DNA from: Candidatus Woesearchaeota archaeon
GTDB lineage: Archaea > Nanobdellota > Nanobdellia > Woesearchaeales > GW2011-AR9
DNA length: 64,000 bases
Assembly: GCA_018696595.1 (NCBI GenBank)
Contig: JABHQW010000008.1
Location: 128,001-192,000 of the forward strand
Direction of reading: 5' to 3'
Shown: piece by piece, positions 1-64,000 of the stretch
Numbering within the stretch: position 1 is the first letter of the stretch
How the letters are laid out: the number at the start of each line of letters is the position of its first letter
The notes under the pieces: generated by a model
Told to the model about the DNA's origin: nothing
Seen by the model: only the letters and a program-made list of their open reading frames with translations
Databases searched by the model: none
Made by a program: the position numbers and the translations under genes

Positions 1-1380
1 AGCAGCAATGTTACGATTATCTTGAGATAAGTCTTGAGGACTACTTTCAATTACTGCTTGCCTTTCAGAATTCATTTCTATTCCCAGAATAATTTTGGTG
101 TTCATATTAGCCAAAATGTTTTTAGGAATTTCTGAAGGTAATTGTGTAATTGCAATTAAACCAACTTTAAACTTTCTTCCTTCTCTAGCCAAAGTATCAA
201 AAATGTTTGAACCTTGCTCAAGAATCTTTTTTCCTAAAACACGAGGAGCTTCCTCTAAAACAACAGAGATTACTGGTTTGTCATCCAACTGTCCAATTCT
301 TTTATAATATTTATATTTGTTAAAAATCTCGGTAGTGATTAAACCGCCAACCAAGATTTCAATCGCCCCTGAAAAAAAACTAGTATCAATAATAACCGTT
401 TTAGCATTCTCTAAATCTTGACAAATTTCGCTAATAGTATTTTCACCAGCAACAGCATCAAAAATTCCTTGACAATGTAATTGGCCCTCAACTAAATCTA
501 AATTTAATAAAGCGATCAGTTTTCTTTTAACTACAGAAATAGTATCTTCATGAAAACTTACCCCTTCAATCTTTTGCTCATTTAACAAACTAAAGACCCA
601 ATTTTCCTGAAACTTTTTATGATAAGAATATAAACATTGTCTTTGCGGATCTGATAAAGATATTGCTCCTTGAAAATGTTCTGGTTTGAGTTTACTAAGA
701 TTAACCTTCAAAGACTTGGCCCCAGGCGGAGGATTACTAGGAGTGTAATAAGAAACTCTATCTTTTTGTAAATGATCTTTCAATCCTAATCCTGTTCGGC
801 CATAATATTCGTCATGGGGATCTAAAACAAGCATTCCCGCATAAGTGTGATTAAGAATTTCCCAAAGGACACAACTCATTAAATTACTTTTACCTTTTCC
901 CGTAGATGCAGGAATCAAAACATGGTGACTTAAAACGTCCCTTCCTGCTAAAAATATATTAAAGTCCATTTCCTTGCTACCAGACCTAAGTTTACCCAAA
1001 TATAACGGATTCTCAGGTTTAGTAATAAAGAATAAATCTTCTTTAGTTATTTCTCTGATCTTGGAAAAGAAACTCGGCAATTTCTTGCAAGTTTTACTTT
1101 TATCTCCCACATTTAAAATTGGTTTCAATAAAGCTAATTGATAATTTCTTAAATTTTCATCCATGATTGAAAATGATCCTTCTTCTAAATTCATTCCTGC
1201 AACCATTTCTAAATTTTGTTGAGAAATCTGTGAACCATAAATTAAATCATAAACTTGTAAAATAAATTTTTCATTATTGTTCTCAATTACTAAAAGTTCC
1301 CCCAACTCAACTTCTTGATCTGCTTTAACTCGCATCACAATCTTACTGAAATCACCCGAAACAATTTGACCTTTAAGCAT
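1..1380 (-). CDS. HerA/DUF87-family helicase-like ATPase (3' end beyond window)
   Basis: Not in the track. Read manually from ATG at 1380: [19 protein letters not shown]..., Walker [20 protein letters not shown], Walker [26 protein letters not shown]; frame open to position 1. Confidence 0.85.
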
Positions 1381-1477
1381 AGATTAAACAATTAATTCTT
1401 TGTTTTTATGCTTTTAGGTGATGAATAAGATAAATCCATGAAAAGCTTTATAAAACACTCCAGTTTTTAGGATTAAC

Positions 1478-1732
1478 ATGGAAGCAACAGTTATGCATTT
1501 TAGACAAGGAAGACATCATCAGAACACTAGACAGATGATTATTAAGGTAGCAGACACTCCTGAAGAAGCGGAGAAAGTTATTGGTAAAACTGTTACTTGG
1601 ACTTCTCCTAGCGGCAAAGAGATTAAAGGTAAGATTTCTGCATTACACGGTCGAAAGGGTGCTGTAAGAGCTATTTTTGAAGAAAAAGGTTTACCGGGTC
1701 AATCTCTAGGAACCAAGATTAAGATTGAATAG
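1478..1732 (+). CDS. rpl35ae: 50S ribosomal protein L35Ae
   Basis: HFRQGRHHQ, GKISALHGRKGAVRAIFEEKGLPGQ typical of L35Ae. Confidence 0.92.
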   Translation: MEATVMHFRQGRHHQNTRQMIIKVADTPEEAEKVIGKTVTWTSPSGKEIKGKISALHGRKGAVRAIFEEKGLPGQSLGTKIKIE

Positions 1733-1773
1733 AATTTTAGTTTTCTATATTTTAATTATTAAGAATTATTAAA

Positions 1774-2481
1774 TTAAGCACTATGTGGTAAAGCAGAATC
1801 TGATTTATCTTCCTCAATAAATCTTTCCAAAGCTACAAGAATTTGACCAACTTCTACAATTCTAGTGCCAATCTGATTTTTTATTGTAGTAACTTTACCT
1901 CTCCAAGTAGCATCCGGTTCTCCCGGATCTGGCATTCTCCTAACAACCTCTCGATCAAGATGTGACATGATAGCTTCAACAGAATCATACATTTTTTGAA
2001 GATATACTTTCTTTTCCCCTTCCGTTGAATGGCGAGCAGCCCTTAGACCCTTTTTAAAATTTTTTAAGTTTTCAACTATCCCTTTAACTTGTTCTTTAGC
2101 TTCTTTCACAACCTCGTCAGTTTTGTCACTGAAACCATCGGCCTTTAAGTCACCCAAATCTGTCTGGACTTCAACTAGATAGCCACGAATTGGACTTAAC
2201 AAGCCTTCTCTTTTCTTAGTAGCTTTCATTGCTGCTAGTTTCTCTTTATCAGTTTTTTTCTTTTTCTCTCCCGCTTCTTTATGTTCTTTGTATTTACCAC
2301 CCAAAAAATCTCTAAACTTTTTAGCTTTCTCATCTTGTTCTATTTTCCTAGCTTTTTTTGATTCTTCGGTTGGAGGAGCCACTAAAAAGAATTTAACAAT
2401 ATACCACAATAACATTAAACCAACAATACCGCGAGCTAAATCGATAAACTGAAGTACACTTCCACTAACTGGTGTTGGCAT
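1774..2481 (-). CDS. single-TM protein with long coiled-coil region, unknown function
   Basis: N-terminal hydrophobic helix then Lys/Glu-rich helical region; co-oriented with the two upstream genes. Confidence 0.7.
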   Translation of the reverse strand: MPTPVSGSVLQFIDLARGIVGLMLLWYIVKFFLVAPPTEESKKARKIEQDEKAKKFRDFLGGKYKEHKEAGEKKKKTDKEKLAAMKATKKREGLLSPIRGYLVEVQTDLGDLKADGFSDKTDEVVKEAKEQVKGIVENLKNFKKGLRAARHSTEGEKKVYLQKMYDSVEAIMSHLDREVVRRMPDPGEPDATWRGKVTTIKNQIGTRIVEVGQILVALERFIEEDKSDSALPHSA

Positions 2482-2482
2482 T

Positions 2483-3028
2483 TTAAATCATCCTCGCTAC
2501 ATGATAACGCATAGCTTCTAAAATCCACATTAATAATATAGTTAATATTACTTTCAAAACCACTGTTGCTTTAGTTTCTTTACTATTTCCTTCACTATCC
2601 TTTCCAGGGTAAGACCACATTAAGAATGCAATTCCAACAATGGGGCCTCCGATTAATAATAAAGCAACTAAAGTTGCCCAGCCTGTTCCTGCGGCTAATA
2701 AAACGTGTGCGGGTAAAAATATTGAAGTGATAATTGCAATAATTAAAGAGATGACTAATGCTTGATTCTTTTTAATAAAAGGCAAAGTCGGTTTGTCTCC
2801 ACCACTTAACATGTTAATTACTGCATAAAAAATTGTAAACACTAAGATCCCTATTAATATTCTAGTCAAAGCCACAACCACAGAACCATCAGACATCCCT
2901 AAGAAACTAAGGTTACCGACACTCATGATTTTCCACCAAACGTTTCCTAAAGTATCTCCTAAGTCCGCTAAAACAGTAGGAATAGCTAACAAAGACAGCA
3001 TACTAAATAACAACCACTTCTTTTTCAT
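2483..3028 (-). CDS. multi-pass membrane protein, paralog of the N-terminal half of 3110..4489
   Basis: Signal peptide plus about 4 TM segments; motif IFLP..LL..G.GW.T shared with the neighbour (IFTP..II..G.GY.T). Confidence 0.7.
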   Translation of the reverse strand: MKKKWLLFSMLSLLAIPTVLADLGDTLGNVWWKIMSVGNLSFLGMSDGSVVVALTRILIGILVFTIFYAVINMLSGGDKPTLPFIKKNQALVISLIIAIITSIFLPAHVLLAAGTGWATLVALLLIGGPIVGIAFLMWSYPGKDSEGNSKETKATVVLKVILTILLMWILEAMRYHVARMI

Positions 3029-3109
3029 TAAGGTTAGAATTATTTAATGGTTTATAAGATTTTTGTATGTCAGAAATATAAATAAAAAGAAAAAAAGAAA
3101 AAATGGGGT

Positions 3110-4489
3110 TTAAACAACCCAATTGTCTTTAATGTAGTTTGCAAGTGCAATTGTTTGAGCCAATGCTAATGTTTCTGCTTTCTTAGCTTTACCTAATGCT
3201 AACATTAACGCATTAGTGTGTTTCTTAATTGCATTCAAATCAGTCTCAGCAGGGTTTCCTGCACAAGTAAAAGGATATCCTGCACCACCATTAACCTTGG
3301 CGTAAAAATCAGATTGTCCTTTTCTAACTTTAGCAATTGCAGTTTTAGCACCACGAACTTCTGATAAAACTACAGAAAATTGACCAAGAATTAATTGTGA
3401 GTCTGCACCCATCTTGTCTATTACTGATTGTTTTACACCTTTTTTAGCAAGTTCTTTCTGCAATTTAGTCATCTCTCTAACTTCTCTTCTTTCAGCTCGC
3501 TTAAATCTTTTCATATCTTTTGTGGTTACAGTATCCATAATACTTTTTAATTTATTATAAGACGCTTTCATAGAATCTAACTGAGCCTTACTTAACACAT
3601 CTTTAGTAGCATGTTTGTCAACATCAGTGTACTTAAGCTTGTAATCTTTACCAAAACTAATTGCTTCTTTGATATCTTTTAGCTGTTCTTCTTCTGCCGC
3701 GACATCTGATAATAGTCTAGTTTTTTCAATCTGAGCATGTCTTAATTCCTTACCCTTTTCAGTATAAGAACCAACAAGCGGAAGACTCTGAGAAATCCTA
3801 TTCCATAAACGTTTAGCACCATTTGGATGATGAGCTGAAGATCTTCCCCAATTGCTCATTACACTTAATAAGCTGATAGCTGCTAATGCCCAAGCTAAAA
3901 CAATTACCCATGTGAAAAAGCTAGATATTGCTCCAAAAGAAGTCCCTACAGTTCCACCAACTCCTGCTGCAAATCCGGCAATCATTCCATCAACTGTGTA
4001 TAAAACTAATATAGCAAAAACCATGCAAATAAAACGCATAATATGATGACCTTTCAGGAAATAATATGCGGCAAATAAAAGCCCCACTGGCAACCCTAAA
4101 AACAACAAACTGAATATTGTTCCGTAACCTACACCACCACCAATAATAATACTTGTTGGTGTAAAAATAATTACTACTAAACTAAGAATTGCTGATAAAC
4201 CAAGAGCAGTATAATTGTTTAAACCAATTGCTGTTGCCCCTTTGTATAATAGTAAGATAATCGCGATCAATAGTAAGAATCTAATAAATCCCTCTAATGG
4301 ATCAATCGTATTTTGAATTACATTTAAGCCATCAGGACCTAAAAACTGCAAAGTTACAATATTTTGAAAAGTCGCTTTTGCATCTATATTAGATAAACCA
4401 CTGCTGCCACTTGCTGCTGTTCCACAACCACTTAAAAACAAAGTTGCGATTACTAAAAAACTTAAAAAAAATAACATTCCTTTTTTCAT
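3110..4489 (-). CDS. multi-pass membrane protein with coiled-coil C-terminal domain
   Basis: Lipobox-like LSGC, 5-6 TM segments, about 220 aa helical tail. Confidence 0.75.
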   Translation of the reverse strand: MKKGMLFFLSFLVIATLFLSGCGTAASGSSGLSNIDAKATFQNIVTLQFLGPDGLNVIQNTIDPLEGFIRFLLLIAIILLLYKGATAIGLNNYTALGLSAILSLVVIIFTPTSIIIGGGVGYGTIFSLLFLGLPVGLLFAAYYFLKGHHIMRFICMVFAILVLYTVDGMIAGFAAGVGGTVGTSFGAISSFFTWVIVLAWALAAISLLSVMSNWGRSSAHHPNGAKRLWNRISQSLPLVGSYTEKGKELRHAQIEKTRLLSDVAAEEEQLKDIKEAISFGKDYKLKYTDVDKHATKDVLSKAQLDSMKASYNKLKSIMDTVTTKDMKRFKRAERREVREMTKLQKELAKKGVKQSVIDKMGADSQLILGQFSVVLSEVRGAKTAIAKVRKGQSDFYAKVNGGAGYPFTCAGNPAETDLNAIKKHTNALMLALGKAKKAETLALAQTIALANYIKDNWVV

Positions 4490-4679
4490 TATTTAACACC
4501 TCGATTTTTCGAGAGGCATTAGAAGATTCACGTTTCTATCGCCTCAATTTTAAATTATTATTATTAAAGAGAATTAATTGTCATATTTAAAGCTTTCCTA
4601 ACTTCAAAATATTAATTAGAGAGAAACACCTTTATCTTTTCCAAAAGCTTTATAAATAAGCCACTATCTTAATGGCTCT

Positions 4680-5129
4680 ATGACTCATATATTAACAGTA
4701 AACCCAAACGAACTTGTAAATAAGGCGGCAGTTGAACTAAAAAAGCAAAAATTAGTTGAACCAACTGAATGGAGTAAGTTTGTAAAAACCGGACATCACA
4801 AAGAAAGATTACCAGATAATGATGATTGGTGGTACCACAGATCAGCTGCAATCTTGAGAAGTATTGCTAGATTAGGCCCAGTGGGTACAGCAAAACTAAA
4901 AACGAAGTTCGGCGGAAAGAAAAACAGAGGCCACAAACCAGAAAAAGTTTTCAAGGCATCAGGTTCAATAATCAGAAAAATTCTTCAACAATTAGAAAAA
5001 TCAGAATTAATTAAACAAGCTGAAAAAGGAGTTCATAAAGGAAGAGTATTAACTCCAAAAGGCGTATCATTCTTAGATAAAATGGCTGTTGAAATCGCTA
5101 AACAGCAATATAAAGAAAGCAAACAATAA
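4680..5129 (+). CDS. rps19e: 30S ribosomal protein S19e
   Basis: FVKTGHHKERLP, WWYHRSAAILR, SGSIIRKILQQLE. Confidence 0.95.
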   Translation: MTHILTVNPNELVNKAAVELKKQKLVEPTEWSKFVKTGHHKERLPDNDDWWYHRSAAILRSIARLGPVGTAKLKTKFGGKKNRGHKPEKVFKASGSIIRKILQQLEKSELIKQAEKGVHKGRVLTPKGVSFLDKMAVEIAKQQYKESKQ

Positions 5130-5131
5130 AA

Positions 5132-5305
5132 ATGGCAAGAAATAAACATCCAGCAAAGAAGAAACGGTTAATCAAGTTAAATAAACAAACTAGGTGGGCA
5201 CCGTTCTGGACAGTTTTCAAAATCTATGGCAAGGGTAGAAAAGTTCATCCTTCCAGACATACAGAAGTTAAAAGATCCTGGAGAAGAGGGAAAACTAAAG
5301 CGTAA
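5132..5305 (+). CDS. rpl39e: 50S ribosomal protein L39e
   Basis: Manually read 57 aa MARNKHPAKKKRLIKLNKQTRWAPFWTVFKIYGKGRKVHPSRHTEVKRSWRRGKTKA, between S19e and L31e. Confidence 0.9.
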   Translation: MARNKHPAKKKRLIKLNKQTRWAPFWTVFKIYGKGRKVHPSRHTEVKRSWRRGKTKA

Positions 5306-5310
5306 TTAAA

Positions 5311-5778
5311 ATGGCTAAGAAAGAAACCAAAACAGTTATCGAAAGAACTTATAACGTCCCGTTAAGGAAAGAGTACAGGAAAGTTCCACGTTGGCAAAGA
5401 ACTAAAAAAGCAGTTAGTGCTTTAAGACAATTTCTTTCTAAACATATGAAATCAGATAATGTTAAAATCAGTAAAGAGTTAAATCAAAAAGTTTGGAAGC
5501 ACGGAATTAAGAATCCACCACATCATGTTAAGATTACTGTTACTAAAGATTCTGAAGGTGTTGTTAAAGCAGATTTGTTTGGTGAGAAAAAAGGTAAAAA
5601 GAAATCTTCAAAACCAGTTGCTAAAAAAGAAGAAGTTAAAACTGAAGAGAAGAAAACTGAAGTAAAAGAAGAAGTTGAGAAAGTAGAAGCACCGGTTGAA
5701 GAGAAAAAAGAAGAAACAAAAGAACCAGAAGCACCTAAAGAAGAAAAGCCAGTTGAAGAAATTAAGAAATCCGAATAA
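5311..5778 (+). CDS. rpl31e: 50S ribosomal protein L31e with charged C-terminal extension
   Basis: IERTYNVPLR, RTKKAVSALRQFLSKHMK, WKHGIKNPP. Confidence 0.93.
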   Translation: MAKKETKTVIERTYNVPLRKEYRKVPRWQRTKKAVSALRQFLSKHMKSDNVKISKELNQKVWKHGIKNPPHHVKITVTKDSEGVVKADLFGEKKGKKKSSKPVAKKEEVKTEEKKTEVKEEVEKVEAPVEEKKEETKEPEAPKEEKPVEEIKKSE

Positions 5779-5802
5779 TTCTAAATTGTTTTTTATAAAG
5801 AC

Positions 5803-5842
5803 CCACTAGACACACTAGACAGGTTCAGGAAACACATATAAA
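5803..5842 (+). promoter_or_regulatory. CCACTAGACA-CACTAGACA motif followed after 14 nt by TATA box ATATAAA
   Basis: Same motif and spacing at 23406 and 43138 (minus). Confidence 0.6.
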
Positions 5843-5964
5843 GGATTAGTTTTCTAATATTTCTATAAAAAACGAAAGGAGGAAAAGATTATCATCTTTT
5901 GGTGGGTAAGTTATTTTATGAACGCATCCCACCGTCTTTGGATGATAACCTTTGTAAAGGTTAT

Positions 5965-6780
5965 ATGGCAAAAAGAGTTGAATCACCATCATCAATTAAT
6001 ACGTTTAAGCAATGTAAAAGAAAATATTATTATTCCTACATAGAAAAATTGCCAAGCGTCCCAAGTATCCACCTAGTCAGAGGAAATATTGCCCACTCTG
6101 CTTTGGAAGATTTCTACGATATTGATGTCAGCAAATTCAATGAAGAAAATTGTCAAAAAGAATTTCAACAAGCTGTTCAAAAATTATTGGTTTATCAATG
6201 GGACAAATATGGACCGAAATTAAATGACCTGGGCTTAAATAATGATAAATTAAAATTTTATTTTGAAGAAACAATGTTAATGTTAATGAATTGGTGTAAA
6301 TATTTCTTAGCAGATATCAAACAATTAATTAAAGAAAAAAATATTTCTGTACAAGAAGCGTTTACTGAATTAACACCAGTCAGAGAACAGAAATTTAGTT
6401 CTGAAGAATATTCTGTAAGGGGATTTATTGATGCTGTTCACCATTGTGGAGATGAGATTCACATTTTAGACTATAAAACAAATGCACGGTTTGATATGAA
6501 AGAGAGCATTAAGTTGCAATTGGCAATATACTCTTTGTTATACCAAGAAAAGAAAGGAGTTATGCCGCATAAAGTAGGAATCTTTTTCTTAAGACATAAA
6601 TCCAAGTATATGAATGTAGAACCTGGATTAATTGAGTTAGCTAAACGAGAAATCAATTCAATTCATTCACATACTTCTAGTACTGAACATGTCGATGATT
6701 ATCCGCAAACCATTACACCTTTATGTAAATGGTCTACTGGTCAGTGTGATTATTATCATGCCTGTAAACCACACGGTTAA
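5965..6780 (+). CDS. solo Cas4-like / RecB-family PD-(D/E)XK nuclease
   Basis: SPSSINTFKQCKRKYYY, RGFIDAV, ILDYKT, QLAIY, C-terminal C-x6-C-x5-C; ATG at 5965 preferred over TTG at 5899. Confidence 0.8.
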   Translation: MAKRVESPSSINTFKQCKRKYYYSYIEKLPSVPSIHLVRGNIAHSALEDFYDIDVSKFNEENCQKEFQQAVQKLLVYQWDKYGPKLNDLGLNNDKLKFYFEETMLMLMNWCKYFLADIKQLIKEKNISVQEAFTELTPVREQKFSSEEYSVRGFIDAVHHCGDEIHILDYKTNARFDMKESIKLQLAIYSLLYQEKKGVMPHKVGIFFLRHKSKYMNVEPGLIELAKREINSIHSHTSSTEHVDDYPQTITPLCKWSTGQCDYYHACKPHG

Positions 6781-6783
6781 GAA

Positions 6784-7857
6784 CTAAGCGCTAGCCATAA
6801 AACTCATTTTAATTATTTCTTGATAAGATATAGTTCCTAAACCAAAATCTGGAAGTCCAAAAATAATCATTACAGCCAAAGCAATAAAGAAAGCATAAAA
6901 GTACAAGAACAAATTGTTAAATAAATGATTTCCCCTCCATTCAAAAGGCAAAATAAAATATTTTGTAATTAAGAATACAGCAAGTAAAATCACTACAATT
7001 ATCGCAAAAGCAAAAATTGGCAATTCCATAATTAAAACAATGGTTTCTACTAAAGCACCAATTAATAATGTAATTAAAGCTGCTAAAAGCAAGTATAAGT
7101 TAAAAGTAAAAACTTCAAAGAAACGATTAGAAGCAAATTTTTCTAAAAGCACATCTTTTGAAATAACACTTCCAGAAATTGCCGCCAGGAAATAAGACAG
7201 TGCTTCGATTATCATATGACAAAAGACAACAAACATTATCCCCACAAATATTAAAATTGGCCACTGGCCAGAAAACGAAGCTGCATTCTTTGCAGTTAAT
7301 CCAAATATCGTGCCCCAAACCGAAGCGTTCCATGTTATTAAGAAAATCGCCCCATCCCCTGTTAATAAAGCCATAATAAAACAAGCCATTAAAACTAAAA
7401 AATTATTGCTTAACAAACTTTTGAACAAGCCAGCATCAAAGAATTCTGTGGAAACAGCACTACCAGCAAAACCTTGTCCAAATCTAATCTCTAATTGTTC
7501 TCTAAATAAAGTGTTACTTTGCATTTCGGGCATAACCATTGTACCAACAGAATAAACAAGTAAAATCCCAATAAATAAATAAACATAAATTTTAACAACG
7601 TCAACATCATCTTTCCATAATGATTGTAGAGAAACTTTTTGTTCCATACTTTCTTGTCTTTCCTCGATGGAAAATATTTTGTAAAGTTCAGGTAATAATA
7701 ACAATGAAGTGAAAGCAACTGCAACTAATGCTGGATCTCCTGGAAATAATACTGAAGCAATTAACAATCCAATGAAAGAATAAACAATTCCTAGAATTAA
7801 AGCATAAATGCCTTTCCTTTCTAACCAATCTTCTGGAAATATATGTTCTAACACCAT
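6784..7857 (-). CDS. SpoIIM/DUF95-like integral membrane protein
   Basis: Minus strand by direct reading (CAT at 7855-7857); LLSNNFLVL, WNASVWG, HMIIE motifs; many TMs. Confidence 0.55.
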   Translation of the reverse strand: MVLEHIFPEDWLERKGIYALILGIVYSFIGLLIASVLFPGDPALVAVAFTSLLLLPELYKIFSIEERQESMEQKVSLQSLWKDDVDVVKIYVYLFIGILLVYSVGTMVMPEMQSNTLFREQLEIRFGQGFAGSAVSTEFFDAGLFKSLLSNNFLVLMACFIMALLTGDGAIFLITWNASVWGTIFGLTAKNAASFSGQWPILIFVGIMFVVFCHMIIEALSYFLAAISGSVISKDVLLEKFASNRFFEVFTFNLYLLLAALITLLIGALVETIVLIMELPIFAFAIIVVILLAVFLITKYFILPFEWRGNHLFNNLFLYFYAFFIALAVMIIFGLPDFGLGTISYQEIIKMSFMASA

Positions 7858-7974
7858 CTTTTGAGTTAAGAAAGATATTTTAGTTTATATAGTTTACTAT
7901 TTGTGATAAACCATAACATTTATTAAAAACAAACACACAATAGGACCAATTAAAAATTTTGAGGGTGAATTAAT

Positions 7975-8523
7975 ATGGTAGCTACATGGATTATTGGAAT
8001 TATTGTTGCTGTGGTGATATTGTTTGTTATTTACATTTACAACAGCTTGATTAAATTAAAAGTAAGAGTAAAGAACGCCTGGTCACAAATTGATGTGCAA
8101 TTAAAAAGAAGATATGACTTAATACCAAACCTAGTAAATGCAGTTAAAGGTTATATGAAACATGAGAAGACTGTTTTAGAAGAAGTTACTAAAGCAAGAA
8201 CAAGTTTAATGTCTGGTTCAAAAGAAACTCAAGCAGAAGCATCTAACCAAATAACAGAAGCATTAAAATCTATTTTTGCAGTGGCAGAAAATTATCCTGA
8301 CCTTAAAGCTAGTGAGAATTTTAAACAATTACAAGAAGAACTTTCTGGAACAGAATCAAAGATTGCTTATGCTAGACAATTTTATAATGATAGTGTAATG
8401 GCTTTTAATGAAGCGATTCAAGTATTTCCAAAAAATATGTTTGCCAAAATGTTTGGATTTAAACAAGAAGAATTTTTTGGTGCTGAAGGAAAAGAAAGAG
8501 AGAATGTGGAAGTTAAATTCTAA
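7975..8523 (+). CDS. lemA: LemA family protein
   Basis: [40 protein letters not shown]. Confidence 0.95.
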
Positions 8524-8561
8524 TTCCACTTTTTATTTTTTTAATATCTTAATTTTCAAAA

Positions 8562-9461
8562 ATGGGAATATATGAAGAAATAGCATCAAACAAAAGAAGA
8601 TCGTACCTATTGATTTTTGCATTTCTAATTTTTATTACATTTGTTGGCTATGTTGTTGGATTCTTTTACGGAAGCGGTTACTTTGGTATTGGTCTAGCAT
8701 TAGTTATTGGAATCATTTACTTTCTAATTAGTTATTATGGGGGAGCTAACGCAATTCTAGCCATGACTAAAGCTAAAGAAGCAACAAAACCAAAATACAC
8801 TTACTTGATAAACACAGTAGAAGGATTAGCAATTGCAGCAGGATTAGCAAAACCACCAAAGGTTTATGTTATCGAAGATTCAGCATTAAACGCTTTCGCT
8901 ACTGGTAGAGATCCTGAACATTCTTCAATCACAGTTACAACTGGATTACTTGAAAAATTAACCAAATTAGAATTAGAAGGAGTTATTGCCCATGAAATGT
9001 CACACATAAAAAACTTCGATATTAGGGTAATGATGTTAGCAGCAGTAATGGTTGGATTAACAGTTTTACTTTCTGACTTTTTGTTGCGTAGTTTCTTATG
9101 GGGCCGAGGAGGAAGAAGCCGTGAGAATAACCAAATGACTGCCGTTTTTATTATTGTAGGATTAGCTTTAGCAATTCTTGCACCATTAGTTGGAGAAGCA
9201 ATCAAGTTAGCTATTTCCCGTAAGAGAGAATATCTTGCTGATGCATCTGGGGCCTTGTTAACCAGATATCCAAAAGGTTTAGCTGATGCCCTTAAGAAAA
9301 TTAGAAGTGATCCTGATCCATTAGTTGACCATGCTAATAAAGCCACAGCACATCTGTTCATTTCTACCCCTTTTAGAAAATCGAAGAAGTCTTTTATGAA
9401 GAAATTGTTTTCTACACACCCACCAATTGATCAGCGGATTAAAAAGTTAGAAAATATGTAA
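8562..9461 (+). CDS. htpX: HtpX M48 zinc metalloprotease
   Basis: NAFATGRDP, AHEMSH, SRKREYLADA, THPP. Confidence 0.93.
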   Translation: MGIYEEIASNKRRSYLLIFAFLIFITFVGYVVGFFYGSGYFGIGLALVIGIIYFLISYYGGANAILAMTKAKEATKPKYTYLINTVEGLAIAAGLAKPPKVYVIEDSALNAFATGRDPEHSSITVTTGLLEKLTKLELEGVIAHEMSHIKNFDIRVMMLAAVMVGLTVLLSDFLLRSFLWGRGGRSRENNQMTAVFIIVGLALAILAPLVGEAIKLAISRKREYLADASGALLTRYPKGLADALKKIRSDPDPLVDHANKATAHLFISTPFRKSKKSFMKKLFSTHPPIDQRIKKLENM

Positions 9462-9524
9462 AATCTATTTTTATCAAATATTTTGTTAGATTTTTTAAAT
9501 ACAGGCCGTTTCTACACTAATATT

Positions 9525-9588
9525 ACCCAGCGTTAGTACTTCCCTTGTGAGACGATGATCAAGGGCGTTAAACGTTGGGTTCATAATC
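9525..9588 (+). ncRNA. candidate K-loop hairpin sRNA (H/ACA-like)
   Basis: 10-bp basal stem ACCCAGCGTT/AACGTTGGGT, internal loop, upper stem CCCTTG/CAAGGG capped by U-U and tandem GA pairs; TATA-like TTTTAAAT at 9493-9500. Confidence 0.55.
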
Positions 9589-10918
9589 CTTTCAAATTTT
9601 CTTTAAAATATTCTTTCTTCTCCTTAATCGCTACAGGAGCAGAACCGCCATGCCAAGTAAATCTAGGACGCATTTGTACAGGAAAAATTCTTTCATTAGC
9701 ATCATCAAAGATTACTGCTGCACCTTTAACTCTAGGAAGCATATCAATTTCATGTTCCAAACCTTGCCGCATATAACTTTGAGTTAACATCCCTAAAGCA
9801 TCAACATCCATCCTTGCAGTTAGACGATGAGCCAAAACAGTATCAGATTGAGTCATAACATCTGTATGGATCTTAGCGGGCTGTTGAGTTGCCAATATTA
9901 AAGAAATCCCTGGTTGCCTACCTTCTCTTAGAATCGTAATGAGAGCATCAGAAGCGGCAGTCTTACCATCATGAGGCAACAATTCATGTGCTTCATCAAT
10001 CGCAATCCAAACTAATGGTTCTTCCATTTTTTGTTCAACATCTTTAGAGAAGTAGTGCATTGCGGCATCTACTGTTTTAAATTCTTCAGTCTTTCTTGCT
10101 AACATTCTTTGATTGAATAAAGTTTTACTGATTAGTCCTACAACTAAAGCTTTAATTTCCCAACCGGAAGACATTGTTGCATAAGGAGAAACGTCTAAAA
10201 CTGTAACTTGACCACCTTGAACAATATCTTTCAGAGGTGTTCCTTCTTTAGAAAAAACACCCCATCCTTTAGCTTTCTCAAATTGGTTTGTAACAACATT
10301 TCTGACAACTTTTTCACTTTCTTCATCTGCTTTAACAAATTGCATAATTGCATCAATTTCATAACTTTCTCCTTTTTCTTTTAATTGGTGGGTTGCTTTT
10401 GTAATTAAAACTCCTTCGGCTGAATTTGGATTAAGAGCAAATGCTTTACACCAATCCTCGCTATCAACATCTAAAGGCCTAATTGAAAAAGGAAAATCTG
10501 TAGGGATGCCTTCATCTTTGTATTTGTAATAAAATCCTGAAGGAGTATAAATCTTAACATCTAACCCCTTGGGATCGAAATTCCATTTCTTAACTAAATC
10601 GGCATCTTGGAAATTTGGATACTTCATGGTCCAATAAATCCCCATCGTATCTAAAAGAACAATTGATAAGTTTTGTTTTATTTCTGGTTCTAAATCAGCA
10701 AGACCTTCTGCGATTGAACCCATAGTGTAAGATTTTCCACTCCCTCGTTTTCCAACGATAAAAACAACGTGAGCACTAGCCACATCTAGATAAACAGGAT
10801 TAGATAAAGAAGTGGTCTGACCCATCTTAACGTACTGTTTAGCTATAAGAACGGTTCCCCTTTTACCAAACTTCTCCACATTCTTTTTACTTCTTCCAAT
10901 AATAACATCAAACACCAT
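9581..10918 (-). CDS. HerA/DUF87-like P-loop ATPase
   Basis: Minus strand by direct reading; GKRGSGKS, LLDTMG, IDEAH, LREGRQPGISLILATQQP. Confidence 0.8.
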   Translation of the reverse strand: MVFDVIIGRSKKNVEKFGKRGTVLIAKQYVKMGQTTSLSNPVYLDVASAHVVFIVGKRGSGKSYTMGSIAEGLADLEPEIKQNLSIVLLDTMGIYWTMKYPNFQDADLVKKWNFDPKGLDVKIYTPSGFYYKYKDEGIPTDFPFSIRPLDVDSEDWCKAFALNPNSAEGVLITKATHQLKEKGESYEIDAIMQFVKADEESEKVVRNVVTNQFEKAKGWGVFSKEGTPLKDIVQGGQVTVLDVSPYATMSSGWEIKALVVGLISKTLFNQRMLARKTEEFKTVDAAMHYFSKDVEQKMEEPLVWIAIDEAHELLPHDGKTAASDALITILREGRQPGISLILATQQPAKIHTDVMTQSDTVLAHRLTARMDVDALGMLTQSYMRQGLEHEIDMLPRVKGAAVIFDDANERIFPVQMRPRFTWHGGSAPVAIKEKKEYFKENLKGL

Positions 10919-11000
10919 TACTTGGTTTAATCTAAGGGAGAATAAAAAGCTTGTGGTTAAAAGAGGAAATATTAAATAAACAAGAAAATAAAAGTTGTTT

Positions 11001-11555
11001 ATGACAATCCTCTCAATTATTGGAACTTCTGGAGTTGGAAAATCATTTTTAGTTAAACAACTAGCTGCAATAGAAGGCTTACCTGCTTTTTTTGAAGGAG
11101 AAGAAGGTACAATCCCTAAAGAAGTTTTAGAAAATGTCTTCTCTAAAAAAGATTCTATTCAGAGATATGATTGGTTTTTGAACCATTATAAAAAAATATT
11201 AGATAACGCAAGAAAAGTTTCTGATAATGGTTTAGATTGTTATACGGATTGTTCAGAAACATTAGCTAAAGCAATATTGACTGTAGAAAAAGCAGAAATT
11301 AAATTAAACTTACCAAAATCAGATAAAACTATTATTCTAACAGCATCAAAAGAAAAATTACAAGAACTAATTAACTTAAGAGCAAGAGATAGTGAAAATA
11401 ATGAAAAAGCTATTATTCGAGCTCTTAAAATTCAAGAACATCTAATTAAACTAGCGAGAAAAGAATCATTAATTATTATTGATAGATCAAATCTAGATTT
11501 CACAAAAGAAGAAGATTTAAAAAAAATATTAAAAAAAATAAAAAGTTTAAACTAA
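11001..11555 (+). CDS. P-loop nucleoside/nucleotide kinase-like protein
   Basis: IIGTSGVGKS near the N-terminus, 184 aa. Confidence 0.6.
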   Translation: MTILSIIGTSGVGKSFLVKQLAAIEGLPAFFEGEEGTIPKEVLENVFSKKDSIQRYDWFLNHYKKILDNARKVSDNGLDCYTDCSETLAKAILTVEKAEIKLNLPKSDKTIILTASKEKLQELINLRARDSENNEKAIIRALKIQEHLIKLARKESLIIIDRSNLDFTKEEDLKKILKKIKSLN

Positions 11556-12860
11556 CTTATCATCAGTTAAAATACTTACTTTCTGAGATTCTTTAACTTT
11601 GGAACTAGTTCCAACTAAATACTTAACTCCAAGTTTCTCGGCAACTCTAACTAAGTCAACATCAACCGCACCATCCAAAATTAAAGCGTGAACTCCTCCA
11701 TTTAAACTTTTTACAGTACTAGTTAGCTCACTTAAAGGGACTTTACCCAAGATGTTTAATTTATCATCAAAGATGCAAGCACCCCTTGTTCCAAACAAAT
11801 CATCAAGAGTTTCTTTAAATTTAGATTTCTCTTCTGCAGATAATTTTACTTCTTTCCGAACAGTTCTTTGCGGAGCTGAATGACTTTGAGATCTTTGAAA
11901 TCTAGACTCTGGTTTCTTATATTCAGGTCTTCGTTGAGCTGGTCTTTGAGTTTGTTCTCTTCTTCCAGTATGTCCTAAATGATTGCCTCTTGAAACTGGT
12001 TCTTCTTTCAAAGCCCCAGTATCATCAATTCCAAGATCTAATTTAGCTTGTTCAGCAGTTATTTTACCACGTAAAGCTTTATGGATCTCTTTCTTAGTAA
12101 TTTCTTCAACTTCTTTTCCATCTGGTGCTTTACATACAGAATCAATATCTGCTACGCTTAATAATTCCCGAATAATCAAGTTTCCACCACGATCACCATC
12201 AACAAAAACAGTAGTGTTTTTCTTTTTGGTTAATTCTTTAATGGTTTCTGGACAAGAAGTTCCGTTCATTGCAATTGCATTCTTAAATCCATGCTTAAGT
12301 AAGTTTAAGACATCTGCTCTACCTTCAACGATAATAATGTCATCACTTTCTTCTATTGCTGGTCCTGCTGCAAGCTTTTCTCTACCATAATCAGTAACTT
12401 CCATCATTCTTACAGATTTAGAAACTTCATCAGCAAGTTCTTGTGAATCTGGAAGAGTGTTATCAGTTAAGTCTTTTAGTAATTCTTTCGCTCTGTCAAT
12501 CACAAACTGCCTCTTACTAATCCGAACATCTTCAACTTTACCAACTGTAACTTTAGCATTACAAGGACCAATTCTTTGAATAATCTCCAATGCTGCACCA
12601 ACAATTGCAGTTTCAGTTTTATCTAAGCTACTTGGAATAATAATTTCTCCCTTAGTTTTTCCAGAACTTGTGGAAACATTAACTTCAATTCTACCAATTC
12701 TTCCACTTCTTTGTAATTCTCTTAACTCTAAATCATTTCCCAACAATCCTTCAGTTTGTCCGAAAATTGCCCCAATTACATCAGGACGATCTACAACACC
12801 CTCAATTAAAATTGTTGAATGAATAATGTATTTTGCCGCTACTGGGCTTATTTTTGCCAT
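11547..12860 (-). CDS. dnaG: archaeal DnaG-type primase (exosome-associated)
   Basis: GVVDRPDVIGAIFGQTEGLLG, TOPRIM IVEGRADV and FVDGDRGG. Confidence 0.95.
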   Translation of the reverse strand: MAKISPVAAKYIIHSTILIEGVVDRPDVIGAIFGQTEGLLGNDLELRELQRSGRIGRIEVNVSTSSGKTKGEIIIPSSLDKTETAIVGAALEIIQRIGPCNAKVTVGKVEDVRISKRQFVIDRAKELLKDLTDNTLPDSQELADEVSKSVRMMEVTDYGREKLAAGPAIEESDDIIIVEGRADVLNLLKHGFKNAIAMNGTSCPETIKELTKKKNTTVFVDGDRGGNLIIRELLSVADIDSVCKAPDGKEVEEITKKEIHKALRGKITAEQAKLDLGIDDTGALKEEPVSRGNHLGHTGRREQTQRPAQRRPEYKKPESRFQRSQSHSAPQRTVRKEVKLSAEEKSKFKETLDDLFGTRGACIFDDKLNILGKVPLSELTSTVKSLNGGVHALILDGAVDVDLVRVAEKLGVKYLVGTSSKVKESQKVSILTDDKLV

Positions 12861-13101
12861 TTTTTATTCCTCCGAATAGTACTTTAGAAATAGCGCTTTA
12901 ACAAATCGTCAATGATCAAATTTTGATTCTTTTGTACTAAAATTATTATTGATTGATTGAACATGATAAGCACCCTTCCAAAGTGTTTTTATTTTTATAC
13001 TAGAAAAAATGTCACTAAATCTCATTACTTGAGGTTACTAAATTAATTGTTATATGTTTAATTATATAGCGAATAGTGAGTTGGATTTTCTAGTTTTCTA
13101 T

Positions 13102-13184
13102 GATTATGAAGCCCGCTTCACTAACTCCCAAGTTCAAAGCTTGCATTTAGCGTAAGCTCCCCAGGGTACTCTCGTGACGGGCTT
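13102..13184 (-). ncRNA. candidate K-turn hairpin sRNA (H/ACA-like)
   Basis: Stems AAGCCCG/CGGGCUU and UCAC/GUGA, pocket, canonical K-turn (UUU bulge, GA/AG/AG); TTTATATA at 13214-13207 on minus puts +1 near 13184. Confidence 0.6.
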
Positions 13185-13500
13185 AGTTTTCTAGGTGTGC
13201 TTATAATATATAAATGATTCGGTCTGAAAATCAGATTTTAAAAAAAGAAGCAAATTTAAGCTTAATTTACCGAATTCAGACAGTATTTAAGAAGGATTAA
13301 AAACCCCAGTAAAACCGGATTCATCATCCAGCATTACAAGGGTAAAAGAGGTGGTTTTGAGGTGTTTATTACTCTTAAATGACAACTAATATATAAGGTT
13401 TTTGGTTGTTTGTCACTAAGGAGTGGTTTAATTGTCTGAACTTGAACCATTATGTTTGAAGCCAATTAAGCTTTTAATTCAAAAACAAACTATTTAAGAC

Positions 13501-15891
13501 ATGCTTTCACAATTCTTCATTACACATGTAGAACCCCTACATTTACAAAAAGGCAAAGAAGCATTGTTTTATGTTAGAGAACAAGATTTATCTACAGGAA
13601 GAGGTAAATCCCATATTAGAATAAAAGAAGTCCCACATTATTTCTTTACTCGCAATATGCCAAACGACCAATTAGCTGGACACATTCTTAAGTTTGGACA
13701 ACAACCTGATTTAGAACATTTAGTTATGGAACAACATCGTATTAGTAGCAATTGGTCTTTCTTAAGAACAGAGGGATGTAAAGAAGATAGAAAAGTTTTA
13801 CCTCATCCCTTTGTTTGTAGAAAAGATTCTAAAGATAAAAGAGACCCATCAGGAAATAGTTCTCCCTCAAAATTATTAAGATGGCTTTATCCACCAATGA
13901 TGTTAATACCTTCGCCAGATGAAATACCTCTCCCTTTAGAAATTATGGGTTTTGACTTTAATTATCAATTTGCAGGTTTAGAGCACGTAATTAATGATTT
14001 AATGGCCATTGCAGATATTGAAGTTCGAGATTGGCAAATTGGAAAAGATAGTATCTTTCAAATGGTTTATATTTCTCCGCTAAGTCAAATTATCTTTCAT
14101 GACCTACCTTTTAATGATCGTGAGCAAGAAGGATTTAGACTAATAAGATATCCCACGCAAAAAGAATTAGGGCAACTGACAACCCAATTAATTGCTCAAG
14201 AAGACCCCGTTTGTTTAGCGGGTCACAATTTAATGAATTATGACCAACTACAGCTTAGAAATATTACTCAAGCATATTTTCCTGCAACCAATGAATATCA
14301 TCCTGTTACTAAATCTGCACAAGGATTTGGTAGAGTTTTAACAAAAGGAAGATTTACGATTGATACTTATGGATATTTCTTCAATTGGTTAAATTTGTAT
14401 GTTAACAATAAAATTGAAACAATTCAAGAGTTTTCTAAATCAATTGGTTATGACGAACAAGCTGCTTTACTTAGAAGAGCAGAGCAAGGAGACAAAGAAG
14501 CATTTAGAAAATTAACCCATTATTGTATTGAAGATGGTAAAATCACTTGGGATTTGCTGCAGAAAGTTAAAGAGACCGTTTTTGATAAATCTTTAGCATT
14601 AAGAACTTCTCCGGACAAAATCAGTTCATCTGGTAGAAACTCTTTGGGGAGAGAAGATTGGAAAAGAAAATATTTTTTATTTCATGGTAATTATGAAGAA
14701 GGTTGGAGAAGAAGAGCAAAAAGGGCAAAGAAAGGTTTTTCAGTAGAAAAAGTAAAAAACAGATACCTACCAATAACAAAGTTCCCAGAGTTAGTTGATT
14801 TTCATCAAGGAATGTTTGAAAATGCCCACATTGTTTATTTTACTCCTTTTGTTTCTGCTTGTTCAGAAGAAATAGAAATGTTATTTCCAGAATTGTTAAA
14901 CAAAATTAGAGTTTCTCAAGACCCTTTAGAAAAATTTGATTGGTTACAAGTTCTTAATGCCAAGTTAAGTTATGTTGTTGAAGAAATAGTTGATGTTTTA
15001 GATCAGCAAGAAGGAGATCTTTTTCAAAGAACAGAATGGATAGAAAAAGATCAATATTGGCAATTATCTAATTTTTTAAAGGACCACCATTTTGGGCTTT
15101 CTGGAGCTGTAGACTTAGTTAATAAATTTGTTGGAGCTTTAGAAAAAACCAGAGAATTTTTAGCAGATCCGAAAGTAGATATTATTAATCGAGGAAATTA
15201 TTTTTATTTTCTTACTGGGGCGGTAGATTTAAACAAACTTAGAGAACAAGAACTGGGAATACATATGGGACAAGGACAAGTGTTGTCATTAGGAAAAGAA
15301 AGAACTGTTTCCAACCCATTTGGAACAGATAATATTGACAGATTAATTTATCAAGGATATAAACCCTACCTTGGAACAAAATTTGTTTTTGAAAAAGAAG
15401 TATTAAGAGATGTTTTAACAATGTTTTTTGGTAAAGAAGATCCCAAAATTATTCACAGTTATTTGAGTCATGTTTTAGATAAAGTTCAATCCGGCAATTT
15501 ACCAAGAGAGGCATACTTTGTTCCAAAAAAAACAAGAACTTACTTTAAAGGACTATTTAACCAAGCAGTTGAAAGAAGTGAAAGAGATAAAGAGTTAAAA
15601 GACAGGTACGCTCAACTAAAAAGAAGAATCAAAGATCGAATGTCAAATGACACAGCCAGAGAATTAACTGGATTTACTGAACAATGCCAGGATTGGTATT
15701 GTCATCCTTTCCTAGAAGAATGTTTAGAAGGCATCTTAAGCCCTTATCCACCAACAACAAACCTGGTTTATGTTAAAGATTCTCAAGGGATATTACTCCC
15801 AGAATCAATGACTGATAGTTTAGATTTAGAATTTTACCATGACAAATTAAAAGAGTCATTAAGACCTTTTATTGATATTATTAATTCTTAA
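13501..15891 (+). CDS. divergent family B DNA polymerase-like protein; 3'-5' exonuclease motifs retained, polymerase motifs not recognisable
   Basis: ExoI ADIE, ExoII GHNLMNYD, ExoIII YCIED; no DxxSLYP or YGDTD; C-terminal LDLEFY resembles the PolB thumb end. Confidence 0.6.
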   Translation: MLSQFFITHVEPLHLQKGKEALFYVREQDLSTGRGKSHIRIKEVPHYFFTRNMPNDQLAGHILKFGQQPDLEHLVMEQHRISSNWSFLRTEGCKEDRKVLPHPFVCRKDSKDKRDPSGNSSPSKLLRWLYPPMMLIPSPDEIPLPLEIMGFDFNYQFAGLEHVINDLMAIADIEVRDWQIGKDSIFQMVYISPLSQIIFHDLPFNDREQEGFRLIRYPTQKELGQLTTQLIAQEDPVCLAGHNLMNYDQLQLRNITQAYFPATNEYHPVTKSAQGFGRVLTKGRFTIDTYGYFFNWLNLYVNNKIETIQEFSKSIGYDEQAALLRRAEQGDKEAFRKLTHYCIEDGKITWDLLQKVKETVFDKSLALRTSPDKISSSGRNSLGREDWKRKYFLFHGNYEEGWRRRAKRAKKGFSVEKVKNRYLPITKFPELVDFHQGMFENAHIVYFTPFVSACSEEIEMLFPELLNKIRVSQDPLEKFDWLQVLNAKLSYVVEEIVDVLDQQEGDLFQRTEWIEKDQYWQLSNFLKDHHFGLSGAVDLVNKFVGALEKTREFLADPKVDIINRGNYFYFLTGAVDLNKLREQELGIHMGQGQVLSLGKERTVSNPFGTDNIDRLIYQGYKPYLGTKFVFEKEVLRDVLTMFFGKEDPKIIHSYLSHVLDKVQSGNLPREAYFVPKKTRTYFKGLFNQAVERSERDKELKDRYAQLKRRIKDRMSNDTARELTGFTEQCQDWYCHPFLEECLEGILSPYPPTTNLVYVKDSQGILLPESMTDSLDLEFYHDKLKESLRPFIDIINS

Positions 15892-15930
15892 TCCAAACAT
15901 ATTTAAAAAAGAAGAGCATTTCTTATCTTA

Positions 15931-16635
15931 ATGGTTACCAGAACATCTCAAGAAAGATTTAGGACAGATAAAGGAGTCTTTGACGCATTTACTAAAAGAA
16001 ACCTATTTGAGTTACAAAGTAGAGGATTTTACGATGAAATGGTTGGTCCTCTTTTTGTTGGTAAAGAAAGTAATGTGTTCATTGCAAAAAGTAAAAGTAA
16101 GAAAGTAATCATTAAGATCTATCGCGTTCAAAATGCTGATTTTAAAAGAATGTTTCAATATATCAAACAAGACCCACGTTATGATTTTCTTAAAAATAAG
16201 CGCAGAGAAATTATTTTTTCTTGGACACAACGAGAATATAAAAACTTGATAAAAGCAGAAAGAGGAAAAGTTAAGGTTCCAAAAACAATTGTTTGGAAGT
16301 ATAACATTCTAATTGAAGAATTTATTGGTGATGAAAAACCAGCACCACCATTAAAAGATTTGTATCCTGAAGACCCAGAAAAGTTCTTTAAAGAAATTGT
16401 TAAAGAAATGAGAAAGTTGTATAAGATTGGTCTTGTTCATGGAGACTTGTCTGCGTTTAATATTTTAAATTATAACGATAAACCAGTATTAATTGACTTT
16501 TCACAATCAACTTTAGTTAAAACACCAAACTCAGAAGAATTACTTTTGCGAGATGTGAAGAATGTCTTGCAATTTTTTAAAAAATTAGGAATTAAAGCAG
16601 AAATTGAAGAAATAGTGGAAAAGATTAAAAAGTAA
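15931..16635 (+). CDS. rio1: RIO1 kinase
   Basis: GKESNVF, IKIYR, EYKNL, LVHGDLSAFNIL, IDFSQS. Confidence 0.92.
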   Translation: MVTRTSQERFRTDKGVFDAFTKRNLFELQSRGFYDEMVGPLFVGKESNVFIAKSKSKKVIIKIYRVQNADFKRMFQYIKQDPRYDFLKNKRREIIFSWTQREYKNLIKAERGKVKVPKTIVWKYNILIEEFIGDEKPAPPLKDLYPEDPEKFFKEIVKEMRKLYKIGLVHGDLSAFNILNYNDKPVLIDFSQSTLVKTPNSEELLLRDVKNVLQFFKKLGIKAEIEEIVEKIKK

Positions 16636-16655
16636 AGCCCAGAAAACTAATAACA

Positions 16656-17213
16656 ATGGAAGAAAACCAAGAACCTATTGAAACCGGAGACGAATTCTCC
16701 TATGAACTAAAAATCCCTGAAGAAAGGATCGGAGCACTTATTGGAACAGATGGAGAAACTAAAAAACAAATTGAAGAACAAGCGGGTTGCCAATTAGATA
16801 TTTCTAAAGAAGGAGATGTAACAGTTACGGGAAATGATGGAATTAAGTTATATACTGTCAGAGAAATTGTTAAAGCAGTTGGTCGCGGATTTAATCCAGA
16901 TATTGCTTTATTGTTATTAAAACCAGACTACACTCTTGAATTAATTGAATTAAAAGATATTGCCGGAAAAAGTAAAAATACCATGCTTCGATTGAAAGGA
17001 AGAATTATTGGTAAAGGTGGAAAGTCTCGGGAAGAGATTGAAAGATTAACAAACACTTACATTTCTGTTTATGGTAAAACTGTTGGTATTATCGGCGAAG
17101 TTTCTTGGACTGCTTTAGCTCGACAAGCTGTTGGCATGTTACTTGATGGTTCAATGCATCGAACAGTTTACAGATTCTTAGAAAAGAAAAAGAAAGAAAT
17201 GATGTTTGGGTAA
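16656..17213 (+). CDS. KH-domain ribosome biogenesis protein (Dim2/Pno1)
   Basis: IGALIG, AVGRGF, RLKGRIIGKGG, GSMHRTVY. Confidence 0.9.
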   Translation: MEENQEPIETGDEFSYELKIPEERIGALIGTDGETKKQIEEQAGCQLDISKEGDVTVTGNDGIKLYTVREIVKAVGRGFNPDIALLLLKPDYTLELIELKDIAGKSKNTMLRLKGRIIGKGGKSREEIERLTNTYISVYGKTVGIIGEVSWTALARQAVGMLLDGSMHRTVYRFLEKKKKEMMFG

Positions 17214-17241
17214 AGAATTAAAATAATTTATTTTTAGAGTA

Positions 17242-18675
17242 TTAACGACGACTTTTTACAGATTTCTCAGATGACAAAGGTGAACATTCCCAATCTTTAG
17301 AACTACAAATTAACCCATCTTCAAACCTACAGGCTTCTTTTTCACTAGGGTTGCAACATTTTCCCCCTAAAGGGCCAACTTTATTGCCTTCATAACAATC
17401 AAGATCCTGACAATCTATTAAGCCATCATCATCATTATCCTCTTTATCATAACATTCGTACCAATGTTCTTTTGTACCACAATCCCCATTACCTTCACAA
17501 TCTTCGTCTGCACAATCAATTAGTTTATCATCATCATTATCTTTACTATCATCACATAATTCTCCTTGAGTAAATGATACTTTATCTTCACAACTTTTAG
17601 TAGTTTCATCCCAATTACAAACTTGATTTGTTTTCTTATCTAAATAAGCGCTTCCGCAATCTTCTTGATTTAACATACATTCACAATCTTTACAGGCAAC
17701 TTTAAGAACCATCTTTTGAATTGTTTCTTTCAACTTATCACAATCATCAAGACCTTTATGATTAACACCATTACAAGTAGGAACAGTCTCAATTTTTTCA
17801 CTTTGAGCTACGTCCCATGTTTCTTTATTCACATCAACGTGAATGTCCATTGGAACTTCTGAATCACCTTTAAAATAACCGACAACACCAGTGTGATCAT
17901 CCTGCATAGTTTGATGAAATACCAATAAATTTTTAACGTTATCTTTAAATTCCAATCCTTCTGAGATGCCACCAGCAAAACCTTCAGATTTAAGACAGCT
18001 CATGTCTACGCCAACAAAATATTCGATATCTTTATTCTTTAATTTGTTACTCTTGGCTGCTTTAGTACCAGAAACCGCATGTTGTAACTTACAACCACCC
18101 ATGCTTTTTCCAATTAAGAAAATTTTTGTGGGTTTACCACTTTTTTCTTTCATTTCTTCAGCTAATTCAGCAATATTATCAGATAAGATTCCCGAATTGG
18201 TATGAACCCCAGCATAACTTGAAATACAATAGATATTGTCATATGTTGGAAGATTGGGGTTCCCATTTTTATAAAAAAAGTCCTCACAGAACCACTTAAA
18301 AATACTTTTACCGCCCCCATACGAAGTAGAAGCTCCACCTAATGCAACTACTAAAATATTTTGTTCATTAGTAGGTTTTGGACGGTGATTCCAATAATGA
18401 TTTATGGTACCTCTTTTCTCACAAGCATGCCAATTTTCCCCATAACCATTCCAATGTTTCATCCCAGTATAATCTTCACCACAATTATATATGGTAGAAC
18501 AATGACTACAATGAGATTCTTGGTTACACCATTCATTACAAATTTTTTTATTTTCTAAACCCGCATCAATCCAAGAACCCATACCCACCAAGTTTTTATT
18601 AACCATTACAATTAATATTGTTAAAGCTAAAATAGAAATAATAATTGTAATAACAATCCTCTTCTTTTCATCCAT
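17242..18675 (-). CDS. membrane-anchored or secreted Cys-rich protein with alpha/beta-hydrolase-like domain
   Basis: N-terminal TM; GKSMGG nucleophile-elbow-like motif; two DNDDDxLIDCxDxDC repeats. Confidence 0.55.
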   Translation of the reverse strand: MDEKKRIVITIIISILALTILIVMVNKNLVGMGSWIDAGLENKKICNEWCNQESHCSHCSTIYNCGEDYTGMKHWNGYGENWHACEKRGTINHYWNHRPKPTNEQNILVVALGGASTSYGGGKSIFKWFCEDFFYKNGNPNLPTYDNIYCISSYAGVHTNSGILSDNIAELAEEMKEKSGKPTKIFLIGKSMGGCKLQHAVSGTKAAKSNKLKNKDIEYFVGVDMSCLKSEGFAGGISEGLEFKDNVKNLLVFHQTMQDDHTGVVGYFKGDSEVPMDIHVDVNKETWDVAQSEKIETVPTCNGVNHKGLDDCDKLKETIQKMVLKVACKDCECMLNQEDCGSAYLDKKTNQVCNWDETTKSCEDKVSFTQGELCDDSKDNDDDKLIDCADEDCEGNGDCGTKEHWYECYDKEDNDDDGLIDCQDLDCYEGNKVGPLGGKCCNPSEKEACRFEDGLICSSKDWECSPLSSEKSVKSRR

Positions 18676-18776
18676 ATTTCTGGGTAAATTAAACAGATTT
18701 ATAATGTTTTCTTAAATAAGATCTTTCTTCAACTTCACCAAAACTTTAATAAAACCTACCTTTTTCTCAACAATCA

Positions 18777-20513
18777 ATGGTTCAGAAAACTGCAGAAGAT
18801 TTAGCAAAGAAACAGAAACAGATCTCTATTGCGGAATTCTTTGAGAAAAATAGACACTTACTAGGTTTTGATAATCCTAGAAAAGCTTTACTAATTGCAG
18901 TAAAAGAAGCAGTAGATAATGCTTTAGATGCGTGTGAAGAAGCAAGAATTTTACCTGAAATAAACGTAGAACTGATTCAACTTTCAGATGATCGTTTCAG
19001 AATGATTGTTGAAGATAACGGACCAGGAATTATTGAAAAACAAATTCCAAAAATATTTGCTAAGCTTTTATATGGGAGCAAATTTCATAAATTATCATCT
19101 ACAAGAGGACAGCAAGGTATCGGAATTTCTGCTACACTTCTTTACGGACAATTGACTACCGGAAAACCAGCTTTGATTACTTCTAAGATTGGAAAGAATC
19201 AACCAGCACATCAAATCAAACTTAAAATTAATACGCAAACAAATAATCCGGACGTTGTTTCAAGTACAACTGTTGAATGGGATGAAAAAGAACATGGCAC
19301 CAGAATAGAAATTGATATGGAAGGAGCTTATTTAAAAGGAAAACAGTCTGTTGATGAATATTTAAAACAAACAGCAATCGTTAATCCTCATTTAACGTTA
19401 ATTTATACTAATCCAAATGCAGAACAGTTTATCTTCCCAAGAGCCACAGAAAGTTTGCCTGCAGAAGTTAAAGAAATTAAACCACATCCTTATGGGGTAG
19501 AGTTGGGAAGATTAATCAAGATGTTAGATCTGACCTCTGCAAAATCTTTACAACAATTCTTAACAACAGAATTTGTTCGTGTAGGGGGTGGAACTGCAAA
19601 AACAATTTGTGAAAATTCCGCATTACTACCAAAAACAAGACCCGGAAGAGTTAGTAGAGATATGGCTGAACAACTTTTCAATGGAATTAAAAAAACCAAA
19701 ATCATTTCGCCACCAACCGATTGTATTTCTCCAATTGGTGAAGAAGAGTTAGAGAAAGGATTACGAAAAGAAATCAATGCTGAATTTTATTGTTCCACTA
19801 CAAGAAATCCTTCTGTTTACCGGGGAAATCCATTTATTATTGAAGCCGCAATGGCTTTTGGCGGAGAACAACCAGCAGATAAAACTGTAAGAATAATGCG
19901 ATTTGCTAATCGTGTTCCTTTATTATATCAACAAGGAGCTTGTGCAATCACTAATTCCTTGATGCATACTTCCTGGCGATCTTATGGATTAAACCAAAGT
20001 AAGAATTCTATTCCTGTTGGCCCTTGTACAATTGTAGTACATATGACTTCTGTTTGGGTCCCATTTACAAGCGAATCTAAAGAAGCACTTGCCCAGTATA
20101 ATGAGATTGTTAGAGAAATAAAGTTTGCTTTGCAAGAATGTGGAAGAAAACTTGCTAGTTTTGTTAACAAGAAAAGAAGAATTAAAGATGAAGGTAAAAA
20201 AAGAAGTTATATTGAGAAATATATTCCTCATGTTGCTGAAGCATTACATGAATTATTAGGTTTAGATGAAATTAGTAAGAAAAAGATTGAAGATGATTTA
20301 TGTGAGATTTTAGAACATACTAGAGGAGAATTAGAAGAAATTAAAGTGGACAATCCAGATTATGATCCCGAATTGGCTAAAATTGGTAAAGAAGAGAAAG
20401 AAAAGAAGGAAGAAAAAGAAGAATCTGAAAGTGAAACAGGAAAAGAAAGTAAAGAAGACAAGAATGATAAAGTTAAAGACAAAAAGAAGCCTGGACAACA
20501 GAAGTTAATGTAA
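18777..20513 (+). CDS. top6B: DNA topoisomerase VI subunit B
   Basis: [42 protein letters not shown]. Confidence 0.97.
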
Positions 20514-20521
20514 ATAATAAA

Positions 20522-21616
20522 ATGGCAAAAAAAACAGATAACGTTGTAGAAAAAATTCAAGAGATAGCTAAAGACATTTACAACAAAATTAAACTAATTA
20601 AGCAACCTGAATTAGTAATGCCAATCAGAGCTTTAAGTAACGTTGAGTATAATGAAAAAGAAGGATATTTCAAAATCATGGATAAAATTAAGTCACGAAC
20701 ATTAACTGCTTCTACCATCAAAACTTTTGCTCAAACATTGAGGATGATGGGTCTTTCAAAAGAACTTATAGAAAAAAATGATATTGCTACCAAAAGAGAA
20801 GCCTATTATGTTTCTAAAAATTGGGGGGATGCCCGTTTTAAAGAACAACCGGAATCAGATACAGTCATGGATGATATTGAAGCAATGATGCGTGTTAATC
20901 GTGAACAAATCGGTTTTATCCCCGGCGAAAAAGGTGGTGCAGTTGCTGGTAAGTTAACAGTGATTGATGTTGATCAAGATACAAAAAAAGAATTAAAAAT
21001 TGATTGCACTAAATTTGGAAGTGGGGCATATGCAATCCCTTCTTCAGTTGAACATTTAAAATTTGAAACTAATGCTAAATTTGTATTGGCAATTGAAACT
21101 GCGGGTATGTTTGAACGGCTTAACAAACATAAATATTGGAAAAAAACTAATTGTATTATTATAGCAATGTCTGGAGTTCCTACAAGAGCAACAAGAAGAT
21201 TTATGAGAAAACTAGCTGATGAAAACAAGTTACCAGTTTATGTATTTACAGATGGTGACCCTTACGGATATTTTAGTATTTATCGGACTCTTAAAGTTGG
21301 TTCAGGAAATGCTGCCCATATCAATAAATTTTTCTGTGTGCCAAATGCTCGTTTTATTGGGGTTACGCCCCAAGATATTGAAGATTATAAATTGCCAACT
21401 CATCCATTGAAAGAAGTTGATTTCAAAAAAATCAAAGATGTTATTAAGAATGATCCATTCTGTAAACATCATAAAGAATGGCAAAAAGCTCTTCAAAAAA
21501 TGGCAAAAATGAAAGTTAGGGTTGAACAGCAAGCTTTTTCGGCACATAGTTTGAACTTTGTAATGGAAACATACTTACCTAAGAAATTGAAAGATCAAAA
21601 GACGTGGTTACCATGA
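20522..21616 (+). CDS. top6A: DNA topoisomerase VI subunit A
   Basis: TKREAYY, AIET, FTDGDPYG, EQQA. Confidence 0.96.
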   Translation: MAKKTDNVVEKIQEIAKDIYNKIKLIKQPELVMPIRALSNVEYNEKEGYFKIMDKIKSRTLTASTIKTFAQTLRMMGLSKELIEKNDIATKREAYYVSKNWGDARFKEQPESDTVMDDIEAMMRVNREQIGFIPGEKGGAVAGKLTVIDVDQDTKKELKIDCTKFGSGAYAIPSSVEHLKFETNAKFVLAIETAGMFERLNKHKYWKKTNCIIIAMSGVPTRATRRFMRKLADENKLPVYVFTDGDPYGYFSIYRTLKVGSGNAAHINKFFCVPNARFIGVTPQDIEDYKLPTHPLKEVDFKKIKDVIKNDPFCKHHKEWQKALQKMAKMKVRVEQQAFSAHSLNFVMETYLPKKLKDQKTWLP

Positions 21617-21993
21617 TGATTAAAATAGAAAAAATAGAACAGTATTATGGTGGCGAAAGAGGTAGCTCTTTCTTTGCCAAAAATGAAGGCAGACCCTTGA
21701 TTTCTATTCTTAAAAGAAACAAAGGAACTGTTTCTGGCCATCATTATCATACCGAAAAGACAAAAGGTAAAAACCCAGAAGTTTTTGTTTTAATTTCTGG
21801 AAAGATGGAATTATATGTTGAGGATATCAAAACCAAAGAATCACAAACCCATATTATTGAAGAAAATACCTTGTTTGAAATCCCCCCATATATTTATCAT
21901 GAAGTTAAAGCAATAACAGATTTTGTTGCTTTAGAATTTAATGTTTCTATGGAAGACCAAACAAATGTAATTGAAGGCAAAGAATTACAATGA
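21613..21993 (+). CDS. cupin-fold protein
   Basis: GHHYH...EVF...G and IPPYIYHEV cupin motifs. Confidence 0.75.
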   Translation: MMIKIEKIEQYYGGERGSSFFAKNEGRPLISILKRNKGTVSGHHYHTEKTKGKNPEVFVLISGKMELYVEDIKTKESQTHIIEENTLFEIPPYIYHEVKAITDFVALEFNVSMEDQTNVIEGKELQ

Positions 21994-22541
21994 AAAAAAT
22001 ATTAATAATCGGATTAATGGTAATAACTTTATTCTTATTATCATGTGGGGGAGAAAAAATGACAAACAAAACAGCAACATTTCATACTACATTAGGAACA
22101 TTTGAAATTGAATTATTTGAAGAACAAATGCCAATTACTACAAAGAACTTTATTGCTTTAGCAGAAAAAGGGTTCTATGACGATACTAAATTTCATCGTG
22201 TTATTTCTGGATTTATGATCCAGGGCGGAGACCCATTATCTAAAGATAACTCCAAGAAACACATGTGGGGCACTGGTGATCCAGGATATAAAATCAAAGA
22301 TGAATTTGGCGATGTTGGAAACAATAAAGGAACAATATCTATGGCTAATTCAGGACCAAATTCTGGTGGAAGTCAATTCTTTGTTAATTTAGTTAACAAT
22401 AATTTTCTGGATTCAAAACATCCAGTTTTTGGTAAAGTAACCAATGGGATGAATATTGTAGAAAATATTGGCAAAGTTCAAACAGCTCAAGCTGATCAAC
22501 CAGTTGAAGATGTAGTTATTGAAAAAATTGTAATTTCTTAA
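21990..22541 (+). CDS. cyclophilin-type peptidyl-prolyl isomerase, possible lipoprotein
   Basis: FHRVISGFMIQGGDP, SMANSGPNSGGSQFF; LLSC lipobox-like N-terminus. Confidence 0.92.
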   Translation: MKKILIIGLMVITLFLLSCGGEKMTNKTATFHTTLGTFEIELFEEQMPITTKNFIALAEKGFYDDTKFHRVISGFMIQGGDPLSKDNSKKHMWGTGDPGYKIKDEFGDVGNNKGTISMANSGPNSGGSQFFVNLVNNNFLDSKHPVFGKVTNGMNIVENIGKVQTAQADQPVEDVVIEKIVIS

Positions 22542-23173
22542 TTTTTAATTTCTTTCTTTAATCCAATAATCATTTCTTTGTAAGAGCTCAGTTCTTTAGA
22601 AACAGTGATTTGTTTTAAATTTTGATTCTCAAAACCAGTATCACTAATGATAACTCCATTTTCATTTAGTTTACTTAAAATCTTATTTTCATAATCGAAA
22701 ATGTAATCTCGCATAATTCTAAATGCTTTTTCAAAATAAATATCATAACTTTGTAATTCAGAGAAATGATTTTCTATCTTTTTCATAACAAAGGTTAAAG
22801 TGATGAGTTTATGATTCCAGTGAAATTGAATTTGACTTTTATCTTCTGAGAAACTAATTCCCACTTCATCTAAAATTGTTTTAATCATCCCCAGGTTATT
22901 ATCCTCGTCAACAAATGTAAGATTAGCTTTGTTTAATTGCGGGAATAGTTTATCTAAATAAATTAGTGGAAATAGAATATCCGTACCACAACCAGGGTAA
23001 AGTAAAGAGATTTCTGTTTTTTCAAAGGGGATGCTTATTTTGTTTAATAATTCCAAATTTTGATAATCATCTTCAAAGAAGTAACTCTTAAGTTTTTCTT
23101 GGTTAATTTTGTTGTTAGAGTTTAGCCCTTTTGCTTCAACCTTCTTTTCTTCATAAATTATTAAGTTTGGCAT
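22538..23173 (-). CDS. hypothetical protein, possible SAM-dependent methyltransferase fold
   Basis: LYPGCGTD glycine-rich motif. Confidence 0.45.
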   Translation of the reverse strand: MPNLIIYEEKKVEAKGLNSNNKINQEKLKSYFFEDDYQNLELLNKISIPFEKTEISLLYPGCGTDILFPLIYLDKLFPQLNKANLTFVDEDNNLGMIKTILDEVGISFSEDKSQIQFHWNHKLITLTFVMKKIENHFSELQSYDIYFEKAFRIMRDYIFDYENKILSKLNENGVIISDTGFENQNLKQITVSKELSSYKEMIIGLKKEIKN

Positions 23174-23272
23174 TGATTAAACTTAACTTAGAAATATACA
23201 TAAAAAACTTTCTATTTTTTGTAGATTTCAAACGAAATGTTTAAAAGTTACCACCAGATTTAATCATTTAAT

Positions 23273-23389
23273 GGGCCTGTAGCCTAGCCTGGATAGGGCG
23301 CCAGCCTTCTAAGCTGGATACCGTGGGTTCGAATATCTTACAGGGAGACTACAAATCTTCCTGAAGATTTGAAAGTCCCTCCAGGCCCA
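23273..23389 (+). tRNA. tRNA-Arg(TCT) with intron at 59/60
   Basis: Acceptor stem GGGCCTG/CAGGCCC, anticodon arm CCAGC-CTTCTAA-GCTGG, T-loop TTCGAA|T interrupted by 42 nt. Confidence 0.88.
23334..23375 (+). other. non-canonical tRNA intron (bulge-helix-bulge)
   Basis: Central helix TTCG/TGAA, bulges AA|T and AG|T. Confidence 0.8.
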
Positions 23390-23405
23390 TTTTACATTTC
23401 TAAAG

Positions 23406-23445
23406 CCACTAGACACACTCGACAACCTCAGGCAAAGCTTATTAA
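23406..23445 (+). promoter_or_regulatory. CCACTAGACA-CACTCGACA motif followed after 14 nt by TATA-like TTATTAA
   Basis: Matches copies at 5803 and 43138; upstream of the LAGLIDADG gene. Confidence 0.6.
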
Positions 23446-23510
23446 TTATTAATACTCATTTTAATTCACTCTTTATTTTTTCAATTATGTAAAACAAAGA
23501 GGTGATTGAA

Positions 23511-24221
23511 ATGGAATTTAACTTATATGAATTCATTGGCGTAATGATTGGAGACGGTTGTTTAATGGATTATCCCCATCTAAGAGCATATAGGGTTGAA
23601 ATAACGGGCAATGTAGTTGAGGAAAGAGATTATTATGAAAATATTTCTATTTTTCTTCAAAAAGAATTTAACCTCACACCAAAAGTATTTGAACGTTCTT
23701 ATAAAGATGGATCAAAAGGATTAAAGCTAATTGTTAATAATAAGAGATTTGTCTACTTCTTGAAAAATGAATATGGTTTTACAAATAATAAAACATACAC
23801 GGTAGAAATTCCTAATCATTTAATGACTTGGGACAAGTCAAAACATATTTTGAGAGGGATTTTTGAAACTGATGGGTGTCTTTATTTCTCTAAATCCAGA
23901 GTTACAACCAACAAACCCACTTATCCTCGTTTAGAAATTACTACAGTAAGTGTTAAATTAGCCAATCAAATTGTCAAAATATTAAAAGAAAACGGATTTT
24001 CTGTTCAAAACCATAAAAATCGTTCATCAACAGTGATTTATTTAAGTGGGGCAGAAATGCTTCAAAAATGGATAACGGAAATTGGATTTAGTAGTAACAA
24101 AAATTGGAGTAAATATTATTTGTGGAAAAAATTGGGTTATTATATCCCAAGAATCACTCTTCCCGAAAGGCTCTCTCTTTTGGAAAGTAAAGACTTACAA
24201 ATAATACCAGAAATTATATAA
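23511..24221 (+). CDS. free-standing double-motif LAGLIDADG endonuclease-like protein
   Basis: FIGVMIGDGCL and ILRGIFETDGCL motifs, YPRLEIT. Confidence 0.88.
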   Translation: MEFNLYEFIGVMIGDGCLMDYPHLRAYRVEITGNVVEERDYYENISIFLQKEFNLTPKVFERSYKDGSKGLKLIVNNKRFVYFLKNEYGFTNNKTYTVEIPNHLMTWDKSKHILRGIFETDGCLYFSKSRVTTNKPTYPRLEITTVSVKLANQIVKILKENGFSVQNHKNRSSTVIYLSGAEMLQKWITEIGFSSNKNWSKYYLWKKLGYYIPRITLPERLSLLESKDLQIIPEII

Positions 24222-24248
24222 ATAACACTAATTCTAACCAATTGTCAA

Positions 24249-24321
24249 GGGTCCGTGGCAAAGTGGCTAATGCGAGAGCCTGCAGAGCTTTAGATCGAGG
24301 GTTCGAGTCCCTCCGGGCCCT
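24249..24321 (+). tRNA. tRNA-Cys(GCA)
   Basis: GGGTCCG/CGGGCCC acceptor, AGAGC-CTGCAGA-GCTTT anticodon arm, GAGGG-TTCGAGT-CCCTC T arm, U73. Confidence 0.93.
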
Positions 24322-24379
24322 TTTTATTCTTTTTTTTTAACTCACAAAATTTATTAACCCCCTAATTCTAAACAAAAAT

Positions 24380-25057
24380 ATGACTTTAATCAAAGAATCT
24401 TTTCAAAGATTATTTCCAGAAAGAGAGTTTAAGTATAAAACTTATCTGGAGTATAATCGCAGATTAGGAAATTTTAATGCCAATATTAAATATGATTACA
24501 ATAAAATATCAATTCATCTTAATTTACAGTGGAAAGATATTGAGGATGAGATTAAAATTGGCTTAATTCAAACATTATTGGTCAAAGTCTTTAAAACTAA
24601 AAAGAGACAAACCTCTAACATTAATTTATATAATAATTTCATCAAGAATATTCCGACGTTAACAGAAAAAATTCATTCTAATCCAATTCTTGAATCTTCT
24701 TTCCATCGTGTTAATAATGGGTTCTTCTTCAACCAAATTGAAAAACCAAACTTAAAGTGGGGCACAGATTCAAGAAGAAAATTAGCCTCATATAATTTTC
24801 ATGATGATACTGTAACTGTTTCTACCATCTTTAAAGAATCAAGAGAAGAATTGTTGGATTACTTAATGTATCATGAATTACTACATAAATATCATAAATT
24901 TAATCATAAAAATGGTAGAAGTTTCTTCCATACTAAACAATTTAAAGCGGACGAGAATCTTTATCCGGATAAAGAAGCTTTGGAAAGAGAAATTAGTAAG
25001 ATTATAAGAAATTCTAGAGTGCCTAAGAAGAAAGAGTTATTTTCTTTTTTTAAATGA
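24380..25057 (+). CDS. SprT-like/M48-type zinc metalloprotease domain protein
   Basis: YLMYHELLH, HTKQF. Confidence 0.7.
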   Translation: MTLIKESFQRLFPEREFKYKTYLEYNRRLGNFNANIKYDYNKISIHLNLQWKDIEDEIKIGLIQTLLVKVFKTKKRQTSNINLYNNFIKNIPTLTEKIHSNPILESSFHRVNNGFFFNQIEKPNLKWGTDSRRKLASYNFHDDTVTVSTIFKESREELLDYLMYHELLHKYHKFNHKNGRSFFHTKQFKADENLYPDKEALEREISKIIRNSRVPKKKELFSFFK

Positions 25058-25080
25058 TTCATAAGATTTATTAATAAAAC

Positions 25081-25227
25081 CCAGGAAAAATAAGAAAATA
25101 AAGCCAAAAATCCCGCAACAATACAGAAATCTAAAATTTAACAAAGATTAAATTTTAGGTCCTAAAAACAGTTGTTTTTAGAAAACAAAGATTTTTCTGG
25201 GGTTTAAGAATTTACAGCGTAAATTCT
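25081..25227. repeat. cluster of AT-rich inverted repeats upstream of the histone gene
   Basis: CTAAAATTTAA/TTAAATTTTAG (25131-25158), CTAAAAACA/TGTTTTTAG (25162-25181), AGAATTTAC/GTAAATTCT (25207-25227). Confidence 0.7.
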
Positions 25228-25264
25228 CGAAACCTTTAAAAAGAGGGCTAATTTATCCATCCCT

Positions 25265-25477
25265 ATGGTAAAAAAGAAGTTTCTATCCCATAATGCAATG
25301 GATAAAATCATGCGTGAAGCTGGCGCTTTAAGAGTTTCAGATGATGCAAAAGCAACCCTTGCAGAGGTTTTAGAAAAAAAGGCATTAGAAATATCAGCAG
25401 AAGCAAAAAAGATGGCTGAACACGCTGGTAGAAAAACAGTAACAGAAAAAGATATCCATTTAGCAAATAAAGAATAA
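25265..25477 (+). CDS. archaeal histone (HMf-like)
   Basis: RVSDDAK, AEHAGRKTVTEKDI. Confidence 0.93.
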   Translation: MVKKKFLSHNAMDKIMREAGALRVSDDAKATLAEVLEKKALEISAEAKKMAEHAGRKTVTEKDIHLANKE

Positions 25478-25510
25478 ACAAATAATAATCAATTAGGAAG
25501 GTGGTTTACT

Positions 25511-25903
25511 ATGTATGAGAAAAAACTTGTTAGTGTAGGTAGCTTAAAAAAAGGAGACACAATCATCATTGATGGTGCGGCTTGTAAAATTACAGATACA
25601 ACTACATCTAGGCCAGGAAAACACGGTCACGCTAAAGTTAACATGATGGCGGTAGGAATGTTAGATGGTAAAAAAAGAAACTTAGTTATGCCAGGTCATG
25701 ACAAAGTCGAAGCACCAGTAGTAGAAAAGAAAAATGCTCAAGTCCTATCCATATCCGGAAAAATGGCTAATGTGATGGACACAGAAAGTTATGAAACTTT
25801 TGACTTAGAAATCCCAGAAGAATTAAAAGCAGACGTAAAAGAAGGTTCTGAAGTTTTATATTGGATCTTGATGGGAATGCAAGTTATGAAGCAAGTCAAA
25901 TAA
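25511..25903 (+). CDS. eif5a: translation factor aIF5A
   Basis: SRPGKHGHAKV hypusine-site motif. Confidence 0.95.
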   Translation: MYEKKLVSVGSLKKGDTIIIDGAACKITDTTTSRPGKHGHAKVNMMAVGMLDGKKRNLVMPGHDKVEAPVVEKKNAQVLSISGKMANVMDTESYETFDLEIPEELKADVKEGSEVLYWILMGMQVMKQVK

Positions 25904-25930
25904 ACAATCTAATAATAAAGGTGAATCAAT

Positions 25931-26092
25931 ATGGTAAAATTTGAAGAAGCTGCAGTAAGAAAACAAAAAAACATTTTTGTTTGCAGAACATGTAAATCTA
26001 AAATTAGAGCTGCAAGTTTAAAAGTTGCTCAAAAGAAAATTAGTTGTCGTAAGTGTAGTGCAAAGAAACTTCGACCTAAAAGAAAAAAGTAA
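25931..26092 (+). CDS. rpl40e: 50S ribosomal protein L40e
   Basis: Manually read MVKFEEA...VCRTC...CRKC...LRPKRKK (53 aa). Confidence 0.88.
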   Translation: MVKFEEAAVRKQKNIFVCRTCKSKIRAASLKVAQKKISCRKCSAKKLRPKRKK

Positions 26093-26118
26093 ACCAATAA
26101 AGAGGGTTTTGTGATAGG

Positions 26119-27312
26119 ATGTTTGAACTAATAACTACATTTATTTGGAAGTACAAATTTATTTTCTTATTCTATTTATTAGTAGTTCTTTTACTATATG
26201 TAAAAAGAAAAAAATTAGATTTTCAAGCTAAGGTTATTGTTCTTTACCGAATGAAATTTGGTTTAAGGTTTATTGAAAAGTTTGCTAACAAGTTTAGAGA
26301 ACCAACTATTCTTTTAGGTTATATTGGTGTTGGTGCTGGTTATGTGGGTTTAATTTTTATTTCTTATGTTCTAATTAAAAACTTAGTTGATTTGGTAATT
26401 AGCCCAGCTGCAGTTTCAGGAGTTAGTTTAGTATTACCTGGAGTTAATATTCCTGGATTAGGAGTTTTACCATTCTGGTATTGGGTCATTGCAATTTTCT
26501 TGATTGCTTTAGTGCATGAGTTTTCCCATGGGATCGTTGCTAGAGCACATAAAATTGATGTCAAAAATACCGGCATTGTTTTTTTAGGGCCAATTATTGG
26601 TGCTTTTGTTGAACCAAATGAGAAACAACTTAGAAAACAATCCGATATCAAACAATATTCTGTATTAGCTGCAGGAAGTTTTTCTAATATCCTTTTAGCA
26701 ATTGTTGCTTTATTATTGCTTAATTTCTGTTTCATGCCTTTACAAGAAGCGATGGTTGAACCAACCGGATTTACCTTTGATGCTTATGTAAATGAAGATT
26801 TGCCTTTTGCTCAAGCTGGAATTATGCCTGGAACTTTAATTAATGGCATTGATGGCAGTATGACTTACAGATTTGAAGAATTTAGTGAAAAGTTATTTTG
26901 TACTTCTCCCGGAGATAAAGTTTCTATTATAGGTGCAGAAAAAAATTATCCTGTTACACTTGCAGAAAATCCAGAAGTGCCAGGAAAAAGTTATTTAGGG
27001 ATTCAAACAATCCATAACGAATTTGAAGTTAAAGAGAAATATAGTACTGGAGTTTGGAAATCTGTCTATTATTCTTTAGATTGGTTAACTGGGTTCTTAC
27101 GTTGGTTATTTATTCTTAGTTTAGGAATTGGTTTGTTTAATCTTTTACCTTTACCAATTGTTGATGGTGGTAGAATGATGCAAGTTTTCTTACATAAGTT
27201 ACGTGGAGAACAAAGCGGCGAGAAATGGTACAGAAAGATTGGTATGTTCTTCTTATTAGTATTATTATTGAATTTTATTTACCCTCTGATTAGAGGCTGG
27301 TTAGGGATATAG
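26119..27312 (+). CDS. site-2 protease (M50) with PDZ-like domain
   Basis: VHEFSHG, GAFVEP, FNLLPLPIVDGG. Confidence 0.92.
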   Translation: MFELITTFIWKYKFIFLFYLLVVLLLYVKRKKLDFQAKVIVLYRMKFGLRFIEKFANKFREPTILLGYIGVGAGYVGLIFISYVLIKNLVDLVISPAAVSGVSLVLPGVNIPGLGVLPFWYWVIAIFLIALVHEFSHGIVARAHKIDVKNTGIVFLGPIIGAFVEPNEKQLRKQSDIKQYSVLAAGSFSNILLAIVALLLLNFCFMPLQEAMVEPTGFTFDAYVNEDLPFAQAGIMPGTLINGIDGSMTYRFEEFSEKLFCTSPGDKVSIIGAEKNYPVTLAENPEVPGKSYLGIQTIHNEFEVKEKYSTGVWKSVYYSLDWLTGFLRWLFILSLGIGLFNLLPLPIVDGGRMMQVFLHKLRGEQSGEKWYRKIGMFFLLVLLLNFIYPLIRGWLGI

Positions 27313-27334
27313 AAAAAATAAAAGAAAGAAAAAT

Positions 27335-28066
27335 CTAACTTTTAACCAATCTTAACAGACTATACTTCTTACTTAAGAATAATTCTTGAGCAGGAAAACT
27401 AATTTTCCATTTCTCAACAGCATAGTCTAAAGCGGTGTTAAAGATAACATAAGACCCTGCAATCCCTAATCCAAACAATAACCGTTCATATCCTGTAATT
27501 GGAATTAAAGTTAACCACATCCCAACTGTTGAGGGTATGGTCCAAATCCAGATTGCTGTGCCCACTGCATGAGCTGCAAAGGTTGCCCCTAAACTTCTGA
27601 ATAATAATTTTCCTGGCACTTTCTTTGGTAGAATTACTGCAAATACTGGAATCAACCAATACAATGAATAAACCCATGCTTGTCTTCCAATAGGATGATA
27701 AATGAACAAAGCAATACAAATTAAAGGGACTGTTACTTTAATCCAATTCTGATTTCTTTTCTTAACGGACATACCAAAATAGTAAGCTGCAAATAACATT
27801 GGTAAGAATCTTAAAATACTAACCCATGTCCATTCTTTTCCCATAATCAAGAAATCTGCAAGTTGTGCAAAAAGTACCGCAATCCCTCCAAAAATGGGCC
27901 CTAAAAAAGCACCCGCTGTTGGACCAAAGAATTGATATAATGTAAAAAATTGATTCTCTGCTCCTAAAACGGGAGAGAAATTAATTTTTCTTCCAATTAG
28001 TACTAGAACAAAGAATATTAGTAAAAAGATAATTCTTTTTGTTGTAAATATATTTTTAGCATCCAT
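27335..28066 (-). CDS. putative ECF-transporter S-component-like membrane protein
   Basis: About 6 TMs, GAFLGPIFG..A..ADF pattern, downstream of folC. Confidence 0.5.
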   Translation of the reverse strand: MDAKNIFTTKRIIFLLIFFVLVLIGRKINFSPVLGAENQFFTLYQFFGPTAGAFLGPIFGGIAVLFAQLADFLIMGKEWTWVSILRFLPMLFAAYYFGMSVKKRNQNWIKVTVPLICIALFIYHPIGRQAWVYSLYWLIPVFAVILPKKVPGKLLFRSLGATFAAHAVGTAIWIWTIPSTVGMWLTLIPITGYERLLFGLGIAGSYVIFNTALDYAVEKWKISFPAQELFLSKKYSLLRLVKS

Positions 28067-28105
28067 GTTTAACCACCCTTAAAATAAATTATTTCTTTTT
28101 ATTTA

Positions 28106-29338
28106 TTAATATTTATGTAGTATATCACCAATTAAATATAAAGAGCCGGAAACTAGAACAAAATCATCTTCATTAGCAATATTTAAAGCCTCTTTTACCG
28201 CTTCTTCAGAATCTTTAACAATTTTAACGTTGGGATTATATTCTTTGACAGCTTCTGCTAATTCTTCAACAGGAGTCGGTTTAAAACTTCCTTCTGTTAC
28301 AATTATCTGTTCAAACAAAGGAACTAACAAAGAAACCATTTCATTTAGTTTTTTATCTTTAGCAATTCCTAAAACAAGTATTTTCCTTTTCCTAATTGTC
28401 TTAACAAAATTTACTAAATATTTAATCCCAGCAATGTTATGCGCACCATCAACCATTAACAAAGGGTTCTCTTGCAAAGTTTGTAATCTTCCTGCCCAGA
28501 GTGTTTTTTCTAGTCCCCATTTTACTTTATTAATTGGAATCTCTAATTGTTTTGCAATTAGTAAAGCTAAACAAGCATTCCTGATTTGATGTTCACCTAA
28601 CATTTTAATTGTAAAAGTATTGTTCTTTACAGTAAATGTTTGTGTATTGAAATTGGATTTATTAATCTTATATTTTAATTGATCATCTAAAACTACTAAA
28701 AAAGAATTTTTCTCTTTACATTTATTTTCAAAAATATTTAAAACAATAGGATCTGTTTCAGCAGTTATAACAACTTTCTTTTCCTTAATAATCGCTGCCT
28801 TCTCTTTAGCGATTTCTTCTTTAGTTTCTCCCAATATTTTAGTATGTTCTAAAGAAACATTTGTAATCACACATAAATCTGGGTCAATTACATTAGTTGC
28901 ATCTAATCTGCCACCAAGACCAACTTCAATGATTGCAAAATCAACCCCTTCATTAGCAAAATGTTGAAAAGCCATTGCGGTAGTAAATTCAAAGAAAGTA
29001 GTATCAATATTATTAGTTTCAACTTGTTCTCTGATTATCTTAGTTAGCTCAACAATATTTTCATCCGAAATATCTTTGCCATTAATCTTGATTCGTTCGT
29101 TAAAGTTAACTAAATGTGGACTAGTATATAACCCAACTTTGTAACCCGCTTCTTCCAATATCTGAGCAAGAAAAGCAGCAGTACTTCCTTTCCCATTAGT
29201 TCCCGCAATATGAATTGATTTAAACTTATTTTGAGGATTATCTAAAGCAGAAACTAGCTTCTCCATTTCTTCTAAACGTAATTTGTCTCCAAATTTCTTT
29301 AATCCATATAGGTAATCCAATACTTGTTCTTTCATCAT
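28106..29338 (-). CDS. folC: folylpolyglutamate synthase/dihydrofolate synthase
   Basis: Minus strand by direct reading; HIAGTNGKGS, YTSPHL, EVGLGGRLDATN, DGAHN, GSLYL. Confidence 0.95.
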   Translation of the reverse strand: MMKEQVLDYLYGLKKFGDKLRLEEMEKLVSALDNPQNKFKSIHIAGTNGKGSTAAFLAQILEEAGYKVGLYTSPHLVNFNERIKINGKDISDENIVELTKIIREQVETNNIDTTFFEFTTAMAFQHFANEGVDFAIIEVGLGGRLDATNVIDPDLCVITNVSLEHTKILGETKEEIAKEKAAIIKEKKVVITAETDPIVLNIFENKCKEKNSFLVVLDDQLKYKINKSNFNTQTFTVKNNTFTIKMLGEHQIRNACLALLIAKQLEIPINKVKWGLEKTLWAGRLQTLQENPLLMVDGAHNIAGIKYLVNFVKTIRKRKILVLGIAKDKKLNEMVSLLVPLFEQIIVTEGSFKPTPVEELAEAVKEYNPNVKIVKDSEEAVKEALNIANEDDFVLVSGSLYLIGDILHKY

Positions 29339-29403
29339 TATTTCGGGACACCATAACCTATTTAAAGATTTAGCATCTACAATATAATTGGGGTGGTTTA
29401 AGA

Positions 29404-30270
29404 GTGGAATCTTATCTTAATATAATCAAAAAAATTCTAAAAAAAGGAGAATTAAAACATAGCAGAACCGAAGTTGGCACTATTGCTATTGCAGGAGCAA
29501 TGTTCGAACACGACATGACAAATGGGTTTCCTTTGTTAACAACAAAAAAAGTACCGTTTAGGTTAGTTGCTTCTGAATTAGAATTCTTCATTAAAGGAAT
29601 TACAGATAAACAATGGTTAATTGAAAGAAATAACCATATTTGGGATGAATGGTGTTCTCCAAAAATTATTCCTTATGGTCATGATCAAGAAACAAAAACA
29701 AAAATGATGGAAGAACGTGAGTTGGGACCGATTTATGGATGGCAATGGCGAAACTTTGGTGCTAAATATGTTTCCCATAACCAACAACCAGAAGGGAAAG
29801 GGATTGATCAGTTCAAGAAATTAGTTGAAAAACTAAAAGAGAACCCCTTGGATCGAAGAATGATTGTTTCCGCTTGGAATCCTTTAGATATTCCCAATAT
29901 GGCTTTACCACCTTGTCATTATGGTTTTCAAGTTACAGTTATCAATGGTAGATTAAATTTACTTTGGAATCAAAGATCTGTTGATTCTGCATTAGGGTTA
30001 CCATTCAATATTGCCAGTTATGCTTTATTATTACATCTGTTAGCAAAAGAAGCAGGATTGAAAGAAGGAAAATTAATTGGTTTTCTGGGAGACACCCACG
30101 TATATGAAAATCATGTTGAAGGGTTGAAAGAACAATTGTCTCGAGAACCTAAAACACTTCCAAAGATTAAAACAGAAAACTTCACCTCAATCTTTAATTG
30201 GAAATATACTGATTCAATTATTGAAAATTATGAAGCACACTCAAGAATAAAATTTGAGATCGCTGTATAA
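29404..30270 (+). CDS. thyA: thymidylate synthase
   Basis: LGPIYGWQWR, MALPPCH, QRSVD, GLPFNIASY, GDTHVYENH. Confidence 0.97.
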   Translation: MESYLNIIKKILKKGELKHSRTEVGTIAIAGAMFEHDMTNGFPLLTTKKVPFRLVASELEFFIKGITDKQWLIERNNHIWDEWCSPKIIPYGHDQETKTKMMEERELGPIYGWQWRNFGAKYVSHNQQPEGKGIDQFKKLVEKLKENPLDRRMIVSAWNPLDIPNMALPPCHYGFQVTVINGRLNLLWNQRSVDSALGLPFNIASYALLLHLLAKEAGLKEGKLIGFLGDTHVYENHVEGLKEQLSREPKTLPKIKTENFTSIFNWKYTDSIIENYEAHSRIKFEIAV

Positions 30271-30271
30271 A

Positions 30272-30751
30272 ATGGTTAGCATAATTGTTGGAATGACAAA
30301 TAACAGAGTTATTGGTAAAGATAATTCTTTGATTTGGCATATTCCTGAAGACTTAAAAAACTTTAAAGAACTAACTTCCAACAATACAGTAATCATGGGT
30401 AGAAAAACGTGGGAAAGTATTCCAGAAAAGTTTAGACCGCTTCCGAACAGGAACAATATCGTCATCAGTAGAAATCTTAGTTCTATCGAAGGCGCAGAGG
30501 TTTGTTCTTCTGTGGCAAATGCTTTAGAAAAAGCTAAATCTTATGAGAAAGAAGTTTTTGTTATCGGTGGATCTTCAATTTATGAACAAACATTACATTT
30601 AGCAAGCAAAATTTATTTATCTTACATTAGAAAAGAATATGATGGTGACACTTACTTTCCAAGATTTAATGAAGATGATTGGGAAATAACTGAAACAAAA
30701 GATTTTGCAGAATTTAAGTTTGTGGTTTATGAAAAAAAAGGAGAACGATAA
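30272..30751 (+). CDS. folA: dihydrofolate reductase
   Basis: IGKDNSLIWHIPEDL, VIMGRKTWES, PLPNR, IGG, GDTYFP. Confidence 0.96.
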   Translation: MVSIIVGMTNNRVIGKDNSLIWHIPEDLKNFKELTSNNTVIMGRKTWESIPEKFRPLPNRNNIVISRNLSSIEGAEVCSSVANALEKAKSYEKEVFVIGGSSIYEQTLHLASKIYLSYIRKEYDGDTYFPRFNEDDWEITETKDFAEFKFVVYEKKGER

Positions 30752-30752
30752 A

Positions 30753-32087
30753 ATGAAAGACCAAGAAGTTGCTAAAATAATCAAGAAAGAAGAGAATAAA
30801 CAACAATTTAAACTATCTATGATTCCTTCTGAAAACTTTTTTTCTGCCTCTGTTAGGGAAGCAGTAGGTTCGGTTTTTATGCATAAGTATGCAGAAGGAA
30901 ATGTTGGCAAAAGATATTATGAGGGGAATCAGTTTGTTGATGAATTAGAATTATTAACAATAAAAAGAGCAAAGAAAGCGTTTAATCTTCCTGAAGATTG
31001 GGGTGTAAATGTACAAGCTCTTGCTGGCAGTAATGCTAACTTAGCAGTTTATTTAACTTTACTAAAAATAGGAGATACAATTATGGGCATGTACTTGCCT
31101 GACGGTGGACATCTTAGCCATGGTTGGAGTTATGAGCCAAAAACAATTCAGGATCCAAACGAATCAACATATATGGGAGGATCTAGAAAAGTAAACATCT
31201 CTTCTAAGATCTTTAAAACAGTCCAGTATAAAACAAATCCCAATACACAATTATTTGATTATGAAGAAATTGAAAGAACTGCTTTAGAACATAAACCTAA
31301 ATTAATAATTACTGGCGGAACTGCTTATCCAAGAGAGATTGATTATGTTCGTATGAAACAAATTGCAGAGAAAGTTGGCGCTTATTATTTAGCAGATATT
31401 GCTCACGAAGCTGGCTTAATTGCCGCAGGTGTAAATAAATCTCCAGTTGGCATTGCTGATGTGGTTACTATGACTACGCATAAAACTTTACGCTCTGGAA
31501 GAGGGGCTTTGATATTATCTAATCAAGATATGATTAAAAAAATTAATCGTTCAATTCTTCCTGGATTACAAGGCGGACCGTTCAACCATTCCATTGCTGG
31601 AATTTGTGTTGGCTTAGGAGAAACATTAACCCCAGAATTTAAAGAATATGCATTCCAAACTGTTAAAAATGCCCGGTTTCTTTGTTCAGAGTTACAAAAG
31701 TTTGATTTTAAAATAGTTTCTGGCGGAACAGATAAACATTTGATTTTAATTGATTTAACGAATAAACCTTTATTGGGAAAGAAATTTGCACGTGCTTTAG
31801 ATTATGCGGGAATAATTGCTAACATGAACACGATGCCTCAAGAAACTAAGAGTCCCGCTAATCCTTCTGCTTTACGTTTAGGAACGCCTTGGATTACTAC
31901 TAGAGGAATGAAAGAATCGGAAATGACTTTAATTGCTGGTTGGATTAATTCCGTCATGGAAATTTGTTCCTCGTGGAATGAATTGGAGTTTGTTGAATTC
32001 GAGGAGAAAGTAAAATCATCCACAGAAATTGCTGAGATTGCTAATCAGGTTCAAGAATTATGTATGAAGTTCCCTTTGGAGATTTAA
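30753..32087 (+). CDS. glyA: serine hydroxymethyltransferase
   Basis: KYAEG, GGHLSHG, DIAHEAGL, TTHKTLR, SALRLGT. Confidence 0.96.
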   Translation: MKDQEVAKIIKKEENKQQFKLSMIPSENFFSASVREAVGSVFMHKYAEGNVGKRYYEGNQFVDELELLTIKRAKKAFNLPEDWGVNVQALAGSNANLAVYLTLLKIGDTIMGMYLPDGGHLSHGWSYEPKTIQDPNESTYMGGSRKVNISSKIFKTVQYKTNPNTQLFDYEEIERTALEHKPKLIITGGTAYPREIDYVRMKQIAEKVGAYYLADIAHEAGLIAAGVNKSPVGIADVVTMTTHKTLRSGRGALILSNQDMIKKINRSILPGLQGGPFNHSIAGICVGLGETLTPEFKEYAFQTVKNARFLCSELQKFDFKIVSGGTDKHLILIDLTNKPLLGKKFARALDYAGIIANMNTMPQETKSPANPSALRLGTPWITTRGMKESEMTLIAGWINSVMEICSSWNELEFVEFEEKVKSSTEIAEIANQVQELCMKFPLEI

Positions 32088-32138
32088 TATATCCTGAAGT
32101 TACAATAAGTTTATATTTAAGACTTAAATAATAAAATT

Positions 32139-32639
32139 ATGCCAAAACCAGACCATTATCTATTTGTAGTTGATACTGATATGCATGCTGGTTATTTTGA
32201 GAGAGAATTGTGTGCCTACATTACTGGAAGTTTTGGAGAAGATCAAGTTGGGGAAACGGAAGCCCAAAAAGCAGAAGAAGAAGCTCTCGAATTAACCTCA
32301 GAATTAGAAAAGATAATTGAATTTGTTCCTTCTCGAGATAATTGTTTGAGACCTTGTGAGATTTTTCCAAACCAAAATTATGGAACAAACAGAGAAGGCA
32401 AAGCAATGAAAGTAACTGATGTAAACAAAAACCAATTAACTTTCCCGGCAAATACTAGCGTTGCTATTTATTTTAGTTCAATTCCTAGCCCTCAAGCAAT
32501 AAAAACTATGAAAGAACGAGCAATCACCGTGGCATCTGAAGGAATTGGCAGACATAATGTTTTTCCAGAAATTGAAGGATTCAGATTATTAGAACAACAT
32601 ACAACATATAATGAATTAAAAATGCCTTCTTCAAACTAA
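32139..32639 (+). CDS. hypothetical protein
   Basis: 166-aa ORF with its own TATA-like upstream sequence; no recognised family. Confidence 0.65.
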   Translation: MPKPDHYLFVVDTDMHAGYFERELCAYITGSFGEDQVGETEAQKAEEEALELTSELEKIIEFVPSRDNCLRPCEIFPNQNYGTNREGKAMKVTDVNKNQLTFPANTSVAIYFSSIPSPQAIKTMKERAITVASEGIGRHNVFPEIEGFRLLEQHTTYNELKMPSSN

Positions 32640-32647
32640 TTTTAACT

Positions 32648-32959
32648 TTAATGTTTTTCCAAGAACTCTTTAACCCTACTTTCACCCTTAGGTTCTGCAG
32701 CATCTCCGAGTTCATAATAGATTTTCTCAACAGTATCTCCCCAAGAGAATTCTCCTTTCTCTTCCTTGATTGTATTAATATTAATTTCTTTAGTTTGAGT
32801 TCCTTTCCTTAAATGATAATATATGCTTCTTTGAGTCACAGGAGGAAACACTTCTTTGTAAATCTTAGAAATCTGATAACCGTAACCTTTTCCCAAGTAG
32901 AATAAGATTTCAATTATGTTCTGTCGAATTTGACTTTTTGTGGGCCTTCCTCTTACCAT
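32648..32959 (-). CDS. small winged-helix-like hypothetical protein
   Basis: GYGYQISKIY, RSIYYHL pattern. Confidence 0.6.
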   Translation of the reverse strand: MVRGRPTKSQIRQNIIEILFYLGKGYGYQISKIYKEVFPPVTQRSIYYHLRKGTQTKEININTIKEEKGEFSWGDTVEKIYYELGDAAEPKGESRVKEFLEKH

Positions 32960-33064
32960 AAAAAGTAAATGTCGTTCTTATTTATATTTGTTTTCCTTAT
33001 TGTAAATAAACCCCTCCACAAATTTTATATACTTCTCTGTCATTAAACATTCGGTGACATCAAA

Positions 33065-33295
33065 ATGAAAGCGTTTATCTTAGTTTCATTAAATGAAGGA
33101 AATGAACAAACAGTTTTAGATGAATTAAAAGCTATGCCAGAAATTGTTAACGCCTATGTTTTATTTGGAGAATGGGACATTTTGACAGAAGTCGAATTAT
33201 CAGGAGTTGAAGAGTTAGGGTCTTTTGTGATGGAGAAAATTCGTTCCAGAGAAGATGTAAAATTAACCAGTACATTAGTAGTAGCAGGAAAATAA
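33065..33295 (+). CDS. Lrp/AsnC ligand-binding domain protein
   Basis: LFGEWDIL, TSTLVV; 76 aa. Confidence 0.85.
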   Translation: MKAFILVSLNEGNEQTVLDELKAMPEIVNAYVLFGEWDILTEVELSGVEELGSFVMEKIRSREDVKLTSTLVVAGK

Positions 33296-33607
33296 ATGGC
33301 TAAACCAGTAATTCCAAAAAGTAAACAGAAAGAAATTGCTAAAGAAAGGGTAAAAATTCTCTTTCAGCAAGCAGAAGAAGTTTTCTCTAAAAATAAATCT
33401 CTTGCTAATCGTTATGTAACTCTTGCTAGAAAGATATCAATGAAAGTAAAAATCAGAATCCCTTTAGAATTAAAAAGAAAATTCTGTAAACATTGTTACA
33501 AATTCATGATGCCAGGAGTTAATTCTAGAGTTCGTACTCGAGATGGCAAAGTAATCATTTCTTGTTTGGAATGTAAGAAGTTCACTCGAATTCTGACCAA
33601 AAAATAA
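33296..33607 (+). CDS. rnp4: RNase P protein component 4 (Rpp21)
   Basis: IAKERVKILF, ANRYV, KRKFCKHC, CLEC. Confidence 0.9.
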   Translation: MAKPVIPKSKQKEIAKERVKILFQQAEEVFSKNKSLANRYVTLARKISMKVKIRIPLELKRKFCKHCYKFMMPGVNSRVRTRDGKVIISCLECKKFTRILTKK

Positions 33608-33627
33608 ATTTTTTATTTAATTTTACT

Positions 33628-33643
33628 TTTCCATTTTTGGAAA
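33628..33643. promoter_or_regulatory. palindrome TTTCCA-N4-TGGAAA, possible operator
   Basis: Perfect 6-bp inverted repeat upstream of the promoter of an HTH-led operon. Confidence 0.35.
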
Positions 33644-33716
33644 GAATATTCCCTTTAAGAAATATATATTTTAATAATAGAAAAGTATATAAATAAACAA
33701 ATCGTAAGAAACAACT

Positions 33717-33974
33717 ATGAGCCTATTTTTAGATTTACTAGATAAAAAAGTAATTAACATATTAAAAGTACTAACTAGTAATCCAAAAGAACATTTTCAT
33801 ATCCAAAAACTATCTTCTCGGGCTAAAGTTCCTTTGTCTTCTACATTCAGAATTGTCAATAGGTTGACTAAAATTAAAGTAATCACAATCACAAAAATAA
33901 ATAAATTCAAAATTTATCAAATAAATGAAGATAAAATGTCTGAATTGAAATTGTTATTGGGGGAGAACAAATGA
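33717..33974 (+). CDS. winged HTH protein
   Basis: FHIQKLSSRAKVPLSSTFRIVNRL helix-turn-helix pattern; stop overlaps the next start. Confidence 0.7.
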   Translation: MSLFLDLLDKKVINILKVLTSNPKEHFHIQKLSSRAKVPLSSTFRIVNRLTKIKVITITKINKFKIYQINEDKMSELKLLLGENK

Positions 33975-35983
33975 AAAAAGGGCAAGTAACAATTTACATT
34001 ATACTAGGGATTTTACTTTTAATAGTTATCGCTTCAGCAATTACAATCACAATAATGACTTCTGTTAAACAGATTGAAGTAGAAAAAGAGAAAGTAGTTC
34101 AAGAAATCAGCGAAGGCGGACAGATAAAGATATTTATTGAATCTTGTTTAGAAAAAAGTACTAAAAAAGGCCTAAAAGAGATAGGATTAAAAGGGGGTTA
34201 TAACGATGTTCCATTATCAATTATTTATGGAAATGCTAGTTATTGGTTTGTTGATCAAATAAATATTCAACCCTCATTAGAAACTATCAAAAAAAGATTG
34301 GAAAGTTTTATTGAAAAAGACATTAAAAAATGTTTAAACTATTCTACTTTTGTTAAACAAGGGTTTATAGTTGAAGAAAATTTGCTAAAAAGTGAGATCA
34401 CTTTTGAAAGAGCAAACACACAATCTAAATTAAAATATCTAATTACAATTAAAAAAGGTTCTTTTGAAAAAGAATTTGACAATTTTGTGATTGAACTTAA
34501 GGTCCCATTTAGAGAAATGTTTGAAACCGCCTCACAAATAATAAATCTACAAATGGATGTAGACTTTAAAAGATTTTATCCTTTAGAAAATTTAAATATA
34601 ACTATAGTTGAAGTTTCTTATTCTCAACCAGAAGAGAACATTTTAATTTACATTATTAAAGAAAAAGAAGTTAGAGAGAATGAGGAATACCCTTTAATTT
34701 TTGCTAGTAAATTTGGACCTTCTTACTTAAAGAAAAGCATATCGTTGCAAGATAAAAGTAACGTTGTTTCTACAGTCTTGCCTTTAATTCTTAGTTCGAT
34801 TGATAAAATGATAAAACTAATTATTACCCCAGGAACAACGGTGAACTTAAATGGTGCTGCTGTAAAAGAAATTACGGTTCAACAATCTTATCCCGAAAGT
34901 GTTACAAGAGAAAATGTTCCTTTTATTGAAAAGTTAGATGATTCCGTTGAGTACGGTAATCTTACTTGGAATTTAACATACCCACTTTACCAATTTGAAC
35001 CAAGCGGAATGAGATTTAACGACCCACAAAGATTAATCATTCATTGGGATGAGAACCACTTGCCACGTATAGGTAGAATGGGAATATTATATTTTGATGA
35101 AACAGGGTGGCGCCCCTTGCCTTCTAAAGCAAACTATGATGAAAATTATATTTACACAGACCTTCCTGGTTGGGGTTCACCACAAACTATCAACCCACAA
35201 GATAATTTTATTGGTGCAGCAATCAGCGGTTTGGCCACAATAGATCCTCAATCAGAAGCAATTAAACCAAAAATTACTGCAGTAGATTGTGGTAAACAAG
35301 TCCGTAAATCAGTAAGTACTTCTGCTAAGATTGATCCAGGAGGAGGATGTTTTGCCAAATTAGGAATTATGATTGTTGTTATAATTATCCTGATTGTTAT
35401 AATGATTGTAACTTTTGGTGCTGCAGGTCCCGCCGAGGTAGCAGCATTAGCTGCTTATCAAAGTACACTAGCGGCAACCGGTTCTATTGAATTGGCAACT
35501 ACTGCTGCAGAAATCGCAGCCCTTACTGCCTTAGAGGCTTCTGTAGCGGCAGGAACTATGACTTCTGCTGCTGCAATAGCAGCGGCGTCAGCTGCGGCAA
35601 CAGCGGCGTCAGCAGGAACACTAGGCAGTGTATTTATTACTGGTGGTGCAGCAGCTGCTAGTTTCTGGGCAAACTTGGGAGCAGTAAGTTTTGCGGGTTG
35701 GGGGTTAGCTGTCGGTGGTGCATTAGTTGGAGGAATGCTTCTTAGCGGAGCGATGGCTTTTGGAGCGGGACATGATTCAATATCTTTCACACCTACATGT
35801 GATCAAACAATTGACATTCATCTTTCTGAGAATGGTGGAAGTGGGGGATGTAGTCCCAGTGGAGAAATCCAAGTTAGTGGTGGAGAACCAGTGAGTATCA
35901 AGTCACAAATTAGAAAATGCAGCTTTATACGGGGGATGATTTGTATAGACTGCTCGATTAAATGTGGTACAAGATATAAATGA
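33971..35983 (+). CDS. class III signal peptide protein with ZU5-like domain and long Ala/Gly-rich hydrophobic region
   Basis: MKKG|QVTIY leader; FEPSGMRF...W motif; about 140 aa hydrophobic Ala/Gly stretch; Cys-rich end. Confidence 0.6.
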   Translation: MKKGQVTIYIILGILLLIVIASAITITIMTSVKQIEVEKEKVVQEISEGGQIKIFIESCLEKSTKKGLKEIGLKGGYNDVPLSIIYGNASYWFVDQINIQPSLETIKKRLESFIEKDIKKCLNYSTFVKQGFIVEENLLKSEITFERANTQSKLKYLITIKKGSFEKEFDNFVIELKVPFREMFETASQIINLQMDVDFKRFYPLENLNITIVEVSYSQPEENILIYIIKEKEVRENEEYPLIFASKFGPSYLKKSISLQDKSNVVSTVLPLILSSIDKMIKLIITPGTTVNLNGAAVKEITVQQSYPESVTRENVPFIEKLDDSVEYGNLTWNLTYPLYQFEPSGMRFNDPQRLIIHWDENHLPRIGRMGILYFDETGWRPLPSKANYDENYIYTDLPGWGSPQTINPQDNFIGAAISGLATIDPQSEAIKPKITAVDCGKQVRKSVSTSAKIDPGGGCFAKLGIMIVVIIILIVIMIVTFGAAGPAEVAALAAYQSTLAATGSIELATTAAEIAALTALEASVAAGTMTSAAAIAAASAAATAASAGTLGSVFITGGAAAASFWANLGAVSFAGWGLAVGGALVGGMLLSGAMAFGAGHDSISFTPTCDQTIDIHLSENGGSGGCSPSGEIQVSGGEPVSIKSQIRKCSFIRGMICIDCSIKCGTRYK

Positions 35984-37812
35984 AAGAAGAAAATAAAAAA
36001 CAAATCTTTGTATTTTTAAGTATTGTGATAACTATAGTTTTAACTTTTACTTTAATATCAAATAGAGAAAATTTTGTAGGATTAGTTGCTTATGCCAACA
36101 TTGGTTGTTGTGATTTGATTTGTCAGGAAACTTCTTTAGCAGAATGTCCTGGTAATCTTCATCCCGGACAAGATTGTAATAGTATAAAGCAATGTAATGT
36201 TGGTTGTTGCATTGATAAAGAAGGATATTGTTTGGACAATTACTTGAAAGGCAGTTGTGAAGATCAAGGGACTTTCGAAGCTAAAAGTTGTATTAATGTT
36301 CCACAATGCGTTGTAGAAAAAGAAAAACAAGATATGGCCCAATCAATTGGTTACCCAATAATTTATACTCAAGACAGTCTAATTTTCTCGGAACCGATAA
36401 CTGGAAAATGGGGTCTGCCTTTTGTAGTAAAAGCTTTATTATTCAAACAGGAGAATATAAGTAATATTGATGTCCAAATAACCAGCACAGATCACTTAGA
36501 AAACTTAACTCTTTTTGATGATGGTAATCATGGAGATGGTAATGCAAACGATAATCTTTTTGCAGCAGTTTGGCAAAGCAAAAATGTCCCCCCATTTAAA
36601 GGAATTAAGAATTTTGAATTAAGTCAAAACGGAAATAAGAACAATTTAATTCTTTCTGCAAGTGATTGTTTGCCATTAGGTGGCCATTCAATAAATACAA
36701 ATAATACCCAAAACATAATTTTTGTTGGATATGAAGAAAATAAGGAAATTACTTTCTTTAAAAATAAAGCCAATAATTTGTTTAATGTGATTACTGAAAT
36801 TGCAATTAAAAAGAGTCTGGCCAATATTGAATCAGTAGAAGAATATTTTTCAGAAAATAGTTACAATTATTATGTGTTAGCACAATCAATAGATCAACCA
36901 AATAAAAATTTAGTCTTAGATAAAGTAATTAACCAATGCAATTTTATTTTTAATATAAATGAAACGCCTTCAAATGAAACAAATGACGAAATAACCAAAA
37001 TAAAAAACATAATCTTTTTCTTAGATGAAGATTTTCCTTACTGTGAACAAAATAAAGATTATGTCCACGTCAACCCGGATTTTATGATTAATGCTTCTGT
37101 TACAAGTGACAATACAACTCAAACAGATTTTATTGAAAACTTCTGTGATTATGTAATAACTAAAGAAGAACTTAAAAATAAATATATGAGTGAACTGGTG
37201 CCACCTTACATCCAAATTAATGAAATTATTTTTAATCAGGAAGATAATCCAGAAATAAATTTGGATTTTACGATTTATGATAATAAAAATGAAACAATCA
37301 ATTATACTATCTATTTGGATTTAGATCATCCTTTAATGTATTTAAAACAAAACTTGACAACCAATGGAACTAAGATTAATTTAAACTTAACAATTCCGGA
37401 TGGGAAACACATAATGTGGATTGAGGCTGAAGATATAGATGGAAATATGGAATTATCAAAAGCGATACCAATTGAAAAGAATGTTAACGATTTCAGAGTT
37501 ATAATCAACTCCTTAGATGAAGTCTCGCACCTCACCTCTCCAGAAATAAGATTTGGTGTTTTTCATAAAGTTCCTGATTTTGATTTAAGTTACGAAATTT
37601 ATGCAAACAAAGAAGTTATATCTAAAGGGGAAGTTAAACCATTATTTGAAAAATCTGTCAAAACAGAACTTCCTGATGGGGAATATGTTATTTATATTGT
37701 TATAACAGACAAAAAAGGCAATAAGGCTAGTTCATGGCCGTACAAGATAATTGTTGGGACAGAAGTACAACCAGAAACTTATAGTGCAAATATTGAGTGG
37801 TATGAAGAATGA
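35980..37812 (+). CDS. secreted Cys-rich protein with LFDDG-H-D (choice-of-anchor X-like) motif and Ig-like domains
   Basis: N-terminal TM, GCC repeats, LFDDGNHGDGNANDNLF. Confidence 0.6.
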   Translation: MKEENKKQIFVFLSIVITIVLTFTLISNRENFVGLVAYANIGCCDLICQETSLAECPGNLHPGQDCNSIKQCNVGCCIDKEGYCLDNYLKGSCEDQGTFEAKSCINVPQCVVEKEKQDMAQSIGYPIIYTQDSLIFSEPITGKWGLPFVVKALLFKQENISNIDVQITSTDHLENLTLFDDGNHGDGNANDNLFAAVWQSKNVPPFKGIKNFELSQNGNKNNLILSASDCLPLGGHSINTNNTQNIIFVGYEENKEITFFKNKANNLFNVITEIAIKKSLANIESVEEYFSENSYNYYVLAQSIDQPNKNLVLDKVINQCNFIFNINETPSNETNDEITKIKNIIFFLDEDFPYCEQNKDYVHVNPDFMINASVTSDNTTQTDFIENFCDYVITKEELKNKYMSELVPPYIQINEIIFNQEDNPEINLDFTIYDNKNETINYTIYLDLDHPLMYLKQNLTTNGTKINLNLTIPDGKHIMWIEAEDIDGNMELSKAIPIEKNVNDFRVIINSLDEVSHLTSPEIRFGVFHKVPDFDLSYEIYANKEVISKGEVKPLFEKSVKTELPDGEYVIYIVITDKKGNKASSWPYKIIVGTEVQPETYSANIEWYEE

Positions 37813-38645
37813 TTAAAAAAATTGGTTTAAGTATGTTGTTTTTCACTTTCCTGTTGCTAGTTAGTACAATAGCGGATCCTTTATACTCAGTTTCTTTAGT
37901 TAACACAGATCAGGGTTTAGCTTATTCAAACACTGAAATCACAGAAGGGAAAATCCCCCCCTTATTGAATGAAGGGACGGTAACAATAAAAATTATTGAT
38001 TTCTCGGGAAATATGTTGTATGAAAATAAAGTATCTCCCCCCTTGTTCCAACCTTTCCAATTATTTGTTCCTTACTACAAGAATGGAAAAGAAATAAAAA
38101 TCATTACAGATAATGAAGTTCCCCTTTCAATAGAAGTTAATCATTTTGCTGATACTTGTGGAAATGATATCTGTGAGGACCATGAAAATTTTGATCTTTG
38201 TAAAGATGATTGTGCTCCTAATGAAAAAGATTCTTATTGTAATAAAGAAACAAACAATGTTTGTGACCCAGATTGTACAGAAGGAGAAGATATTGATTGT
38301 GAAAAAGAAAAAAAGATAATTGGAGAAGATGAAAACATTAATTATGAAGAATCTAAAGAAGCTGAAAAGGAAAAAGTTGTTGGAGATGAGAAAAAAGAAG
38401 GAGAAAAAGGATTTCCTTGGTGGATAATTTTATTATTGTTAGTAATCTCACTATTTATTGCTTTAATTATTTTCTTAATTGGCCATGATAAGAAAAAACA
38501 CGAAAATGAAAGATTAAAACCAATGAGCAATTATATCCAAAAATATCTTCAGCAAGGATATTTACTTAAACAAATAAAATTAGAATTAATTAAATCTGGA
38601 TATAAAGAAAAAGATATTGAAAAAGCTTATAGATTGGTAAAATGA
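37809..38645 (+). CDS. membrane-anchored Cys-rich surface protein
   Basis: Signal peptide, CGNDICE...CDPDC repeats, C-terminal TM and short cytoplasmic helical domain. Confidence 0.65.
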   Translation: MIKKIGLSMLFFTFLLLVSTIADPLYSVSLVNTDQGLAYSNTEITEGKIPPLLNEGTVTIKIIDFSGNMLYENKVSPPLFQPFQLFVPYYKNGKEIKIITDNEVPLSIEVNHFADTCGNDICEDHENFDLCKDDCAPNEKDSYCNKETNNVCDPDCTEGEDIDCEKEKKIIGEDENINYEESKEAEKEKVVGDEKKEGEKGFPWWIILLLLVISLFIALIIFLIGHDKKKHENERLKPMSNYIQKYLQQGYLLKQIKLELIKSGYKEKDIEKAYRLVK

Positions 38646-38687
38646 TTAATTTTTAAATTGAAAATTAAAAAAGTAAGAAGAAAAAAA

Positions 38688-41000
38688 TTATTTCTCTCTT
38701 TCAGCATCCAATAACAGTTTCTTTTCAGTCTTAGCAACAACATGTCTAATCTCCCTAACCGCATCAGCATTAGCAGAAATCGAATCAACACCTTGATGTA
38801 CTAAAAACTCTGCCATCTCTGGACGAGAACCAGCTTGACCACAAATTGAACTTTTCACGCCATACTTCTTACAAACTTTAATCACTTTTGCAATTTCTCC
38901 TAAAACGGCAGGATGCATTTCATCAAACAGTTTAGAAATTTTAGCATTGTTCCGATCAATTCCTAAAGTCAACTGAGTTAAATCGTTTGTTCCAAATGAA
39001 ACAAATGAAATCCCTTCTTTACATAAATCTTCAATAATCCAGCAAGAGGCAGGAGTTTCTATCATTACCCCAAAATCAACATCTTTACATGGTTCTAAAC
39101 CAATCTCTCGCATAACTGCTTTAGCTTTCTTAACTTCATCTGCACGAATCACAAACGGCAGCATGATTCCCACATTATCCATACCTTCATCATGTAATTC
39201 TTTAATTGCTTGAAATTCTGCTTTTAATATTCTTGGCTCATCTAATAATCTTCTTATAGCATGCCAACCAATCATTGGATCACTTTCATGAGGCTCTTGA
39301 TCTCCGCCTTGCAAATTTCGGTATTCATCTGAACGCATATCTGAACATCTTACCCAAACCGGTTTATGGGGAAAGGCTTTAGCAATCTTACCAATACCTT
39401 CTTTTAACAAATTAACATAATCTTGATCTTTATCTTGCCTAATATACTCCGCAGGGTGAACTTTACCAGAAGCGATCATAATTTCTAAACGAACCAACCC
39501 AACCCCGTCTGGATTTGTTACAGCTGCTTTTTCGGCCATGTCTGGAAGATCTAAAATTATTTTTATATCTGTAGCTGTAACTATTTCTTCTCCTGTAGAA
39601 ACTTGTGTTGGAGCGGCTATTGTTTCCTTGACTTTCATGATCCCATCATAAACTATCCCCCTTGTAGCATGAACAGTAATTTCTTGAGCATCTTTTAAAA
39701 TTTCAGTAGCGTGTTCTGTTCCCACAATACAAGGAGTACCCATTTCTCTAGAAACAATAGCGGCATGACAAGTCATCCCACCTTCATCTGTAACTATAGC
39801 GCCTGCTTTTTGCATTGCCGGAACCATATCAGGAGTAGTCATTTTAGTTACCATTATGTCTCCTTTCTCAATTTTGTTTAACTCAGAAGCATCCTTAATT
39901 ATTCTTACTTTTCCAGCATAAACTCCACGTGAAGCAGTTTCTCCTTTAATTAAAATTTTTCCTGCTTCTTCATCAGTTGCAGACCCTTGCTCTGTTTTTT
40001 CTTCAACTTTTTCTTCTTTATGAAAAGTTGTAACTGCTCTTGCTTGAACAATTAAAATATCATTTCCTTCAATTGCCCATTCAATGTCCATCGGTTTTTG
40101 ATAATGGTCTTCAATCTTTTTTCCTAAACGAGCAAGTTCTCTAACTTCAGAATCAGGAACCACTTGTCTTTCCTGGTTTTCTTTAGGAATATCTTGTTTT
40201 TCGTTCTCTCCGTTTTCATTCCTAAATAAACCCCATTCCTGTTTCTTTATTTTTGTAGATTTTATTGCTTTAGTATTTTTATCAACAATGTAAGTGTCAG
40301 GATTGACTTCCCCTCCAACAATTGATTCACCTAATCCATAAACACCTTCAACTACAATTTCATCTTCTTGGTTTGTACTTGGATTAATTGTAAACATAAT
40401 TCCTGCCCGATCAGAATTAACCATTTTTTGTATAATTGCAGAAATTAAAACTTTTTCATGATCAAATTTGTTCTTTGTCCTGTAATATATTGCTCTAGCT
40501 GTAAACAAAGATGCCCAGCATGCTCTTACTGCAGTTATCACCTGGTTTTTACCTTTAATATTGAGATAAGTTGCTTGTTGTCCCGCAAATGATGCTTCAG
40601 GTAAATCTTCTGCAGTTGCACTAGATCTTACTGCAACAAAAACTTCTTTCGCTTCAATTAAATCATGTGCTTCCTTTTCTGCTCCCAGAAGTTCATAATT
40701 ATCTATAATCTCTTCCTTAATTTCTTCAGGGATTTCAGTGTCTGTAATGATTTTCTGAATTTGTTTTGCTACTTCTTGTAACTTAGCAGTATCATCGACA
40801 TTTAAACCAAACAATTGTGCTAAAATTTTATCTTTGATTCCTGTCTTTTCAATAAACTCTTTGTAAGTTTGAGCAGTAACTGCGAAACCATTTGGGACTG
40901 GTAAACCAGCATTAATCATCTCAGCGAGATTTGCACCCTTCCCTCCCGCAGTAGCAATAGAATCTTTATTTAAATCTTTAAACCAAGCAACGTATGACAT
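38688..41000 (-). CDS. ppsA: phosphoenolpyruvate synthase
   Basis: GGKGANL, VRSSATAED, TCHAAIVSRE, SFGTNDLTQ, SICGQ. Confidence 0.96.
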   Translation of the reverse strand: MSYVAWFKDLNKDSIATAGGKGANLAEMINAGLPVPNGFAVTAQTYKEFIEKTGIKDKILAQLFGLNVDDTAKLQEVAKQIQKIITDTEIPEEIKEEIIDNYELLGAEKEAHDLIEAKEVFVAVRSSATAEDLPEASFAGQQATYLNIKGKNQVITAVRACWASLFTARAIYYRTKNKFDHEKVLISAIIQKMVNSDRAGIMFTINPSTNQEDEIVVEGVYGLGESIVGGEVNPDTYIVDKNTKAIKSTKIKKQEWGLFRNENGENEKQDIPKENQERQVVPDSEVRELARLGKKIEDHYQKPMDIEWAIEGNDILIVQARAVTTFHKEEKVEEKTEQGSATDEEAGKILIKGETASRGVYAGKVRIIKDASELNKIEKGDIMVTKMTTPDMVPAMQKAGAIVTDEGGMTCHAAIVSREMGTPCIVGTEHATEILKDAQEITVHATRGIVYDGIMKVKETIAAPTQVSTGEEIVTATDIKIILDLPDMAEKAAVTNPDGVGLVRLEIMIASGKVHPAEYIRQDKDQDYVNLLKEGIGKIAKAFPHKPVWVRCSDMRSDEYRNLQGGDQEPHESDPMIGWHAIRRLLDEPRILKAEFQAIKELHDEGMDNVGIMLPFVIRADEVKKAKAVMREIGLEPCKDVDFGVMIETPASCWIIEDLCKEGISFVSFGTNDLTQLTLGIDRNNAKISKLFDEMHPAVLGEIAKVIKVCKKYGVKSSICGQAGSRPEMAEFLVHQGVDSISANADAVREIRHVVAKTEKKLLLDAEREK

Positions 41001-41111
41001 TTGTAAGCACCTCTTTTGAATAATTGTTAAAGAATTAAATTATTATTTAAACTTATCTTTAATAGAATAAAATAAATTAAAAAAATAAGAACTGATATTA
41101 TATTTTAACAG

Positions 41112-41459
41112 TTATTCTTCATCCAAATCTTCGCCGAAATCATCTGTATCTTCAATACTTTCATCATACATTGGTTTATCGGGAATTCTTTCCAAAGATT
41201 CTTTGCTTACAGTTTCAAACTTTTTCCTTCTGGGTGCTGGACGATCTTTCTTCTCTAGTTTTTTAACAACTTCAGCAAAACCAACTTTTTCTAATACTTT
41301 AGTAACTTTTACTAAAACAAAATCATTTTCTTTTGTGTTAGCAACAAATAACACAAAACCTTTAACTCTAGCGATCCCGTCACCTTTTCCACCAACAGAA
41401 TCTATATGCACTTCATACTGTTCTCCCGCTTTAACCGGGGCTGTTCTACTTTCATTCAT
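41112..41459 (-). CDS. TRAM-domain RNA-binding protein
   Basis: APVKAGEQY, GDGIARVKGFVLFV. Confidence 0.88.
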   Translation of the reverse strand: MNESRTAPVKAGEQYEVHIDSVGGKGDGIARVKGFVLFVANTKENDFVLVKVTKVLEKVGFAEVVKKLEKKDRPAPRRKKFETVSKESLERIPDKPMYDESIEDTDDFGEDLDEE

Positions 41460-41607
41460 TTATACGTACCTCCGAGTACTAGTTCTAGATTTATGAGAAT
41501 TAGACTGTGAATTTGTATTTATTTGCTTCATAACTTTAATTGTTTATTTGCTTTAATATTATATAAATGTTGTGTAAAAAATAAAAGAAAAATAAAAAGA
41601 AAGAAAA

Positions 41608-42663
41608 TCAACTCATGTCCTTAATCCCACTCTCTTCAACCATGAAACAAGTTTCACCGTCAGGTAAGTTAGGCGCGTCAATCAATTTAGCAACTCGACT
41701 ACCTTTTCTACCTTTTCTCAAATAGATTCTAAAAGTAGATGCGTGAGCAACAATATGCCCACCAATAGAAGCGGTTGGATCTCCAAAGAACTGATCTGGT
41801 TTAGCCATAACTTGATTTGTAACATAAACACAAATGTTATGTGAAGATGCAATCTTAGCTAAAGCATGCATGTGTCTGTTTAATTTCTGTTGTCTCTCTG
41901 CTAAAGTTCCCCGGCCAATAAATTCTGCCCTGAAATGAGAAGTTAAAGAATCAACAACGAGTAATCTTATTTTTTTACCTTGTTCTGTAACTAAACTATC
42001 AACTTTTTCAGTTAACAACATCTGGTGGTCTGTATTATAAGCACGAGCAACCATGATTCGACTTAATGCATCTTGTGGATCAATTCCTACGCCATGTGCT
42101 AGTTGAGTAATTCTCTCTGGCCTGAATGTGTTTTCAGTATCAAGATAAACCACATAAGCATTTGGATCTTCTTTAAGAGTGTTTACAGCTAAGATATGCC
42201 CAATTTGAGTCTTACCAGAACCAAACTCACCGAAACATTCAGTAATTGCATTGGTTTCAAAACCACCACCCATCAGATTATCAAATCCTTCTGAACCAGT
42301 ACGGATTTTACAAATTAATTCTCTTTTCTTCAATACGTCCATGCCGGTCTCAAAACCCATTTTCATACTATCTCTAGCGGCATTGATCATTTTTCGCCCC
42401 ACAGATTCTGAAACTCCTGCGGTTTCGGCTAATTGTCCTAATGTAGCAACGGCAATAGACATTAAATCTCTATAACCAGCAGATTCTAATTTTTCTGCAG
42501 TTGCTGCCCCCACTCCGGGAAGGTCTTGTATAGTTAACTTCTCCATTTTTGGTTCCTCAATAGGTTCAACTTCTTCTTTTACTTCTTTGATGGATTCTGC
42601 TTCTTCAATGTTAATTTCTTCTGTGTATTCTGGTGCCATTTGTTCAACTTTTTGTTTTGTCAT
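41608..42663 (-). CDS. radA: DNA repair and recombination protein RadA
   Basis: HhH DLPGVG, GEFGSGKTQ, DTENTFRPER, RQQKLNRH. Confidence 0.97.
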   Translation of the reverse strand: MTKQKVEQMAPEYTEEINIEEAESIKEVKEEVEPIEEPKMEKLTIQDLPGVGAATAEKLESAGYRDLMSIAVATLGQLAETAGVSESVGRKMINAARDSMKMGFETGMDVLKKRELICKIRTGSEGFDNLMGGGFETNAITECFGEFGSGKTQIGHILAVNTLKEDPNAYVVYLDTENTFRPERITQLAHGVGIDPQDALSRIMVARAYNTDHQMLLTEKVDSLVTEQGKKIRLLVVDSLTSHFRAEFIGRGTLAERQQKLNRHMHALAKIASSHNICVYVTNQVMAKPDQFFGDPTASIGGHIVAHASTFRIYLRKGRKGSRVAKLIDAPNLPDGETCFMVEESGIKDMS

Positions 42664-42714
42664 TTTATTATATACCTCTTCATTATTAAATATTGTGGGA
42701 ATAGAGAATAACCT

Positions 42715-43002
42715 CTATACTTCTCCCTTAAACAATTCTTGTTCGTTAAGAACAATAAATTCGTAAGCTTTCTGCAATACTACATTAGCTTTCGGTAAAT
42801 CATTCGTTCTCATAGAATTTGTTGTCTGCCAATTGTCATCTTTGTCCTTATAACATCTTTCGATGGCAACTGTGTGATATTCACCATTACCTTCTTTTGT
42901 TTTATTTCGCCAGACAGTAGCAGAAACTGCGCCTGCACGAAATCTTTTCTCGGGAAAGTTCCCGGGTACTTCTTCTACAACTACTTTTTGTTTTGTGTTC
43001 AT
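42715..43002 (-). CDS. small conserved protein, possibly PC4/whirly-like ssDNA-binding
   Basis: GAVSATVW.N, ERCYKDKDDNWQTT; ATG at 43002 follows GAGG; directly upstream of radA. Confidence 0.55.
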   Translation of the reverse strand: MNTKQKVVVEEVPGNFPEKRFRAGAVSATVWRNKTKEGNGEYHTVAIERCYKDKDDNWQTTNSMRTNDLPKANVVLQKAYEFIVLNEQELFKGEV

Positions 43003-43107
43003 TTTATATTTCCTCTTCCTTTCGGTTTTTATTTCAACTAGTTGCAATTATACAACCAGCGAGGTTGCAATCAGTTTTGATTACATCTACTATAGTACAG
43101 AAACTAA

Positions 43108-43138
43108 TTTATATAGCTTGTCCGAGGTTGTCTAGTGG
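43108..43138 (-). promoter_or_regulatory. CCACTAGACA motif followed after 14 nt by TATA box ATATAAA
   Basis: Minus strand reads ccactagaca-acctcggacaagct-atataaa. Confidence 0.6.
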
Positions 43139-43188
43139 CTGCATTGAAGCTCTGAAACAAGAATATTTTGATGATAGAAACGTTCTCG

Positions 43189-43214
43189 CACTAGACAAAG
43201 AGGGTTGTCTAGTG
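43189..43214. repeat. perfect palindrome CACTAGACAA-N6-TTGTCTAGTG
   Basis: Two inverted copies of the same motif, 6 nt beyond the transporter stop codon. Confidence 0.75.
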
Positions 43215-43220
43215 GGTTAT

Positions 43221-44603
43221 TTAGAACAATAATTTCATTTGCAAAGCTAGAACAAATAAAGTAATAACAATTACAACCGGAATAATTAATATGCTGTAAG
43301 ATAAAAATTTCTTATAACTCATTTCAATTTTGTTAAACTTTAACATTTTAATCCACATTAATCCCGCTAAAGCCCCAAACAAAGTAAGATTATCGCCTAA
43401 ATTCGCTCCAACAATTAATGCCAATCCTTTATTCAAATTACCGTTTAAAGCTTGAGCAAAGAACATTGTCATTGGTTGATCAATCATTATATTGGCAGTG
43501 ATTGCAGAAAGAATTCCTGTAAAAAATATTTCTGAAAATATTCCCGTAAACTTACTCAATAAAATTGCTAGATAATTAGTCAACCCATAAATAGTAAACA
43601 AATGAATAATAATAAAAAATGAAGTGATTAGAGGTAATATCTTCCACGGCATACGATGAAAACTGACAAAAAATTCATTAACTTTAAATTTCCAATTATG
43701 TGCTAACATCATTAATTTTGTCTTCTGATGATGATATTGGTGTGATTGGAACTTTGTTTTCCAATGGTGAAATGAAAATAATAAATTAACAACTAAGAAA
43801 AATAAAGCAAAGCCAGTGGTTACCTGCCAAATTTCTAAATTCAAATATTCAGAAAATAGTAAAGAAACAAAAAATAAGGAAAAGAGAACCACACTAACAA
43901 CTGCTGCAACTTTATTCCTAATATATTTTGTATGGTCTAATTTCTTGATAACCCTAATCTTTCTTTCAATTTGTTTCCTGAAAACAAAGAACACTAACAA
44001 AGAAGTTATTACACCAGCAACAATTGTTGGAATAAACATTAATTTACTATATTCAAAGAAGCTTAAATTTAATGCTTGAGCAACAATAATGTTTGTTGGA
44101 CTACCAATATAAAGAATCATGCTCCAAGTGTTAGAAGCAAAAAATACTGCAATTAAGTAAGGCAGAGGATTAATTTTAGAATGTTTGGATAAATAAAGAA
44201 TTAAAGGAGTCATGGTTAAAGTAACAACATCATTGGAAGTGAAAATGGTTAAACAAGCAGTAAATAAAATCAAATAAAAGAATAATTTGTAACCATTATT
44301 CTTAGAGAACTTTAAAACCCGAAAAGAGAGATATTCAAAAAATCCAGTAGTATCTAAAGAGATGCAAACATAAGCAGCAGTAAAAAAGATTAATATTATT
44401 TGCCAAGGAACCAAATTATTTATTCCTTGCAAAGCTTCAAGAATCATAGAAAAATTTAACAAACCAATAAGCAATAAAACCAAGATTGCCAGAAGAGGAG
44501 CAATGCCATAATCAATTTTAATCCTTTTTATTTTAGGTTCTTTAATAATGGTGAACACTGTCGCAAAGAAAACTAATATCAATAAGATCTGTTGAACATC
44601 CAT
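43221..44603 (-). CDS. ArsB/NhaD (ion transporter superfamily) permease
   Basis: Minus strand by direct reading; LDTTGFFEY, FTSNDVV, IGSPTNIIVA, GANLG. Confidence 0.85.
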   Translation of the reverse strand: MDVQQILLILVFFATVFTIIKEPKIKRIKIDYGIAPLLAILVLLLIGLLNFSMILEALQGINNLVPWQIILIFFTAAYVCISLDTTGFFEYLSFRVLKFSKNNGYKLFFYLILFTACLTIFTSNDVVTLTMTPLILYLSKHSKINPLPYLIAVFFASNTWSMILYIGSPTNIIVAQALNLSFFEYSKLMFIPTIVAGVITSLLVFFVFRKQIERKIRVIKKLDHTKYIRNKVAAVVSVVLFSLFFVSLLFSEYLNLEIWQVTTGFALFFLVVNLLFSFHHWKTKFQSHQYHHQKTKLMMLAHNWKFKVNEFFVSFHRMPWKILPLITSFFIIIHLFTIYGLTNYLAILLSKFTGIFSEIFFTGILSAITANIMIDQPMTMFFAQALNGNLNKGLALIVGANLGDNLTLFGALAGLMWIKMLKFNKIEMSYKKFLSYSILIIPVVIVITLFVLALQMKLLF

Positions 44604-44718
44604 CAAATAAAAGATATTTCTTTTCTTTATTAATATTTCTTAAACCCTAGACCAATAGGTTTACCCCCCAGCAGTAATAAACGAGGAAACATTTATAAAC
44701 TAGAAAAACAATTTAGCT

Positions 44719-45561
44719 ATGATGATAAAGTTTGCCACAATATGTACTTTAGTTGCAACATTAATGACTAATGGAGTAGATAAATTAGAGAGTAAACCCA
44801 TTCAAACTCCCTTTGAAGAAACTTGCCCAGAAGTACAACACCCAAAGGATTTAGAACCATACAGATTGCGAGATCCAACGGTCGTGTTTGAAAGTGTTGA
44901 ACGTTACAATTCATGTGGTGGAAACATTTCAATGGAAGTTGGACCAGGAGGATGGGGCTTAGAAACATGTACAAATGAGGAAAAAATAATAGACTTTTGT
45001 GAGGGGAATTATTTTTCTTTAGAACAAAAAGGTAATGGACCAATATATGTTTACTGTTCTAGTGCAGAGTATTTAGCCACACATTGGGAAGAGGAACAAC
45101 AATCACATTCTTGGATACAAAAACACTTAGAACTTTTTGATACACTCGAAACCGAATATGAATTGCCTCGAGGAACTATTGCCGCAGTTGCTGCCCCAAG
45201 AGGATTTGAATCCCCAAAAGAAGATAGAGTAAATGAGTACACGGGAGAAGTGGGTTATTTTCAATTAGATAGAAAAACTGGTAAAAGAGTGGGCTTAGAA
45301 GTTGCACCTAAAACATTCTTAGAAATAATCCTTTCTATGGAAAGTAGTCAAATTAGTGCAGAAAACGATCAACGATTAAATCTTACAGTAACAGCCGAGA
45401 AATTAGCCCAAGCAATTTCAGAAGAATATTCAATAGTGAAAGACATGGATTTGGCCTTAAAACAAGTCTTAAGAGATAATGCACCGACAATAGAAAGAAT
45501 TAATTATATTCAAACTTTATTAAGTGGACCTCATTGCGAAAGTAGTTATCAAATAAATTAA
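44719..45561 (+). CDS. secreted protein with lytic transglycosylase (SLT)-like domain
   Basis: YELPRGTIAAVA, GEVGYFQL, NL...AEKL resemble SLT motifs; catalytic ES not at the usual position. Confidence 0.45.
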   Translation: MMIKFATICTLVATLMTNGVDKLESKPIQTPFEETCPEVQHPKDLEPYRLRDPTVVFESVERYNSCGGNISMEVGPGGWGLETCTNEEKIIDFCEGNYFSLEQKGNGPIYVYCSSAEYLATHWEEEQQSHSWIQKHLELFDTLETEYELPRGTIAAVAAPRGFESPKEDRVNEYTGEVGYFQLDRKTGKRVGLEVAPKTFLEIILSMESSQISAENDQRLNLTVTAEKLAQAISEEYSIVKDMDLALKQVLRDNAPTIERINYIQTLLSGPHCESSYQIN

Positions 45562-45563
45562 AT

Positions 45564-46022
45564 TCAAAACAGTAATTCTTTAGCAATCAAAATAACCATT
45601 CCAAATAGAACAACCCATTCCCCAATCCCACCAACTCTGATCCATCCTCTTATTTTAAAATCAGAAAGAGGATAAAAAATCTTTATCCCCATTGGAGTTA
45701 TCATATCTCCAAACAAATGAGAAAGATAACCAATTAAAATTGCAAAAGCATAATAACTGTTCCAGAAAATCGCAGTTATTAAGAAAAATCCCAAAGCCAT
45801 AAACACTGAATGAAATATTCCCCGATGTTTAAATGTAAAACTGATTATACTTCCAATTATCCCAGACGCTTTCTTAATTTTACTTTTACCATCATCAATG
45901 TCTGGAAACACTGAAGCCAATAAAACTAGAAGAAAGAATATTATTTCATTTCCTCCAGAGAAAAAATTCTTTGTTAAAATGAAAGCTACAATTCCAATCA
46001 TTAAGTGTGTATAAAAAAGCAT
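45564..46022 (-). CDS. YdjM-like membrane metal-dependent hydrolase
   Basis: YTH, FPDID, HRGIFHS, SHLFGD. Confidence 0.85.
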   Translation of the reverse strand: MLFYTHLMIGIVAFILTKNFFSGGNEIIFFLLVLLASVFPDIDDGKSKIKKASGIIGSIISFTFKHRGIFHSVFMALGFFLITAIFWNSYYAFAILIGYLSHLFGDMITPMGIKIFYPLSDFKIRGWIRVGGIGEWVVLFGMVILIAKELLF

Positions 46023-46062
46023 GATAAAGAGGATTTCTTAATACTTAATTAATCTTCTTCTT

Positions 46063-47124
46063 TTATTCTTCTTTATCAGCAGATTCAGTTGTTTCAGTAG
46101 ATTCAGGCCCTTTAACTTCTTCAACTTTCTCAGCAGTTTCTGTTTTCTCAACAGCTTCAATAACCGCTTCTACTTTCTCAATCTCTTCTTGAGGTTTAGC
46201 TTTCTCAACAACCTGGGCGTTAAATTCCATCCGATCAAACATATCATTCTTTTTTACACGGCCCATTAACTTGAACTGTTCTCCTAATAAATCTGTTTTC
46301 AAAGATTCAAAAGAAGCCAAATCATCTTTAAACTTAGCCATGTCTTCTTCAGCTTTGTCCAATAAATGGTTAGTTTGATTTTTCCAAAATACTGCTCGAA
46401 TTGTTCCAGTACCATCATCTAAAACAGCATTAAGAACGTATGATAATGCTGGAGTAACTCCTGCTTCTTCTCCTTCCCTAATTCTTCTTCCAGATTCGGG
46501 ATGGACCATAAAAAAGCGAGGATCGAACACTTGTACTACAGTGCCTAAAATTTCTACTCCGTCAGCATTATCATTAAGATCGGCAATGGTCTTTCTTTCA
46601 AAAGAATTACTTTGCCGAACTGTTTCCACTTTTTCCCCTTCTGGATTAACTTTAATATCTCCTCTGTCACCCAAATGGATTTCTTTATTGTTGTTATTCT
46701 CACGAACGTAAGCGTTCTCAACCAAAATAATATCATCTTGGTTAACATTTTGTAATAAATCAACTTGTTCATTCCAAAATACCACTCTTGTTGTACCCGT
46801 TTCATCCCCAATAATCAAAGAACAAACTTTTCCTGTTGAATCTCCTTTTTGAAATTCATGAACATCAAATTTTCTGACAACTTTACCAACAGTAGAAACA
46901 TTACGCATCCCTGCATAAATTTCTTTAATTTTTAATTTAGTCTGTTTATCAGAAATTAATTCAATTCCTAATTCGTTAGCAATGATATGTGCTGCACCTT
47001 CTTCGCTGATTAACCCAGATAACTCTGTGATTTTAGCTTGAATTTTTTCATTTAGTTTTTCAGAATCTAATTTGCCAGAAGCAATAATTTTTTCTTTTAA
47101 GTCATTTATAGGAATTTTATACAT
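46063..47124 (-). CDS. rpa: replication protein A (OB-fold ssDNA-binding protein)
   Basis: GLISEEGAAHIIA, IGDETGTTRVVFW, DDGTGTIRAVFW. Confidence 0.85.
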   Translation of the reverse strand: MYKIPINDLKEKIIASGKLDSEKLNEKIQAKITELSGLISEEGAAHIIANELGIELISDKQTKLKIKEIYAGMRNVSTVGKVVRKFDVHEFQKGDSTGKVCSLIIGDETGTTRVVFWNEQVDLLQNVNQDDIILVENAYVRENNNNKEIHLGDRGDIKVNPEGEKVETVRQSNSFERKTIADLNDNADGVEILGTVVQVFDPRFFMVHPESGRRIREGEEAGVTPALSYVLNAVLDDGTGTIRAVFWKNQTNHLLDKAEEDMAKFKDDLASFESLKTDLLGEQFKLMGRVKKNDMFDRMEFNAQVVEKAKPQEEIEKVEAVIEAVEKTETAEKVEEVKGPESTETTESADKEE

Positions 47125-47206
47125 ATTAACACCACCCTTTTACTGACTTTTATTATCTAACTTTGCTTTATAAGAATTTGTGTTTTTAAGGATATACTAA
47201 GAATAA

Positions 47207-48379
47207 TCAGCTTAAACCAACAAACCCTTCAACTAAAGATTCTTTCCCATCTTGAACAGAAGTAACTGTAAATACAGTTTCAGAGATTTCTTCATCTTTA
47301 AATTGATAAACAACTTTATCAGAACAAAGATAAGCCTTATTCAACTCCTTCACTTCAGGACAATTTCCATTAGTTTTAAAACTGAATATTTTCTGATAAT
47401 TGAAATTTGGTTTAGCTGTAAATACTTCACTTGCAGTATTAGGGAAACTATTACTACTTTTAACAGCAAGCCAGTCAGTATAATAAAAATTATAACTTTC
47501 TATACCACTTACTGGAATAAATTCAATAGCAGTTACATTAGTAACAGAATCAAAAGTAACAATAAGATCTTCAGGAGAGAAAGGTAAAGCAGGACTAAAG
47601 TCTAATGCTAACTGAAATTTATTATTTTCATTTACTTGAACACAAAATGGAACTTTACGATCTTGTTCTTCATAATTGTCCGCCCCACAAAATTCATAAC
47701 CCCAACTTCCCATTTTATTCTTATCCAGACAAGACTTTAAATCTTTACTATTCATACAGGTATTAACCAAAACTTCGGCTTGATTTCTAACTTTAATATA
47801 ACCTTGACCAAAAAATGAACCAACTTTAACTTTGAAATTAGGATTGTAAAAATAGTTTAAATAAAATGGTTTTAACACATAAGACTCATAACTGGAAAAT
47901 AAACCCGTGTTCTTTAATTCCAGAGGAATAGCATCCCAAGAAGAAGTGATGACTTTTTTTTTACTACTTTTACCAATCAAATAACCCTCTGAAAAGAAAA
48001 CCTGATCGTAAGTAATTCCTGTTTCAGAAATGACATAATCGTTTATCTTATTCTTTATACTTTCATCGGCTTGTAATTCACAAAAACCATTTTCTTTATT
48101 CCAAAAAGGATAATTCTTTTTGTAAATACCACAACCAAAATCGTTCGCCAGCTCCTCTTTAGATAAACCTTGTACTGCCAAACCAACTGCACTTCTCGCA
48201 TTTTGATCAATAAATAATAAATCTTTTTCTGCATCTAATGTTGCACGAACAAAACTAAGCTGCCAGACACCTTTTGTTTCTGTACCTAAATCAAGATTAA
48301 CAACTAGTAAAAAGTACAACCCAATGGATGCAATTACACCAAACAGGATCCAATGAAATACTGCTCCTTTCTTGTTCAT
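47207..48379 (-). CDS. class III signal peptide (pilin-like) protein
   Basis: MNKKG|AVFHW plus hydrophobic helix. Confidence 0.65.
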   Translation of the reverse strand: MNKKGAVFHWILFGVIASIGLYFLLVVNLDLGTETKGVWQLSFVRATLDAEKDLLFIDQNARSAVGLAVQGLSKEELANDFGCGIYKKNYPFWNKENGFCELQADESIKNKINDYVISETGITYDQVFFSEGYLIGKSSKKKVITSSWDAIPLELKNTGLFSSYESYVLKPFYLNYFYNPNFKVKVGSFFGQGYIKVRNQAEVLVNTCMNSKDLKSCLDKNKMGSWGYEFCGADNYEEQDRKVPFCVQVNENNKFQLALDFSPALPFSPEDLIVTFDSVTNVTAIEFIPVSGIESYNFYYTDWLAVKSSNSFPNTASEVFTAKPNFNYQKIFSFKTNGNCPEVKELNKAYLCSDKVVYQFKDEEISETVFTVTSVQDGKESLVEGFVGLS

Positions 48380-48385
48380 TTTTAT

Positions 48386-48730
48386 TTAACCTACAATTGG
48401 AATTGGATCCCCTGAAGAATCTATTCCTGCAACGTAAGGATCTTGTGCATAAAGTTTTTCTACATCTACAACCCCATACTGTTTAACATCTTGATAACGT
48501 TGTTCTAAAAACATTGTGTAAAAACCTTGTTCAACAAAAATTCTTTCATTAACTAAAAAGTCAGCAGTTTGTTGATTCTTTTCTAAATGATCTTTAACAT
48601 ACTCTTGTCTTTCTGAGATACTACCATTAATAACTACACCAAGAAACATTAAAATGAAGATTGCTGCAAATATCGTAATAATATAATCAAATAAGTCATC
48701 CAACATCCCCTTTTTATTCATTCTGATCAT
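48386..48730 (-). CDS. class III signal peptide protein
   Basis: MNKKG|MLDD plus hydrophobic helix. Confidence 0.65.
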   Translation of the reverse strand: MIRMNKKGMLDDLFDYIITIFAAIFILMFLGVVINGSISERQEYVKDHLEKNQQTADFLVNERIFVEQGFYTMFLEQRYQDVKQYGVVDVEKLYAQDPYVAGIDSSGDPIPIVG

Positions 48731-49209
48731 GTTGATGGTGCCCCCAATCTTACTTGTACCTTAATTTGTAAAGTATCTGCTTCAAACTTAGTTCCATCCC
48801 AAACCATAACTTTCTTTTCGAGAACAAAAACATCTTGATCAAGGTAATTATTTGTGGCAACAAATAAATCTTTCTTAACCAGCGTTAATCCAAAATTGTA
48901 ATCTTTGTGTCCTTCATCTTTATTAGTAAAATAACATTCATCCATTTGTCCCTTATTAAATTTGGTGAGATCTATACTCCCTGCATAAACTCTTTCAGTT
49001 AAAGGTTCTTGATAAGCAAAACATTCAGGAATATTACTAAAACGTAAAGCAATAAATTCTGCTTTCATATCTGGAGGAGTGTAAGTTAATTTATTCCGAT
49101 AACCAGCAAGTAATATAGCATAAGCGATTATAATCATCGTAATGATAAAACCCATAATTAACCAAAAGATTGTTTTTCTTGCTGCTTCGAACTGCCCTTT
49201 CTTGTTCAT
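48727..49209 (-). CDS. class III signal peptide protein
   Basis: MNKKG|QFE plus hydrophobic helix. Confidence 0.65.
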   Translation of the reverse strand: MNKKGQFEAARKTIFWLIMGFIITMIIIAYAILLAGYRNKLTYTPPDMKAEFIALRFSNIPECFAYQEPLTERVYAGSIDLTKFNKGQMDECYFTNKDEGHKDYNFGLTLVKKDLFVATNNYLDQDVFVLEKKVMVWDGTKFEADTLQIKVQVRLGAPST

Positions 49210-49232
49210 CTTTTTATAATCAAGCAATTTAA

Positions 49233-49643
49233 TCAATTTGGAATGACCTCTTGACAATTTTTTAATTCAATCAAATATCCTTGTTTAATTAAACAAACTC
49301 TTTTAGCATTCTCAATAGTTCCAGTTGCAGAATATTTTTTTGGAAGATAAAAAAGTCTAACCTCGGCAGTCTGAGCAATGTCTCCTGCACTAAGTACCGT
49401 TATACTTCCCTTACTTAAAATAAAAGTGAATTGTTCCACATCAAGGGGATATTCAACTTTTGAGTCTCCGTGAGTTCCAATTAATGTGTTAGTCATCATT
49501 GCTAAATCTTCAGCAACATTGATCTTAAGAACTTTATCAGAACTAGCATAACCATAAGCAACTTTAGAAGTAGAAAAGACTACAGCAATAACAATTAACA
49601 ATTCAAAAATAATCATCAAAATAGTATTTGCTTTCTTGTTCAT
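49233..49643 (-). CDS. class III signal peptide protein
   Basis: MNKKA|NTIL plus hydrophobic helix. Confidence 0.65.
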   Translation of the reverse strand: MNKKANTILMIIFELLIVIAVVFSTSKVAYGYASSDKVLKINVAEDLAMMTNTLIGTHGDSKVEYPLDVEQFTFILSKGSITVLSAGDIAQTAEVRLFYLPKKYSATGTIENAKRVCLIKQGYLIELKNCQEVIPN

Positions 49644-49652
49644 TTTTTATCT

Positions 49653-50357
49653 CTATTGTTCGTTGATTAAAGCTTTATCTTCGCCAACTTTCTCAATTAG
49701 AATGTTCACTCTTCTGGCAGAATTCTTATAACAAACTTTTTTATAATTTTGATCATCCGGACCTGGACAAACCACATCCCGATCGATAAAGAATCCGCCA
49801 GCACATTGATAAGATTCTAAATTAACAGGAATTCCAACACCACAAGTTCCAACTTTATCTTTATGATAATCAACTTCAAATTCAACTTTTCTACAATCTG
49901 CAGTTATTGGTTTGATCAACACTTTAACATAATCATTTTCTATTCTTGCTGGATCAACTTCAACTGAACCAAACAAACAGAAACAACCCTTAAAATCAAA
50001 ATCTTGATTTAGTTCTTCTGGCGTAGGTTCACAAATTACTGGGCGTTCAATAATTATTTTATGATCTATCATCTTACTGCTAGTTGATTCTGCATCTACC
50101 ACAATCTGTGGCCCAGAAAAATAAGCAATAACAGTTTCTGAATCCATGATTAAAGCATAATTTCTGATTTTATCATCTTCTTCACTATTGTAAATAGTAC
50201 CATAAATCTCATCTACAAAAGTGTTATAATTCCCTTTGGCTTCTCCAGAAACACGTAACACTTTTGAAACCCCACAAGAAGTAAAAGTAAATAGCATAAT
50301 TGCTAGAACAGTTACTGCTATAAATTGTACCATCATTGCTTTCTTGTTCATTTTCAT
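49653..50357 (-). CDS. class III signal peptide protein, Cys-rich
   Basis: MNKKA|MMVQF plus hydrophobic helix. Confidence 0.65.
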   Translation of the reverse strand: MKMNKKAMMVQFIAVTVLAIMLFTFTSCGVSKVLRVSGEAKGNYNTFVDEIYGTIYNSEEDDKIRNYALIMDSETVIAYFSGPQIVVDAESTSSKMIDHKIIIERPVICEPTPEELNQDFDFKGCFCLFGSVEVDPARIENDYVKVLIKPITADCRKVEFEVDYHKDKVGTCGVGIPVNLESYQCAGGFFIDRDVVCPGPDDQNYKKVCYKNSARRVNILIEKVGEDKALINEQ

Positions 50358-50684
50358 TTATTCTTTACACTGTTTTAATTCTTCTTCAGTACATTTGTAT
50401 TTTGTTTCAAGTTCCTCTTTTTTAGTATTTCTTGGACAACCATCAATCTCTGAACCAGCATCTCCGGCCTTACAAGGACATTTATCAAACATATCTGCAA
50501 CATTATCATTATCACAATCATTTAATCCTGTAACTTTGTCTTTAATACTATCAAATGCATCATCACCGGTTCCTTTGAACCAGATCATAAGAAATATCAT
50601 TACTAAAATTGCTAGAACTGCGGCTACAATAATCCACCACATCTGTTGCGATCCTTTTTTATTATTAAAAATCATCTTATCCAC
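50358..50684 (-). CDS. small pilin-like protein with DxDxDxVxDxxDxC motif
   Basis: Minus strand by direct reading; NKKG|SQQMWWII. Confidence 0.65.
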   Translation of the reverse strand: MDKMIFNNKKGSQQMWWIIVAAVLAILVMIFLMIWFKGTGDDAFDSIKDKVTGLNDCDNDNVADMFDKCPCKAGDAGSEIDGCPRNTKKEELETKYKCTEEELKQCKE

Positions 50685-50711
50685 CTCTTTTTTAAATTAA
50701 ATAATTGTAAT

Positions 50712-51923
50712 TTATTGTCCAGCTAAATCTCCACTTCCGCAATAAGCTTGCCCCCATTTAGTTTCACTTAAATAAACTGAAGTAACTAATCTTTCTTTAA
50801 ACATAGATTCTACTGATATTTGTGTTCCCGCATTAGGGACATTAACATTAGTGGGGGCATCTTTATCTTCTACTCCCTTCATTAAATCTGAACTTTCACC
50901 CACTAGTGCGGCTCCAGCTCCGAAAGTTGCTAATTTTCCCGCAATTGGTAAAAGAACGCAACCAACACCAGTAAAACCACAAGCAAATCCCATTATTGCA
51001 GATGCTCCAAGAGCAGTATAACCGGCCACCTTCATCCAATTAGTTTGTTCTTTATCTACATTCTTTGGCAAAATAGAGATAGAATAAGCATGCCTTGCTT
51101 GAATTCCGTCTTTAGGTAAAATGTTAACAAACATTCCTGGCCCACCGTAACTTTGAATATATTGTAAATAATTTAGTTTAACATCTTTCTCGCAAATTCC
51201 TTTTTCACATCTCAGATCTTTTCCCTTATGTTCTTCTTGATTACAATCAGAATCAATTTCACATGACCAACAATCATAACCCTTATCATCTTTACAAGAT
51301 TCTGGGAAATTTTCAGTCAACTCTTTTTTACATAACTTTTCATTTTTTGGTCTACATCTAGTTTTAGTTTTAACTGGGTGTTCCTCTCTCATGAATTGTA
51401 TTAATTCATCCCGACCGATAGGGTAATTATCTTCATCATTCGATTTATAATCTCCAGGATCAATATTATCAACGTCAATCATAATATTATAACAATTAAA
51501 ACATTCATTTGGTTGATTATTAATTCCTAACAAACTAGGTACGGCATGAAATTCAGAACCGCTTAAAATTTCATTATATCTTCCTTCTCCGAACATCCAC
51601 CAACATTTAGCAATTTTTTCTGCAAATAAACGTTTGATTTTTTCTCGATCTTCGGTTTTAGATTTAATATCAATTGTTTTACAAAGAACGGGAGCAGCCT
51701 TAATATTACCTTCGGCTACAGCAGAATTTAATTGTAAAGCGCTTGTAGCTCTCAGAGAAATACTACTTTGACAAAGATTTTCTTGTTGTTTAATATCAGA
51801 ACCAGACATAAATTGACCAATCGTAGTTGCTAATAAAGTAAAAGAGATTATAGAAATAATTATTTTAACTAAAGCAGCTGTTGCAATAGCCTTATTTCCA
51901 ATTCTTATTTTTTTTGTTCTCAT
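50712..51923 (-). CDS. class III signal peptide protein with C-terminal hydrophobic hairpin
   Basis: Minus strand by direct reading; GNKA|IAT leader; Cys-rich; GASAIMGFACGFTGVGCVLL segment. Confidence 0.6.
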   Translation of the reverse strand: MRTKKIRIGNKAIATAALVKIIISIISFTLLATTIGQFMSGSDIKQQENLCQSSISLRATSALQLNSAVAEGNIKAAPVLCKTIDIKSKTEDREKIKRLFAEKIAKCWWMFGEGRYNEILSGSEFHAVPSLLGINNQPNECFNCYNIMIDVDNIDPGDYKSNDEDNYPIGRDELIQFMREEHPVKTKTRCRPKNEKLCKKELTENFPESCKDDKGYDCWSCEIDSDCNQEEHKGKDLRCEKGICEKDVKLNYLQYIQSYGGPGMFVNILPKDGIQARHAYSISILPKNVDKEQTNWMKVAGYTALGASAIMGFACGFTGVGCVLLPIAGKLATFGAGAALVGESSDLMKGVEDKDAPTNVNVPNAGTQISVESMFKERLVTSVYLSETKWGQAYCGSGDLAGQ

Positions 51924-51935
51924 TTTTTAGTTTAG

Positions 51936-53987
51936 TTATTCCTCATAAAATAAATATTTTCCAGATTCACTTTTTTCACAACACCAATCCTTCCCAGCAA
52001 CATTTAAACAACTGCCTTCTTTACGAGCTTCACATAATTTCCAATTGTGATCATCGGCACAAATAAAATCTCCTGGAATAATTGTATTTCTCCATTTGTT
52101 TTTAAGTAGACATCTAGAGTTCTCACCATCGTTTTGAATCCAAGTTTTAATTGGTCCTTCTGGACATTCCCCCGCGTTACCAGTACAATGAAATAAACTA
52201 GTAGTTCCTTGCCAAATTGACTCACCCGCAGGAATGGCTGCAGATCCGCAATCATTACTTCCTCTAGCACCATCATCATCTTCAGACATATAAACTGCAC
52301 AATTATTTGGTCCTTCATTATAATATCCGTTATGAGTCCTATAGTAATTATCACAATCATTATCCTCGCTTGGACAAATAAAAGTTCCTTCTCCAAGATC
52401 AGCAGATTTAGTTATCCCCATACCGCCTTTAGATTCTCCACCAGCACGATAATCGCAGGCAGAATAAATGTTTCCTTCAAATGTTTTACAACTATTAGGA
52501 TAATCTTCATCGTTATTTGCAAATAATTCAATCCCTTCAAATTCCATCCAAGATAAATGTTCAGTATTTTCTGCTTCCCAATCATAAATATCATTACCTG
52601 CTTCGTTTTGTCCTTTCAATTTACAAGTGTAAATAACATCTTCATTATCAACTTTCATTTTTCGGGTAAAAGGTTCAATTTCTTTTTCTGGATTTCCAAT
52701 TCCAGACTGATCACAAACATACCAGCGATGATCTTTACCATCACAAATTAATGCCCCATCCTTAGAAGCAGGCATTTGCCATTGATAATAATTTAACAAA
52801 CAAAGAGGATCTGTATTCTCAAAATTAGGCGCACCAAAAGGATAAAACATTGTAAACCGATTAGAACTAAAATCTGGAACAACTTCTCCGGGTCCAATTT
52901 CTACCCAGCCACAATCGTTCAATCCTGGATCTTGTTCAGAAATTAATAGCCAACATCCACTTTCAGGTAAAGGAAATGTTCCATCTGAGTTGGCCATGTT
53001 TTTATCAATTAAAGCTTTACAATCACCATCTTCTGTCTCATAATCTTTCAAATTATTAGCAAAAAAGTTAATTTCTCCTTCACTATTCCCATGATCTTTA
53101 ACATCACAATCCAATTCACCAGAACTTGCATCATCATTAGCGGAAATTTCTATTACACCATAACCGGTTCTCTCAGTACACTTTGTTACCTGACCATGGC
53201 CAATTTTGTAAGCAAAAGATTCTTCATCACCAGAATCTTCTAACCAATCATCGTTCATCCCATCTTCATTATCTACATAATCATTTGTTGGGAAAAAACA
53301 AATTGATCCATATTCATCATCTACTTTAAACAAAACACCGTCACTCTCAAAATTTTTTCCTTTACCATTAACCGGAGCTCTTCCAAGTCCAAAACCATCT
53401 CCAGAAACTCTAATTGCATTCCCATTATACCCTTCTTCATTATAGTAAATATTTATAGAATCCACAGGGCTATGAAATTTTCCCGAAACAGATTTCTTTT
53501 TTGCAAATTTGTTAATGAAAGTTTCAACAAGTTGTTCACTTCCTGCAATTACACAAGGCCTCATTCCTTCCACAAAGTATCTGTCAACTATTTGAGATTT
53601 GTAAGGATTAATTTCAACCCAAGTTCCGTCTACAAATTCTTCTCCTTTTTTATCTTGACCATAAGTAAAAGAAAAAGTTACTGTTTGATCCGCTTCTTCA
53701 CCAAGATCTTTTTTAAATCCACCAAAAGTTTCAAAACAATTAGTATTTTCACTCTCAGCCATAGCCATTAATGTGCTTCTCAAAGCTTTTGCTTCTACGT
53801 GAACATTTGATGGTAATAACAATTCTTCTCCTTTAATTTCTTCTAATCCAACAGAAAGGTCTGGTTTGTCAATATTATAAACCACCTCTTTAATCTCTTC
53901 AAGAGTTCCAGACTGCCACATTGCAAGAACAATAAAAGCAAATAATGCTAGAACTATTCCCAGAATCAATTTTTTTGTTACAGCCAT
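51936..53987 (-). CDS. membrane-anchored Cys-rich protein with internal duplication
   Basis: Minus strand by direct reading; N-terminal TM; two related Cys-patterned units. Confidence 0.7.
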   Translation of the reverse strand: MAVTKKLILGIVLALFAFIVLAMWQSGTLEEIKEVVYNIDKPDLSVGLEEIKGEELLLPSNVHVEAKALRSTLMAMAESENTNCFETFGGFKKDLGEEADQTVTFSFTYGQDKKGEEFVDGTWVEINPYKSQIVDRYFVEGMRPCVIAGSEQLVETFINKFAKKKSVSGKFHSPVDSINIYYNEEGYNGNAIRVSGDGFGLGRAPVNGKGKNFESDGVLFKVDDEYGSICFFPTNDYVDNEDGMNDDWLEDSGDEESFAYKIGHGQVTKCTERTGYGVIEISANDDASSGELDCDVKDHGNSEGEINFFANNLKDYETEDGDCKALIDKNMANSDGTFPLPESGCWLLISEQDPGLNDCGWVEIGPGEVVPDFSSNRFTMFYPFGAPNFENTDPLCLLNYYQWQMPASKDGALICDGKDHRWYVCDQSGIGNPEKEIEPFTRKMKVDNEDVIYTCKLKGQNEAGNDIYDWEAENTEHLSWMEFEGIELFANNDEDYPNSCKTFEGNIYSACDYRAGGESKGGMGITKSADLGEGTFICPSEDNDCDNYYRTHNGYYNEGPNNCAVYMSEDDDGARGSNDCGSAAIPAGESIWQGTTSLFHCTGNAGECPEGPIKTWIQNDGENSRCLLKNKWRNTIIPGDFICADDHNWKLCEARKEGSCLNVAGKDWCCEKSESGKYLFYEE

Positions 53988-53989
53988 TT

Positions 53990-54142
53990 TTAAAAAGAGT
54001 TACTTACTTTACCTAATAAATCTTTAACTTCTTCATTTAATCCCGCATACCAAGCAATGATTGCAAACAAGAAAAGAATTGATAGGATTATCAATACTAA
54101 CATCCACGTTTCCATTCCTTTTTTTGATTTGAAGATTTTCAT
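53990..54142 (-). CDS. 50-aa micro-pilin-like protein
   Basis: Manually read MKIFKSKKG|METWMLVLIILSILFLFAIIAWYAGLNEEVKDLLGKVSNSF. Confidence 0.65.
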   Translation of the reverse strand: MKIFKSKKGMETWMLVLIILSILFLFAIIAWYAGLNEEVKDLLGKVSNSF

Positions 54143-54146
54143 TTTA

Positions 54147-54272
54147 TTATGAAGGTAAGATTCTACCTATTCTTTTGTACATTGCAAAAAGGAATAATAG
54201 GCCTAGGAAAACACAAAAAACAATAAACATCCAGGCACCGCTGGATATTCCTTTTTTGAACAGTTTCATCAT
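54147..54272 (-). CDS. 41-aa micro-pilin-like protein
   Basis: Manually read MMKLFKKG|ISSGAWMFIVFCVFLGLLFLFAMYKRIGRILPS; start overlaps the upstream stop (ATGA). Confidence 0.55.
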   Translation of the reverse strand: MMKLFKKGISSGAWMFIVFCVFLGLLFLFAMYKRIGRILPS

Positions 54273-54637
54273 CCTCCTGCTGGTTTAGTAGGTATGTCTA
54301 ATTTGACGCAGTAACTTTTGGTTCCGAATGGTTTACAATCATATTCATTCTCCTTACCACACTCAGAACCATCACTTCCTTTAGTACAAACTTTTGGTGC
54401 TCCAATGCAACAAGATTCTCCTGCTTTCTCACAACCAAATGCACCAGATGATAAAGTATTAGATGGACAATCAGAATTGGAACTACAAACACCACCCTTA
54501 TTCTCACAAGCAGATAATCCTTGCTCTAAAGGTTGAGTCTTTCCAGTAAACATTACCATCAAAATGATCATTACTACCAGAGCAATAACTGCTCCAATAA
54601 TAATCCACCACATATTTGCCGAAGCTTTCTTATTCAT
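54269..54637 (-). CDS. small Cys-rich pilin-like protein
   Basis: MNKKA|SANMWWII; CxxxGGxC repeats. Confidence 0.7.
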   Translation of the reverse strand: MNKKASANMWWIIIGAVIALVVMIILMVMFTGKTQPLEQGLSACENKGGVCSSNSDCPSNTLSSGAFGCEKAGESCCIGAPKVCTKGSDGSECGKENEYDCKPFGTKSYCVKLDIPTKPAGG

Positions 54638-54638
54638 T

Positions 54639-54998
54639 TTAACTCCAAACACAGCCGCCAGATTCACAAGAATCTTTTGCACTGCTTAAAGATTTACATC
54701 TGGTAATTTCATTCTGTAAGTTAGATTTTGCTAAAGCTTCATCTTCATTAGATTCTGCTAAATTAAAACTAGCAATAAAAGTGTCTTCTGCGGTTACTCC
54801 TGGTTGACATTTGCCATACTTAATCTTCATTGCTGTTAATTGCAACTTAGTTTCTCCTGCAATATCTTCAATCTTTTGATCCGTATCTGCGGTCCTACCA
54901 GTAAAAATTACTACCAAAACAACTAGAACAATCAAAGCAATTGCTGCTATTATAATTACATTCAGAGACAAGCCCTGTCCTTTCTTATCTAAAATCAT
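54639..54998 (-). CDS. small pilin-like protein (candidate major pilin)
   Basis: DKKG|QGLSLNVIIIAAIALIVLVV; first gene after a TATA box at 55053-55060 (minus). Confidence 0.7.
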   Translation of the reverse strand: MILDKKGQGLSLNVIIIAAIALIVLVVLVVIFTGRTADTDQKIEDIAGETKLQLTAMKIKYGKCQPGVTAEDTFIASFNLAESNEDEALAKSNLQNEITRCKSLSSAKDSCESGGCVWS

Positions 54999-55100
54999 TT
55001 ATTCGCACCTCTTTTAATAAATATTATTTATATAATAAAGAAAGGAAATTGATATATAAATGTTGCGAATGTTTTAAGCTAAACAAGGTGAAAAATAAAC

Positions 55101-55664
55101 TTAATCACACAAAAACAACTCGGTCTCAACTAATCCTGCTTCAGTATGGATTGGAAATAAGCCCGAACCATCCCTTTCTTTAGATTTTGGACAACCTCCT
55201 CCAGATTGAATTGGACCCATTATTAATTCTGGTTTGTCTCCGGTTGCTTTAATCAACTTTGAACGGAATACGTAACCTTTGTTCCACTCTCCCAAAGTTT
55301 CATTTAACAATAAAGTAATTTCTTTTTCAAGAAATTCACAACTATGCATCCCTTGACAAGTATACAAAGAATAACCACCAGGAGAATAATCAAAATTTTT
55401 TGCACAATCTTCCAAAATGTCTTTTCCAATTTGTGGTTTAGTCCACTTACCATAATTGTTTGTGCAATCAACATCCATCACCGTTGTTTTCATTAACGCA
55501 CTTACAGTACTATAGGCTAAACCTTTACGGGTAAATATTTTCTTTTTCCCATCTTCACTCAACGCAAACTGGGCCATAAATAACATTCCTAATGAAAGCA
55601 AGATTACAATAATCACTAAACCAATCATTTCCATTTGACCACTTTTTCTTTTACTAATTAACAT
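55101..55664 (-). CDS. class III signal peptide protein
   Basis: RKSG|QMEMIGL plus hydrophobic helix. Confidence 0.7.
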   Translation of the reverse strand: MLISKRKSGQMEMIGLVIIVILLSLGMLFMAQFALSEDGKKKIFTRKGLAYSTVSALMKTTVMDVDCTNNYGKWTKPQIGKDILEDCAKNFDYSPGGYSLYTCQGMHSCEFLEKEITLLLNETLGEWNKGYVFRSKLIKATGDKPELIMGPIQSGGGCPKSKERDGSGLFPIHTEAGLVETELFLCD

Positions 55665-56203
55665 TAAGAATATGCCTCCACTGTCAAATAACCTAACCGA
55701 TATTCTGGTTGTCCTTGTTCGTTATTCTCGTCCCTAATAGTTACAATGAAATAAGTTGGTTCTCTTCGGTCCCAATTCGGAACCAAAGTGCCATTCCCAT
55801 CTTCTTTAACTTTTTCTTTATCATAAATCACCCATTTATTATCAGAATTAGGATAAGTTTCAGTAATGCTAATTCTAGCATAAGAAAAGATGTTAAAATA
55901 ATAATCATCCATGTGTTTGCCAAATGTTTCGTTAGCATATTTAAGTTTCATCAAATCAAAACAATTATCTTCTGGTTCTGCTTCTCCCTTACTACAAATC
56001 AATTCTGGTAAAAATAAAGTTTTAAGAGTTGAATCCATTGCCCTAGCTGCCAGCAACTCTTCCTGTTTATCTTTAAAGGCAACTTGTTGATATTTGGCAT
56101 AAAAAATAATCCCAAACAAAATTAGAATAAAGAAAATGAATAGGACTGCAATAGTTTCAGTCATCCTAATCTGTCCTGATTTTCTTTTTTTTCTCAATCT
56201 CAT
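55664..56203 (-). CDS. class III signal peptide protein
   Basis: Minus strand by direct reading; RKSG|QIRMTETIAV. Confidence 0.7.
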   Translation of the reverse strand: MRLRKKRKSGQIRMTETIAVLFIFFILILFGIIFYAKYQQVAFKDKQEELLAARAMDSTLKTLFLPELICSKGEAEPEDNCFDLMKLKYANETFGKHMDDYYFNIFSYARISITETYPNSDNKWVIYDKEKVKEDGNGTLVPNWDRREPTYFIVTIRDENNEQGQPEYRLGYLTVEAYS

Positions 56204-56204
56204 T

Positions 56205-57308
56205 TTAATATAGAGTTAAACAATCTCCCTTGGACCCTAAATTGGTGTTTGCTTCTTTTAACTTTGCAGAAGCTTCAATTAAGTCTGCACAATGATCGAA
56301 CAATATTGAACAAGCTTTAGCATTTCCTTTTAATAAGGTCAATGCTTGTTGTAAATTTGGTTCATATTGTCCCGCTTGAATATATCCCAAACAATCTTTT
56401 GTTAAAGTTTTTTCAGGACTTTCAACATAATAAAGTTCAATTTCTTTCAACTTTTGTTCATAAATTTCTAACAAAAAGTTAAAACGTTTGAACACTTTCA
56501 TCATGTTACATTGATAAATGTTAGAATCTTGTGAAAAAATGGCTGCATATTTTGCAGCATCTCTTTCTCCCCCTAAAGAAATAATTGCAATCTTATCCCC
56601 TGCTTTTCTCCAACTATTACCTTCTTTCTGAAAATATTGGGCAGAATGAGTGCCAATAAAAGAGATTGCCGTAACCTTATCATCATCCATCAAAGTAGTT
56701 TTATCTGGAACAGGCAAGCCTTCTTGAACAGATCCCGTTAAATCAATAATTCTTATTTGAAAGTTTTTTTGTGGGTCAACAGAGTTTAAATCAGGAATTG
56801 GAATAACATTAAGCCCAGTGGTAGAATTCAAAAATTCTTCTGCAAACGCATTATTACCTAAAACAAAATATTTAGTGTTCCAAGAAGTTACAAACATTAA
56901 ATCAATTACTTTGAATGGTAATTTGTAAGGCAAACTCCACAAAATCAATTGAGTGGTCTTAATTTCTCTCGGTGAAAAAATAGGATCCACCACGTTCTGG
57001 GCGGGGCTACCTTTGTCCCGAATTCCAAATTCACTAACACTTTCATCACAATTAAAATAAAGAGTATAATCCACTAATCCACTAGTGTCAATAAAATTCT
57101 TTGTTTTCTCTGATACCCCTGCACCTGTAAAAATAGATTCCATTATTCTCACAACATCATATGCAAGGTTCTCTTCTGAAACCTTTTGTTGTTTCATCAC
57201 AATCCCAAAGAAGAATAATAAAATTACGCCCCCAGCAATTAAAACATAGAACCAATTAAAAGTAACTTGAATTTGTCCTTTCTTTGTTTTGTTTTTTTTA
57301 AAAGCCAC
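56205..57308 (-). CDS. class III signal peptide protein
   Basis: TKKG|QIQVTFNWFYVLIAG. Confidence 0.7.
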   Translation of the reverse strand: MAFKKNKTKKGQIQVTFNWFYVLIAGGVILLFFFGIVMKQQKVSEENLAYDVVRIMESIFTGAGVSEKTKNFIDTSGLVDYTLYFNCDESVSEFGIRDKGSPAQNVVDPIFSPREIKTTQLILWSLPYKLPFKVIDLMFVTSWNTKYFVLGNNAFAEEFLNSTTGLNVIPIPDLNSVDPQKNFQIRIIDLTGSVQEGLPVPDKTTLMDDDKVTAISFIGTHSAQYFQKEGNSWRKAGDKIAIISLGGERDAAKYAAIFSQDSNIYQCNMMKVFKRFNFLLEIYEQKLKEIELYYVESPEKTLTKDCLGYIQAGQYEPNLQQALTLLKGNAKACSILFDHCADLIEASAKLKEANTNLGSKGDCLTLY

Positions 57309-57349
57309 TTTATCTTTGTCAATATCTAGTCCAGGTTTCTAACAGTAAA

Positions 57350-57895
57350 CTAACTTTGTAAACCGGCTTTAGAAACCTCGGTTTTGTCTCCTTTACCTTC
57401 TAAAACAACCGAAAAAGTTCCCCCATAAATCTTCTCGCAAAGAAAACCAATATTTTCTTCAGTTTTTTCATCATAAACACTAATTTCATAAACCTTAATT
57501 GGAACTTTTGCTTGAGGTTTTAAGAAAACATTTTGATCTACAAAACTATAACCGCCTTCTTCTTTTGCTTGCTCCCAGATATCACAGGCAGCTTGGTCAA
57601 AATCGCACAATTCTTGCAATTCACCAGGATCATAATTATAATTCATATCAACAAAACAAATTTGTTCAAAGTTTCCGGGGATATTATAATTTTCAATCCT
57701 AATAGAACCATATTCTGTGTAAATCTTCTTAACAGATTTTTCCAAATCGGTTTTAAATTGAACGAAAGCAACTTCATTACCACTATCAATAAAATCTGAA
57801 ACGGTTTTATAACCAAAAATCATGATTAGGGCGAAAGTTATTGCCGCAACAATAAAAATAAATACTTGTCCAATGCCCATTCCTTTTTTATTCAT
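57350..57895 (-). CDS. class III signal peptide protein
   Basis: MNKKG|MGIGQVFIFI. Confidence 0.7.
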   Translation of the reverse strand: MNKKGMGIGQVFIFIVAAITFALIMIFGYKTVSDFIDSGNEVAFVQFKTDLEKSVKKIYTEYGSIRIENYNIPGNFEQICFVDMNYNYDPGELQELCDFDQAACDIWEQAKEEGGYSFVDQNVFLKPQAKVPIKVYEISVYDEKTEENIGFLCEKIYGGTFSVVLEGKGDKTEVSKAGLQS

Positions 57896-57911
57896 TCCAA
57901 ATTCACCTGAT

Positions 57912-60900
57912 TTATTTCTTTCTTTTTTTACTAATCTTTTTTAAATCTGAAAAAATATCTTTAGCTTCCTCTTTTTTAACAACAGTCTTAATGTCCTTAT
58001 TCTGTGTCTTTTTTGCAATAGATTCAAGTTTGTTAAAAATACTTTTTTCTTCTTTTCTCAAACCTGGTTTGATTGTTTCTTTATGTTTAGTGTAAGTAGT
58101 AGCTAAATCTTGTAACTTATTCAAATGTGGTGCTTTTTTACTCAAGAATCTATCAACGTGAGGTATTTTTTTGGAATTCTTACCAAACTTACCAAAAACT
58201 TCTTGCCTTTTTCTTTGATCTAACTTTTGCCCTCGTGATTTCTTTAATTGTAATAATTTATCTTTCCAACCAACAAAAAGTGGTTTTTTAGTTGTAACAT
58301 TTGACCTAGTTCCAGCAACAGTAACTGGCTTACCGTAATTTGTTCTTTTAACCCCTGATTGAACAGCTCCTTTCTGGGCAGTAGGAGAATAAAAATAATA
58401 ATAAATTAAATATCCACTTCCCCCAATAATCATCAATAATCCCAAGATTAAGAATATTATTGCTAACAAGTCTAAGAAACTTCCTTTATCAGCAGGAGCA
58501 GAATAATCCGGTATTTCTTTGTCAACTTCCTCGTCCTCTTCTACCACAGGCGGAGCATCTGCCAAACAAGGATTATATCCAGAAATATATTCCTCATAAT
58601 TGCTATAACTATCCTCATCATAATCTTCAAAGTTATCAGTAACCCCGTTATCATTGCTGTCTTCGTTAGCAAAACTTAATAAACAACCAACAGTATCATA
58701 ATTCTTTTCCCAATAGTCTGGTAAACCATCCCCATCAGTATCAATTTTCTTTTGTGATTCCGGAACTTCCCCATCAGCACAACCTAATTCATTAACTGTT
58801 TCTCCAGGGTCAGACTCCTTACATTCATCACAACTATCAGAAACGCCATCTCCGTCAGAATCACTAAAGACGATTTTCTTTTCATCAGTGTGGTTATTGC
58901 CCATGTTATCCTCAACATAATAACAAATCCAGCTTGTTTTGAATAGTGAAATCTTTTGACCAGCATAAGTTTTATTCAAATCGCAGAATTTTGAAGAAGG
59001 ATGTTTACCATAAAGAAAATCTTGACAACCAATTGAATCTTCACAAACCATTTCCACTTCCACTTTGTTACAAGAAGAATCATTTATTTGAAATTTAATT
59101 ACCGGTGCATCTTTATCTTGCTGACAAACAGAATAATTATTACTAACAATAAGAACTCCATCACTTTCAGCAAAGTCTCCTTCATTACCAGCAGCATCAA
59201 TTGCACGAACTTTAACTTTGTAATTGTTGCTTTTAACTAAATCTTTAGTTGGTATCTTCAGAGGCAAGTCGGGCCCTAATTCTCCACTTAAAACTAAATT
59301 TTTAGAGGCAAATGTAGTTTGTTCAGTGCCATTATCATTTTCAGTATTAATCTTATTATTTTCGGCACTAGCATTATTTAGATTTTTTTGTTGTTGATAA
59401 TAATCGCTCCAAGAGGTTCCCGTAGACCCACTTTTCTCTTCTTCTTCAACCTTTTGTTTAGTTTCAGAATCTTGTCCTAAATCATAAACTTCATAATAAT
59501 AAGAACTAATGTTACTTTCAGTAGTGTAAACCATAACATTAACATAATCACTCCCACAAGTTAAATTGCCATCTTCCACGTTAGTAATTTGAGGGGCAGT
59601 TACATCAAATGTAAACTTAATTTCTCCGTAAGCCGTATGGTCTCCCATAACACATTTAACAGGAATTAAATAATCTTTTTCTTCCGAAATTGTAATTGGG
59701 GAACTATGAATTTGTGTGTTTTCTCCCTCAGTAAAAGGAACATATCCTGCGCCCAATAAATCATATTCACAAAATGCATCTTTGGAAGTTTCAACAGATA
59801 AAGTAATATTATTTCCTTGAACATAACCGCTTGGTAATAAACTACCCTCAATAATAAATCCTAATTTTGAATAATCAACAATGAAATCTATCTCTTCAAC
59901 TTCTGATAAGTCTCCCGCCCCATTCTTACATTGAGTAAGAAGGTTATACTCTTTAGTTGGCCCAGCAAAGTTAATGTTAAACACACTAAGATGGAAGAAA
60001 TTCAATTCTTTCTCTTCCATTCCTGGAAATGAATATTCCATATCTAAGAACTGGTCAATTCCTTGACCTTCAGAATTTTCACTATACTTACATAAAGTTT
60101 TATCGTCTGTTTCAACATTTAATTCTGTAATAGTTCCTTCAAACACTTCATCGGGATTAGCATAAGCATCAATTACTTTCGGCGCAGTCGGGTCATATTC
60201 TAAATAAATAATTTGTTCCGGACCAATCACTTGGTCATAATCTTTACATTTAACATAAACAGTTTTAATACAATTATCTCCAAAACAAGTATCTGGGTAA
60301 GTGGTGAACACGCTTTCAGGAAAACTTTCAAACAAATATTTGCCTTTACCATTAATTTCTCTTATTTTATGAGATGCTACAGCACCATAATCAAAATCTG
60401 AAGTGAAATCAAACCTACATTCAATAGTTGGCGCTCTTGTAAAGAATTGCCAATCAAAGATTGGTTTATTACTAATTCCCCACTGCCCTTCGAGATAATA
60501 ATGTAGTTCTGGCAATTCTAAAGTAATCCCATAACCTTCTATTAAAATGTCTCCACACATTGGTTGATAAACTGGGTTATCGGCCTTATCAACCGCATAA
60601 TAACAAATTCTAGTTGATTCAATAAGTTCTAATGTTGAAGAATATTCTGAGTATTCTGCATTATTAATAAAATCACAATCTTCTCCTAAACAATAAAGAA
60701 TATTAGCGCAATCAAACCCTTCAGCCATACAAGAAAAATCAACATTAGCATATTCAATAAAGTATTCTTCCCAATTGAAAACCGTTGGTTTTACATCCGG
60801 ACGAGACCCTTCAGTTAAAGTTACTTGTACATTAGGAGGAGTAAAATCAACAACAAAATTGTAATAATCTTCATAAACTTCAGTTTCATTAAATAGTTCT

Positions 60901-63900
60901 TGACAAACGATTTTGTAATCTGCAGAATAAGTTCCTTCAATAAATCCACTAACTTTTTCAGTCTGGTGAACTTTTCCTTCGGAATCGCTAATAAAATCAG
61001 CAACTTTTTCATTCGTTGCAGTTAAATAAAGTCCACAACTAGTTCCAGCAACAGTCTCTGCCTTAAATGCAATTTTAGTTTCAGCAACAGCACCATACAA
61101 TTCAGGATAAATAATGTCAATTCTTTCTTCTAAATCAAAAGTATAACTTTCATTTTTAGTATTCTCATTACCTTGGTCATCTACACAAGTAACATTTAAA
61201 TTAAACTTGATACCATTTAAATTATCAAATTCTACTTCTTTCAATTCTTTTTCTCTTGGAACTACTAATTTCTTTGTCTCACCTAATGGTAAAATTTGTT
61301 GTAAAGTAAAAGTACAAGCCATGATTTCATTAGTATCTTCCAAATAAACGGCTAAATTGGTTATGTCATCAATAGTTTCAATCTGATCTTTAATAGTAAA
61401 CTCTGGTTTAACATTGTCAACAAAAACAAAAGTTTCCTGAACATTCTCCTGATTAAAGAATTTATCTGTTGAATAATATTTAAGTTTGTAAGTTTCTCCT
61501 TGAATTTGGTGACCCAATAAAAACGTTGAATTAGTTAAATCAACTGTTAAAGTTTCTTCGGTTTTTTTCCCAGGATAAGCAAGTTCAATAAATGGACTTT
61601 CTCCAGCTTCTGTAAAACATTTATCTTGAGCAATATCAGTTAAACAATAACTTACCGTCCCCATAAAACTTCTTTGATTTCCAAAATCATGATAGTTATC
61701 ATCACCATAAAAAGTTACTTCTGGAGTAGCATAAGAGATTACATTGACACCTTCTGGCAAGATTTTTGTTTTTGGTGAAGAATGGTCCAACTTACAAGAT
61801 TCTGCTTCCCCACTAGCTAAGAAGATTTCACAGTCACTAACCTTGTCACCATTCCCATCTTTAACACAACCATTCTTACTAAATCCATTACTTGGCCCAG
61901 TCCAAAGACATTTTCCCCAACCACAACGGTCATGAGATGATGTTATTTCCCCATAAATATTTGTATCGAAATCTTGTCCGCCATCATTTCCACCATTACA
62001 TTCTAACTCAGTGTTGTAAGCATAACAATTACTTTCAATATTAGGACTATCACCACAACTTGCACAAAAATCTAAATCGTAAGCAGAGAAACATTCTCCC
62101 AAGCCAGAACAAACTTCAGCAGTACAATAATAATTTTCAAAAATGGAAACTTTAGGGCTACATAAGCCACATTTATCATCATCAGAATAATCTTTTTCCA
62201 CACAATATCCCGCTCCGGTTTCAGGAGTTACAAAATCATTAGGTAAATTTATGTTAGTATAATCTACAAGTGCACTATCCTCTGCTCCGTTAACCCAAGC
62301 ACATTCAGTACCTAAACAATTATTAATTTCACAGGCATCTTTACTTTGATAATCAAAACAATTTTGCATTTCTTGATCAGAACAATCTTTACATTGATCA
62401 ACCGCGGTTTCAGTAAAATCAAAATAACAATAATTTGGAGCTCCTTCTAAAGGATTACTTGTCCCATAACAAGATTCTTCGTTATAGTATAAACCAAACG
62501 GATCTGCTTGTTGGAAAATCATTCCGCAGCCACCCGCATTTTTACAATCTGCTTCTCCAAAATTTATTTGAGCACAATAATGGGTTTCACTTTTAACGTT
62601 ACAATCAAACGTTGGATCTAATTCATTATTTTCATCACAACTGTAAATTGTTTTTCTTTTCTCATCATTTCCCACTAAACAAAAGGTATCCCATTCTGCT
62701 GTTATTGGTTGATAACGATTTTCACAAAGTTCATTTCCCACACTAACAGAAACTTCAACCGCTGCTTCTTCCTCTTTTGGAGATTGTCTGCCGTTATAAT
62801 AAGTAATAATTTCATAAGTATAAGTGTTACCCCATTCAACGTCAGTATCGATTACACTTGTTTCAGAAGGGGAAACATGTAATGGTTCTATTTCTTCACC
62901 ATTCAACAACTTTTTAATTTCATAACCAATAACTTCTGGACAAGGTTTTGCCCATTCTAATTTTATTTGTTTTTTACCTAATACTGGAGAACCAAAAAAA
63001 TCCTCGGCGGGTTTTTCTGTTCCTAGTTCTGTACAAATTCCAATGTAAACTGTCAATAACAAATCCTGGTTCTCTAAAACTTCGTTAGGAGAGATTTTAA
63101 ATGATTGTTCATCTAATTTATAATTTTGATAAATTGCAGATAAGTCATACTCTTGTTCCTCTGCTGTCTCATTCAAATCTATATTAATGTTGTAAGAACC
63201 ACCTGGGAATTTAGAATTTACTTTAAACACGCCATCTAAATAAATTTGTGCCCCATAAACTGTTGAATCCGCCGCATCAATAACTTTATTGTTGTTTGAA
63301 TCAAGATAAACTTTACCTGAAACAGAAGTTGCTGCAGATTCTTTTAAAATAAAATTTAATATTTCTGTTCCTGGAATTGTAACGGAAAGTGGTTTTTCTT
63401 CTTTATCATGACCAATTTTACTGGCAGAAATAAGATATTCTCCGATTGGTAAAGCAGGTATTTTGTATTGTCCCGTGGTGTCTGTAATTACAGTTCCACT
63501 TACTGGACCTTGCCAAGAAATAGTTGCCTGATCCAATGGTTGATTATCAAGAGAAGTTATTTTTCCACTAACCTCATAAATTCCTTCTGATTTTTCTAAA
63601 ACAATTACTTCTTCAATTACTTCTCCAGGAGCAAGAGAAACGACTAAAAATCCAGGATAATAATCTTTCATAGTAACTTCAATCGAATAGCTTCCTGGAT
63701 TAAGTGCTGAAAAAGTGTGATCCCCAGAATCACCTGTTGTTCCTTCATGGGTTGTTCCAGATAAAACTACTTTTGCACCAAGGATTGCGCCCCCTGCATT
63801 ATCTTCAACAATTACTTTAAGCTCAACAGGTTCAAGATCAATACCACAATAAAGATTATTACAAGTATTAGCATCCATCCCAGTAGGATTATCAAAAAAT

Positions 63901-64000
63901 ATTAAACTTGGTTCAAATACACCCAATTTAGTTGCTTTGTCATAACATTCAAATTTCAACAAATTAAATTGACAAAAGTCTTTTCCTTCGATCTTACAAC
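57912..64000 (-). CDS. giant membrane-anchored surface protein (5' end beyond window, >2029 aa)
   Basis: Frame stays open upstream of the track's TTG to the window edge (...CKIEGKDFCQFNLLKFEC); carboxypeptidase-regulatory-like, FN3-like, Cys-rich and Ig-like repeats, DxDGDG Ca-binding motifs, C-terminal TM and basic tail. Confidence 0.85.
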   Translation of the reverse strand, partial: CKIEGKDFCQFNLLKFECYDKATKLGVFEPSLIFFDNPTGMDANTCNNLYCGIDLEPVELKVIVEDNAGGAILGAKVVLSGTTHEGTTGDSGDHTFSALNPGSYSIEVTMKDYYPGFLVVSLAPGEVIEEVIVLEKSEGIYEVSGKITSLDNQPLDQATISWQGPVSGTVITDTTGQYKIPALPIGEYLISASKIGHDKEEKPLSVTIPGTEILNFILKESAATSVSGKVYLDSNNNKVIDAADSTVYGAQIYLDGVFKVNSKFPGGSYNINIDLNETAEEQEYDLSAIYQNYKLDEQSFKISPNEVLENQDLLLTVYIGICTELGTEKPAEDFFGSPVLGKKQIKLEWAKPCPEVIGYEIKKLLNGEEIEPLHVSPSETSVIDTDVEWGNTYTYEIITYYNGRQSPKEEEAAVEVSVSVGNELCENRYQPITAEWDTFCLVGNDEKRKTIYSCDENNELDPTFDCNVKSETHYCAQINFGEADCKNAGGCGMIFQQADPFGLYYNEESCYGTSNPLEGAPNYCYFDFTETAVDQCKDCSDQEMQNCFDYQSKDACEINNCLGTECAWVNGAEDSALVDYTNINLPNDFVTPETGAGYCVEKDYSDDDKCGLCSPKVSIFENYYCTAEVCSGLGECFSAYDLDFCASCGDSPNIESNCYAYNTELECNGGNDGGQDFDTNIYGEITSSHDRCGWGKCLWTGPSNGFSKNGCVKDGNGDKVSDCEIFLASGEAESCKLDHSSPKTKILPEGVNVISYATPEVTFYGDDNYHDFGNQRSFMGTVSYCLTDIAQDKCFTEAGESPFIELAYPGKKTEETLTVDLTNSTFLLGHQIQGETYKLKYYSTDKFFNQENVQETFVFVDNVKPEFTIKDQIETIDDITNLAVYLEDTNEIMACTFTLQQILPLGETKKLVVPREKELKEVEFDNLNGIKFNLNVTCVDDQGNENTKNESYTFDLEERIDIIYPELYGAVAETKIAFKAETVAGTSCGLYLTATNEKVADFISDSEGKVHQTEKVSGFIEGTYSADYKIVCQELFNETEVYEDYYNFVVDFTPPNVQVTLTEGSRPDVKPTVFNWEEYFIEYANVDFSCMAEGFDCANILYCLGEDCDFINNAEYSEYSSTLELIESTRICYYAVDKADNPVYQPMCGDILIEGYGITLELPELHYYLEGQWGISNKPIFDWQFFTRAPTIECRFDFTSDFDYGAVASHKIREINGKGKYLFESFPESVFTTYPDTCFGDNCIKTVYVKCKDYDQVIGPEQIIYLEYDPTAPKVIDAYANPDEVFEGTITELNVETDDKTLCKYSENSEGQGIDQFLDMEYSFPGMEEKELNFFHLSVFNINFAGPTKEYNLLTQCKNGAGDLSEVEEIDFIVDYSKLGFIIEGSLLPSGYVQGNNITLSVETSKDAFCEYDLLGAGYVPFTEGENTQIHSSPITISEEKDYLIPVKCVMGDHTAYGEIKFTFDVTAPQITNVEDGNLTCGSDYVNVMVYTTESNISSYYYEVYDLGQDSETKQKVEEEEKSGSTGTSWSDYYQQQKNLNNASAENNKINTENDNGTEQTTFASKNLVLSGELGPDLPLKIPTKDLVKSNNYKVKVRAIDAAGNEGDFAESDGVLIVSNNYSVCQQDKDAPVIKFQINDSSCNKVEVEMVCEDSIGCQDFLYGKHPSSKFCDLNKTYAGQKISLFKTSWICYYVEDNMGNNHTDEKKIVFSDSDGDGVSDSCDECKESDPGETVNELGCADGEVPESQKKIDTDGDGLPDYWEKNYDTVGCLLSFANEDSNDNGVTDNFEDYDEDSYSNYEEYISGYNPCLADAPPVVEEDEEVDKEIPDYSAPADKGSFLDLLAIIFLILGLLMIIGGSGYLIYYYFYSPTAQKGAVQSGVKRTNYGKPVTVAGTRSNVTTKKPLFVGWKDKLLQLKKSRGQKLDQRKRQEVFGKFGKNSKKIPHVDRFLSKKAPHLNKLQDLATTYTKHKETIKPGLRKEEKSIFNKLESIAKKTQNKDIKTVVKKEEAKDIFSDLKKISKKRKK

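Follow-up and report, generated by a model that had tools for sequence, protein, structure and literature searches.

A conserved single-hairpin RNA of a DPANN archaeon is a predicted H/ACA guide for helix 69 of 23S rRNA

We describe a small structured RNA, encoded on the minus strand of a DPANN archaeal genome, that is very probably a genuine and conserved H/ACA guide for the loop of helix 69 (H69) of 23S rRNA, its function being predicted by comparative analysis. The RNA, which had no annotation, appears to be an orthologue of guides described in Nanoarchaeum, Pyrococcus and Haloferax, and its identification draws on its structure and conservation, complementarity to the rRNA of its own genome, covariation between guide and target, the presence of the protein genes, and homology to an expressed H/ACA RNA of Nanoarchaeum equitans. 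The result annotates an RNA gene of DPANN genomes that Rfam misses and that our covariance model, R1, finds over a large part of the Nanoarchaeia. It also assigns a target, the universally conserved pseudouridines of H69, to the one H/ACA sRNA that has been described from N. equitans, and suggests that RNA-guided modification of H69 is kept even in strongly reduced archaeal genomes. Finally, it offers leads on how H/ACA ribonucleoproteins (RNPs) may become simpler: a UCA box, an undetectable Gar1, linkage to dnaG, and single versus double hairpins.

Based on these comparisons, we propose that a single-hairpin box H/ACA sRNA of ~80-85 nt would be transcribed from its own TATA promoter and would bind L7Ae at a K-turn in its upper stem, with Cbf5-Nop10 seated on a 9-bp lower stem and the 3' box, for which most orthologues have ACA and the family of the source genome (f1) has UCA. 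The open pocket would then pair with the loop and the 3' strand of H69, GUUA (plus A65) with U1911-C1914 (plus U1915) and GAGAGU with A1919-C1924, after which Cbf5 would convert U1917, U1915 or both to pseudouridine.

The source genome is archaeal, 1.19 Mb in size with 32% GC, and 97% complete, and the sequencing runs that contain its DNA are marine or seawater metagenomes. The window analyzed here is a stretch of 64,000 nucleotides (C3:128001-192000), and all coordinates below refer to it unless a contig is named. A first-pass annotation of the letters alone had noted a hairpin with the pocket GAGAGUA/AGUUA, a K-turn, a tail and an upstream TATA box, and every feature that it listed is present on the minus strand, the hairpin lying within 13190-13095. 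From the fold, the R1 model and the orthologues, we predict an sRNA that occupies 13101-13184, with ends that are likewise estimates. The TATA box TTTATATA (13207-13214, minus strand), the candidate promoter of the sRNA, lies 22 nt before the AAGCCCG that begins at 13184. Among f1 orthologues, the end of a TTTATA(T/A)A box lies 23-25 nt ahead of GCCCG, a spacing from which a transcript start at ~13184-13182 would be expected, and a TATA box before GCCCG is also found in several other families.

Read directly from the sequence, the stems are AAGCCCG/CGGGCUU and CAC/GUG. The lower stem P1 has its 5' strand (GCCCGUCAC) at 13174-13182 and its 3' strand (GUG, a bulged AA and GCGGGC) at 13111-13121, an arrangement supported by covariation and by RNAalifold: GCCCG/CGGGC is invariant in the order, and the pair N14-N75 and CAC/GUG covary. 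The second stem had initially been read as UCAC/GUGA; its CAC/GUG core holds, but by covariation U14 pairs with position 75 (22/29 sequences paired, 10 double changes) rather than with A73 (13/29 paired), so the lower stem consists of 9 bp with a 2-nt bulge in the 3' strand. Above it, the 5' guide strand GAGAGUA (13167-13173) is invariant in 29 order-level sequences, and the 3' guide strand AGUUA (13122-13126) carries a nearly invariant GUUA preceded by A or G in most genomes and by U in N. equitans. The upper stem P2 pairs CCCUGG (13161-13166) with CUUGGG (13127-13132), and the two strands covary, with changes on both sides in 5 of 6 pairs. The K-turn and apical part span 13133-13160, with GGA at 13160-13158, the bulge UUU at 13138-13136 and GAA at 13135-13133. 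The K-turn runs in the order C-stem GCUU/AAGC, bulge UUU, then G.A, A.G, A.G and C-G, and it encloses the C-stem, an AC bulge and an apical hairpin. The 3' tail UUCAUAAUCA (13101-13110), of which UUCAUAAUC covers 13110-13102 on the minus strand, places UCA (13109-13107) at the position that the ACA box holds in most orthologues.

A genome-wide scan for the tail motif TCATAATC returned 135 matches, mainly inside coding sequence, and the motif alone therefore has no diagnostic value. The single-sequence fold has an energy of -28.3 kcal/mol and a z-score of -2.05 against shuffles, a modest gain, and for this reason we built the case on comparison with relatives. At gathering thresholds, an Rfam scan of the 64-kb window reported two tRNAs only, and a permissive scan of the hairpin region gave only snoRNA and U4 matches at chance level. 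We rejected a protein-coding reading, no ORF of at least 40 aa overlapping the hairpin, and also a C/D box RNA reading.

BLAST searches recovered orthologues at 73-85% identity in ~40 of 60 relatives, and from 29 of these sequences (alignment A1) we built the covariance model R1. The source hairpin scores 100.5 bits and is single-copy in its genome by both BLAST and the model. R1 found exactly one copy in each of the 18 sampled genomes of the order (18/18) and one orthologue each in 43 of 151 genomes across the class. Many families of the class encode Cbf5 and lack an R1 match, which counts against a guide; with Cbf5 present in 145/151 class genomes, R1-negative families included, phyletic co-occurrence of the RNA with Cbf5 is uninformative.

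In an alignment of 57 model-aligned orthologues (A2), both partners have changed in 16 of the 22 pairs. Of the cells, 87% are paired, a share that falls to 25-42% once the 3' partners are shifted, and the covariation score was not reached in any of 500 shuffles, so that comparison places the fold far beyond chance. RNAalifold recovered the same helices de novo from the orthologues. Invariant or nearly invariant positions comprise the two strands of the pocket, GAGAGUAC and RGUUAG, the K-turn motifs GGAG and UGA, and GCCCG/CGGGC, as well as a CA dinucleotide at +3/+4 past the stem (C83 and A84 at least 90% conserved in 29 sequences). Variable stems around a nearly invariant pocket and K-turn are the signature of a guide RNA. 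The pocket opens between a lower stem of ~9 bp and the upper stem, as in H/ACA RNAs, and the K-turn is recognizable in the sequence, where it is predicted to bind L7Ae. On each strand, the distance between the distal G.A pair and the base of P2 is 9 nt, which agrees with the rule that places the archaeal H/ACA K-turn 9-10 from the base of the pocket (PMC7075261).

The model also located a member of the family that has been detected experimentally. R1 matched genome G069 at C1:339487-339578 with 57 bits (E = 1.7e-12), and this match fits, in position and sequence, the 3' part of the H/ACA box sRNA of N. equitans, a 164-nt RNA at 339411-339574 supported by 10,900 reads (PMC3491384, supplementary file 2). 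G069 is thus N. equitans, which places the source organism in the Nanoarchaeia, the DPANN class that includes N. equitans. The 3' hairpin of the N. equitans RNA ('Stem 2', Randau 2012, PMC3491384) shares with ours the P1 core GCCCG/CGGGC, the pocket GAGAGU/GUUA, the K-turn and the position of ACA. It differs in that another hairpin precedes it in the same RNA, with ACA as the hinge, and in lacking a dnaG neighbor, whereas the source RNA stands alone, has its own TATA box and carries UCA instead of ACA.

A further relationship leads to the Pyrococcus guides. The N. equitans locus matches the Rfam family HgcG/Pab40 (RF00064) with 42.4 bits (E = 1e-10), below the gathering threshold of 77 bits, and its 3' hairpin aligns to Pab40 motif 3 with high posterior probability. 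Searching the whole source genome with RF00064 gave no match at E <= 10, including in the hairpin region; RF00064 models three hairpins and the source RNA has one, and the 77-bit threshold is not reached, a point against a guide. The hairpin had at first been proposed as one of a new DPANN sRNA family. Its homology to the N. equitans 3' hairpin, together with the same job being done by motif 3 of Pab40, Pf7 and Afu4 and by stem-loop SL2 of Haloferax sR-h45, instead makes it a new member of a published kind.

We located the 23S rRNA of the source genome at C6:194325-197262 (minus strand), where H69 reads GGGAGUAACUAUAACUCUC; its E. coli numbering is one that we take from established knowledge of H69. 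The H69 sequence originally given for the comparison proved nearly right, although the genome's own helix has A rather than G at 1918. AGUUA is complementary to U1911-U1915 and GAGAGU to A1919-C1924 of this 23S rRNA, the pairing falling around U1915/U1917 as had been anticipated. The target nucleotides left unpaired are A1916-U1917-A1918, or UAUA when the terminal A65-U1915 pair is open.

A rival reading is an H/ACA guide whose true substrate is some other RNA (a tRNA, an mRNA or a different site in rRNA), with a coincidental match to H69. In its favor, short bipartite matches are common once G-U pairs are allowed; a target scan of that kind had no power (~3600 matches in the genome and 2 in 23S rRNA), and we therefore scanned with Watson-Crick pairs only. 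Under this rule, the 4.5 kb of 16S and 23S rRNA contain no bipartite match other than that in H69, against a chance expectation of 0.009-0.015 from the genome-wide rate, and only 7-21 of 2000 shuffled rRNAs contained any such match. The published RNAsnoop targets of the N. equitans hairpin, 23S U614 and 16S U796 (PMC3491384), favor another substrate, and the H69 target supported here differs from them. Against this stand the position of the match on the universally modified H69 loop, the action on H69 of the homologous Pyrococcus motif and of an analogous Haloferax hairpin, and a guide change that tracks the target. On balance we consider a different substrate very unlikely.

That covariation between guide and target is the strongest evidence for H69 as the target. 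We recovered H69 from 14 of the 30 genomes queried, the other 16 lacking it because their rRNA is unassembled in the genome bins. Guide position 22 is complementary to 23S position 1920 in all 14 genomes. Eleven of them have C1920, and their guides read GAGAGU, placing G opposite C. The remaining three (G097, G062 and G128) have U1920 in an H69 that reads AAUUCUC, with its partner 1910 changed to A, and their guides read GAGAAU or GAGAAA, a G-to-A change that compensates C1920U. Across these three genomes, the co-change may have arisen just once or twice in evolution. Other variant guides, GAGAUUA and GAAGGUA, also occur among the genomes.

In the course of these comparisons we observed that the 23S rRNA genes of several relatives are interrupted, a few nucleotides past the 3' side of H69, by insertions of ~300-700 nt (L071/L079 in G020, L075/L081 in G089, L076/L082 in G097, L077/L080 in G114, and L083:1480-1800 in G128). 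They are probably rRNA introns. G128 has an additional 32-nt insertion within the H69 loop.

Two features of the geometry count against a guide. The predicted pairing leaves 3-4 target nucleotides unpaired rather than the canonical two, and the distance from box to target exceeds 15 +/- 1 unless the bulge of the lower stem is extrahelical: with 16 nt between the box and the last pairing base, the distances to the two uridines, counted as for Haloferax SL2, are 17 and 19, or 15 and 17 when the 2-nt bulge is left out of the count. Orthologues vary in this respect. In N. equitans the loop reads UGUA and guide position 65 is U, leaving UNUN unpaired, and the guide of G053 has an extra U (GAGAGUUA) with which pairing would reach U1917 and form a canonical UN pocket for U1915.

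Known H69 guides span a similar range of geometries. In P. abyssi, motif 3 of Pab40 is the guide for psi2016 of stem-loop 69, and it was active in vitro (PMC2377435). This motif and its counterparts in Pf7 and Afu4 resemble our RNA in addressing the same helix and in their CCCG/CGGG stem core, 3' guide GUUA, GAUGA K-turn and ACA, but Pab40 has three hairpins and, in the Rfam consensus, the 5' guide GGGUUAG. Read from that consensus, the Pab40 5' guide would pair as far as U1917 and form a canonical UN pocket for the U1915 equivalent; by comparison GAGAGUA of the source RNA lacks one U, which leaves the 3-4 nt unpaired. A closer geometric parallel is SL2 of sR-h45 in Haloferax volcanii, in which one pocket produces both H69 pseudouridines with UNUN unpaired, distances of 17 and 19, and a required K-turn (PMC7075261). 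The likeness is one of geometry as described there, namely a single pocket flanking the H69 loop; sR-h45 has two hairpins set apart by a 56-nt spacer, and in the source RNA, unlike sR-h45, A65 can pair with U1915. The same two conserved pseudouridines are guided in eukaryotes by snR191 (yeast) and U19/SNORA74 (human) (PMC7075261), which differ from our RNA in using two separate hairpins, each with a canonical UN, in lacking a K-turn and in having Nhp2 in place of L7Ae.

The 3' box is another unusual element. In the slot +2 to +4 past the lower stem, most lineages have ACA and some have AUA, and f1 and a few others have UCA. The box of the source RNA had previously been taken to be AUA, at +4 to +6. 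In orthologues of a second H/ACA-like RNA this AUA is not conserved, and the conserved slot is +2 to +4. We therefore read UCA as the box equivalent, and AUA is probably not the box. By sequence comparison the UCA of f1 appears to depart from the ANA rule, and it counts as a point against a guide, given that ANA is considered necessary for anchoring Cbf5, especially with atypical pockets (PMC7075261).

The second RNA just mentioned is an H/ACA-like hairpin with a K-loop at 9525-9588 on the plus strand. Its P1 is CCCAGCG/CGUUGGG and its pocket UUAGUACUU/CGUUAAA. It carries the same tail UUCAUAAUC as the H69 hairpin, with the canonical 15 nt from upper stem to UCA, and is conserved with a YUCAU tail in 7 of 35 f1 genomes.

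An H/ACA guide needs its proteins, and a search for cbf5, nop10 and l7ae in the source genome recovered all three: Cbf5 with DKCLD, TruB_N, TruB_C_2 and PUA domains, Nop10, and L7Ae along with a second protein of the L7Ae fold. Gar1 (PF04410) was not found in the source genome even at E <= 10. Among 101 genomes of the class, N. equitans included, none exceeded the family cut-off and two gave weak sub-threshold matches, and the same search detected Gar1 in 3 of 4 archaeal controls. Gar1 has either been lost in the class or become too divergent for the profile. Its apparent absence is a further point against a guide; H/ACA RNPs that lack Gar1 keep activity in vitro (PMC3608112).

While collecting Cbf5 sequences across the class we noticed that the genes of family f55 (e.g. 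in G126, G117, G184, G196, G106, G202 and G172) contain in-frame TGA codons within their TruB_N matches. The frames are otherwise open over 320-370 aa, which hints at TGA recoding in that DPANN family.

Downstream of the RNA lies a dnaG-like (Toprim) gene (11547-12860, minus strand; Pfam Toprim families). Across the class, 56 of 57 loci have such a gene 92-557 nt downstream of the RNA and in the same orientation, N. equitans being the sole exception. This synteny rules out a mobile element and leaves room for co-transcription with dnaG, which would be compatible with guide function. Archaeal DnaG is a subunit of the exosome, and a link between the pairing of sRNA and dnaG and the processing of sRNA or rRNA 3' ends is conceivable.

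The same linkage is what would be expected if the hairpin were a cis-acting structured leader, an L7Ae-binding regulatory element of the dnaG-like mRNA rather than a trans-acting guide. The source genome has no T-tract terminator 3' of the hairpin, as would suit a leader, and one published account proposes translational regulation by L7Ae and K-turns in archaea (PMC5539422). Yet the invariant residues are the two single-stranded strands of the pocket, which are complementary to rRNA and covary with it, a pattern that a leader gives no reason to expect. The N. equitans copy, moreover, lies apart from dnaG and accumulates as a discrete sRNA, and in f1 a TATA box of its own precedes the hairpin at a constant spacing. 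We regard a leader as highly improbable and retain a guide RNA as the best account of the locus.

The hairpin is also flanked by a 10-bp direct repeat, TAGTTTTCTA (13091-13100 and 13184-13193), that is exact in the sequence. As the target-site duplication of a MITE or repeat relic, a mobile element that would be expected in many copies with variable flanks, it would support such an origin, and it is unusual for a single locus: just 0.11% of genome positions have a 10-mer that comes back 60-130 nt further downstream. By BLAST and covariance model, however, the element has a single copy, and it holds an orthologous, syntenic position throughout a class. A flank repeat of at least 9 nt occurs in 2 of 57 orthologous loci against 0.48 expected and is therefore not a family trait. 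The repeat is real, but it is probably due to chance or specific to this lineage; with one copy that is syntenic in 56/57 loci, a MITE origin is effectively refuted and its probability negligible. Single-copy, syntenic, able to pair with H69 and accompanied by genes for its proteins, the hairpin fits the H/ACA-type guide that had been suspected from its letters.

More tentatively, the unusual features of the locus could belong together as a trimmed H/ACA system in this lineage, an idea that we consider possible but rather doubtful. UCA would replace ANA in both H/ACA-type RNAs, implying an altered recognition by the Cbf5 PUA domain, the class-wide absence of Gar1 would reflect a three-protein RNP, one pocket would make both H69 pseudouridines, and the guide would be kept beside dnaG for co-expression or 3'-end maturation.

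Two further observations concern the neighborhood of the sRNA. A 796-aa ORF at 13501-15891 (plus strand) has a sub-threshold match to the exonuclease domain of family B DNA polymerases (19 bits); a pattern scan of genome contigs found no relatives of it, and it adjoins the sRNA in L001 and L008 only. In many other families of the order, the sRNA hairpin is immediately preceded by a further covarying hairpin whose terminal ACA falls exactly at the junction, so that the RNA takes the double-hairpin form known from N. equitans (e.g. L054:1627-1769, minus strand, and L018:1364-1506, plus strand). A motif search of the source genome for this 5' hairpin of its relatives returned nothing convincing. 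The conserved single strands of the upstream hairpin, UGGGUCCUU and GAGACAC, are complementary to the source 23S rRNA at ~2685-2705, a stretch immediately 5' to the sarcin-ricin loop, and the pairing leaves 4-6 nt free.
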